From positions 31,992,001 to 32,056,000 of the forward strand of contig OX597842.1 of NCBI GenBank assembly GCA_951406725.2: a stretch of DNA of 64,000 nucleotides, read 5' to 3'. The notes below the pieces were generated by a model that did no database searches, was not told the DNA's origin, and saw nothing but the letters and a program-made list of their open reading frames with translations. The translations under genes were made by a program, and so were the position numbers. This document shows, in pieces, positions 1 to 64,000 of this stretch (position 1 is the first letter of the stretch; every line of letters begins with the position of its first letter). The DNA is from Octopus vulgaris (Eukaryota).

Positions 1-984
1 CGATGTACTGCCTGACCTCATTGCCTCCTCTATTGCCTTAACTAGTTCCTTTTCTACTTTGTTTCTAGCACTAGCTAGTTCTTTGCTAAACCTAATTGAC
101 TCAAATTTGATGGCTCTTTTCAGGGCGTACCACCATTTATTGTTGATAATGGATCCGGTTAACGCCCTCATTACTAATTGTTTAATCCGATTCCTGTAGG
201 CTTCACAGTCCAATAGTGACTTGTTTAGCTTCCAGTAACCGGTACCTCGTCTACACATGCTATCTATGTCGAGCGTACAGGTCACTAATTTGTGATCGCT
301 GTAGCTGACGATATGGTGTTGTGGACAGCTAAGTATTTTCTTATCTTTCCTTCTAGTTATGATTCTATCGATATAAGATCTGGACGACCCGTCGTTTCTT
401 GCCCAGGTCCACTCTGGAGTGTCTGGATGGTCCAGTCTGAATCTATCTGCCAATTCGAAACGACTTAGCATATCGTTGAGGTGAGGTAATCCCCTCGTAT
501 TCTTTCTCGAGCCAACATAATCTACGCTTGCATCGCAAATTATGTTGAAGTCACCTAGCAATACTAACGTGTTCGACGTGCCAAGAAAATTCTCTAGGCT
601 TTTGAAATACTCTTTCTGCCCGGCTTTTCCTGCGCAGGGAGCATAGACAGCGACCAGCCTGAACACTTTACCACTGCTGTGCGTCACATCCAAAACGACC
701 AACCTGCCTTCCGGATCTATAAAGACAGTTCTAATCTCTAAATCCAGGTTTTTCCTGACCAGCACTGCCACTCCTCCTCCCCCTCCAGGTCGACAGGGAG
801 AAATGTATTTCTCGTAGCCGTTTAGAAGGGCCGAAAAAGCCTGCAGCCCACTCAGTCTGGATTCGGTAATTACCACTACATCCAAACGATGCGACCTAAG
901 GTCGTTAAGGAGGTAGCCTTGCTTCCAATACGACCCCAGGCCGCGAGTATTTATACAACCGAGTTTAAACGAGAATGTGAAAAT
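1..984 (-). mobile_element. L1/Tx1-clade LINE ORF2, N-terminal APE endonuclease domain (open frame runs off the window's left edge)
   Basis: Manual translation gives 328 stop-free codons: IFTFSFKLGCINTRGL...DVVVITESRL...GGGGVAVLVRK...DPEGRLVVLD...LVAVYAPC...LLGDFNIICD...LADRFRLDHP...WTW...SYIDRI...SDHKLV...GYWKLNKSLL. These are APE motifs plus the WKLN motif typical of L1/Tx1. The frame is absent from the ORF track because it has no stop inside the window. Confidence 0.93.
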
Positions 985-1003
985 TTAGTCGAATGTTTAA
1001 AAC

Positions 1004-1265
1004 TTACTGTTTTAACGGAAGAGAGGATGTAGTTTCACCCTCATCTTTTCTGTCTGTGAGTGTTGTGTTTTGCGAGGTCAGTTTTTTTGCGAATTGCTTG
1101 TACAGATGGCTTGAAAAGTTCATCTGTAACGGGCCTACATCCTCCGCTAAAGATTTTTTAATTTCAAAATAATCCGCGTTATCTATCGTATAAAATTCTA
1201 CATTTTCGGATATAATACTATTTATATCTGTTGCGATATATTTTTTCGCCGATTTCAGAAAATGG
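1004..1265 (-). mobile_element. Probable C-terminal end of ORF1 of the same LINE
   Basis: Non-repetitive open frame (HFLKSAKKY...SSLPLKQ*) ending about 20 bp upstream of ORF2 on the same strand. Its upstream part is replaced by the 52-bp satellite. Assignment is by position only. Confidence 0.6.
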
Positions 1266-4200
1266 GAGAGAGAGAGAGGGTTAAAGAATAAGAGGGAGAA
1301 TGAGAGAGAGGGAAATGCAGAGGGAGAGAGGGTAAGAGAATAAGAGGGAGAATGAGAGAGAGGGAAATGCAGAGGGAGAGAGGGTAAGAGAATAAGAGGG
1401 AGAATGAGAGAGAGGGAAATACAGAGGGAGAGAGGGTAAGAGATTAAGAGGGAGAATGAGAGAGAGGGAAATGCAGAGGGAGAGAGGGTAAGAGAACAAG
1501 AGGGAGAATGAGAGAGAGGGAAATGCAGAGGGAGAGAGGGTAAGAGAATAAGAGGGAGAATGGGAGAGAGGGGGAAATGCAGAGGGAGAGAGGGTAAGAG
1601 AATAAGAGGGAGAATGAGAGAGAGGGAAATGCAGAGGGAGAGAGGGTAAGAGAATAAGAGGGAGAATGAGAGAGAGGGAAATGCAGAGGGAGTGAGGGTA
1701 AGAGAAGAAGAGGGAGAATGGGAGAGAGGGAAAAGCAGAGGAAGATAGGGTAAGAGAATAAGAGGGAGAATGAGAGAGAGGGTAAGAGAATAAGAGGGAG
1801 AATGGAGAGAGGGTAAGAGAATAAGAGGGAGAATGGGAGAGAGGGTAAGAGAATAAGAGGGAGAATGAGAGAGAGGGAAATGCAGAGGGAGAGAGGGTAA
1901 GAGAATAAGAGGGAGAATGGGAGAGAGGGAAATGCAGAGGGAGAGAGTAAGAGAATAAGAGGGAGAATGAGAGAGAGGGAAATGCAGAGGGAGAGAGGGT
2001 AAGAGAATAAGAGGGAGAATGAGAGAGAGGGAAATGCAGAGGGAGAGAGGGTAAGAGAATAAGAGGGAGAATGAGAGAGAGGGAGATGCAGAGGGAGAGA
2101 GGGTAAGAGAATAAGAGGGAGAATGAGAGAGAGTGAAATGCAGAGGGAGAGAGGGTAAGAGAATAAGAGGGAGAATGGGAGAGAGGGAAATGCAGAGGGA
2201 GAGAGAGTGAAATGTAGAGGGAGAGAGAGTAAGAGAATAAGAGGGAGAATGAGAGAGAGTGAAATGCAGAGGGAGAGAGGGTAAGAGAATAAGAGAGAGA
2301 ATGAGAGAGAGGGAAATGCAGAGGGAGAGAGAGTAAGAGAATAAGAGGGAGAATGAGAGAGAGTGAAATGCAGAGGGAGAGAGGGTAAGAGAATAAGAGG
2401 GAGAATGGGAGAGAGCGAAATGCAGAGGGAGAGAGGGTAAGAGAATAAGAGGGAGAATGAGAGAGAGGGAAATGTAGAGGGAGGGAGGGTAAGAGAATAA
2501 GAGGGAGAATGAGAGAGAGTGAAATGCAGAGGGAGAGAGGGAGAATGGGAGAGAGGGTAAGAGAATAAGAGGGAGAATGAGAGAGAGGGAAATGCAGAGG
2601 GAGAGAGGGTAAGAGAATAAGAGGGAGAATGAGAGAGAGGGAAATGCAGAGGGAGAGAGGGTAAGAGAATAAGAGGGAGAATGAGAGAGAGGGAAATGTA
2701 GAGGGAGAGAGGGTAAGAGAATAAGAGGGAGAATGAGAGAGAGGGAAATGCAGAGGGAGAGAGGGTAAGAGAATAAGAGGGAGAATGAGAGAGAGTGAAA
2801 TGCAGAGGGAGAGAGGGTAAGAGAATAAGAGGGAGAATGGGAGAGAGTGGAAATGCAGAGGGAGAGAGGGTAAGAGAATAAGAGGGAGAATGGGAGAGAG
2901 CGAAATGCAGAGGGAGAGAGGGTAAGAGAATAAGAGGGAGAATGGGAGAGAGTGAAATGCAGAGGGAGAGAGGGTAAGAGAATAAGAGGGAGAATGAGAG
3001 AGAGGGAAATGCAGAGGGAGAGAGGGTAAGAGAATAAGAGGGAGAATGGGAGAGAGCGAAATGCAGAGGGAGTGAGGGTAAGAGAATAAGAGGGAGAATG
3101 GGAGAGAGGGAAAAGCAGAGGGAGAGAGGGTAAGAGAATAAGAGGGAGAATGGGAGAGAGCGAAATGCAGAGGGAGTGAGGGTAAGAGAATAAGAGGGAG
3201 AATGAGAGAGAGGGAAATGCAGAGGGAGAGAGCGTAAGAGAATAAGAGGGAGAATGGGAGAGAGCGAAATGCAGAGGGAGTGAGGGTAAGAGAATAAGAG
3301 GGAGAATGAGAGAGAGGGAAATGCAGAGGGAGAGAGGGTAAGAGAATAAGAGGGAGAATGAGAGAGAGTGAAATGCAGAGGGAGAGAGGGTAAGAGAATA
3401 AGAGGGAGAATGGGAGAGAGCGAAATGCAGAGGGAGAGAGGGTAAGAGAATAAGAGGGAGAATGAGACAGAGGGAAATGCAGAGGGAGAGAGGGTAAGAG
3501 AATAAGAGGGAGAATGGGAGAGAGGGAAATGCAGAGGGTGAGAGGGTAAGAGAATAAGAGGGAGAATGGGAGAGAGGGAAATGCAGAGGGAGAGAGGGTA
3601 AGAGAATAAGAGGGAGAATGAGAGAGAGGGAAATGCAGAGGGAGAGAGGGTAAGAGAATAAGAGGGAGAATGAGAGAGAGGGAAATGCAGAGGGAGAGAG
3701 GGTAAGAGAATAAGAGGGAGAATGGGAGAGAGGGAAATGCAGAGGGAGAGAGGGTAAGAGAATAAGAGGGAGAATGGGAGAGAGGGAAATGCAGAGGGAG
3801 AGAGGGTAAGAGAATAAGAGGGAGAATGAGAGAGAAATGGGAAATGCAGAGGGAGAGAGGGTAAGAGAATAAGAGGGAGAATGAGAGAGAGGGAAATGCA
3901 GAGGGAGAGAGGGTAAGAGAATAAGAGGGAGAATGAGAGAGGGGGAAATGCAGAGGGAGAGAGGGTTAGAGAATAAGAGGGAGAATGAGAGAGAGGGAAA
4001 TGCAGAGGGAGAGAGGGTAAGAGAATAAGAGGGAGAATGAGAGAGAGGGAAATGCAGAGGGAGAGAACGGTAAGAGAATAAGAGGGAGAATGGGAGAGAG
4101 GGAAATGCAGAGGGAGAGAGGATAAGAGAATAAGAGGGAGAATGGGAGAGAGGGAAATGCAGAGGGAGAGAGGGTAAGAGAATAAGAGGGAGAATGGGAG

Positions 4201-7160
4201 AGAGGGAAATGCAGAGGGAGAGAGGGTAAGAGAATAAGAGGGAGAATGGGAGAGAGGGAAATGCAGAGGGAGAGAGGGTAAGAGAATAAGAGGGAGAATG
4301 AGAGAGAGGGAAATGCAGAGGGAGAGAGGGTAAGAGAATAAGAGGGAGAATGAGAGAGAGTGAAATGCAGAGGGAGAGAGGGTAAGAGAATAAGAGGGAG
4401 AATGAGAGAGAGGGAAATGCAGAGGGAGAGAGGGTAAGAGAATAAGAGGGAGAATGGGAGAGAGGGAAATGCAGAGGGAGAGAGGGTAAGAGAATAAGAG
4501 GGAGAATGGGAGAGAGGGAAATGCAGAGGGAGAGAGGGTAAGAGAATAAGAGGGAGAATGGGAGAGAGGGAAATGCAGAGGGAGAGAGGGTAAGAGAATA
4601 AGAGGGAGAATGAGAGAGAGGGAAATGCAGAGGGAGAGAGGGTAAGAGAATAAGAGGGAGAATGGGAGAGAGGGAAATGCAGAGGGAGAGAGGGTAAGAG
4701 AATAAGAGGGAGAATGGGAGAGAGGGAAATGCAGAGGGAGAGAGGGTAAGAGAATAAGAGGGAGAATGGGAGAGAGGGAAATGCAGAGGGAGAGAGGGTA
4801 AGAGAATAAGAGGGAGAATGAGAGAGAGGGAAATGCAGAGGGAGAGAGGGTAAGAGAATAAGAGGGAGAATGTGAGAGAGGGAAATGCAGAGGGAGAGAG
4901 GGTAAGAGAATAAGAGGGAGAATGAGAGAGAGGGAAATGCAGAGGGAGAGAGGGTAAGAGAATAAGAGGGAGAATGAGAGAGAGGAAAATGCAGAGGGAG
5001 AGAGGGTAAGAGAATAAGAGGGAGAATGAGAGAGGGGGAAATGCAGAGGGAGAGAGGGTAAGAGAATAAGAGGGAGAATGAGAGAGAGTGAAATGCAGAG
5101 GGAGAGAGGGTAAGAGAATAAGAGGGAGAATGGGAGAGAGGGAAATGCAGAGGGAGAGAGGGTAAGAGAATAAGAGGGAGAATGGGAGAGAGGGAAATGC
5201 AGAGGGAGAGAGGGTAAGAGAATAAGAGGGAGAATGAGAGAGAGGGAAATGCAGAGGGAGAGAGGGTAAGAGAATAAGAGGGAGAATGGGAGAGAGGGTA
5301 AGAGAATAAGAGGGAGAATGAGAGAGGGAAATGCAGAGGGAGAGAAGGTAAGAGAATAAGAGGGAGAATGAGAGAGAGGGAAATGCAGAGGGAGAGAGGG
5401 TAAGAGAATAAGAGGGAGAATGAGAGAGAGGGAAATGCAGAGGGAGAGAGGGTAAGAGAATAAGAGTGAGAATGAGAGAGGGGGAAATGCAGAGGGAGAG
5501 AGGGTAAGAGAATAAGAGGGAGTATGAGAGAGAGGGAAATGCAGAGGGAGAGAGGGTAAGAGAATAAGAGGGAGAATGAGAGAGAGGGAAATGCAGAGGG
5601 AGAGAGGGTAAGAGAATAAGAGGGAGAATGAGAGAGAGGGAAATGCAGAGGGAGAGAGGGTAAGAGAATAAGAGGGAGAATGAGAGAGAGGGAAATGCAG
5701 AGGGAGAGAGGGTAAGAGAATAAGAGGGAGAATGGGAGAGAGGGAAATGCAGAGGGAGAGAGGGTAAGAGAATAAGAGGGAGAATGAGAGAGAGGGAAAT
5801 GCAGAGGGAGAGAGGGTAAGAGAATAAGAGGGAGAATGAGAAGAGGGAAATGCAGAGGGAGAGAGGGTAAGAGAATAAGAGGGAGAATGGGAGAGAGGGA
5901 AATGCAGAGGGAGAGAGGGTAAGAGAATAAGAGGGAGAATGGGAGAGAGGGAAATGCAGAGGGAGAGAGGGTAAGAGAATAAGAGGGAGAATGAGAGAGA
6001 GGGAAATGCAGAGGGAGAGAGGGTAAGAGAATAAGAGGGAGAATGAGAGAGAGGGAAATGCAGAGGGAGAGAGGGTAAGAGAATAAGAGGGAGAATGGGA
6101 GAGAGGGAAATGCAGAGGGAGAGAGGGTAAGAGAATAAGAGGGAGAATGAGAGAGGGAAATGCAGAGGGAGAGAGGGTAAGAGAATAAGAGGGAGAATGA
6201 GAGAGGGGGAAATGCAGAGGGAGAGAGGGTAAGAGAATAAGAGGGAGAATGAGAGAGAGGGAAATGCAGAGGGAGAGAGGGTAAGAGAATAAGAGGGAGA
6301 ATGAGAGAGAGGGAAATGCAGAGGGAGAGAGGGTAAGAGAATAAGAGGGAGAAATAGAGAGAGGGAAATGCAGAGGGAGAGAGGGTAAGAGAATAAGAGG
6401 GAGAATGGGAGAGAGGGAAATGCAGAGGGAGAGAGGGTAAGAGAATAAGAGGGAGAATGGGAGAGAGGGAAATGCAGAGGGAGAGAGGTAAGAGAATAAG
6501 AGGGAGAATGAGAGAGAGGGAAATGCAGAGGGAGAGAGGGTAAGAGAATAAGAGGGAGAATGAGAGAGAGGGAAATGCAGAGGGAGAGAGGGTAAGAGAA
6601 TAAGAGGGAGAATGGGAGAGAGGGAAATGCAGAGGGAGAGAGGGTAAGAGAATAAGAGGGAGAATGAGAGAGAGGGAAATGCAGAGGGAGAGAGGGTAAG
6701 AGAATAAGAGGGAGAATGAGAGAGAGGGAAATGCAGAGGGAGAGAGGGTAAGAGAATAAGAGGGAGAATGAGAGAGAGAGAAATGCAGAGGGAGAGAGGG
6801 TAAGAGAATAAGAGGGAGAATGAGAGAGGGAAATGCAGAGGGAGAGAGGGTAAGAGAATAAGAGGGAGAATGAGAGAGAGGGAAATGCAGAGGGAGAGAG
6901 GGTAAGAGAATAAGAGGGAGAATGAGAGAGAGGGAAATGCAGAGGGAGAGAGGGTAAGAGAACAAGAGGGAGAATGAGAGAGAGGGAAATGCAGAGGGAG
7001 AGAGGGTAAGAGAATAAGAGTGAGAATGAGAGAGAGGGAAATGCAGAGGGAGAGAGGGTAAGAGAATAAGAGGGAGAATGGGAGAGAGGGAAATGCAGAG
7101 GGAGAGAGGGTAAGAGAATAAGAGGGAGAATGGGAGAGAGGGAAATGCAGAGGGAGAGAA
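1262..7160. repeat. Purine-rich 52-bp tandem satellite, ~113 copies
   Basis: Unit GAGAATAAGAGGGAGAATGAGAGAGAGGGAAATGCAGAGGGAGAGAGGGTAA. The AATGCAG spacing is 52 bp (1320 to 1372). Confidence 0.97.
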
Positions 7161-8074
7161 AGTACATACACACATACATAAATACGTACATATAAACACG
7201 TACGTACATACACACAAACATACATACACACAAACATACACACATATATACATACACACACACATACAGACATAAATACATACATACATACGTGTGTATG
7301 TATGTATGTATTTATATGTCTATGTATGTGTGTATGTTGGTGTGTATGTATGTATTTATGTATGTATGTGTGTATGTATATATGTGTGTATGTGTGTATG
7401 TATTTATGTATGTGTATGTATGTGTGTGCGTATGTATGTATGTGTGTATGTATGTGTGTATGTTTGTATGTACATACATACACACATACATACATACAAA
7501 CATACACACATATATACATACATACATACATACATACACAAATACATACACACATACATACACACCTACATACTTACATACATACATACATACATACACA
7601 CATACATACATACGTACACACACACATACAAACACACAAACATACATACATACATACATACATACATACATACATACACACATATATACATACATATATA
7701 TATACATACATACACACATATATACATACACACATACATACATACATACACACACACATACATACATACATACATACACACATACATACATACACACATA
7801 CAGTACATACATACATACACATATACACACATACATACACACATATGTACATACATACATATATATATGCAGACATAAATACATACACACACACATTCAT
7901 ACATACATACATACACACATAAATACATACACAGATACATACATATACACATATACATACATACATACGTTCACACACATACATACATACACACATACGC
8001 ACATACATACACACATACATAAACTCTCCCTCTCTCTCTTCTTCTCTCTCTCTCCCTCTCTTCTCCCTCCCCTG

Positions 8075-8110
<36 letters not shown>
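7161..8110. repeat. (TACA)n/(TATG)n compound microsatellite with an internal inversion, followed by (CT)n
   Basis: TACA-type 7161-7290, TATG-type 7291-7470, TACA-type 7471-8020, CT tract to 8110. Confidence 0.93.
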
Positions 8111-8112
<2 letters not shown>

Positions 8113-8469
8113 CATCACTGAATGCTTTCATGGTATGTAATAGGCCTTCAAGCTCATTCTTGTCTTTGCCTAAGAGTTTTAAGTCATCCATACACAATAG
8201 ATGGCTTATTTTCTCATTGTCCATTTTATACCCGTACCCAGAACTTCATTTCTTTATTGTCTTTAAAACTGGTAGATATTCTATCGGTTTCTATAAGGGG
8301 AACAGCTATGTTATGACGATGTAAACACAGCAACACTGGTGGTCAAGTGGGGTGGATGGACAAACACAGACACAAAGACACACACACACACACAAATATA
8401 TATATATATAATAATGGATTTGTTCTATTATATAGGCAGCGCTGTGACAACCTGAGACGCTGGGTATAT

Positions 8470-10020
8470 ATTATACTTTTGGAATTTCTCTCTGCTTAAT
8501 TGACATTTTCATAATGTCTTTGTTATTTTTATGATCCACATTTCATGGTGTAATGATGAATATCTTGGAATCCCGTTCAGCTTATTTCTCCAGTTTTAGA
8601 ATTTAATGATAAAGTCCCCATGAAAAATTCCTTTCGTCTATCTCTCGTTATGAATATGGTAAGAATAAAACCCTTTAACCTGTAAAGGGAAGAATTTTAT
8701 AAAATTGTTCTATAAATTTGTCTCTGAAATTCATTTTCAGCAATGGTAGTCATAGCAACGTGGTTAAGAATCTAGCTTCACAACTCTGTGGTCTTGGTTT
8801 CAGTCCCACTGCATGGCACCTTGGATATTAAGGTATACAATATATATATATATATATATTATATTATATTTAAATACACGTATAATCAGCTACAAAACCT
8901 GACGTATGCAAATTTTAAAAATATATTCAATCTATCACTCATTAAGATCTTAAAAAATATAAAAAATTTACAGATACATAAATATATAAAAACATAATAT
9001 ACATGTATGGGGGAGAAAAACTATATTGAACTATAGAAATATATATTAAGGTATACATAGAAAACATTGTCCTACTTAAAGATGAAAGGTGTTGTTAAGG
9101 AATATGGAAAAATAAAAGTGAAAATACTTGCGAGAAAGTGAATAAATGGATGTTTTAAGCATGGAGGTTGGAGTATGCAATAATTAGATGGAGGTACTCC
9201 AGTTTAAATACTTAGGTGGTGATACTTCAACGGCCGTTTCAAGGGTACAGAAATCCTTAGAAATGAAGGATTATTCCTATACATATTTTAGACATTGCAG
9301 CTTTCATCATGGGAAGATATATTTAAATGCAGGAAAATGTATTTATATGTATATACATACAAACACACCCATACACTTACACACACACACACAAATCCCC
9401 TCAACTGAGAAGAGTCAACTGTTGCCTTTTGCGGGTGAAAGGAGTCAAAAGGCCTCGACTTTTTCCACATTTTCTTTTCGCAGTTGTTTCCCTTTGTACG
9501 TATTATCATTACGAGTTTTTCAGTTCTCTCCCTTTATTGAGATTTTAATTTTTTTTTAAAACAAAATGTTTGTTCTTTAAATTCTTCTGCAAAATCTAAT
9601 GTCTTATAACTTTCGTTTTTTAGAAGACAAAATTTCGCTGTGAAAACCATCCTTTCTGCAACTCATTATACTTTTGGAATTTCTCTCTGCTTCAATATCA
9701 TTTTCATAATGTCTTTGTTATTTTTATGATCCACATTTCATGGTGTAATGATGAATATCTTGGAATCCCGTTCAGCTTATTTCTCCAGTTTTAGAATTTA
9801 ATGATAAAGTCCCCATGAAAAATTCCTTTCGTCTATCTCTCGTTATGAATATGGTAAGAATAAAACCCTTTAACCTGTAAAGGGAAGAATTTTATAAAAT
9901 TGTTCTATAAATTTGTCTCTGAAATTCATTTTCAGCAATGGTAGTCATAGCAACGTGGTTAAGAATCTAGCTTCGCAACTCTGTGGTCTTGGTTTCAGTC
10001 CCACTGCATGGCACCTTGGA
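8470..10020 (+). repeat. ~355-bp direct duplication (8470-8825 and 9665-10020)
   Basis: Near-identical sequence from ATTATACTTTTGGAATTTCTC to GCATGGCACCTTGGA occurs twice. Confidence 0.93.
9222..9318 (-). ncRNA. Degenerate type I hammerhead-like motif in an AT-rich Penelope-like remnant
   Basis: Minus strand reads aTGATGA-AAG..(63-nt domain)..CTT-GAAAC-GGCC-GTT. Core C3 is mutated and stem I is only a remnant (CTTC/GAAG). Confidence 0.4.
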
Positions 10021-10392
10021 CAAATGTCTTCTGATATAGCCATGGGCTGAGCAAAATCTTGTGAGTGGAAGAGAGTCAGCCTTGATGAGATGCAGTTTGG
10101 TTTTGTGCCGGGGGAGAAACACTCGTGAAGCTATTTACCTGTTCAGGCCACGATTTCGTGGATGGAAGCAACATTTATTTGTGTGTCTGTGTTTGTCCCC
10201 CAAACCGTTTGACAGCCTGTTTTGGTATATTTATGTACCTGTAACTAAGAGGTTCAGCGAAATAGATGGATAGAATAAGTCCCAGGATGAACAAGAAATA
10301 TGAATTATCAATGGTGTCAATTCTATCGACGAAAATTCTTCAAAGCGCTGCCCCAGCATGGCCGCAGCGAAATGACAGAGTCAAGAAAAAGA
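9945..10392 (+). mobile_element. tRNA-derived SINE (octopus OR-like), diverged
   Basis: GTGGTTAAG...GGTTTCAGTCCCACTGCATGGCACCTTGG...GTGAGTGGA...CCCCAGCATGGCCGCAG, colinear with the fuller copy at 40789. Confidence 0.8.
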
Positions 10393-10654
10393 TTTTTAAA
10401 AATGTGTGAGTGCGTGTGTATGTGTATGTGTGAGCATGCGTGTGTGCGTATGTGTTTGGAAGATGTCCATGTTTATACTGTGTAACTTCAAACACGCCTC
10501 TACAACCCACAACAGTTCAAAAAAGAGAGACAGAGTCGCAGAGAAAAGGGGAAAGTGTTCTTTGCATTTGAAAACCCTGGAAATATTTCTTTAAAAACCA
10601 TTTCAGACGGATAGGTACATAGGTTACAAGAACAGACACATATGGAGACACGGA

Positions 10655-11063
10655 TCCACACATATAAAGATGCACATCCATACATACAAACATGGTACAT
10701 AGTTACATAACACACACACACACACACACACACAGATATGCACACACAAGGAGACAGAGGTGCATACATATACAAACACACGCTCACACACGCATACATA
10801 GAAAATACACAAACACGGACGGGCAAGCACATAAATATGCAGGATACGTACATACAGATGCACACACATACATACATATGCATGCACACACATACATACA
10901 TATGCATGCACACACATACATACATATGCATGCACACACATATATACATATGCATGCACACACATACATACATATGCATGCACACACATACATACATATG
11001 CATGCACACACATATATACATACATACACATGCAAACACACACACACATACGTACATGTATAG

Positions 11064-11099
<36 letters not shown>

Positions 11100-11120
11100 A
11101 CCCACACACATGCGCACAAA
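10655..11120. repeat. CA-rich microsatellite with an embedded ~24-bp minisatellite (CACACACATACATACATATGCATG x ~7)
   Basis: Direct inspection of 10858-11035. Confidence 0.85.
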
Positions 11121-11442
11121 CAAACAAAAGGGAACGCAGTGTAAATAAGGGACAGAGTCAAAACTATTGAAAAGGTTGCAAGACGCAACGAAAATTTTAG
11201 GAAAATAAAAATAAGAAATGAGTGGAAATTTTACCGGTGAGTGTGTTAAATAATAAGGTACTAAAAGAGAATGACCCTCCCCAGACACAACAGATTGCGC
11301 ATGGGACCATAATACCCCCACATTCAGACTGTGACCCACATTGGCACTTGATAGCTTGTCCTGGCTTGTCTCTGGATCATGTCAATACTTATATATATAT
11401 ATACATACATGCATAGAATGTATATATATCTATCTATCTATC

Positions 11443-11542
<100 letters not shown>

Positions 11543-12358
11543 TATAAATACATATGCATACATAATATATATATATATATATATATATACACAAAATATA
11601 AATATGTATATATAGAATGTATACACAATATATATATGAAATAATTGTATATACACACATATATATACACACACAATATATATATATATGTATGTGTGTA
11701 TGTATATATAAATAAATACATATACATGCATATTTATGTGTGTGTATATATATATATATATTTTATGATCTAAAATGCTCCAGCTAGGGCGTGGTTGAAA
11801 AAATCTTACGAAATTGAACCATATTCATTATTGAATAGAAATCTAATCTGTTTCACCTCTAAATATTTAACTTCCTAAGTAATGCGGCAACGTGACTTAA
11901 CTATGAAAGGGAGAAGTAGAGACTAAGAGTGAGAGGGTGGGGAGGGAGAGAGAGAGGCAGACAGACAGGCAGAGGGTGGGTGCAATATAGCATAGAGAGA
12001 TATAACAACGCAACAACTAAAAAATATCGGACAATGATTTTAACAAATTAAAGAAAAGGCAGACACAGACATACATTTGGATGAGTGTATATAATACTTA
12101 TATACATGTATATATATATATGTGTGTGTGTATACATATATTTACATGTATATCTATATATATAGATATATATATATACATATACATACATAATATATAT
12201 ATATACACACAATATATATATGAAATAATTGTATAAACATATATGTACATGTATGTCTATATATATGTGTATGTATGTGTGTGTATATATATATATAGAT
12301 ATATATATATATATATATATAACGGGAAGCTTTATGAAAATAGACAAAAGACAAAGGC

Positions 12359-12495
<137 letters not shown>

Positions 12496-13021
12496 CGTAG
12501 ATAAACACACAGAGAGACAGATAGATATACATATATATAGAAGGTGGGCCGCTCATATACACAACAAAGTTAACATGGTCAGCAGAATGTGTTCCAGGAT
12601 TCTCAGATTTTTCCAGTCGAGAGATATCCTGATATCCTCACCATTATCCTTCTCTTCTCCAAATAACAATTTGGCACAATTATTTCACATCAAGTGGCCC
12701 CACTCTCTTTAACATGATATCAAAACACATTAAAGCAGAAACAGACCCCATAAAGTTCAAGAAGTCTCTGGAAAAATTCCTTCAAAAAATCCCGAATAAA
12801 CTTTGTTTACCAAGATATGTCTCTGTAAACTATGACTCTCTACTTGGGGGGAACATGGTGTCCGAATTCTGATATGACTAACATCGCAAGGTGTATATAT
12901 ATATATATTTATATATATATATATATATACACACATATATACATGTACATACATACATATATATATATATATATGTGTGTATATATATAAATGTATATAT
13001 AGATATATGGCCGTATATATG

Positions 13022-13071
<50 letters not shown>

Positions 13072-13271
13072 TGGCCGTTTGCCAGCTCTGTCTGGCACCT
13101 GTGCGGGTGGCACGTAAAAAGCACCCACTACACTCACGGAGTGGTTGGCGTTAGGAAGGGCATCCAGCCATAGAAACACTGCCAGATCTGACTGGGCTTG
13201 ATGAAGCCTTCCAGCTTCACAGACCCCAGTTGAACCGTCCAACCCATGCTAGCATGGAAAACGGACGCTAA

Positions 13272-13300
<29 letters not shown>
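13072..13300 (+). mobile_element. SINE 3' portion with (ATG)n tail (family A)
   Basis: GGCACGTAAAAAGCACCCACTACACTCACGGAGTGGTTGGCGTTAGGAAGGGCATCCAGC...AACCCATGCTAGCATGGAAAACGGACGCTAAATGATGATG. A duplicated copy lies at 16773-16996. Confidence 0.85.
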
Positions 13301-13302
<2 letters not shown>

Positions 13303-13498
13303 CATACACACATATACATACATATACACATATACATACATATATACATGTATATACATATATACATATACACATATACATATATATGTATATATATATA
13401 TATATATACATATACACACACACATATATATATACATTTTTATATATATATCTACATATACATACATATATTTATAAATATATTATCATTATATATAT

Positions 13499-13583
<85 letters not shown>

Positions 13584-15464
13584 ATATATATTTATATATA
13601 CAAACTATACTACTCAAAACACCATACCTTCCCACTGCTTCCCCCAAAGAAGGTGTCTATACGTGTTTAAAATGATGAAGTATGTATGTATACATCCATA
13701 ATATGTGCATGTATGTGTATATATGTGCCTCTGTGTGTGTGTGTGTGTGAAAGACACCTCAATTTATGGGGAGTGTTTTCCTTGCGCATGGGATCATAGT
13801 GCCCTCACATTGGCACTTGATAGCTTGTCCTGGCTTGTCTCTGGATCATGTCAACAGGGTGCAAAGGATCAGTGAGGATTTAATATTCTCGGTTGTACGA
13901 TTGCTAGATAAGAGTCATTTACGATACTTGGTCAATTAGGAGGGCCCTGCGGCATGCATGAAGGCCACAGCTGCGAATCCGAATAAAGCTGAACGTGAAC
14001 ACAATACTACTTAGAACTGTCCTTGCAGAAATTTCGCATGGTAGATGGTCAGTGATGGCCTTTTTTACTCATGAGTGGATAGCCATCGTCATCATCACCA
14101 TATATACATAAATACATATATTCATACACGAACAATTCATGTTTACATATATACATAACTACAAACAATCATACATACACGTATAAATCCAAATACACGT
14201 ATACACACACACACACACACACACACACATATTTGTGCAAACATAAACATCAACATACTTAAATACAAATACAACTGTACACATACACCCACATACATTC
14301 ATACACACGTATTTATATCCATACATATGTACATATACATGGCTATCTGCGTACCTGCTATTTCTTACACAATGAAACATTCATGCAAATTGTGAGTCAC
14401 TATTTCTTTTCTTTAACAATTCTAAAGAAATTCTAAAATATCTCAATTTATTGTCATTAAATTTCTTATCCCTATTCAAATCTTAGGTCAACCTTTTGCG
14501 TCAATTTAGAAACACGCAGGTATGAATGTATGTGGGTGTATGTATTTAGAAAGAATAGGTAAGACCGAAATATGTATACACTCACACCTATCCATCAATT
14601 CATCTGTCTGTCTATACATACATGCATATACTCATATATACATATATATATAAATTGAATATAAGTATATAATTAGGGGATATGTTAACCTTGTGAAGGG
14701 ATGGTTGCATTTAAGGAAACACTGGTTGAATACCTAGTATTTTGGGGCTATGAAATACCCTTAAAACAATAGGTATATATTAAGAATATAGTTTATATCC
14801 ATTTCAAAAAAGAAAAGAAAATGGAGATAAGGAAGTTGATAATTGTTTATTGCTTACAAAATGGTCATCTTCGCTGCTTACAATTGTTTCAATAAATTAA
14901 TTACAAATTTGTAAATTAATATTACATTTATGTGACAAGAGTATAATTTCATCAGAGAAAAGAAGCTGCTCCTTTTGATGTTATATATGGACCCATCTTT
15001 TTTCCTTTTAAATGGATATAAACTGTGTGTGTATATATATATATATATGTATATATATATACACACATACATACATATGTATGTATATATATATATATAT
15101 ATGAGTGTGTGTATGTATATGTATATATCCGTACATGTCTCTCATTGGACCTGTTTAGGCAAGTGAAATCAATTTCGTTGAAATGACCGATGATAGCACC
15201 GCCTGACTGGCAACCACGCCAGTGGAATACTAAAAGCACCATTCAAGCATGAACATTGCCAGTGCCACGGTACTGGCTCCTGTTCAGGTGCCATATAAAA
15301 AACACCATTTGAGTGTGGCTATTGGCAGTACCACATGACTGGCCTCCGTGCTGTTGGCACGTACAAGTACCCATTACACTCTTGGAGTGGTAGATGTTAG
15401 GAGGGCATCCAGCGGTAGTAACCCTACCTGATCAGATAGGAGCCTGGTGCAGCCTTCTGGGCAG

Positions 15465-15965
15465 GATCTTCCAGATATATATTACTGCATACCTCTTCTG
15501 TCTTCTCTCCAAAGAGTAGAGTCTTAAGTGTTTCAACCTTTCCCAGTATCTGAGCTGTTGCAAAGAGACGATCTTCTTTGTGAATCTTCTCTGGATTGCT
15601 TCTAGGTCTGCTGTTAATTTCACACTGGTGGGTGACCATAGCTGTGAGCAGTAATCCAGGTGGCTAAGGATGAATGTTCGCCAGTGGACCATCATGGTTT
15701 CCTTTTCTCTGGTTCGGAATGTTCTTAGGATCCATGCAGCCAGTCGTCTGAACTTTGTCGCCATCCTGGTAATGAGCACTTGAAAAGAGGTATCATCACT
15801 CATGTCTATACCCAGGTACCTCACTGACTTAGGCTCTGGGACTAAAATTTCCTATGGACCAGTGTACCCTTTAAGTTAGGTTTTGATGCTGGTGGCACAG
15901 GGCTTGGAATTTTACGGCATTAAACTGCATATTATGATCCTCAGCCAATCTGTAAATGGAGTCCA
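15465..15965 (-). pseudogene. CR1-like LINE ORF2 fragment (region C-terminal to RT)
   Basis: RYLGI...WILRTFRTRE...ILSHLDYCSQLWSP...LEAIQRRFTKKI...YWERLKHLRLYSLERR. Confidence 0.85.
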
Positions 15966-15995
15966 ACTCCTGCTGCTTATACATATACCTATAGA

Positions 15996-16050
<55 letters not shown>

Positions 16051-16063
16051 TGCATAGAATGTA

Positions 16064-16131
<68 letters not shown>

Positions 16132-16550
16132 TACATAGATAGATAGATAGATACGTAGATAGACACACAGACAGACAGTTAGATATATTCATATATATAG
16201 AAGTTGGGCCGCTCATATACACAGCAAAGTTAACATGGTCAGCAGAATGTGTTCCAGGATTCTCAGATTTTTCCAGTCGAGAGATGTCCTGATATCCTCA
16301 CCATTATCCTTCTCTTCTCCAAATAACAATTTGGCACAATTATTTCACATCAAGTGGCCCCACTCTCTTTAACATGATATCAAAACACATTAAAGCAGAA
16401 ACAGACCTCATAAAGTTCAAGAAGTCTCTGGAAAAATTCCTTCAAAAAATCCTGAATAAACTTCGTTTACCAAGATATGTCTCTGTAAACTATGACTCTC
16501 TACTTGGGGGGAACATGGTGTCCGAATTCTGATTTGACTAACATCGCAAG

Positions 16551-16608
<58 letters not shown>

Positions 16609-16622
16609 CACATATATACATG

Positions 16623-16677
<55 letters not shown>

Positions 16678-16712
16678 ATATATATAAATGTATATATATA
16701 TATATATGGCCG

Positions 16713-16776
<64 letters not shown>

Positions 16777-17190
16777 CGTTTGCCAGCTCTGTCTGGTACC
16801 TGTGCGGGTGGCACGTAAAAAGCACCCACTACACTCACGGATTGGTTGGCGTTAGGAAGGGGATCCATCCGTAGAAACACTGCCAGAGCTGACTGGGCCT
16901 GATGAAGCCTTCCAGCTTCACAGACCCCAGTTGAACCGTCCAACCCATGCTAGCATGGAAAACGGACGCTAAATGATGATGATGATGATGATGATGACAT
17001 ACACACATATACACATATACATACATATACACATATACATACATATATAAATGTATATACATATATACATATACACATATACATATATATGTATATATAT
17101 ATATATATACATATACACACACACATATATATATATACATTTTTATATATATATATACATATACATACATATATTTATAAATATATTATC

Positions 17191-17220
<30 letters not shown>

Positions 17221-17223
<3 letters not shown>

Positions 17224-17887
17224 TACAAAATTAGAGAATGGAGAAACATACTTAAATCAGTAAAACATCAACTATCCGATGATACTCAATCCATACTTTA
17301 ATACACCATTACATATGAGTAAAGGCAATATATAAAATGAAATGAGATATACAGTAATAGTAAAAGTAAAAAGATAAAGAGATATAAGTAAAAAATTTCA
17401 AATATAATATGCAAATAAATCAAAACTGACAGCTGTTTCGGCAGTGAGGACAGTCATACCTCATTTAACCTATAAGCCATAAAGGCAGGTATAAATGAGG
17501 CATTAACAAGGATGCCCCACGGCCTCTTCAGAGAATTAAATTAAATTTGTTATAATAGTGAAAAATATTATATAATCATATACATATAAATATAAAAATA
17601 TAAAAATGTAAAATATAAAAACTTATACATCATAATGCTACACTTATATAATATAATACACATTTGTACAAAAAGGAAGGTAAACAGAACAAAATAAAAC
17701 AAAATATATAACAGTGTATATATTAATATTAATAAGTACCGATATTATACATATTTGGCTAATAGTTTTTTTTATAAAAAAAAAAAAAAAAAAAGGGCTA
17801 ACACATATGGAGATGAAAAATAATAATTAAATCCGTGGTACAGTTCATAAAATTCTAAATCTATAAAAGTTAATAAAAATTACTATA

Positions 17888-17965
<78 letters not shown>

Positions 17966-18330
17966 TAATAAAAATAGATACAGTTAAGTTAGCACCAAGT
18001 CCATCCTTTCACTTTTACTATTACTGTATATCTCATTTCATTTTATATATTGCCTTTACTCATATGTAATGGTGTATTAAAGTATGGATTGAGTATCATC
18101 GGATAGTTGATGTTTTACTGATTTAAGTATGTTTCTCCATTCTCTAATTTTGTAGTATTAATTTACGGTAATATTATTACCTTTACCCATTTAATACAAT
18201 AGATGAACTGATTGTTTGACAATTTTTAACATCTATGTATTAATTTTGTTGGGTACCTATCTAGCAGTATATTGGATATATATTATCCCATGGTGGGTTG
18301 AATTTTCAACCCCTATCTCATTTTATAACC
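17221..18330. mobile_element. Penelope-like element remnant with ~155-bp inverted repeats and a hammerhead motif
   Basis: 17221-17375 is the reverse complement of 18003-18157. The segment is AT-rich, carries a hammerhead core at 17428-17531, and is absent from the paralogous unit at ~13500-13600. Confidence 0.65.
17422..17537 (-). ncRNA. Type I hammerhead ribozyme-like motif with an 85-nt stem II domain
   Basis: Minus strand reads ct-CTGAAGA-GGCCGTGGGG...CCTCACTGCC-GAAA-C-AGCT-GTC-ag. It has a perfect core, a G10.1-C11.1 pair, a palindromic loop 3 and a GUC triplet; stem I is weak. Confidence 0.72.
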
Positions 18331-19002
18331 TATATATATATATATATATGTATATATATAATATATATACATATACAAACTATACTACTCAAAACACCAT
18401 ACCTTCCCACTGCTTCCCCCAAAGAAGGTGTCTATATGTGTTTAAAATGATGAAGTATGTATGTATACATCCATAATATGTGCATGTATGTGTATATGTG
18501 TGCCTCTGTGTGTGTGTGTGTGTGTGTGCCTCTGTGTGTGTGTGTGTGGGTGAAAGACACCTCAATTTATGGGGGGTGTTTTCCTTGCGCATGGGATCAT
18601 AGTACCCTCACATTGGCACTTGATAGCTTGTCCTGGCTTGTCTCTGGATCATGTCAACAGGGTGCAAAGGATCAGTGAGGATTTAATATTCTCGGTTGTA
18701 CGATCGCTAGATAAGAGTCATTTACGATACTTGGTCAATTAGGAGGGCCCTGCGGCATGCATGAAGGCCACAGCTGCGAATCCGAATAAAGCTGACCATG
18801 AACACAATACTACTTAGAACTGTCCTTGCAGAAATTTCGCATGGTAGATGGTCAGTGATGGCCTTTTTTACTCATGAGTGGATAGCCATCGTCATCATCA
18901 CCATATATACATAAATACATATATTCATACACGAACAATTCATGTTTACATATATACATAACTACAAACAATCATACATACACGTATAAATCCAAATACA
19001 CG

Positions 19003-19037
<35 letters not shown>

Positions 19038-19831
19038 TTGTGCAAACATAAACATCAACATACTTAAATACAAATACAACTGTACACATACACCCACATA
19101 CATTCATACACACGTATTTATATCCATATATGTACATATACATGGCTATCTGCGTACCTGCTATTTCTTACACAATGAAACACTCATTCACCTGGTGAGT
19201 CACTATTTCTTTTCTTTAACAATTCTAAAGAAATTCTAAAACATCTCAATTTATTGTCATTAAATTTCTTATCCCTATTCAAATCTTAGGTCAACCTTTT
19301 GCATCAATTTAGAAACACGCAGGTATGAATGTATGTGGGTGTATGTATTTAGAAAGAATAGGTAAGACCGAAATATGTATACACTCACACCTATCCATCA
19401 ATTCATCTATCTGTCTATACATACATGCATATACTCATGTATACATATATATATAAATTGAATATAAGTATATAATTAGGGGATATGTTAACCTTGTGAA
19501 GGGATGGTTGCATTTAAGGAAACACTGGTTGAATACCTAGTATTTTGGGGCTATGAAATACCCTTAAAACAATAGGTATATATTAAGAATATAGTTTATA
19601 TCCATTTCAAAACAGAAAAGAAAATGGAGATAAGGAAGTTGATAATTGTTTATTGCTTACAAAGTGGTCATCTTCGCTGCTTACAATTGTTTCAATAAAT
19701 TAATTACAAATTTGTACATTAATATTACATTTATGTGACATGAGTATAATTTCATCAGAGAAAAAAAGCTGCTCCTTTTGATGTTATATATGGACCCATC
19801 TTCTTTACTTTTAAATGGATATAAACTGTGC

Positions 19832-19895
<64 letters not shown>

Positions 19896-20274
19896 GAGTG
19901 TGTGTATGTATATGTATATATCCGTACATGTCTCTCATTGGACACTAAACTTCGCTTGTGAGGACCTGTTGAGGCAAGTGAAATCAAATTCGTTGAGATG
20001 ACCGATGATAGCACCGCCTGACTGTAACCATGCCAGTTGAATACTAAAAGCACCATCCAAGCATGAACGTTGCCAGTGCCACGGTACTGGCTCCTGTTCA
20101 GGTGCCATATAAAAAACACCATTTGAGTGTGGCTATTGGCAGTACCACATGACTGGCCTCCGTGCTGGTGTCACGTACAAGTACCCATTATACTCTTGGA
20201 GTGGTAGATGTTAGGAGGGCATCCAGCGGTAGTAACCCTACCTGATCAGATAGGAGCCTGGTGCAGCCTTCTGG

Positions 20275-20780
20275 CCAGGATCTTCCAGATATATATTACT
20301 GCATACTTCTTCTGTCCTCTCTCCAGAGAGTAGAGTCTTAAGTGTTTCAACCTTTCCCAGTAGCTGAGCTGTTGCAAAGAGTCGATCTTCTTTGTGAATC
20401 TTCTCTGGATTGCTTCAAGGTCCGCTGTTAATTTCACACTGGTGGGTGACCATAGCTGTGAGCAGTAATTCAGGTAGCTAAGGATGAATGTTCGCCAGTG
20501 GACCATCATGGTTTCCTTTTCTCTGGTTCGGAATGTTCTTAGGATCCATCCAGCCAGTCGTCTGCACTTTGTCACCATCCTGGTATTGAGCACTTGGAAA
20601 GAGGTATCACCACTCATGTCTATACCCAGGTCCCTCACTGACTTAGGCTCTGGGACTAAAATTCCCTGTGGACCAGTGTACCCTTTAAGTTAGGTTTTGA
20701 TACTGGTGGCGCAGGGCTTGGAATTTTTCGGCATTAAACTGCATATTATTATCCTCAGCCAATCTGTAATTGGAGTTCAA
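20275..20780 (-). pseudogene. Duplicate CR1-like ORF2 fragment
   Basis: RDLGIDMS...WILRTFRTRE...YCSQLWSP...YWERLKHLRLYSLER; paralog of 15465-15965. Confidence 0.85.
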
Positions 20781-20808
20781 CTCCTGCTGCTTATACATAT
20801 ACCTATAG

Positions 20809-20893
<85 letters not shown>

Positions 20894-21013
20894 TAGATAG
20901 ATATATACATATACATACATAACATATATATATACACACACAATATATATATGTATATATAGAATGTATACACAATATATATATATGAAATAATTATATA
21001 TAGACACACACAC

Positions 21014-21121
<108 letters not shown>

Positions 21122-21642
21122 GTTTTATGATCTAAAATGCTCCAGCTAGGGCGTGGTTTAACAAATCTTACGAAATTGGACAATATTCATTATTGAATAG
21201 AAATCTAATCTGTTTCACCTCTAAATATTTAACTTCCTAAGTAAAGCGGCAACGTGACTTAACTATGAAAATGAGAGGGAGAGACTAAGAGTGAGAGGGG
21301 GGAGGGAGAGAGAGGCAGACAGACAGGCAGAGGGTGGGGGCAATAAAGTATAGAGAGATATAACAACACAACTAAAAAATATCGGACAATGATTTTAACA
21401 AATGAAAGAAAAGGCAGACACTGACATATATTTGGTTGAGTGTATATAATACATATATACATGTATATATATATATATGTGAGTGTGTGTGTGTGTATAC
21501 ATATATTTACTTGTATATCTTTAAATATAGATATATATATATACATACATAATATATATATATACAAACAATATATATATGAAATAGATGTATATACATA
21601 TATTTACATTTATGTCTATATATATGTGTATGCATGTGTGTG

Positions 21643-21684
<42 letters not shown>

Positions 21685-21757
21685 TAGATAGTTAGATAGA
21701 TAGATAGATACGTAGATAGACACAGAGACAGACAGATAGATATACATATATTTATAG

Positions 21758-22415
21758 AAGGTGGGCCGCTCATATACACAACAAAGTTAACATGGACAGC
21801 AGAATGTGTTCCTAGATTCTCAGAACTTTCCAGTCGAGAGATATCCTGATATCCTCACCATTATTCTTCTCTTCTCTACTTTTGCCTGACCCCTCTTTCA
21901 ATACAGTTGTCCACTGTGGTCTCCCCTCACAGAACAAATTCCCATGAAACTTGAAGCACCCCAAAGGTCAATTACAAAAGTGACAGTCCTTGACCATTGG
22001 AGTCGTCGACTAGAAAAGCTAAAGCTTTATTCTCTTCGATGTCGTCATGAGCGCTGTATCATCTGCATGATGTTGAAAATATTCCAGCAGCATTTCCCGA
22101 ATTATGCTGGCATCTCCTTTAAGATATACCCAAGACTTCTGCCCCATGCGATCGACCAACCACATAAATCCCACTTGCATCTCATAATAACAATTTGGCA
22201 CAATTATTTCATATCAAGTGGCCCCACTTTCTTTAACATGATATCAAAACACATTAAAGCAGAAACAGACCCCATAAAGTTCAAGAAGTCTCTGGAAAAA
22301 TTCCATCAAAAAATCTCGAATAAACTTCGTTCACCAAGATATGTCTCTGTAAACTATAACTCTCCACTTGGGTGGGACATGGAGTCCGAAATCTGATTTG
22401 ACAAACATCGCCAGG
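21758..22415 (+). pseudogene. Degenerate CR1-like ORF2 C-terminal fragment (second family)
   Basis: ILRTFQSRD...YSCPLWSP...LEAPQRSIT...RLEKLKLYSLRCRHER, with frameshifts. Internally deleted copies lie at 12540-12890 and 16200-16550, and a truncated copy at 26248-26337. Confidence 0.75.
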
Positions 22416-22439
22416 TGTATATATATATAAATAAAATAA

Positions 22440-24445
22440 TAATAATATTAATAATAATTGTGTACAGTGCTCAGGCGCACTACAACTCATCTAAAGTGTA
22501 TATATAATCAGGTGTAGTTTCGGTGGATTTCGGAAAGCATGAGGGCATTAAAGGATGCAGTGTCATGGCAGTCAACAACTGACGCAGGCAGTTTATTCCA
22601 TGTTTCAGCAACTCTGAGCGTGAAAAAATGTTTCCGAAAGTCATGGGAGCTGTGTTGTTTTCTGACTTTGTAGGCATGTCCACGTGTGTTAGACACATGG
22701 AGATCAAAAAGGTGTTCCGTGTTGTTGTTGGTGAGGTGGTTGATAACATTGTGGGTATTTACCAAGTCCGTTGCCAGACGCCGGAGCTTCAGTGAATCCA
22801 TGCCCAGGGAAACAAGGCGCTCAGAATATGGTAGGTGTCTGATGGAGGGTATGCGTTTGGTTGCACGTCTCTGGACAGATTCCAGGAGGTCAATGTTCTG
22901 AGCAAGATAGGGGTTCCAAACTAATGATGCGAAATCCAAGTGTGGTCGTACCATAGCTGTATACAGTTTTAAATAGATGGCTGGAGAGCGGCTAACAAAA
23001 GTCTTGCTGAGTGATGCCAAGACACCCTCGGCCTTCTTGACAATTTTAGAGATATGCTTTGTCCAACGCAAATCACTGCTGACAGTGATGCCTAGGTCAC
23101 GCTCGCAAGAGGATTTCTTGATATCAGTGTTGTGGAGGGAGTATGTGGACGCAGGGTTTTTTCTCCCAAAATGTATGGTGATACACTTGTCCACAGCCAG
23201 TTTCAGTTGCCAGTCTGTGATCCATTGCTGCATTGTGTCTAGGTCTGATTGCAGGAAAGAGTTGTAGACATCAGGATCTGTCCTCTTGATTTCAAGGTAC
23301 AGCTTGATGTCGTCTGCATATTTCAATACTGTGACATTCTTTAAATTGGCATCTATGTCATTAATGTATGCCACAAACAAGAGGGGACCAAGGACAGATC
23401 CCTGTGGTACACCCGATGACATCTCATATGGTGTAGAATGCTGTCCTAGAACTGTGACTATCTCCTTTCGGCTGAGAATGAAGGATTTCAACCAGTTAAA
23501 AAGGTCATCCCTCACACCCATTGCAGAGAGTTATGGACAAATCCATATTGTGAGGGTCGGATGAGACTGTGAGAGCTCCAGAAGTTCCTGAGTGTTTCTC
23601 TGATACACGATTTCATTAGTTTTGCAATACAGCTAGTGAGACTGACTGTGCGATAGTTGACAGGTGATGTGCGGTCGCCCTTTTTGAACAGAGGAATGAC
23701 ACTGGCGGTTTTCCACTGCTCCGGAGTAGCACCATTGTTGAGACAGTACTGGAAGAAAATAGAAAGCTGGTGTAAAAGGAAGTACCTGCCACGTTTGAGA
23801 AGCAGGTATGTAACTCCATCAAGACCAGGGGAGGCATAGTTTGGCTTATTTTGAAGGCGACGTCGCAGCACTGCAGGTGTAAATTCCATAATTGTTCTGG
23901 AATTTGCTGTTAGTGATGGTGATGATGGTACATTTTGACTTTCAACAGTGAATATATTTGCATAGCACTCGGCAATGAGTTCTGCGAATTCCTTGGGGTC
24001 GTCAGTGATCTGGTTTGTGTGAGGGTTGCGGAGAGGGCCCACTGGAGAGTGAGGTCTCTGCTTCCAATGCACATATTTCCAGAAAACCTTGCTGTCAGGA
24101 TTGGCTGCTATGCACTGTTCAAATTCAAGCACTGCTTTTTATGTCACTTGCTTGAGATGGTTGGAAGATTTATTCCACTTTTTCCTGTCGGTGTCTGATT
24201 TATGCAACTTCTTTTCCCATTCAGCAGTCCGACGTTCCTTCCAGGCAAGTCGGACCGCTGAAGTCTCCCAAATTGCTCTTTTGGGGCGGTTCTTCTTTTT
24301 CTGTTTACGTGGCACTGATGCTGCACATGCTGCCCATATTGAGTCCAGGATACTCTGGAGTATACTATTCACATCTCCAGAGTTGTAGAAATCACGCCAG
24401 TTTGGGTGCTGTAGTTCAGTGTGGTACAGGTTCCAATCAAGTGTA
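22440..24445 (-). mobile_element. CR1-clade LINE, 5'-truncated, RT domain with a 139-bp deletion, (TTA)n tail
   Basis: SPGLDG, WKTASVIPLFKKGDR..NYR.VSLTS, GVPQGSVLGPLLF, YADDIKLY, TRGHAYKV, FFTLRVAETWNKLP. A short 3' UTR (GATGAGTTGTAGTGCGCCTGAGCACTGTACACA) is followed by TTA repeats. Confidence 0.92.
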
Positions 24446-24563
24446 TATAAACACATATACAAATATACATACATATATATATATATACGTACAACTTCTG
24501 CTGCATATACATATACCTATAGACTTATATATATATATATATACATGCATAGAATGTATATAT

Positions 24564-24674
<111 letters not shown>

Positions 24675-24710
24675 TAGATATAGATATATATATATACATA
24701 TATATACATA

Positions 24711-27830
<3,120 letters not shown>

Positions 27831-27948
27831 TATATAAACACATATACAAATATACATACATATATATATATACGTACAACTTCTGCTGCATATACATATA
27901 CCTATAGACTTATATATATATATATATACATGCATAGAATGTATATAT

Positions 27949-28061
<113 letters not shown>

Positions 28062-28083
28062 TATATATACATATATATACATA

Positions 28084-28153
<70 letters not shown>

Positions 28154-28176
28154 TTAATAATAATAATAATAATAAT

Positions 28177-30679
28177 AACACCGGGGGACTTTTAAGAGGA
28201 GAACACCGGGGGACTTTTAAGAGAGAACACCGGGGGACTTTTAAGATGTAAGAAGGAAAATTCAGAGCTCCGAAACCTATCCACAAACATCGAAAACAAG
28301 GACATCCTATGGAGCCAAAGTTTTACTAACAAAGAATTGGACTGTATCCGAGTAAGTAATACTAATTGAAATTTATTACTATTTTCGAAATGAAATGATG
28401 TATTTTGACTCGATATCATCTCCATTTCTAACGCAACACATGCGTGAAACATCACGATCATCCCTGACCCCAAACACCATGTACAAAGGAACTACGAAGA
28501 AATTAAATGCCACCGATACTATTCAACCCAAGAATAACAATCGAGCGGTACGTACATTAAATTTACAACAAAAAATGTACGAAAAACTACACGTGCGAAA
28601 TAATGTGACAACAGAAATAAACGGACCGGTACCCTACGAAAATGACGACCGTCAAAATAATGGGCCGGACGTTGTACCTCATGTCCCGCAAATAAAACCC
28701 AAAAGACGTAAATGGACACGTGAGGAATACATTTCTATCTTACACGCATACTTCACAGCAGTACTCTACCCAAAATATGTAAATACAACAACACATACAT
28801 ATAAAATATGGAAGGAAAATAATAGAGATATAGACTTGGATACAGCAATGAACCCTAATAAATTAGCTAACGTACGAAGATACATTCTCAACACAAAAAA
28901 AATATCAGAAATAGAAATAGAACACCTAAAAGAAAACATACACCAGGAAAATGTAGATAGAAGCCACACAACAATGCCCAATAATATAAACACTGAAACT
29001 GTAAAACACGAAGACAAACGCAACATTCCCAACAAACACGATGTAAACAACGAAGGGGAGCCTAATGATTATGATAATATAAAAAATAAAATAATCAAAG
29101 AACTGAAAACCACAGAGCTCAAAATGGACCACCGACCATACCTCCCAAGAATCAAAATAAACGAAATAACAACACCTATTATAAACAGCATAAACCAAGC
29201 CGTCACTGAACTGATAGCCACTGAATCAAAAAAAAGTTATATCACTGAGCTAAATAACCTAATATACGCAGCAGCCACTGCAGCCACAAAAGAAGCTGGA
29301 TACTCACCCAAACCCGCCCAAACAAACCCTGTGGATAAATAACATCCAAAGCAAAATAAAAAAAATTAGAAAAGACCTGTCGATTCTTAATGAAATCAGC
29401 AAACAATCAACGCTACTGAGCAACAAAAAGAGAACAAAAATACTCCGCAAATATAACATGACAGAGAAAGATTTGCCTGAAATAAAAGAAAAGCTGAAGC
29501 AAGATATCCTTGCCAAAGCACAAAGGATCCGCCGGTACAAGAAACGCCAACGCTTCTTTGAAGAAAACAAAAAGTTCAGCTCCAACCCCAAAAAGTTCTA
29601 CCAAGAACTGGGCAAAAATAAAATAGAAGTCACTGCAGCACCAACGGCAGAAGAATTGGAAGAATTCTGGAGAGAGATATGGTCGGCGTAACGAACCACC
29701 AAAAAAAGGAGTATCAAAATTACAAACTCGGCATCTGAACAACTTTGGACCCCCATAACAACTGAAGAGGTCACCCAGGCACTGCAAAGACTAAGCAACT
29801 GGAAGGCACCTGGGCATGACAAGATCCCCAACTTCTGGTTGAAATATCTAACAGGAATGCACAAAAAGCTGGCTGAAAACTTTAACAACGTACTAGCAGA
29901 GCCAGAGACAATGCCTGAATGGCTCACGAAGGGGAAAACCATCTTAATTCCCAAATCAAATGAAACAGAAAACTACAGACCAATAACCTGCCTCCCTACT
30001 ATGTTCAAGGCATTTACTGCAGTGATATCACAAAGGCTGAACAAGCACCTGGACGAAAACAAACTGTTCCCAGAAGAGCAGAAAGGATGCCGCAAAGGCT
30101 CATATGGCTGTAAAGATCAACTAATGATTAATAAAGCCATAACTGAAGACAGCCACAGAAAGAAGAAAGGCCTCAGTATGGCCTGGATTGACTACAAAAA
30201 GGCGTTTGATAGCATCCCCCACACATGGATCCTCGAAACACTAGCCATTAACAAAGTAGCACCAACAATCATAAAATTCATAGAGCACTCTATGAATAAA
30301 TGGCAAACAGTCCTACACCTCCAAACAAAAGAGGGACTCATGAAAACCAAAGACATCCCCATTAGAAGAGGAATATTCCAGGGAGACACGCTCTCTCCAC
30401 TCCTTTTCTGCTTGGCACTGTCACCTCTATCTGATATGCTAAATAGAACTGGATGCGGATATAAATGTTACGGCAAAACGATCAGCCACCTTTTATATAT
30501 GGATGACCTAAAACTATACGCTGCAAATGACAAACAGCTGGAAACACTATTAAAGACAGTTCATGGATTTACCAAAGAAATAGATATGAAATTTGGATTA
30601 GAAAAATGCGCCAAAGTAACCATGAAAAGAGGAAAACTAGTTAAGAGTAACAACATCACACTAGATAAAACCAATGAAA
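28177..30679 (+). mobile_element. Dong/R4-clade non-LTR retrotransposon, 5' part, inactivated; truncated by assembly gap
   Basis: RRKWTREE N-terminal motif, then KAPGHDKIPNFWLK, NYRPITCLPT, EEQKGCRKGSYGCKDQL, WIDYKKAFDSIPH, GIFQGDTLSPLLF, HLLYMDDLKLYA, FGLEKCA. No APE domain. Frameshift at ~29330 and stop/deletion at ~29690. The 5' end abuts (TAA)n. Confidence 0.88.
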
Positions 30680-30779
30680 NNNNNNNNNNNNNNNNNNNNN
30701 NNNNNNNNNNNNNNNNNNNNNNNNNNNNNNNNNNNNNNNNNNNNNNNNNNNNNNNNNNNNNNNNNNNNNNNNNNNNNNN
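30680..30779. other. Assembly gap (100 N)
   Basis: Run of N. Confidence 1.
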
Positions 30780-30821
30780 TTTGCCCCGGCATGCTAACGA
30801 TCCTACCAGTTTGCCACCGTA

Positions 30822-31343
30822 ATCATCATCATCATCATCATCATCGTTTAACGTCTGTTTTCCATGCTAGCACGGGTTGGACGGTTCAACTGGGGTCTGG
30901 GAAGACAGAAGGCTGCACCAGGCTCCAGTCTTATCTGGCAATGTTTCTACAGCTGGATGCCCTTCCTAACACCAGCCACTCCGAGAGTGTAGTGGGTGCT
31001 TTTTATGTGCCACCTGCACAGGTGCCAGACGAGGCTGGCAAACGGCCACGATCGGATGGTGCTTTTTACGTGCCACCGGCACGGAAGCCAGTCAGGGCGG
31101 CGCTGGCAATGGTCACGTTCGGATGGTTCTCTTACATGCCACCGGCACTGGTATCACAGCTACAATTTCCATTGATGTCGAAAGATTTCGATTTTGATTT
31201 TCACTTGCCTCAACAGGTCTTCACAAGTAGGGTTTGTGTCACAAGAAGGAAAGGTATGCATAAGTGGGCTGGCTACATCCCACGTAGGGGCCACGGGTTA
31301 TGGTCTCACTTGTCCTACCGGGTCTTCCCACGCACAGCATACT

Positions 31344-31345
<2 letters not shown>
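30822..31345 (-). mobile_element. Family A SINE, long copy
   Basis: (CAT)n tail, CTGGATGCCCTTCCTAAC core and internal GGTGCTTTTTACGTGCCACC subrepeats. Other copies lie at ~15140-15470, 19960-20280, 32460-32705, 34089-34595, 52627-52952, 58313-58570 and 62861-63150. Confidence 0.85.
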
Positions 31346-31379
<34 letters not shown>

Positions 31380-31382
<3 letters not shown>

Positions 31383-31597
31383 CCTTTCTACTCTACGCAC
31401 AAGGCCTGGAATTTGTGGGGAGGAGTATAGTCGATTACATTGACACCAGTACAGAACTGGTACTTAATTTATCGGCCCTGAAAGGATGAAAGGCAAGATC
31501 AATCTTGGCAGAATTTGAACTCAGAACACAGTGATGGACGAAATACGGCCAAGCATTTCACCCAGCGTGCTAACGATTCTGCCAGCTTGCCCCCTTA
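31380..31597 (-). mobile_element. tRNA-headed SINE with GGTACTTAATTTATCGACCCCGAAAGGATGAAAGGC-type core (family C)
   Basis: Core and B-box (GAATTTGAACTC) are shared with the copies at 49165-49720, 50617-50820 and 61025-61660. Confidence 0.8.
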
Positions 31598-31627
31598 ATA
31601 ATAATAATGATAATAATAATAATAATA

Positions 31628-31663
<36 letters not shown>

Positions 31664-31666
<3 letters not shown>

Positions 31667-32221
31667 TGCCCTGATGCAGTACCAGGCAGTGGCTCTCGTG
31701 GCTTCTGATCTTAAATGATCGGAAGTGTTATCATGTACATTGTTTTGTCTTGGTATAAAAGATGGGCTACAGCAAATATTCTGCTCAATACCACAGATTT
31801 GCTTGTCAGTTGTTTGACCTTAACCAGTTGAGCATGTCCCTCAGTGGCTGACGATATGTGCATCTCTGATCACGAGCAGAAGTAGTTGGGGAACATCATA
31901 GCCATGTGTTGAGAGGGATTCTTAGAGGTTTGAATAATTCACCTTTGGAAACATGGGTGGTTCTTTCAACATCCTTAAACAACCCTTATTCAAGGACCTT
32001 TTGAGTGGGATGTGTTACTTGACCAGAAGAAAATTCTAACTGGGCGCCACCTGCAAGGTCATGTGCTGTTTATCTTGATATGAGATCACCATGTCGCGCA
32101 CATATGGTTGTGATGCATGTGCCTGGTGTACCCTTATCAGACGGGTAGTCATGATGGGTATACTGGGCTTCGTATATTTTACCCCAGTGTCACTTTGATG
32201 GCATGAACTGCTCTCTCACTC

Positions 32222-32225
<4 letters not shown>
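31664..32225 (+). mobile_element. ~560-bp non-coding dispersed element embedded in (TAA)n
   Basis: AAATGCCCTGATGCAGTACC...CTGCTCTCTCACTC-(AAT)n. A partial copy lies at 32291-32460 and a full reverse-complement copy at 50025-50580. Orientation is inferred. Confidence 0.8.
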
Positions 32226-32257
<32 letters not shown>

Positions 32258-32702
32258 AATAATGATAATAATGATAATAATAATAATAATAAATGCCCTG
32301 ATGCAGTACCAGACAGTGGCTCTCATGGCTTCTGATCTTAACTGATTGGAAGTGTTATCATTTACATTGTTTTGTCTTGGTATAAAAGATGGGTTTTACA
32401 GCAAATATTCTGCTCAATACCACAGATTTGCTTGTCAGTTGTTTGACCTTAACCAGTTGACCGGGGTCTGGGAAGCCAGGAGGCTGTACCAGGCTCCAGT
32501 CTGATCTAGCAGAGATTCTACAGCTGGATGCCCTTCCTAAAGCCAACTACAGAGTGTAGTGGGTGCTTTTTATGTGCCACTGGCATGAGGGCCAACAAGG
32601 TAGTAGTGGAATCAATCACGCTCAAATGGTGCTTTCTCTGTGCCTCTGGCGCAGGGGCCGGTCAGGTAGCACTGGCAATGACCACGCTTGAATGGTGCTT
32701 CT

Positions 32703-32705
<3 letters not shown>

Positions 32706-32740
<35 letters not shown>

Positions 32741-33250
32741 CATTGTGTACAGTGCTCAGGTGCACTACAACTCATCTAAAGTGCATATATAATCAGGTGT
32801 AGATTCGACGGATTTCGGGAAGCATGAGGGCCTTAAAGGATGCAGTGTCATGGCAGTCAACAACTGATGCAGGCAGTTTATTCCATGCTTCAGCAACTCT
32901 GAGCGTGAAAAAATGTTTCCGAAAGTCATGGGAGCTGTATTGTTTTCTGACTTTGTAGGCATGTCCACGTGTGTTAGACACATGGAGATCAAAAAGGTGT
33001 TCAGTGTTGTTGTTGGTGAGGTGGTTGATAACCTTGTGGGTGTTTACCAAGTCCGTCGCCAAACGCCGGAGCTTCAGTGAATCCATGCCCAGGGAAACAA
33101 GGCGCTCAGAATATGGTAGGTGTCTGATGGAGGGTATGCGTTTGGTTGCACGTCTCTGGACAGATTCCAGGAGGTCAATGTTCTGAGCAAGATAGGGGTT
33201 CCAAACTGATGATGCGAATTCCAAGTGTGGTCGTATCATAGCTGTATATG
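32706..33250 (-). mobile_element. 5'-truncated 3' end of the CR1-clade LINE (third copy)
   Basis: RPHLEFASSVWNPY...WNKLPASVV, with the same 3' UTR and (TTA)n tail. Confidence 0.9.
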
Positions 33251-33411
33251 CCAATGTTCTGCATCGTAAGGACTAAAGGCTTGAAAAGTCTTGCGTTGCC
33301 CAACAGAATGTGAGAGAGGATGTTGGTGTTTTAGGAGGGAAATGTGTCTGCATGGATGATGGCTATGTATATATATATATATATCTGTATGTATGTATGT
33401 ATGTATGTATG

Positions 33412-33450
<39 letters not shown>

Positions 33451-33696
33451 ATAAATAAATAAAATATATGCATATATACATACATATATGTACATACTTA
33501 CATTTACATGTATATATACATGCATATATATATATGAGTAGAGGACACCACAAATAAACGTAGAACACAACGAGAAACGAAAACATAAAATCAAACAAGG
33601 AAACGGACTTTTTTTTAACAACGAAAAAACAGAGTACAGGACAAACAATACAAGGAAAATTCCCCTTCATCAGCTGCCCCTGGTTCGACTCAGTGC

Positions 33697-33732
<36 letters not shown>

Positions 33733-33738
<6 letters not shown>

Positions 33739-33934
33739 TAACAATGAGGGTCTTTGCAACAAGTTGCTAGACCACATACCAAAAGAATTAGAAATAGCAG
33801 CCAGAGGACTGTATTTTTCTTTTACTACAAAAGAAATAACAGTAAAAGAAAAATACAGTCCTCTGGCTGCTATTTCTAATTCTTTTAGTATGTGGTCTAG
33901 CAACTTGTTGCAAAGACCCTCATTGTTATAATTA
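33733..33934. repeat. Near-perfect inverted repeat, 94-bp arms, 14-nt loop
   Basis: 33733-33826 is the reverse complement of 33841-33934, with one mismatch seen. Confidence 0.95.
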
Positions 33935-34029
33935 GATATAATTTTACCAAATATGGTCCTTTTCCATACCGAAATTACTACTTGGTGAAATTTGTTGATT
34001 TTATTAAATTAATTATATTTCACCCTTTA

Positions 34030-34090
<61 letters not shown>

Positions 34091-34835
34091 CATCATCATC
34101 ATCGTTTAACGTCCGTTTTCCATGCTAGGATGGGTTGGACAGTTCAACCGGTGATCTGGGAAGCCAGTGGGCTGCACCAGGCTCCAGTCTTATCTAGCAG
34201 TGTTTCTACAGCTGGATGACCTTCCTAATGCCAACCACTCCGTGAGTGTAGTGGGTGCTTTTTATGTGCCACCGGCACAGGTGCCAGGGGAGGCTGGCAG
34301 CAGCCATGATCGGTCAGTGCTTTTTACGTGCCACCGGCATGGAAGCCAGTTGAGGCGGTACTGGGATCGGCCACGATTCGGATGGTGCTTTTTACGTGGC
34401 ACCGGCGCAGAAGCCAGTCAAGGTGGTGCTGGCATCAGCCACATTCGGATGGTGCTTTTTACGTGCCACCAGCACAGGTGCCAGGGTAGGCTGGCAGCAG
34501 CCACGATCGGTTGGTGCTTTTTACGTGGCACCGGCACAGGGATCACAACTACAATTTCCATTTGATGTACTCAATAGGTCTCCTCAAGCGCAGCAGGTTT
34601 CATTTGGCAGGGTTTCTACAGCCCTTCCTACCATCAGCAGCCTTACAGAATGCACTGTAAGCATTTTAAGCATTTTATCATAGCTCCTGCATTGGTTCTG
34701 GGTTCAATCCTACTTCAGTGCACCTTAAGCAAGTGTTTTCTGCGACCTCAGGCCAACCAAAGCCATGTGAGTGGATTTGGTAGACAGAAATTGAAAGAAG
34801 CCCATCGTGTGTGTGTGTGTGTGTATATATATATA

Positions 34836-35455
34836 TCATCATTTAACGTCCGCTTTCCATGCTAGCATGGGTTGGACGGTTCAACTGGGGTCTGGGGAGC
34901 CCGAAGGCTGCACCAGGCCAGTCAGATCTGGCAGTGTTTCTACAGCTGGATGCCCTTCCTAATGCCAACCACTCCGAGAGTGTAGTGGGTGATTTTATGT
35001 ACCACCGACACAGGTGCCAGACGAGGCTGGCAGACGGCCATGCTCGGATGGTGTTTTCTATGTGCCACCGACACAGGTGCCAGACGAGGCTGGCGAACGG
35101 CCACGCTCGGATGGTGTTTTTTATGTGCCACTGACACAGGTGCCAGACGAGGCTGGCAGACGGCCACGCTCGGATGGTGTTTTTATGTGCCACCGACACA
35201 GGTGCCAGATGAGGCTGGTGAACGGCCACGATCAGATGGTGTTTGTTACGTGCCCACAGCACGGAGGCCAGTCGATGCGGTACTGGCTACGGCCACGTTT
35301 GGATGGTTTTCTTGTGTGCCACCGGCACTGGTACCACAAAGATGCAAATTCCATTGATGTTCATCTATTTTGATTTGTTTTGATTTTCACTTGCCTCAAC
35401 AGGTCTTCACAAGTGTCACAAGAAGGAAGGTATGCACAGGTGGACTGACTACGTC
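34836..35455 (-). mobile_element. Family A SINE with an expanded internal ~64-bp subrepeat (x4-5)
   Basis: CCGACACAGGTGCCAGACGAGGCTGGC...GGATGGTGTTTTTTATGTGCCA repeated over 35000-35250. Confidence 0.88.
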
Positions 35456-35651
35456 ATATATCTAATAAAATTGGGTAATAATAAATTATTATTACCAGTA
35501 GCCTAGCACAAAAAACGAATTAGTCATTAGACTATATATTATTCATATAGAAATACAATAAAAGGCTTCCAAATAAGGAAGCGTTGTGCTAGAACACAAA
35601 AAAGGGATAAATTCATGAAAGGAATGAAAGTTAAAAACATTTACCATCTCA

Positions 35652-35730
35652 ACTATATCCTAGACCGACGGTTTCTAACTATTTTCAGCAAAAAAATATT
35701 TGCGAAGGCCAGTTTCTTCAGTGGGACAGC
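35652..35730 (-). ncRNA. Type I hammerhead-like motif in a Penelope-like remnant
   Basis: Minus strand reads tgtccca-CTGAAGA-AACTG..TTCGCAAA..TTTGCTGAA..TAGTT-a-GAAAC-CGTCG-GTC-taggata. Stem I has 6 of 7 pairs; there is one extra base at the foot of stem II. Confidence 0.6.
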
Positions 35731-35879
35731 ATTCATAATCCTGGACACACATACTGTTAGAAGCACATGTAGATCTAACGGTTTGTAAATCCTAACTTTT
35801 CAAACCTCTCCACAGACGCAAATCATACCCGGCGACATAGAGGATGCCGGTAAAAATTTTGAACAAATTTATCAAACAA

Positions 35880-36394
35880 CTAGCAGTATCGCCCGGCGTT
35901 GCTCGGGTTTGTAAGGGAAATAACTATATAAGCATTTTTAGAGAGTTACTTCCCTTATAGATGCCAATTCGGGCTTTCTTAGCCATTTCTGTTTTGGTGT
36001 CTTCAAGCCATGAAGTCGTTGTTCTAAAAGAACGCTGGTCTCCTTGACAACGCTTACGACGTTGATTTCCTTACACTCCCTTCCCCACAGCTTCACGAGG
36101 GAGGGAAGAAGGGGGAGAAGCAAACAGGTGCAGCTGTTACCATGGACGCCAACTCCGCCGCCATCGACACACGAAAAATTATGCATTAAAATGGAATAAA
36201 AAATGATGTTAAATTATTTTTTAAAATCGTAGACTCATCGTAGACGCGCGCTAATAGCCAGACGGGCTCGATATGAATCACGACTATAAGATACCCGAAT
36301 TTGGTTAAACTGCACCGCAAAATGTGGGAGGAGTTAGGAATCTAAATCGAAGGGGACAGACACTCACACAACTACAGTTTTATATATATATAGA
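35880..36394 (-). mobile_element. Non-autonomous Helitron
   Basis: The minus strand begins TCTATATATATAAAA and ends CCCGAGCAACGCCGGG (hairpin)-CGATACTG-CTAG. It is inserted between A and T with no TSD, which are canonical Helitron termini. Confidence 0.88.
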
Positions 36395-36434
36395 TATAGA
36401 TATTTAAACATAATAAAATAGGGTAATAATATAT

Positions 36435-37360
36435 AGGCGCAGGTGTGGTTGAGTGGTAAGAAGCTTGTTTACCAACTACATGGTTCTGGGTTCAGTCCCA
36501 CTCCATTGCATCTTGGGCAAGTATCTTCTGCTATAGTCTCGGGATGACTAAAGCCTTGTGAGTGGATTTGACAGATGGAAACTGAAAGAAGCCTGTCATA
36601 TATAGGTGTGTGTGTGTGTCTGTGTTTCTGTGTGTGTGTCTTTGTGTCTTTGTTTGCGCCCACCCCACCACATCATGGCATAGTGGTTAGTGTAGCGGAC
36701 TCGCAGTCGAGGGATCGTGGGTGTTTATGAGCGAAAACACCTAAGCTCCACGCGGCTCCGGCAGAAGGCAATGGCGAAACTTCTGCTGACTCTTTCGCCA
36801 CAACTTTCTCTCACTCTTTCCTCCTGCATCTTGCAGCTCACCTGCGACGGACCGGCGTCCCGTCCAGGTGGGAAACCTATACGCCAAAGAAACCAGGAAA
36901 CCGGCCCCAACTTTCTCTCACTCTTTCCTCCTGCATCTTGCAGCTCATCTGCGACGGACCGGCGTCCCGTCCAGGTGGGAAACCTATACGCCAAAGAAAC
37001 CAGGAAACCGGCCCCAACTTTCTCTCACTCTTTCCTCCTGCATCTTGCAGCTCACCTGTGACGGACCGGCGTCCCGTCCAGGTGGATAACCTATACGCCA
37101 AAGAAACCAGGAAACCGGCCCTTATGAGCCAGGCGTGGCTCGAGAAGGAACAAACAAATCAACAAACCCCGCATCATTACTTGACAACCGGTGTTGGTGT
37201 GTTTACATCTCTGTAACTCAGTTCAGCAAAAAAAAAAGACCCCTAGAATAGGGACCAAACATAATTAAAATAAATATTGGGGGGGATTGATTCAACTGAA
37301 ATTTCATCAAGCTGTTGCCCCAGCATGGCCGCAGTCTAAGGACTGAGACAAGTAATAGAA
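36435..37360 (+). mobile_element. OR-like SINE interrupted by a second SINE (36673-37157)
   Basis: The head GGCGCAGGTGTGGTTGAGTGGTAAG is at 36436; the body resumes at ~37175 (CTTGACAACCGGTGTTGGTGTG...CCCAGCATGGCCGCAG). Confidence 0.8.
36673..37157 (+). mobile_element. V-domain-like tRNA SINE with a triplicated 107-bp segment
   Basis: tRNA-like head with the B-box deleted; CCTGCGACGGACCGGCGTCCCGTCCAGG resembles the V-SINE core. Units start at 36801, 36908 and 37015. A related reverse copy lies at 59555-59855. Confidence 0.75.
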
Positions 37361-37588
37361 GAAAAAAAAACGTGCTACCATCTTCAAGTGATGTCCTTCA
37401 TTTCCAGTCTTCCGTGAAAACATGTCTGGCCATGGGGTGATATTTATTACCTCCCTTGGAAACGTAAGGGTTGGTTACAGGAAAGGCAACCAGCTGCAGA
37501 AAATCTGCCTCAACAAACTGTATCTCGAAAAGTGGACGTTAACCCTTTTGTCACCATATTTCTGTGAAGATGCTCTGTGTTTCTTTCA

Positions 37589-37843
37589 TCATCATCATCG
37601 TTTAACGTTTGCTTTCCATGCTAGCATGGGTTGGACGGTTCGACCGGGGATCTGGGAAGCCAGGAGGCTGCACCAGGCTCCAGTCTGATCTGGCAGTGTT
37701 TCTACAGCTGGATGCCCTTCCTAACGCCAAACACTCCGTGAGTGTAGTGGGTGCTTTTTACGTTTCAGGCGAGGCTGGCAACAGCCACGATCGGATTGGT
37801 GTTTTTTATGTGTCACCGGCATGGAAGCCAGTCAATGCGGCAC
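37589..37843 (-). mobile_element. 5'-truncated family A SINE (3' half of a chimeric insertion)
   Basis: (CAT)n tail at 37589; SINE homology ends at 37843, where the tRNA terminator starts. Confidence 0.88.
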
Positions 37844-37854
37844 AAAAAATTATC

Positions 37855-37973
37855 TGTCAGAAGTGGGATTCGAACCCACGCCCACATTATTGGACCAGGA
37901 TACTCAATGTTCTGGTTAAGGTACCATTTATGCACCTTGAGTCTAGTGCCTTAGACCGCTCGGCCATCCAGAT
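37855..37973 (-). tRNA. tRNA-Leu-CAA: Intron-containing tRNA-Leu(CAA), probable pseudogene (retrocopy)
   Basis: Minus strand reads (AT)CTGGATGGCCGAGCGGTCTAAGGCACTAGACT-CAA-G-[35-nt intron 37901-37935]-TCCTGGTCCAATAATGTGGGCGTGGGTTCGAATCCCACTTCTGACA, then GATAATTTTTT. A and B boxes are intact; the acceptor and anticodon stems have mismatches. Confidence 0.9.
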
Positions 37974-40713
37974 TAATTTTAAATATAACAAAAGAATTTA
38001 GTAAAATAACTTAGTTATCATTCAGCTAGTATTAGGAACATTAAATTACGACTAAGGTTTGGTGGGAGATTTTAATTCAGAACTTATGAAGACAAGGTAT
38101 TTGTACTACAGAGCCAGAGGTGGTTTCAGCCAGGTTCGTATCAAAAGGGTTAAGAATTGTTTCTCTATTATATATTTTAACCCTTTTGTCACCATATTTC
38201 TGTTGAGATGTTCTGTGTTTCTTTCAATTAATTTTAAATATAACAAAGAATTTAGTAAAATAACTTAGTTATCATTCAGCTAGTGTTAGGAACATAAATT
38301 GTGACTAAGGTTTGGTGGAAGATTTTAATTCAGGACTTATGAAAAACAAGACGTTTGTATTACAGAGCCAGAGGTGGTTTCAGCCAGGTTGGTATCAAAA
38401 GGGTTAAGAATTGTTTCTCTATTATATATTTTAACCCTTTTGTTACCATATTTCTGTTGAGATGTTCTGTGTTTCTTTCAATTAATTTTAAATATAACAA
38501 AGAATTTAGTAAAATAAGTTAGTTATCATTAAGCTAGTGTTAGGAACATAAATTGTGACTAAGGTTTGGTGGAAGATTTTAATTCAGGACTTTTGAAAAA
38601 CAAGACGTTTGTATTACAGAGCCAGAGGTGGTTTCAGCCAGGCTGGTATCAAAAGGGTTAAGAATTGTTTCTCTATTATATATTTTAACCCTTTTGTTAC
38701 CATATTTCTGTTGAGATGTTCTGTGTTTCTTTCAATTAATTTTAAATATAACAAAGAATTTAGTAAAATAAGTTAGTTATCATTAAGCTAGTGTTAGGAA
38801 CATAAATTGTGACTAAGGTTTGGGGGAAGATTTTAATTCAAAACTTATGAAAACAAGACATTTGTACTACAGAGCCAGAGGTGGTTTCAGCCAGGTTGGT
38901 ATTGAAAGGGTTAAGAATTGTTTCTCTATTATATATTTTAACCCTTTTTTTTTTTAGCATATTTCTGTTGAGATGTTCTGTGTTTCTTTCAATTAATTTT
39001 AAATATAACAAAGAATTTAGTCAAATAACTTAGTTATCATTAAGGTAGTGTTAGGAACATAAATTGTGACTAAGGTTTGGTGGAAGATTTTAATTCAAAA
39101 CTTATGAAAACAAGACATTTGTACTACAGAGCCAGAGCTGGTTTCAACAGGGTTGGTATCAAAAGGGTTAAGAATTGTTTCTCTATTATATATTTTAACC
39201 CTTTTGTTACCGTATTTCTGTTGAGATGTTCTGTGTTTCTTTCAATTAATTTTAATTATAACAAAGAATTTAGTAAAATAACATAGTTATCATTAAGCTA
39301 GTGTTAGGAACATAAATTGTGACTAAGGTTTGGTGGAAGATTTTAATTCAGGACTTATGAAAAACAAGACGTTTGTATTACAGAGCCAGAGGTGGTTTCA
39401 GCCAGGTTGGTATCAAAAGGGTTAAGAATTGTTTCTCTATTATATATTTTAACCCTTTTGTTACCCTATTTCTGTTGAGATGTTCTGTGTTTCTTTCAAT
39501 TAATTTTAAATATAACAAAGAATTTAGTCAAATAACTTAGTTATCATTAAGGTAGTGTTAGGAACATAAATTGTGACTAAGGTTTGGTGGAAGATTTTAA
39601 TTCAAAACTTATGAAAACAAGACATTTGTACTACAGAGCCAGAGCTGGTTTCAACAGGGTTGGTATCAAAAGGGTTAAGAATTGTTTCTCTATTATATAT
39701 TTTAACCCTTTTGTTACCCTATTTCTGTTGAGATGCTCTGTGTTTCTTTCAATTAATTTTAATTATAACAAAGAATTTAGTAAAATAACTTAGTTATCAT
39801 TCAGCTAGTGTTAGGAACATAAATTGTGACTAAGGTTTGGTGGAAGATTTTAATTCAAAACTTATGAAAACAAGTCAATTGTACTCAGAGCTGTTACAGG
39901 GTATACTGCTGTACTACTACAACTACTACTACTTCTACTACTACTGCTGCTGTTGTTATTGTTAAGCAACAAGACGGTTAAGGATGATGGTCTAGGGCTT
40001 AGGGTCAGGAGACCCCAGACCTTGGAAAAAAAAACTTTGGTCGAGGGCTCTTCGTTGACGCCCGACACCACTGGGAGGTGGCCCCTCGAAGTCGCTAGAA
40101 ATGGAGATCTCCAGGTCCAAATTCTTGAACGGCTGCTGCTGCTACTGTAAAATCAAATTATGCAATTAATCAAAGTGAAATTTATTAATTACTATACCTG
40201 GGTAAGTACAGTGAAGACTAATATTTAATGCCACTTACCCAGTTTTTCTTCGGCCCCTTGTAAAAAACAACTAACAAAGGTTGGGGTAGGATTTGAACTC
40301 CAACCCTTTGAAACTCTCACCAGCAACGATTACCCAAACAGACCCACGAATTGGAGGATTGTTACCCAAGTGGTGCAAAGGGGTCATCGCCAAAAGGGCC
40401 ATAGGTGCAGCAACACACTGTTACAGTGCATGCCCTCATAGTGCTACTATGACTAATTAATTCAATTAATTAATTAATCAAATCGTTCATTACTATACCT
40501 GGGTAAATACAGTGAAGACTATATATTTAATGCTTTTGTTCTTTTATTTGTTTCAGTCATTTGACTGTGGCCATGCTGGAGCACTGCCTTTAGCTGAACA
40601 AATCGACCCCAGAAGTTAGTCTTTGTAAGCTTAGTACTTAAGCTATCGGTCTCTTTTGCTGAAGTGCTAAGTTACGGGGATGTAAACACACCAGCATTGT
40701 TGTCAAGTAATAT

Positions 40714-40787
<74 letters not shown>

Positions 40788-40788
40788 A

Positions 40789-40961
40789 GGCGCAGGAGTG
40801 GCTGTGTGGTAAGTAGCTTGCTAACCAGCCACATGGTTCCGGGTTCTGTCCCACTGCGTGGCATCTTGGGCAAGTGTCTTCTGCTATAGCCCCGGGCCGA
40901 CCAATGCCTTGTGAGTGGATTTGATAGACGGAAACTGAAAGAAGCCTGTCGTATATATATG

Positions 40962-40994
<33 letters not shown>

Positions 40995-41191
40995 TTGTGT
41001 GTCTGTGTTTGTACCCCTAGCATTGCTTGACAACCGATGCTGGTGTGTTTATGTCCCCGTCACTTAGCGGTTCGGCAAAGAGACCGATAGAATAAGTACT
41101 GGGCTTACAAAGAATAAGTCCCGGGGTCGATTTGCTCGACTAAAGGTGGTGCTCCAGCATGGCCGCAGTGAAATGACTGAAATAAGTAAAA

Positions 41192-41195
<4 letters not shown>
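40789..41195 (+). mobile_element. Full-length OR-like tRNA SINE
   Basis: A box (TGGCTGTGTGG), B box (GGTTCTGTCCC), internal TA/TG tract, and 3' CCAGCATGGCCGCAG...GACTGAAATAAGTAAAA. Confidence 0.88.
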
Positions 41196-41222
<27 letters not shown>

Positions 41223-41227
41223 TACTC

Positions 41228-41610
41228 TCTTTTACTTGTTTCAGTCATTTGACTGTGGCCATGCTGGAGCACCGCCTTTAGTCGAGCAAATCGACCCCGG
41301 GACTTATTCTTTGTAAGCCCAGTACTTATTCTATCGGTCTCTTTTTGCCGAACTGCTAAGTGACGGGGACGTAAACACACCAGCATCGGTTGTCAAGCAA
41401 TGCTAGGCGGACAAACACACACACACAGATACATATATATATATACATATATACGACAGGCTTCTTTCAGTTTCCGTCTACCAAATCCACTCACAAGGCA
41501 TTGGTCGGCCCGGGGCTATAGCAGAAGACACTTGCCCAAGATGCCACGCAGTGGGACTGAACCCGGAACCATGTGGTTGGTTAGCAAGCTACTTACCACA
41601 CAGCCACTCC
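41228..41610 (-). mobile_element. Full-length OR-like SINE, inverted relative to the preceding copy
   Basis: Reverse complement of 40795-41190 with few differences. Confidence 0.88.
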
Positions 41611-41734
41611 ATATATATACACACACATATATACATAATTAATAATATCAGGGTAATGAAGATTTTAGAAATTTTTACTACCAGTGGCCTAGCGTATAGA
41701 AAAATTAGTCAATAGACTATATATTATTCATATA

Positions 41735-41942
41735 AATAAAATACAGTGTACATTTAAACACATCAAGAGGTATCCATCATAGGACTCCTTTACGCTAGAA
41801 AGAACAGCTAAAGTTCAAACCACTAATTAGGGATAAAATCTCGAAGGGAATGAAAAATATAAACAATGTTTGAACTTTAGCAGTTCTTTCTAGCGTAAAG
41901 GAGTCCTATGATGGATACCTCTTGATGTGTTTAAATGTACAC

Positions 41943-41953
<11 letters not shown>
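41735..41953. repeat. Inverted repeat, ~85-bp arms, 47-nt spacer (Penelope-like remnant)
   Basis: 41735-41820 is the reverse complement of 41868-41953. Confidence 0.9.
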
Positions 41954-41988
<35 letters not shown>

Positions 41989-41989
41989 T

Positions 41990-43380
41990 CTTATTGTTTT
42001 ACTTGTTTCAGTCATTTGACTGCGACTTATTCTTTGTAAGCCTAGTACTTATTATATCGCTCTCTTTTGCCGAAACCGCTAAGTTAGGGGGATGTAAACA
42101 CACCAACGACGGTGGGAGGAACAAACACACACATACACACATATATGTATACATATATATAAACAACAGGCTTCTTTCAGTTTCCGTCTACCAAATCCAC
42201 TCACAAGGCTTTGGTCTGCCCGAGGCTATAATAGAAAACACTTGCCCAAGGTGCCATGCAGTAGGACTGAACCCGGAACCATGTGGTCGGTAAGGAAGCT
42301 ACTTACCACACAGCCACTCCTATGTGTATATACGATGGGCTTCTTTCAGTTTCCGTCTACAAAATCCACTCACAAGGTTTTGGTCGGCCCAAGGCTATAG
42401 TAGAAGACACTTGCCCAAGGTGCTATGCAGTGGGACTGAACCCAGAACCATGTGGTCCGTAAGCAAGCTACTTACCACACACCCACTCCTGTGCTTAATT
42501 GTACATTTTTTTTCCTTTGCTTATTTTAAAAGGTCCCTAAAAGAAGTTGAAGTAGGATTTGTAGTTTGACCTTGTAAAACCCTCACCAGCTATGAAAACC
42601 CCAAACAAACCCATGGGTTTAAGGGTTGTCACCTGGATGGGGCAAAGGAGTCACCCAGCAGGACAAATAGGGACTCACCAACAAATGAATGCAGCGATGT
42701 GTTGTTACAACACCTGCCACGCCACTAACTATTATGACACCCTGATAGAATTAATTAATCAAATTGTAATTCATTAATTGCTATACCCCAAAGTCCATCC
42801 CCTCCTCCCAGTTTCCGTCTACCAAATCCACTCACAAGGCATTGGTCGGCCCGAGGCTATAGAAGAAGACACTTGCCCAAGGTGCCACGCAGTGGGACTG
42901 AACCCGGAACCATGTGGTTGGTAAGCAAGCTACTTACCACACAGTTGCTCCTGCGCCTATATATATACACTATATATATACACACATACATACATATATA
43001 CATATATACGAGGAGCTTCTTTCAGTTTCTGTCTACCAAATCCACTCACAAGGCTTTGGTCGGCCCGAGGCTATAGTAGAAGACACTTGCCCAAGGTGCC
43101 ACGCAGTGAGACTGAACCCGGAACCATGTGGTTGGTAAGCAAGCTACTTACCACACAGTTGCTCCTGCGCCTATATATATATATACACTACATATACATA
43201 CACATACATATATACGACGAGCTTCTTTCAGTTTCCGTCTAGCAAATCCACTCACAAGGCTTTGGTCGGCCCTAGGCTATAGTAGAAGACATTTGCCCAA
43301 GGTGCCACGCAGTGGGACTGAACCCGGAACCATGTGGTTGGTAAACAAGCTACTTACCACACAGCCACTCCTGTGCCTAT
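41990..43380 (-). mobile_element. Cluster of OR-like SINE 5' halves (five tandem/partial copies)
   Basis: Repeated CTTCTTTCAGTTTCCGTCTACCAAATCCACTCACAAGG...GCTACTTACCACACAG at ~42170, 42340, 42810, 43015 and 43220. Confidence 0.85.
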
Positions 43381-43840
43381 TTATGTTACTAATTATGTTA
43401 CACAAATTTTCCCCTGCATGTCATAAAAAGGGCAATTAAAAGCGGTTCAGGTGGGACTTGCTCTCTGTCCTTGTGAATTCCTCACCACCAACAACTAAGC
43501 AAAATTGACTCATTGGTTGGAGGGTCCTCACATGGGTGCTAAACAGGTGTCATTTGCCAAGAGTAAGGGATCACCAATGAATAGGGGACACAGCGACACC
43601 CTGTTACACCAAATGCTACCATATTATATTATACAATTAATTAATCAAATTGTAATTCATTAATTAATTATTATACCCTCGAATGGTGCTTTTTATGTGC
43701 CACCTGCACAGGAGCCAGTCTAGCGGCACTGGCAATGACTTCGATTGAATATTTCTTCATGTGCCATCGGCACAAGTGCCAGTATGGTGACGCTGGTAAC
43801 GACCACACTCAAATGGTGCTTTTTATGTACCACCGGCAAC

Positions 43841-46800
43841 TTGGATGTTTTATAGGAATATTAGATTCACCCCAGTATATCACTGCTACTTTATTTTATC
43901 AACCCCACAGCAATGAAAGGTAAAGTTAGTGTTAGTCTTCTATTATAATTCCATTGACATCTTGGATGCTTTATAGGAATATTAAATCTACCCCAGTATA
44001 TCACTGCTACTTTATTTTATCAACCCCACAACAATGAAAGGTATAGTTAGTGTTAGTCTTCTATTATAATTCCATTGACATCTTGGATGCTTTATAGGAA
44101 TATTAAATCTACCACAGTATATCACTGCTACTTTATTTTATCAACCCCACAGCAATGAAAGGTAAAGTTAGTGTTAGTCTTCTATTATAATTCCATTGAC
44201 ATCTTGGATGCTTTATAGGAATATTAAATCTACCCCAGTATATCACTGCTACTTTATTTTATCAACCCCACAACAATGAAAGGTATAGTTAGTGTTAGTC
44301 TTCTATTATAATTCCATTGACATCTTGGATGCTTTATAGGAATATTAAATCTACCCCAGTATATCACTGCTACTTTATTTTATCAACCCCACAGCAATGA
44401 AAGGTAAAGTTAGTGTTAGTCTTCTATTATAATTCCATTGACATCTTGGATGCTTTATAGGAATATTAAATCTACACCAGTATATCACTGCTACTTTATT
44501 TTATCAACCTCACAGCAATGAAAGGTAAAGTTAGTGTTAGTCTTCTATTATAATTCCATTAACATCTTGGATGTTTTATAGGAATAATAAATCTACCCCA
44601 GTATATCACTGCTACATTATTTTATCAACCTCACAGCAATGAAAGGTAAAGTTAGTGTTAGTCTTCTATTATAATTCTATTGACATCTTGGATGTTTTAT
44701 AGGAATATTAAATCTACCCCAGTATATCACTGCTACTTTATTTTATCAGCCCCACAACAATGACAGGTAAAGTTAGTGTTAGTCTTCTATTATAATTCCA
44801 TTGACATCTTGGATGTTTTATAGGAATATTAAATCTACCCCAGTATATCACTGCTACATTATTTTATCAACCCCACAACAATGAAAGGTAAAGTTAGTGT
44901 TAGTCTTCTATTATAATTCCATTGACATCTTGGATGCTTTATAGGAATATTAAATCTACCACAGTATATCACTGCTACTTTATTTTATCAACCCCACAAC
45001 AATGAAAGGTAAAGTTAGTGTTAGTCTTCTATTATAATTCCATTGACATCTCGGATGTTTTATAGGAATATTAAATCTACCCCAGTATATCACTGCTACT
45101 TTATTTTATCAACCCCACAACAATGAAAGGTAAAGTTAGTGTTAGTCTTCTATTATAATTCCATTGACATCTCGGATGTTTTATAGGAATATTAAATCTA
45201 CCCCAGTATTTCACTGCTACTTTATTTTATCAACCCCACAACAATGAAAGGTATAGTTAGTGTTAGTCTTCTATTATAATTCCATTGACATCTTGGATGT
45301 TTTATAGGAATATTAAATCTACCACAGTTTATCACTGCTACTTTATTTTATCAACCCCACAACAATGAAAGGTAAAGTTAGTGTTAGTCTTCTATTATAA
45401 TTCCATTGACATCTAGGATGTTTTATAGGAATATTAAATCTACCCCAGTATTTCACTGCTACTTTATTTTATCAACCCCACAACAATGAAAGGTAAAGTT
45501 AGTGTTAGTCTTCTATTATAATTCCATTGACATCTTGGATGTTTTATAGGAATATTAAATCTACCACAGTATATCACTGCTACTTTATTTTATCAACCCC
45601 ACAACAATGAAAGGTAAAGTTAGTGTTAGTCTTCTATTATAATTCCATTGACATCTCGGATGTTTTATAGGAATATTAAATCTACCACAGTATATCACTG
45701 CTACTTTATTTTATCAACCCCACAACAATGAAAGGTAAAGTTAGTGTTAGTCTTCTATTATAATTCCATTGACATCTTGGATGCTTTATAGGAATATTAA
45801 ATCTACCCCAGTATATCACTGCTACTTTATTTTATCAACCCCACAACAATGAAAGGTATAGTTAGTGTTAGTCTTCTATTATAATTCCATTGACATCTTG
45901 GATGCTTTATAGGAATATTAAATCTACCCCAGTATATCACTGCTACTTTATTTTACCAACCTCACAGCAATGAAAGGTAAAGTTAGTGTTAGTCTTCTAT
46001 TATAATTCCATTGACATCTTGGATGTTTTATAGGAATATTAAATCTACCCCAGTATATCACTGCTACTTTATTTTATCAACCCCACAACAATAAAAGGTA
46101 TAGTTAGTGTTAGTCTTCTATTATAATTCCATTGACATCTTGGATGCTTTATAGGAATATTAAATCTACCACAGTATATCACTGCTACTTTATTTTATCA
46201 ACCCCACAACAATGAAAGGTATAGTTAGTGTTAGTCTTCTATTATAATTCCATTGACATCTTGGATGCTTTATAGGAATATTAAATCTACCACAGTATAT
46301 CACTGCTACTTTATTTTATCAACCTCACAGCAATGAAAGGTAAAGTTAGTGTTAGTCTTCTATTATAATTCCATTGACATCTCGGATGTTTTATAGGAAT
46401 ATTAAATCTACCCCAGTATATCACTGCTACTTTATTTTATCAACCCCACAACAATGAAAGGTAAAGTTAGTGTTAGTCTTCTATTATAATTCCATTGACA
46501 TCTTGGATGCTTTATAGGAATATTAAATCTACCCCAGTATATCACTGCTACTTTATTTTATCAACCCCACAACAATGAAAGGTATAGTTAGTGTTAGTCT
46601 TCTATTATAATTCCATTGACATCTTGGATGCTTTATAGGAATATTAAATCTACCACAGTATATCACTGCTACTTTATTTTATCAACCTCACAGCAATGAA
46701 AGGTAAAGTTAGTGTTAGTCTTCTATTATAATTCCATTGACATCTTGGATGCTTTATAGGAATATTAAATCTACCACAGTATATCACTGCTACTTTATTT

Positions 46801-48459
46801 TATCAACCTCACAGCAATGAAAGGTAAAGTTAGTGTTAGTCTTCTATTATAATTCCATTGACATCTTGGATGCTTTATAGGAATATTAAATCTACCACAG
46901 TATATCACTGCTACTTTATTTTATGAACCCCACAACAATGAAAGGTAAAGTTAGTGTTAGTCTTCTATTATAATTCCATTGACATCTTGGATGCTTTATA
47001 GGAATATTAAATCTACCCCAGTATATCACTGCTACTTTATTTTATCAACCCCACAACAATGAAAGGTATAGTTAGTGTTAGTCTTCTATTATAATTCCAT
47101 TGACATCTTGGATGCTTTATAGGAATATTAAATCTACCCCAGTATATCACTGCTACTTTATTTTATGAACCCCACAACAATGAAAGGTAAAGTTAGTGTT
47201 AGTCTTCTATTATAATTCTATTGACATCTTGGATGCTTTATAGGAATATTAAATCTACCACAGTATATCACTGCTACTTTATTTTATCAACCTCACAGCA
47301 ATGAAAGGTAAAGTTAGTGTTAGTCTTCTATTATAATTCCATTGACATCTTGGATGCTTTATAGGAATATTAAATCTACCCTAGTATATCACTGCTACTT
47401 TATTTTATGAACCCCACAACAATGAAAGGTAAAGTTAGTGTTAGTCTTCTATTATAATTCCATTGACATCTTGGATGCTTTATAGGAATATTAAATCTAC
47501 CACAGTATATCACTGCTACTTTATTTTATCAACCTCACAGCAATGAAAGGTAAAGTTAGTGTTAGTCTTCTATTATAATTCCATTGACATCTAGGATGTT
47601 TTATAGGAATATTAAATCTACCCCAGTATATCATTGCTACTTTATTTTATGAACCCCACAACAATGAAAGGTAAAGTTAGTGTTAGTCTTCTATTATAAT
47701 TCCATTGACATCTAGGATGTTTTATAGGAATATTAAATCTACCCCAGTATATCACTGCTACTTTATTTTATCAACCCCACAACAATGAAAGGTAAAGTTA
47801 GTGTTAGTCTTCTATTATAATTCCATTGACATCTTGGATGCTTTATAGGAATATTAAATCTACCCCAGTATATCACTGCTACTTTATTTAACAACCCCAC
47901 AACAATGAAAGGTATAGTTAGTGTTAGTCTTCTATTATAATTCCATTGACATCTTGGATGCTTTATAGGAATATTAAATCTACCACAGTATATCACTGCT
48001 ACTTTATTTTATCAACCTCACAGCAATGAAAGGTAAAGTTAGTGTTAGTCTTCTATTATAATTCCATTGACATCTTGGATGCTTTATAGGAATATTAAAT
48101 CTACCCCAGTATATCACTGCTACTTTATTTTATGAACCCCACAACAATGAAAGGTAAAGTTAGTGTTAGTCTTCTATTATAATTCCATTGACATCTTGGA
48201 TGCTTTATAGGAATATTAAATCTACCACAGTATATCACTGCTACTTTATTTTATCAACCCCACAACAATGAAAGGTGAAGTTAGTGTTAGTCTTCTATTA
48301 TAATTCCATTGACATCTTGGATGCTTTATAGGAATATTAAATCTACCACAGTATATCACTGCTACTTTATTTTATCAACCCCACAACAATGAAAGGTAAA
48401 GTTAGTGTTAGTCTTCTATTATAATTCCATTGACGTCTTGGATGTTTTATAGGAATATT
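43841..48459. repeat. 121-bp tandem satellite, ~38 copies
   Basis: Unit TTGGATGCTTTATAGGAATATTAAATCTACCCCAGTATATCACTGCTACTTTATTTTATCAACCCCACAACAATGAAAGGTAAAGTTAGTGTTAGTCTTCTATTATAATTCCATTGACATC; spacing 43841 to 43962. Confidence 0.97.
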
Positions 48460-48889
48460 GGATCATTTCGGTTTGAACGGCAGTTTTTTCTAGCGGTGTC
48501 ATATGAAATTGTCACCCATAATTATGACCCTAGTATCGATCCTATTACATTTCAATCTGTTTTAGGGTTAGAGTTAGGGTTAGGGTTAGGGGTGGGTGGA
48601 AGGGTATCTTTTTTTCTTCAGAAATGTAAATAAACCCAATCTGTTTCCTAAACAAGGGACATATTCATACGGCACAGAATGTTTTCACCTCAATAGATGT
48701 TAACGATTGGTTGAAATTGCAGAAATTGAAGAAAAACAACAACAAATATCTTACAAACTCTAGAATTTTCTCAATAAAGCCAAGAGAAAAAGATGTTTTG
48801 TAAACACATTCTACCAGTAGAGGAAGTTTAAAATTTTTTAGTTAAGTGGAAATTATTTTAAAAAACTGCCGTTCAGACTTAAAAGATCC
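48460..48889 (+). mobile_element. 430-bp MITE with ~30-bp TIRs (GGATC...GATCC) and an internal (TTAGGG)n-like tract
   Basis: TIRs are GGATCATTTCGGTTTGAACGGCAGTTTTTT and AAAAAACTGCCGTTCAGACTTAAAAGATCC. Flanks GGAATATT / GAAATATT may be an 8-bp TSD. Confidence 0.88.
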
Positions 48890-49164
48890 GAAATATTAAA
48901 TCTACCCCAGTATTTTATCCACCCCACAATGACGGAAGATAAAGATAGTCTTTTTTTATAATTCTGTTTACATGTCGGTTGTTTACAGGAAATTTAAAAT
49001 ATTCTTATGTGACCTAGGATATCTGCTTCTGTGTGTGTCAGTGTGTCACAGTCACAGTGTCCCAGACATATGACTATGCTGGAATGTCTGGTTTGTCGAC
49101 AGGTTAACTTCCCAGCTTTTGCTTGAACTCATTCATGGCTGAGTGAACTGCAGCAAAGTAAGTA

Positions 49165-49720
49165 CACCGGCTGAAATGCTTAGCTGTATTTTGTCTGTCT
49201 TTGCATTCTGAGTTCAAATTCCACCGAGGTCGACTTTGCTTTTCATCCTTTCAGGGTTGATAAATTAAGTACCAGTTACGCACTGGGGTCGATGTAATCG
49301 ACTTAATCCGTTTGTCTGCTGTCCTTCTTTGTCCTCTCTGTGTTTAGCCCCTTGTGGGTTATAAAGAAACAGGTATTTCATCTGCCATTACGTTCCGAGT
49401 TCAAATTCCGCTAAGGTCGACTTTGCCTTTTATCCTTTCAGAGTCGATAAATTAAGTACCAGTTATGCACTGGGGTCGATGTAATCGACTTAATCCGTTT
49501 GTCTGCCCTTGTTTGTCCCCTCTATGTTTAGCCCCTTGTGGGTTATAAAGAAACAGGTATTTCATCTGCCACTACGTTCCGAGTTCAAATTCCGCTAAGG
49601 TTGACTTTGCCTTTCATCCTTTCGAGGTCGATAAATTAAGTACCAGTGAAAAACAGGGGTCGATGTAATTGACTATTTCCCTTGCCCAAATTTCAGGCGT
49701 TGTGCATCCAGTAGAAAGGA
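49165..49720 (+). mobile_element. Family C SINE with a ~184-bp internal tandem repeat (x3)
   Basis: GAGTTCAAATTCC...GGTCGACTTTGCCTTTCATCCTTTC...GATAAATTAAGTACCAG repeated at ~49210, 49397 and 49581. Confidence 0.85.
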
Positions 49721-50024
49721 TTATTATCAAAAAAAAAAAAGAAGTAATATAAAAGGAGAAAGGGGCTCTCGACCCCTTTTTGACCAGGCTCCTGTGGTTT
49801 TTATGGGTTTTTTCCATGAGTAACCTATCGAAGTGCCTCCCCCTATTGAGAGTTTTACTTGTTATATATATTTTCGTTGTTATTTAAATGTTTACGTGGA
49901 CCTTTCTATCGGACAAAACCCTTTGTAATTTTCGTCCTGTGTTTGTCCTTACATGTTTCTTTAATTTTTGTTAGCCCTTGTGGCCAATAAACCAGAATTT
50001 ATTATTATTATTATTATTATTATT

Positions 50025-50579
50025 GAGTGAGAGAGCAGTTCATGCCATCAAAGTGACACTTGGGTAAAATATACGAAGCCCAATATACCCATCATGACTA
50101 CCCGTCTGATAAAGGTACACCAGGCACATGCATCACAACCATATGTGCGCGACATGGTGATCTCATATCAAGATAAACAGCACATGACCTTGCAGGTGGG
50201 GCCCAGTTAGAATTTTTTTCAAGTTGAGTAGCCCATCCCGCTCAAAAGGTCCCTGAATAAGGGTTGTTTAAGGATGTTGAAAGAACCACCCATGTTTCCA
50301 GAGGTGAACTATTCAAACCCCAAAGAATCCCTCTCAACACATGGCCATGATGCTCTCCCACTACTTCTGCTCGTGATCAGAGATACACATATCGTCAGCC
50401 ACTAAGGGACATGCTCAACTGGTTAAGGTCAAACAACTGACAAGCAAATCTGTGGTATTGAGCAGAATATTTGCTGTAGCCCATCTTTTATACCAAGACA
50501 AAACAATGTACATGATAACACTTCCAATCAGTTAAGATCAGAAGCCATGAGAGCCACTGCCTGGTACTGCATCAGGGCA

Positions 50580-50580
<1 letters not shown>
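50025..50580 (-). mobile_element. Reverse copy of the 560-bp (TAA)n-embedded element
   Basis: Reverse complement of 31664-32225, flanked by (TTA)n on both sides. Confidence 0.85.
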
Positions 50581-50614
<34 letters not shown>

Positions 50615-51147
50615 GCAAGGCAGCAAGATGGCAGAGTCTTTAGCACACTGGACGAAACACTTAGCGGTAATTCACTTGCTACTGCGTTCTGAGGTCAAAA
50701 TCTGCTGAGGTCGACTTTGCCTTTCATCCATTCGGGGTCGATAAATTAGGTACCAGTTGCATCCTGGGTCGATCTAATGGACTGGCCCCCTCCTCCAAAA
50801 TGTCAGGCCTTGTACCTAGAACTGGAGCAAAGTAAAAAAAAAAAGTGTTTTGCTCAAGAACACACTGCATTACCTGCACCAGGGATTGAACCCACAATCT
50901 TAAGATTGTGAGTGCAAACACCTGAACCACTATGCCACGTGACTTAATCAAACAAGTTGGTGAAAAAACTATTTAAAAAACAAATATGGGTCCCAGCTCA
51001 TTTTGCAGAAGGTTAATAGTTAGGAATAGGGGCTGAAATATTTTCCAGTTCTGGCCCTGAAATCCTGGCTGCAGCTTTGCGACAGAACCGTTGCCAAGTA
51101 AAGCAGGAAAGTGTCGACACTGACTTAACTGTTGTTTCTCCATGCAG

Positions 51148-51434
51148 ATGGCGACCCTGAGTAATCGCTGCTCCGAACGGTTCCACTTGAACTATTTTGC
51201 TTGGGTGAACAAACAACAGATTCCGTGTTCTTCACCTTGCTGCTACTGCTGCTGTTTCACGGTTCAATGGTTAGCGGTGCAGTGGTGGGTGGAGGTGGTG
51301 TAGGGTGTGGTGTGGTGGGGGTTGGCGCTGACTACCCACCTGCGAAAATAATTGGTCTTCAAATTGAATCTGCTCCATGGATGGTGCCATGGCGGAGGTG
51401 GAGGAAGGAGCACAATGGTTGTAGAGGGTGTTGA
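51148..51434 (+). pseudogene. Possible frameshifted host-gene 5' exon fragment (signal-peptide-like; CNNM-like guess)
   Basis: Unique GC-richer island. Acceptor-like TTAACTGTTGTTTCTCCATGCAG|ATGGCG; MATLSNRC...(frameshift)...FFTLLLLLLFHGSMVSGAVVGGGG...PAKIIGLQIESAP. The family guess rests on one short motif. Confidence 0.3.
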
Positions 51435-51894
51435 TTGATTTGTGTGTATGTGTGTGTGTATATATGTGTATATATATATATATGTACATATATGTGTGTA
51501 TATATATGTATGTGTTTATATGTGTATGTATATATTTACATGTGTATATATATATGTATATATATGTGTGTATATATATATGTATATATGTGTATGTATT
51601 ATATATGTATGTAAATGTTTGTGTGTGTATATATATATGTATATATATATATATGTGTGTGTATATATATATATGTATATATATGTGTGTATATATGTGT
51701 ATGTATATATTTACATGTGTATATATATGTATGTATATGTGTGTATATATATATGTATATATTATATATGTATATAAATGTTTGTGTATGCATATATATA
51801 TGTATATATATATGTGTGTGTGTGTGTATATGTATATATATGTGTGTATATATATATATGTATATATATATGTGTATATATGTATATATATAAG

Positions 51895-52395
51895 AGCCTT
51901 TTAGATCTGATGTAGTGATTTTTCTTTTGCTTCTTCGGACAAACTGACCTTTCCTCATCATATAACACTCACATCTGATGTCTTCATGGAGAGCATTTCT
52001 GACGTTTCCTTCTGAAACATGGAGATCTTTTGCAATTGACCTCATGGACTTTCTGAGATTGTAATCAACGGTCCTTTGAACTTGCTGGATAAATTCAGAT
52101 GTTCTGATGATTTCAGAGTGTTTAGAATGCTTTTTATGCTTTGATACTGGTGATACATTTCCATCTTCAGTCTCTAACTACTTACAAAACTTTGTGACGA
52201 AAAACCTGTCAACTTTAAAAACTCAAGATATTTCTAAATCCCTTTGCTCAGCCTTTATAACCACAATAACAGCATGCCTCTTCATTTCTTGAGTAAGCTG
52301 AGGGTCTGCCATTATTATTTTCTGAAACAAAGATTATACAGAGTTAGCGAAAAATGCATCAATGACCCCCAAAAAGGTATGTCCCTGATGGACCG
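51895..52395 (-). pseudogene. Tc1/mariner-superfamily transposase N-terminal (HTH) fragment
   Basis: MADPQLTQEMKRHAVIVVIKA...IRTSEFIQQVQRTV...KSMRSIAKDLHVSEGNVRNALHEDI...RKGQF, with in-frame stops. Confidence 0.75.
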
Positions 52396-52438
52396 TTAGC
52401 TCCTACACGCATTTTTCTCTCCTTGTTTCTTTTCTGTG

Positions 52439-52480
52439 TATCTTTCTGTCGAAGAGCGTAGGCTCGAAACGTAAAAGACT
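52439..52480 (+). ncRNA. Minimal type I hammerhead-like motif with a variant core
   Basis: TCTTT-CTGTCGAA-GAGC-GTAG-GCTC-GAAA-CG-TA-AAAGA. Stems I and II are perfect, stem III is the palindrome ACGT, and the core deviates from CUGANGA. Confidence 0.55.
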
Positions 52481-52574
52481 TGTTTTATTTCTATTCCTGA
52501 GTGCCATACTAATACATTGTTTGTTCGTACTCCACCTGCCTTCGTCTTTTGTTTATTTTCGTAAACCTTCCCTT

Positions 52575-52608
<34 letters not shown>

Positions 52609-53084
52609 TATGCATGTATATACCTATCATCATCATCATCATTTAGCCTCCGCTTTCCATGCTAGCATGGGTTGGATGGTTCAACTGGGGTCTGTGAAGC
52701 CAGGAGGCTGCATCAGGCCCAGTCTTATCTGGCAGTGTTTCTACGGCTGGATGGCCTTCCTAACGTCAACCACTCCGTGAGTGTAGTGGGTGCTTTTTAC
52801 GTGCCACCCGCACAGGTGCCAGACGGAGCTGGCAAACGGCCACGGACGGATGGTGCTTTTTACATGCCACCGGCACAGGGGCCAGGCGAGGCTGGCAACA
52901 GCCACGATCGGATGGTGCTTTTTATGTGCCACCGGCACGGAGGCCAGTCGGGGCATATATATATATGTATGTACATTCATTTATACATCCATTCTTCCCT
53001 GTATATGTATATATTCATATATACATTTACATGCACATATATATACATATACATATGTGTATATATGTGTGTGGAGAAATGAAT

Positions 53085-53665
53085 GTTAAGTATGTATATA
53101 TTTACATGTGTATATATATGTATGTATATGTGTGTATATATATATGTATATATTATATATGTATATAAATGTTTGTGTATGCATATATATATGTATATAT
53201 ATATATGTGTGTGTGTATATATGTATATATATGTGTATATATATATATATATGTATATATATATGTGTATATATGTATATATATAAGAGCCTTTTAGATC
53301 TGATGTAGTGATTTTTCTTTTGCTTCTTCGGACAAACTGACCTTTCCTCATCATATAAGCACTGATGTCTTCATGGACGTAAAAAGCACTGATGTTCCTT
53401 CTGACACATGGAGATCTTTTGCAATTGACCTCATGGACTTTCTGGGATTGTAATCAATGGTCTGTTGAACTTGCTGGATAAATTCAGGTGTTCTGATGAT
53501 TTCAGAGCATTTAGAATGCTTTTTATGCTTTGATACTGGTGATACATTTCCATCTTCAGTCTCTAACTCCTTACAAACTTTGTAGACGAAAGATCTGGCA
53601 CTTTTAAAAATCAAGATATTTCTAAATCACTATGCTCAGCCTTTATAACCACAATAACAGCATGC
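53085..53665 (-). pseudogene. Duplicate of the microsatellite plus Tc1/mariner fragment
   Basis: Matches 51700-52275; FVYKVCKELETEDGNVSP...KSMRSIAKDLHVSEG. Confidence 0.8.
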
Positions 53666-56560
53666 ACTGATGATGGTGCCATGTAAAAAGCACTGATGAT
53701 GGTCCCATGTAAAAAGCACTGATGATGGTGCCATGTAAAAAGCACTGATGATGGGGCCACGTAAAAAGCACTGATGATGGGGCCACGTAAAAAGCACTGA
53801 TGATGGTGCCATGTAAAAAAGCACTGATGATGGTGCCACGTAAAAAGCACTGATGATGGGGCCACGTAAAAAGCACTGATGATGGTGCCATGTAAAAAGC
53901 ACTGATGATGGTCCCATGTAAAAAGCACTGATGATGGGGCCACGTAAAAAGCACTGATGATGGTCCCATGTAAAAAGCACTGATGATGGGGCCACGTAAA
54001 AAGCACTGATGATGGTCCCATGTAAAAGCACTGATGATGGGGCCACGTAAAAAGCACTGATGATGGGGCCACGTAAAAAGCACTGATGATGGTGCCATGT
54101 AAAAAGCACTGATGATGGTGCCACGTAAAAAGCACTGATGATGGGGCCACGTAAAAAGCACTGATGATGGTGCCATGTAAAAAGCACTGATGATGGGGCC
54201 ACGTAAAAAGCACTGATGATGGGGCCACGTAAAAAGCACTGATGATGGTCCCATGTAAAAAGCACTGATGATGGGGCCATGTAAAAAGCACTGATGATGG
54301 TCCCATGTAAAAAGCACTGATGATGGGGCCATGTAAAAAGCACTGATGATGGTGCCACATAAAAAGCACTGATGATGGTGCCATGTAAAAAGCACTGATG
54401 ATGGTCCCACGTAAAAAGCACTGATGATGGGGCCATGTAAAAAGCACTGATGATGGTCCCACGTAAAAAGCACTGATGATGGGGCCATGTAAAAAGCACT
54501 GATGATGGTCCCACGTAAAAAGCACTGATGATGGGGCCATGTAAAAAGCACTGATGATGGTCCCACAGGTGATGGTGCCATGTAAAAAGCACTGATGATG
54601 GTGCCATGTAAAAAGCACTGATGATGGTGCCATGTAAAAAGCACTGATGATGGGGCCACGTAAAAAGCACTGATGATGGGGCCATGTAAAAAGCACTGAT
54701 GATGGTGCCACATAAAAAGCACTGATGATGGTCCCATGTAAAAAGCACTGATGATGGGGCCATGTAAAAAGCACTGATGATGGTCCCACGTAAAAAGCAC
54801 TGATGATGGTCCCATGTAAAAAGCACTGATGATGGGGCCATGTAAAAAGCACTGATGATGGGGCCACGTAAAAAGCACTGATGATGGGGCCATGTAAAAA
54901 GCACTGATGATGGGGCCACGTAAAAAGCACTGATGATGGGGCCACGTAAAAAGCACTGATGATGGTGCCACGTAAAAAGCACTGATGATGGGGCCACGTA
55001 AAAAGCACTGGTGATGGTCCCATGTAAAAAGCACTGATGATGGTGCCACATAAAAGCACTGATGATGGGGCCATGTAAAAAGCACTGATGATGGTGCCAT
55101 GTAAAAAGCACTGATGATGGTGCCATGTAAAAAGCACTGATGATGGGGCCATGTAAAAAGCACTGATGATGGTGCCATGTAAAAAGCACTGATGATGGTG
55201 CCATGTAAAAAGCACTGATGATGGTGCCATGTAAAAAGCACTGATGATGGTGCCATGTAAAAAGCACTGATGATGGGGCCACGTAAAAAGCACTGATGAT
55301 GGTGCCACGTAAAAAGCACTGATGATGGTGCCATGTAAAAAGCACTGATGATGGTGCCATGTAAAAAGCACTGATGATGGTGCCACATAAAAAGCACTGA
55401 TGATGGTCCCATGTAAAAAGCACTGATGATGGTCCCATGTAAAAAGCACTGATGATGGTGCCATGTAAAAAGCACTGATGATGGGGCCACGTAAAAAGCA
55501 CTGATGATGGGGCCATGTAAAAAGCACTGATGATGGTGCCACATAAAAAGCACTGATGATGGTCCCATGTAAAAAGCACTGATGATGGGGCCACGTAAAA
55601 AGCACTGATGATGGGGCCACGTAAAAAGCACTGATGATGGTCCCATGTAAAAAGCACTGATGATGGTGCCACGTAAAAAGCACTGATGATGGTGCCACGT
55701 AAAAAGCACTGATGATGGGGCCACGTAAAAAGCACTGATGATGGTGCCACGTAAAGCACTGATGATGGTGCCATGTAAAAAGCACTGATGATGGTGCCAC
55801 GTAAAAAGCAGTGGTGATGGTGCCACGTAAAAAGCACTGATGATGGGGCCACGTAAAAAGCACTGATGATGGTGCCACGTAAAAAGCACTGATGATGGTG
55901 CCATGTAAAAAGCACTGATGATGGTGCCACGTAAAAAGCAGTGGTGATGGTGCCACGTAAAAAGCACTGATGATGGGGCCACGTAAAAAGCAGTGGTGAT
56001 GGTGCCACGTAAAAAGCACTGATGATGGGGCCACGTAAAAAGCACTGGTGATGGGGCCACGTAAAAAGCACTGATGATGGGGCCACGTAAAAAGCAGTGG
56101 TGATGGGGCCACGTAAAAAGCACTGATGATGGTGCCATGTAAAAAGCACTGATGATGGTGCCACGTAAAAAGCACTGATGATGGGGCCACGTAAAAAGCA
56201 CTGATGATGGTGCCATGTAAAAAGCACTGATGATGGTGCCACGTAAAAAGCACTGATGATGGGGCCACGTAAAAAGCACTGATGATGGTGCCACGTAAAA
56301 AGCACTGATGATGGGGCCACGTAAAAAGCAGTGGTGATGGGGCCACGTAAAAAGCAGTGGTGATGGGGCCACGTAAAAAGCACTGATGATGGGGCCACGT
56401 AAAAAGCACTGATGATGGGGCCACGTAAAAAGCACTGATGATGGGGCCACGTAAAAAGCACTGATGATGGGGCCACGTAAAAAGCACTGATGATGGGGCC
56501 ACGTAAAAAGCACTGATGATGCTGCCATGTAAAAAGCAGTGGTGCTGGGGCCACGTAGAA
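53663..56560. repeat. 26-bp tandem satellite, ~111 copies
   Basis: Unit GCACTGATGATGG(T/G)(G/C)CCA(C/T)GTAAAAA, with no spacers. Confidence 0.97.
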
Positions 56561-56739
56561 TGCACGGGTGATGATGATGAGAAATAGTCTGATGGTGATA
56601 ACTATATACATCGATATATCACTAAACTTCCTAGACATGGATCAATATCCGACCCCAACCCAGCTCCATTCTGGCTGCGTATACCTACCACAATTCACCC
56701 ACACAGGGTATATTTCAACATCTTCCCATCTTTTAAATG

Positions 56740-57410
56740 AAATAACGATAGTCTCGTTCCTATTTATGGTATTTCCTGATGCTAAAATACCCACTGGGAA
56801 CGCAGTACATATTTACCACACTGTTTTTTCCCCCTCCAGATGTTCTAATAACATTTTAGGACCCTTCTATGCTTCTGTCCCCATTATTGATGGCCTGACG
56901 ATGTTCTAGTCCCCTGTAAGTTAAAATTCTCTTTTTATAACCATTTCTGGACGTTCTAACGACAGTCTTGTACCCATTTACGGCATTCTTCATTCTGGAA
57001 GTTCTTACGACAGTCTCGATCCAGTTTATGGCTTTTTCTCTTTACCTAGACATTCTAACGACTGTCTAGTACCTATTTACGTGAATGTTCCCTATTTATA
57101 GCCCTGTCTCCTTTGCTGGATGGTCTAACGACACTCCTGTGCCGGTTTGCGACACAATTCCCTACAAGGAACAGACTAACGACAGTTCTATTCTTATTTA
57201 CGACACAATTTCCCACTTGAATGTTCTAACGATGTATTCGAACTCAATTACGGCGCTGTTCCCTACTTTGAACAGACTAACGACGGTCCTGACCCTATTT
57301 ATGGCAATATTTTCTTCCCTGGATGTTCTAACGACAGTGCTGTACCTGTTTATGGCACCATTCCCTTTCTGCTTCTTACGACAGTCCAGTTCCTATTTAT
57401 GCCACAAAGT
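56740..57410. repeat. Old degenerate ~50-bp minisatellite
   Basis: (GTT/AGA)CTAACGACAGT...C(T/C)ATTTA(C/T)GGC recurs at ~56953, 57001, 57053, 57123, 57174, 57223, 57274 and 57326. Confidence 0.75.
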
Positions 57411-57493
57411 CCCACTCAGTCTTTTTGAGTGCAACTCAAAAAGCCATTTGGGACAAAATAAGTTCAATGTGTGTTTTTTTTAATATAAATCTA

Positions 57494-58226
57494 GGATCTT
57501 TTCCGTTTGACCGGCAGTTTTTTAGCATAATTTCCACATCACTAAACATTTTTAAACTTCATATACTGGTAGAATGTGTTTATAAAACATCTTTTTCTCT
57601 TGGCTTTATTGAGAAAATTCTATAGTCTGTAAGATATTTGTTGTTTTTTTCTTCAATTTCTGCAATTTCAACCAATCACTGACGTCTATTGAGGTAAAAA
57701 AAAACATTCTGTGCCGTATGAATATGTCTCTCGTTTAAGAAACAGATTGGGTTAATTTACATTTCTGAAGAAAAAAAGATACCCTTCCCTCACCCCTAAC
57801 CTTAACCCAGATTGAAATGCAATAGATCGATACTAGGGTTATAATTATGGGTGATAATTTCATATGACACCGCTAGAAAAAACTGCCGTTCAAACCGAAA
57901 AGATCCTATCTTTTTCTCTTGGCTTTCTTGATAAAATTCTATAGTTTGTAAGATATTTGTTGTTTTTATTCTTCAATTTCTGCAATTTCAACCAATCAAT
58001 GACGTCTATTGAGGTAAAAAAAACATTCTGTGTCGTATGAATATGTCCCTCGTTTAAGAAACAGATTGGGTTTATTTACATTTGTGAAGAAAAAAAGATA
58101 CCCTTCCCCCTAACCCTAACCCTAAAACAGATTGAAATGCAATAGATCGATACTAGGGCCATAATTATGGGTGACAATTTCATATGACACCGCTAGAAAA
58201 AACTGCCGTTCAAACCGAAAAGATCC
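57494..58226 (-). mobile_element. GGATC-TIR MITE (57494-57906) plus a tandem partial duplicate (57908-58226)
   Basis: Reverse-complement homolog of 48460-48889, with CCCTAA tracts. Confidence 0.88.
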
Positions 58227-58565
58227 TATGTTCCTGTAACACTGTATATGTGTGTGTATATACGTCCGTCACTTTATACACTGTTTCTGTTTTGTGACTG
58301 TGTGTGTGTGTGTCATCATCATCATCATCATCATCATCATTTAACGTCCGCTTTCCATGCTGGCATGGGTTGGACGGTTTGACTGAGGTTTGGTATACCA
58401 GTGGGCTGCACCAGACTCCTGTTAGATTTGGCAAGGTTTTTACAGCTGGAGGCCCTTCCTAATGCTAACCACTCCGAGAGTGTAGTGGGCCCTTTTTTCC
58501 GTGTCACTGGCATAGGAGGGAGGGAGCAGTTACGCGGCACTGACATCGACCACACATGAATGGTG

Positions 58566-58596
<31 letters not shown>

Positions 58597-58617
58597 ATAC
58601 ATATATATATATATATA

Positions 58618-58848
58618 AGCATGGAACAAACTGCCGGCATCAGTTGTTGGTTGTCGGATCACTGCATCCTTGAAAACTTCCATGCTTCCTGAGATTCGCC
58701 AACACCACACCTGAGCTTTCTCCCCTCCATACACACAAGCAAGCATCTATCTGACTCATACACTGTTCACTCCCCAAACAGATGCTTTATACGCAGTTTT
58801 TGACAAGTTGTGGGGCACCTGAGCACTGTATACAATAATTTCATTATG
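58618..58848 (+). mobile_element. 3' end of a related CR1 subfamily
   Basis: WNKLPASVVGCRITASLKTSMLPEIRQHHT*, then a longer UTR ending GCACCTGAGCACTGTATACAAT. Confidence 0.8.
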
Positions 58849-58900
<52 letters not shown>

Positions 58901-59081
58901 GCATGGCTGTGTGGTAAGAAACTTTGTTTTCAACTAAATGGCTCTGGGTTCAGTCCCACCGTGTGGCACCTTGGGCTAGTGTCTTCCACTATATTTTCGG
59001 GCTGCCCAAAGCCTTATGAGTGGATTTGGAAGATGGAAACTGAAAGAAGCCTGTCATCTATCTATCTATATATATAATATA

Positions 59082-60215
59082 AGTGAAAATCAAAAATCGA
59101 AGAATCAAATCAAAATCGATCAACATCAATGGAAATTGCAGCTGTGATATCAGTGCCGGTGGCACATAAGAAAACCATCCGAACGTGACCTTAGCCAGTA
59201 CCGCATTGACTGGCCTCCGTGCTGGTGGCACGTAAAAAACACCATCCGATCGTGGCTGTGCCAGCCTCGCCTGGCCTCCGTGCTGGTGGCACGTAAAAAA
59301 CACCATCTGAGCGTGGCTGTTCGCCAGCCTCGTCTGGCACCTGTGTCAGTGGCACATAAAAGCACCCACTACACTCACGGAGTGGTTGGCGTTAGGAAGG
59401 GCATCCAGCTGTAGAAACACTGCCAGATCTGACTGGTCTGGTGCAGCCTTCGGGCTTCCCAGACCCCAGTTGAACCGTCCAACCCATGCTAGCATGGAAA
59501 GCGGACGTTAAACAATGATGATATATATATATATATATATATATAAACGATAAACGTCTCCCTTTGAAGCCTAGCCAGGCTCATGGGCCCAGTTTACCAG
59601 TTTCTGTGGCATTTGTGTTCCCCCCAGCTGGACGGAACGCCAGTCCATCGCAGTGTTACTCAAGAAACAGATAGAGTGAGATATAGTGGGGGCGAAAGAG
59701 TACAACAGGGGTCACCACCACACCCTCTGCTGGAGCCTCGTGGAGCTTTAGGTGTTTTCGCTCAATAAACACACACAATGCCCGGTCTGAGAATCGAAAC
59801 TGCGATCCTCCGACCTCGAGTCCGCTACCCTAACCACTGGGCCATTGCACCTCCACACACACACACACACACACATATATACATATATATATATATATCA
59901 TCATCATCATCATCATCATCGTTTAACGTCCGTTCTCCATGCTAGCATGGGTTGGACGGTTCGACCGGGGTTCTGGGAAGCCAGAAGGCTGCACCAGGCT
60001 CCAGTCTGATCTGGCAATGTTTCTACAGCTGGATGCCCTTCCTAACGCCAACCACTCCGTGAGTGTAGTGGGTGCTTTTTACGTGCCACCTGCACAGGTG
60101 CCAGGCGAGGCTGGCAACAGCCACGGTCAGATTGGTGTATTTTATGTGCCACCGGCACGGAAGCCAGTCGAGGCGGTGCTGGCATCGGCCACGGGTCGGA
60201 TAGTGCTTTTTACGT
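59082..60215. mobile_element. Two family A SINEs tail-to-tail (59082-59522 +, 59898-60215 -) around a V-like SINE (59555-59855 -)
   Basis: The (ATG)n and (CAT)n tails face each other; the middle element has CTGGACGGAACGCCAGTCCATCGCAG and a tRNA-like head. Confidence 0.82.
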
Positions 60216-60472
60216 ATATATATATATACATTCATAAATGAAGGTGAAAAATTAGATATTAATTTAATAATACCATCAGTTTAACACCAAGTGGCCTAGC
60301 ACATAAAAAACCAGGGAGACAATACAAATTTATACGTAAATATAAGAGAGTTACCGTTGAGTGGTTAACTCTAGTGCTAGAAATAGCTCCTTATTCTGGT
60401 ATAGCCACCGAAGTTGTTTCCACAAAAGAAATAACATTACCTTCAACGTATGGAAAGCGAAATACAACGAAA

Positions 60473-60503
<31 letters not shown>

Positions 60504-61024
60504 CATACATATTGTTTTTGTATTTGGTATGCAAGATTCTTTATGGGAATTTGTGTGTTGAAACAAATTTTGTTGTGTCTAATGAGTCATTATGTTAATA
60601 TTAATAACACATGCACTGGTCCAATTCCACTCCTATGTTATTAGTTAATTGGTTAAATATCTAACTAATTAATAGATTATTTGTTTAATTTGGTTTAATA
60701 GCAACTTGTTTTGTTTTCGTTAAAGTTCCTTCATTGCTATTAGCAACATTTTCAAGCAAAAACAAAAAAAAGAGACCTGGCTGTGAGGTAGATGGAAACT
60801 GAAAGAAGCCCATAGTATATATATGTGTGTGTGTCTGTGCCCCTCTCCCCATTGCTTGATGACCGGTGTTGGTGTGTTTATGGCCCTGTGACTTAGCGGT
60901 TCGGCAAAAGAGATCGATAGGATAAGTACCAGGTTTACAAAGAATAAGTCCTGGGATCGACTTCTTTGACTGAAAAGCAAGAAAAAACACCCCAGTATGC
61001 AACTGTTACTTAATTTCTCGACCC

Positions 61025-61660
61025 CTAATTGACGAACGTAACGGCAGACGAAATGCCTATTTCTTTATTGCTTACAAGGGGCTAAGCACAGAGAGGACAA
61101 ACAAGGACAGACAAAGGGATTAAGTCGATTATATTGAGCCCAGTGCGTAACTGGTACTTATTTAATTGACCCCGAAAGAATGTAAGGCAATGTCGACCTC
61201 GTTGGAATTTGAACTCAGAACGTAGCGGCAAGACGAAATACCTATTTCTTTACTACCCACAAGGGGCTAAACACAGAGAGGACAAACAAGGACAGACAAA
61301 GGGATTAAGTCGATTATATTGAGCCCAGTGCGTAACTGGTACTTATTTAATTGACCCCGAAAGAATGAAAGGCAAAGTCGACCTCGGCGGAATTTGAACT
61401 CAGAACGTAACGGCAGACGAAATACGTATTTCTTTACTACCCACAAGGGGCTAAACACAGAGGGGACAAACAAGGACAGAAAAATGGATTAAGTTGATTA
61501 TATCAACACAGTGTGTAACTGGTACTTAATTTATTGACCCCGAAAGGATGAAAGGCAAAGTCGACCTCAGCGGAATTTGAACTCAGAACGTAACGGCAGA
61601 CAAAATACTACTAAGCATTTTGCCCGGCGTACTAACGTTTCTGCCAGCTCGCCGCCTTAT
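61025..61660 (-). mobile_element. Family C SINE with a ~184-bp internal tandem repeat (x3)
   Basis: GAACGTAACGGCAGACGAAAT at ~61034, 61218, 61403 and 61586. Confidence 0.85.
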
Positions 61661-62011
61661 TACTAAGAAATATTACTGGTCCCTGGCAAACTGGAAAGAA
61701 AACTCAGCTGGTTCGCCACATCAGATGGTTTGAGAAGCGCTGCTATATCATATATAGAGTCTATATATATATAAATGAATCAGAATGAACTTAGGATGTA
61801 TAGTACATTACAAGTATATGTATTCTTGTGTATATATGTCATCGTGTACACACCTAGTTAATTCAACAACAATTTATATACTGTCTCTTTGTATGTTATA
61901 TAAATGAGAATGCGTGTGTGTCTGTGTGTGTATATATGTGTGGGTATATGTGTGTGGGTGTATGTGTGTGTCAGGTATTTTTCCCACGCTACATTGCAAC
62001 AAAGGAATCCA

Positions 62012-62826
62012 CTGTATGGTAGCTAGACCTGGATAGAAATAGCAGCCAAATCTCCCTCAAATCACACCCTACTCTCTTATCTATGTATATATGTATGTAT
62101 GAGCCAATGAGGGAGACCTCTACATGGTAGCTAGACCTCGTAGAAATAGCAGCCAACTCTCCCTCAAATCACACCCTACTCTCTTATCTATGTATATATG
62201 TATGTATGAGCCAATGAGGGAGACCTCTACATGGTAGCTAGACCTGGATAGAAATAGCACCCAAATCTCCCTCAAATCACACCCTACTCTCTTATCTATG
62301 TATATATGTATGTATGAGCCAATGAGGAGACCTCTACATGGTAGCTAGACCTGGATAGAAATAGCACCCAAATCTCACTCAAATCACACCCTACTCTCTT
62401 ATCTATGTATATATGTATGTATGAGCCAATGAGGGAGACCTCTACATGGTAGCTAGACCTGGTAGAAATAGCAGCCAACTCTCCCTCAAATCACACCCTA
62501 CTCTCTTATCTATGTATATATGTATGTATGAGCCAATAGGGAGACCTCTACATGATAGCTAGACCTGGTAGAAATAGCAGCCAAATCTCCCTCAAATCAC
62601 ACCCTACTCTCTTATCTATGTATATATGTATGTATGAGCCAATGAGGGAGACCTCTACATGGTAGCTAGACCTGGTAGAAATAGCACCCAAATCTCCCTC
62701 AAATCACACCCTACTCTCTTATCTATGTATATATGTATGTATGAGCCAATGAGGGAGACCTCTACATGGTAGCTAGACCTGGCAGATATAGCAGCCAAAT
62801 CTCCCTCAGATCACACCTTACTGTCT
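62012..62826. repeat. ~107-bp tandem repeat (~7.5 copies)
   Basis: TACATGGTAGCTAGACCTGGTAGAAATAGCAGCCAAATCTCCCTCAAATCACACCCTAC...GAGCCAATGAGGGAGACCTC at 62121, 62228, 62335 and onward. An inverted partial copy lies at 63765-63860. Confidence 0.93.
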
Positions 62827-63179
62827 TTTCTCTCCCTCTCTGCCTCTGTATATATATATATCATCATCATCATCGTCATCATTTAATGTCTTTTGTCCAT
62901 GCTGGTATGGGTTGGATGGTTTGACCTGGGCTGGTAAGCTGGAAGGCCGCACCAGACTCCTGTCACCTTCCTAACACCAACCGCTCTGAGAGTGTAATGG
63001 ATGCTTTTATGTGCCACCGGAATTTGTGCCATTTGTGTGACACCAGTATCTGCCATGACTGTGATCTTGCTTGGCTTGATGGGGTCTTCTCAAGCACACC
63101 GTAATGCCAAAAGTCTCAATTATTGCCTCCGTGAGGCCGAATGCTCATATATATATGCGTACATGCATGAGAAGACCTG

Positions 63180-63722
63180 GCAGGACAAGTGAGACCGTAA
63201 CCCGTGACCTCTACCTGGGATGTAGCCAGTCCACTTATGCATACCTTTCCTTCTTGGGACACAAAACTACACTTGTGAAGACCTGTTGAGGCAAGTGAAA
63301 ATCAAAATCAAAATCGATCAACATGAATGGAAATTGTCGCTGTGATTCAGTGCTGGTGGCACATAAGAGAAGCATCCGAACGTGGCCGTTGCCAGCGCCG
63401 CCCTGACTGGCCTCGTGCCACTGGCATGTAAATTGCACCATCCGATCATGGCCGTTGCCAGCCTCGCCTGGCCTCCATGCCGGTGGCACATAAAAAGCAC
63501 CAACCAATCGTGGCCATTGCCAGCCTTGTCTGGCACCTGTGCCAGTGGCACGTAAAAAGCACCCACTACACTCACGGAGTGGTTGGCGTCAGGAAGGGCA
63601 TCCAGCCGTAGAAACACTGCCAGATCAGACTGGGCCTGGTGCAGCCTTCTGGCTTCCCAGACCCCAGTTGAACCGTCCAACCCATGCTAGCATGGAAAAC
63701 GGACGCTAAACGATGATGATGA

Positions 63723-63726
<4 letters not shown>
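63180..63726 (+). mobile_element. Family A SINE, long copy with (ATG)n tail
   Basis: Reverse complement of the 30822-31345 copy. Confidence 0.85.
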
Positions 63727-63754
<28 letters not shown>

Positions 63755-64000
63755 CTACTTCCCTCTTTGGCTCATACATACATATATACATAGATATGGC
63801 TGCTATTTCTACCAGGTCTAGCTACCATGTAGAAGTCTCCCTCATTGGCTCATACATACATACATACATACATACATAGTTGCTATTTAGCCCCAGGTCA
63901 GTCCTGATCCAGACAGACCTATGATCAATGATGTTCCAGCCGTGACCATCCCATCTTTTATTCAGGCATAGTGTATCTAGGACTACATTATCTAATGTCT

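Follow-up and report, generated by a model that had tools for sequence, protein, structure and literature searches.

The window analysed here is a stretch of 64,000 nt on one contig of the Octopus vulgaris genome (G000:C29:31992001-32056000; genome of 2.8 Gb in 227 contigs). Between 37539 and 39891 it carries an array of seven complete units and one partial unit of a MITE, with a period of about 254 bp. All seven complete units have TTAA flanks and terminal inverted repeats (TIRs) starting with CCC, as found in piggyBac-type MITEs, and the same 23-nt spacer occurs in 7/7, which indicates that the array was made by tandem duplication. Unit 1 is interrupted after 37588 and resumes at 37972, while the six other complete units are uninterrupted across this site. 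The left part of unit 1 (37539–37588, plus strand), with TTAA and the left TIR, is 94% identical to bases 1-50 of unit 2, and its final 3 nt overlap the tail repeat of the LINE piece described below. The right part (37972–38153, plus strand), with a TIR and TTAA at its end, is 92% identical to bases 51-231 of unit 2. The six complete and one partial uninterrupted units follow at 38177–39891 on the plus strand, again with a period of about 254 bp.

The first-pass annotation had described a MITE cut precisely by a 383-bp insert, with uninterrupted sister copies. Both points hold, all six complete sister units presenting the exact empty site; the sisters cannot, however, be counted as separate insertions, being tandem duplicates with an identical spacer. 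No target base is lost or duplicated at the insertion. In the contigs of four public runs the MITE is found in its uninterrupted form, and none of the pieces in the filtered list spans the insert junctions. No RNA run appears among the public runs listed as containing the sequence. The interrupted unit is the most diverged of the array (90-94%, against 93-99% among the other units). Elsewhere in the window there are about three head-to-tail copies of a unit of about 110 bp within another repeat (36780-37120), a long minisatellite of 52-bp period starting at 1135, and an inverted pair of 614 nt (31632-32245 and 50001-50614; 95% identity, 17.8 kb apart).

The insert (37589–37971) has its sense on the minus strand, on which it reads tRNA-Leu(CAA) from position 3, a 35-nt intron, exon 2, a 5-nt trailer, T6, 255 nt of a partner element and (ATG)n. 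Exon 1 (37936–37971, minus strand, as are all parts of the insert) contains the anticodon CAA at 37937–37939 and an intact A box, and shows the changes A4T, G26A and C28T. The intron (37901–37935) lies at the canonical position 37/38. Exon 2 (37855–37900) has an intact B box (37866–37876) and no CCA, and shows T39C and a change of one variable-arm base. It is followed by the trailer (37850–37854), identical to that of a parent-type gene at G000:C29:5.437 Mb, and by T6 (37844–37849), the Pol III terminator, which represents the 3' oligo-U end of the precursor and marks the junction; the parent-type gene has T8. The partner (37589–37843) is the 5'-truncated 3' UTR of a LINE of the endonuclease/RT type, with best copies 95-96% identical, and ends in the (ATG)n tail (37589–37598). 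This tail runs on into 3 nt of the target, a likely priming overlap, so that the microhomology between tail and target noted earlier is present, at 37586–37588.

A tRNA was called at 37973-37855 by Rfam, with 31 bits against a cut-off of 29, and ARAGORN without intron search called no tRNA genes in the window. The earlier description of the tRNA part, about 2 nt short at its 5' end, with the intron, trailer and T6 in place and both boxes intact, is read directly from the sequence: G1 is missing, and T2 as well unless target base 37972 supplies it. The stems are not those of a functional tRNA, G1 being absent and A4T, T39C and the variable-arm change breaking pairs; three of the five private substitutions thus disrupt stem pairs. 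G26A is not claimed as a footprint of m2,2G, because the site is a CpG.

The intron variant of the insert is found at five exact-pattern places and in two diverged copies in the genome. The only one of these without a partner and with an ordinary terminator is the gene at C29:5.437 Mb, which differs from the insert at two intron positions, where the insert agrees with three siblings. No partner-free gene carrying exactly the insert's intron allele was found by genome search, this nearest one being two intron positions off. It is therefore likely that the parent was either an earlier form of the C29:5.437 Mb gene or a paralogue missing from the assembly. Between insert and parent-type gene 0 nt are common upstream and 11 nt downstream, the latter being the trailer and T-tract; the claim that no genomic flank of the parent came along was put to this check and survived it, no homology extending past the transcript. 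The tRNA part has five private substitutions in 128 nt (3.9%; 95% range 1.3-9.1%), or about 4%, and the LINE part differs by 4-5% from its best copies. On a published scale on which a JC distance of 0.065 corresponds to 18 My (PMC13282606), the insert would be roughly 11 My old (3.5-25).

The partner had been taken for a SINE, and in this respect the annotation has to be corrected, as copies of the partner extend upstream into an RT frame and no SINE-like head recurs. All 40 tail copies compared are variably 5'-truncated, the LINE part ranging from 124 to 829+ nt. In place of one fixed small-RNA head without coding sequence upstream, 36 heads were seen, and the only recurring ones are tRNAs, in chimeras with different junctions. 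Among 20 loci fetched via the sequence upstream of a sister copy in the window, several enter coding sequence, three of them for more than 1.4 kb. Three long LINE copies share about 2.4-3.1 kb at 92-94% identity, and all copies seen are broken. The frame upstream of the partner contains an RT domain (PF00078, E 1.7e-29), and matches to endonuclease domains are weak, both below gathering (PF03372, E 0.0067; PF14529, E 0.0036). One frame with RT and weak endonuclease, together with a short tandem-repeat tail, would fit the architecture of the RTE clade, and the LINE is one that we take to be RTE-like from its motifs and architecture. Homolog and atlas searches with the LINE protein returned only 'RT' and no clade name. 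The octopus family RTE-2_OV is described (PMC9115989) as having a 3' UTR that is mostly microsatellite, and it is therefore probably another family than the partner.

The arrangement corresponds to that of the U6/LINE chimeras. The small RNA lies 5' of the LINE 3' end and in the same sense; the junction is at a natural oligo-U end, with the trailer and T6 matching the parent-type gene; both parts are enclosed by one empty site, without target duplication; and the genomic flank of the source gene is absent. The insert is a single unit in an otherwise intact target. The best reading, with a probability of roughly 0.75, is that of a chimeric retrocopy, in which a pre-tRNA-Leu(CAA) and a LINE 3' UTR entered the MITE as one unit, probably through a jump of the LINE RT to the precursor's oligo-U end. 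The proposal that a LINE RT captured a nuclear precursor tRNA is in this way upheld as an interpretation, a single retrotransposition of the U6/LINE kind having joined both parts at the Pol III T-tract, and capture before splicing and 3' trimming agrees with the presence of intron, trailer and T6 and with the lack of CCA.

In such an event, target-primed reverse transcription would start on the (ATG)n tail via the 3-nt overlap. After 255 nt the RT would leave the LINE RNA and engage the free 3' end of the pre-tRNA without microhomology; copying of the precursor would stop 1-2 nt short of its 5' end, and a blunt join of the cDNA would follow. All seven other LINE copies (7/7) have ..CCA before the first partner base, and microhomology between T-tract and partner is therefore absent at the junction. 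Such a copy would be a dead end: transcription by Pol III would terminate at T6 and leave out the LINE part.

The insert had been presented as exceptional, which it is not. A genome-wide check for other tRNA-T(n)-partner junctions, by an exact pattern of B box, T-tract and partner, gave 148 junctions, and reversed-pattern controls gave none; the insert is thus one of at least 148. SINE starts account for 27 of these, the insert's LINE UTR for five, and a short 3' module for 116. Loci were fetched for all 27 SINE-start junctions and for 37 of the 116 short-module junctions (100 of the 116 listed), and contain tRNA bodies of many isotypes, some of them 5'-truncated. With relaxed settings ARAGORN called tRNAs in 17/27 and 33/37 of these loci, including some miscalls. 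Such fusions number well over a hundred in this genome.

Judging by its motifs, the short module is presumably the 3' UTR of another LINE, this one CR1-like. Of one exact variant there are 1675 copies, and four of the first 30 are headed by U6 or a tRNA that ends in a T-tract. The module is about 60 nt long, and roughly two thirds of the 30 copies sampled (L182-L211) break off at nearly the same place, immediately 5' of a hairpin. Truncation there is also frequent in SINE-A copies, and the place may be a strong stop for RT or a site of RNA cleavage. Among the 30 best matches to U6, a partner was assigned in 18 by script (five of them library exemplars) and in 22 by eye. In the best explanation as a whole, held with the same confidence as for the insert, events of this kind took place hundreds of times in the genome, drew on two or more LINE systems and captured both tRNA precursors and U6.

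A census of tRNA-Leu(CAA) yielded 56 copies, of which one artefact was dropped, leaving 55. With a partner defined as a library match within 30 nt, and two further library matches discounted as only (TA)n, a true partner is present in 29 of 31 dispersed copies and in 0 of 24 gene-like copies; in random windows a match to a partner family begins in 18 of 400. The gene-like copies include three isolated ones whose label depended in part on the absence of a partner; if these are counted as dispersed, the comparison becomes 29/34 against 0/21 clustered copies. Similar distributions, scored partly by eye, are seen for tRNA-His(GTG) (22/30 dispersed against 0/24 clustered examined, of 30) and tRNA-Leu(TAA) (10/13 dispersed against 0/31 clustered). 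For the three families together, a partner is found in 61/77 dispersed and 0/76 clustered copies. For tRNA-Ala, ten copies were found and no clear gene. Targeting of tRNA terminators by the partner was considered and ruled out, none of the 76 clustered genes having been struck.

The class is of RNA origin. This follows from five spliced copies that keep the trailer, from homology that ends at the transcript ends, and from an excess of changes at A58. Where the 5' end of a dispersed Leu-CAA copy is intact (24 copies), it shares 0-8 nt of upstream sequence with the nearest gene; downstream, the identity of dispersed copies to the nearest gene stops after 0-18 nt. Seven further dispersed copies are 5'-truncated. 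Among the genes, 19/24 have upstream identity of 47-200 nt. Five precisely spliced copies retain trailer, T-tract and partner. The 19-nt spliced-junction pattern alone is at about chance level (six matches, control five), and five of the six matches were confirmed as tRNAs by their flanks. DNA duplication cannot produce spliced copies with a trailer, and they indicate that splicing can precede 3' trimming.

Position A58 is the usual m1A site of tRNA. It is changed in 3/5 spliced against 1/26 unspliced Leu-CAA copies (Fisher p 0.008), compared with a non-CpG background of about 4% and 0/24 genes. Genome-wide, the junction pattern with A58 changed has 12 matches, against 116 with A58 intact; the 12 comprise nine clear tRNAs (six of them A>T), two tRNA-like sequences and one SINE head. 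The pattern with T55 changed gave five matches genome-wide and no tRNAs. The pattern with T54 changed gave 20 matches, which by eye are 13 SINE interiors, five tRNAs presumably with native A54, one unclear case and one clear case. In view of the RT errors that m1A58 causes (PMC11417395), the A58 excess would be a footprint of m1A58, on small numbers and two control positions. In the tRNA of the insert A58 is intact, which fits an early precursor.

The manner in which the two RNAs were joined may be judged from the ends involved. Primary Pol III RNAs end in 3'-OH and start with 5'-triphosphate, and the oligo-U ends of pre-tRNAs are likewise 3'-OH. Of the 29 Leu-CAA partners, 12 are SINEs beginning at their own primary 5' end, and at one locus (L263, G000:C10:12.177 Mb) the T6 of a pre-tRNA-Leu(TAA) runs directly into the first 32 nt or so of U6. 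The insert's own LINE part is internally truncated. The 3'-OH pre-tRNA ends, the primary 5' ends of the SINEs and the 5' end of U6 at L263 fit end-to-end jumping, and the capture of precursors with 3'-OH favours template jumping of the RT over ligation by RtcB. A non-LTR RT, the R2 enzyme, makes end-to-end jumps with 0-2 base pairs in vitro (PMC8594491), and the jump reading for the partner LINE, which borrows this property from the R2 enzyme by analogy, would fit. L263 is itself a chimera of two small RNAs in which no LINE part was seen.

It is unlikely, if conceivable, that ligation of the RtcB type came first, a cleaved LINE RNA with 5'-OH being joined to the 3' end of the pre-tRNA and the fused RNA then retrotransposed. 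A ligation of this kind has been shown for human U6/L1 (PMC6789731), and it would agree with a junction that is blunt, at the T-tract and free of microhomology. Pre-tRNAs are, moreover, RtcB substrates during splicing, and the CR1-type partner is cut near one fixed point in most of 30 copies, possibly an RNA cleavage site. However, according to the same source purified RtcB requires a cyclic phosphate and a 5'-OH, and U6 with 3'-OH was a poor substrate; the 3'-OH of pre-tRNA oligo-U ends given above, the partners that start at a SINE primary 5' end or at the 5' end of U6, and two chimeras whose junction falls within the tRNA, with no T-tract (T46, T48), all stand against ligation, and template jumping remains preferred.

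That the two parts arrived in two steps, a solo pre-tRNA retrocopy entering the MITE and the LINE later inserting exactly at its T-tract, is very unlikely. Solo copies do exist (2/31, one with a duplicated flank). In 27 chimeras the matches between outer flanks are above chance (permutation p 0.00015, or 0.0011 minus one microsatellite case), and the inner matches that two steps would lead one to expect are also slightly above chance (p 0.02), so that the support for the class from target duplications is modest. Two steps would, however, predict many solo copies and struck T-tracts in genes, and the two most strongly opposing observations are the few solo copies and the untouched terminators of the 76 clustered genes. 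The tRNA part (about 4%) and LINE part (4-5%) of the insert are also equally decayed, and at three other loci (T04, T30, T49) one older repeat is cleanly split by a chimeric unit.

A DNA-level duplication of a tRNA gene already backed by the LINE, or an assembly artefact, is hardly credible. The contig of the insert does carry both the parent-type gene and a second chimera of Leu-CAA with the same LINE, and no independent read was seen to bridge the junctions. Yet homology stops at the transcript ends, the second chimera differs in T-tract length and LINE breakpoint, the five private substitutions are found in no other copy, and the spliced and A58-marked siblings require RNA. Amplification of the chimera together with its MITE was ruled out, the junction being present once.

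The first-pass annotation had also seen in the insert a snapshot of the birth of a SINE, and here the case is weak, T6 lying between promoter and LINE part, the stems being broken and the junction being single-copy. That the insert is a nascent tRNA-headed SINE master has a negligible probability: it has intact A and B boxes and the LINE 3' end needed for mobilisation, and such switches are a proposed origin of SINEs (PMC4476161, PMC5786205), but T6 at 37844-37849 would block a Pol III run to the 3' tail, a genome-wide pattern search for dispersed copies with the insert's junction found only the one, and among its siblings the T-tract length, the parent allele and the partner vary, as would follow from independent events.

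The chimeric retrocopies may be compared with several known systems. U6 chimeras are known with L1, with L2 and Mon-1 in platypus, and with RTEX and AnolisSINE2 in Anolis (PMC4476161, PMC6789731), that is with L1, L2, RTE-like LINEs and SINEs (PMC4476161). The octopus chimeras resemble them in that the oligo-U end of a sense Pol III RNA meets a SINE or a 5'-truncated LINE, and in the insertion as one unit, with a target duplication that is small or absent with stringent LINEs. They differ in what was captured, a short-lived tRNA precursor (with intron, trailer and 3'-OH, without CCA) instead of mature U6 with a cyclic phosphate, and in that they occur in an invertebrate and involve many isotypes. 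The human tRNA/LINE-1 chimeras (10.1101/2025.02.02.635956) likewise unite a tRNA and a LINE 3' part in one insertion. In contrast, those reported from 21 loci are mostly antisense tRNA halves, explained by twin priming, while the octopus chimeras contain almost complete precursors in sense orientation, with the junction at the terminator, and are found at no fewer than 148 exact-pattern places. Tailless retropseudogenes and pre-tRNA retropseudogenes produced by L1 (Schmitz et al. 2004 via PMC4476161 and PMC2912911; PMC5322556) are also retrocopies of tRNA precursors, which suggests capture in the nucleus, but they are primed directly on the tRNA and have no LINE part, in contrast to the 29/31 dispersed Leu-CAA copies with a partner. 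Finally, tRNA-headed SINEs attributed to template switching onto RTE-derived sequence (PMC5786205, PMC7245038) share the tRNA head and RTE-like 3' end, but form amplified, uniform families, whereas the insert is single-copy and has a terminator within it. A literature search covering few subscription papers found no sense, trailer-bearing pre-tRNA/LINE chimeras reported as a class, none in molluscs, and no m1A58 footprint in retrocopies; comparable cases may be contained in the supplements of 10.1101/2025.02.02.635956 or in Schmitz et al. 2004.

The single insert is an ordinary dead retrocopy, and the interest of the class is moderate. It extends capture of the U6/LINE type to short-lived tRNA precursors with 3'-OH ends, and the question of jumping or ligation becomes testable on hundreds of natural junctions. 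Trailer-bearing spliced copies, together with the excess of A58 changes, suggest that genomic DNA may disclose both the processing state of an RNA and the modification of a base, and the fusions are likely a DNA record of tRNA processing, and not the birth of a new mobile element. Most dispersed 'tRNA genes' here are retrocopies (61/77 in the three families), which affects tRNA gene counts, and for the textbook account of how SINEs originate the chimeras offer a pool that can be measured.

A more general statement, to which somewhat better than even odds may be given, is that in this genome LINE RTs routinely jump onto nuclear Pol III precursors and leave hundreds to thousands of dated DNA fossils of processing intermediates, 'routinely' meaning about one in eight recent insertions for one CR1-type 3' module (4/30 sampled). 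If this is true, the germline would have left fossils of precursors that are unspliced with leader, spliced but not 3'-trimmed, or marked by m1A58, and the order of processing would be given, with splicing and m1A58 before trailer removal. There would also be a record of formerly active tRNA genes, a standing pool for new SINEs whenever a short T-tract leaks and, possibly, capture near the source gene for intron-containing precursors.

As regards the last point, 10 of the 31 dispersed Leu-CAA copies are on the contig of the parent, where 0.99 are expected (label permutation, p 0.008). Four Leu-CAA chimeras lie less than 1 Mb from parent-type genes (G000:C29:5.62, 5.69, 8.66 and 9.61 Mb), against 0.02 expected. 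Such a same-contig bias would speak for capture at the site of insertion. It was not replicated, by eye, in intronless His (2/22, where no parent could be assigned to the most frequent trailer) or Leu-TAA (0-1/10), and is therefore given little weight; local capture near the parent gene was rejected as a general rule, being strong in Leu-CAA and absent or weak in the other two.

Several individual loci may be mentioned. A pseudogene of a tRNA cluster, without an anticodon loop and with part of the intron lost, has chimeric retrocopies (L045, L050, L053:730-835, L139, L180), and this defective gene was therefore likely transcribed in the germline. Long-trailer chimeras that extend past a first short T-run (L251 at G000:C18:52.86 Mb, L071 and L076) record Pol III read-through. 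At L177 (G000:C24:7.11 Mb) a 3' piece of tRNA-Glu is preceded by its own reverse complement, as would result from snap-back or twin priming.
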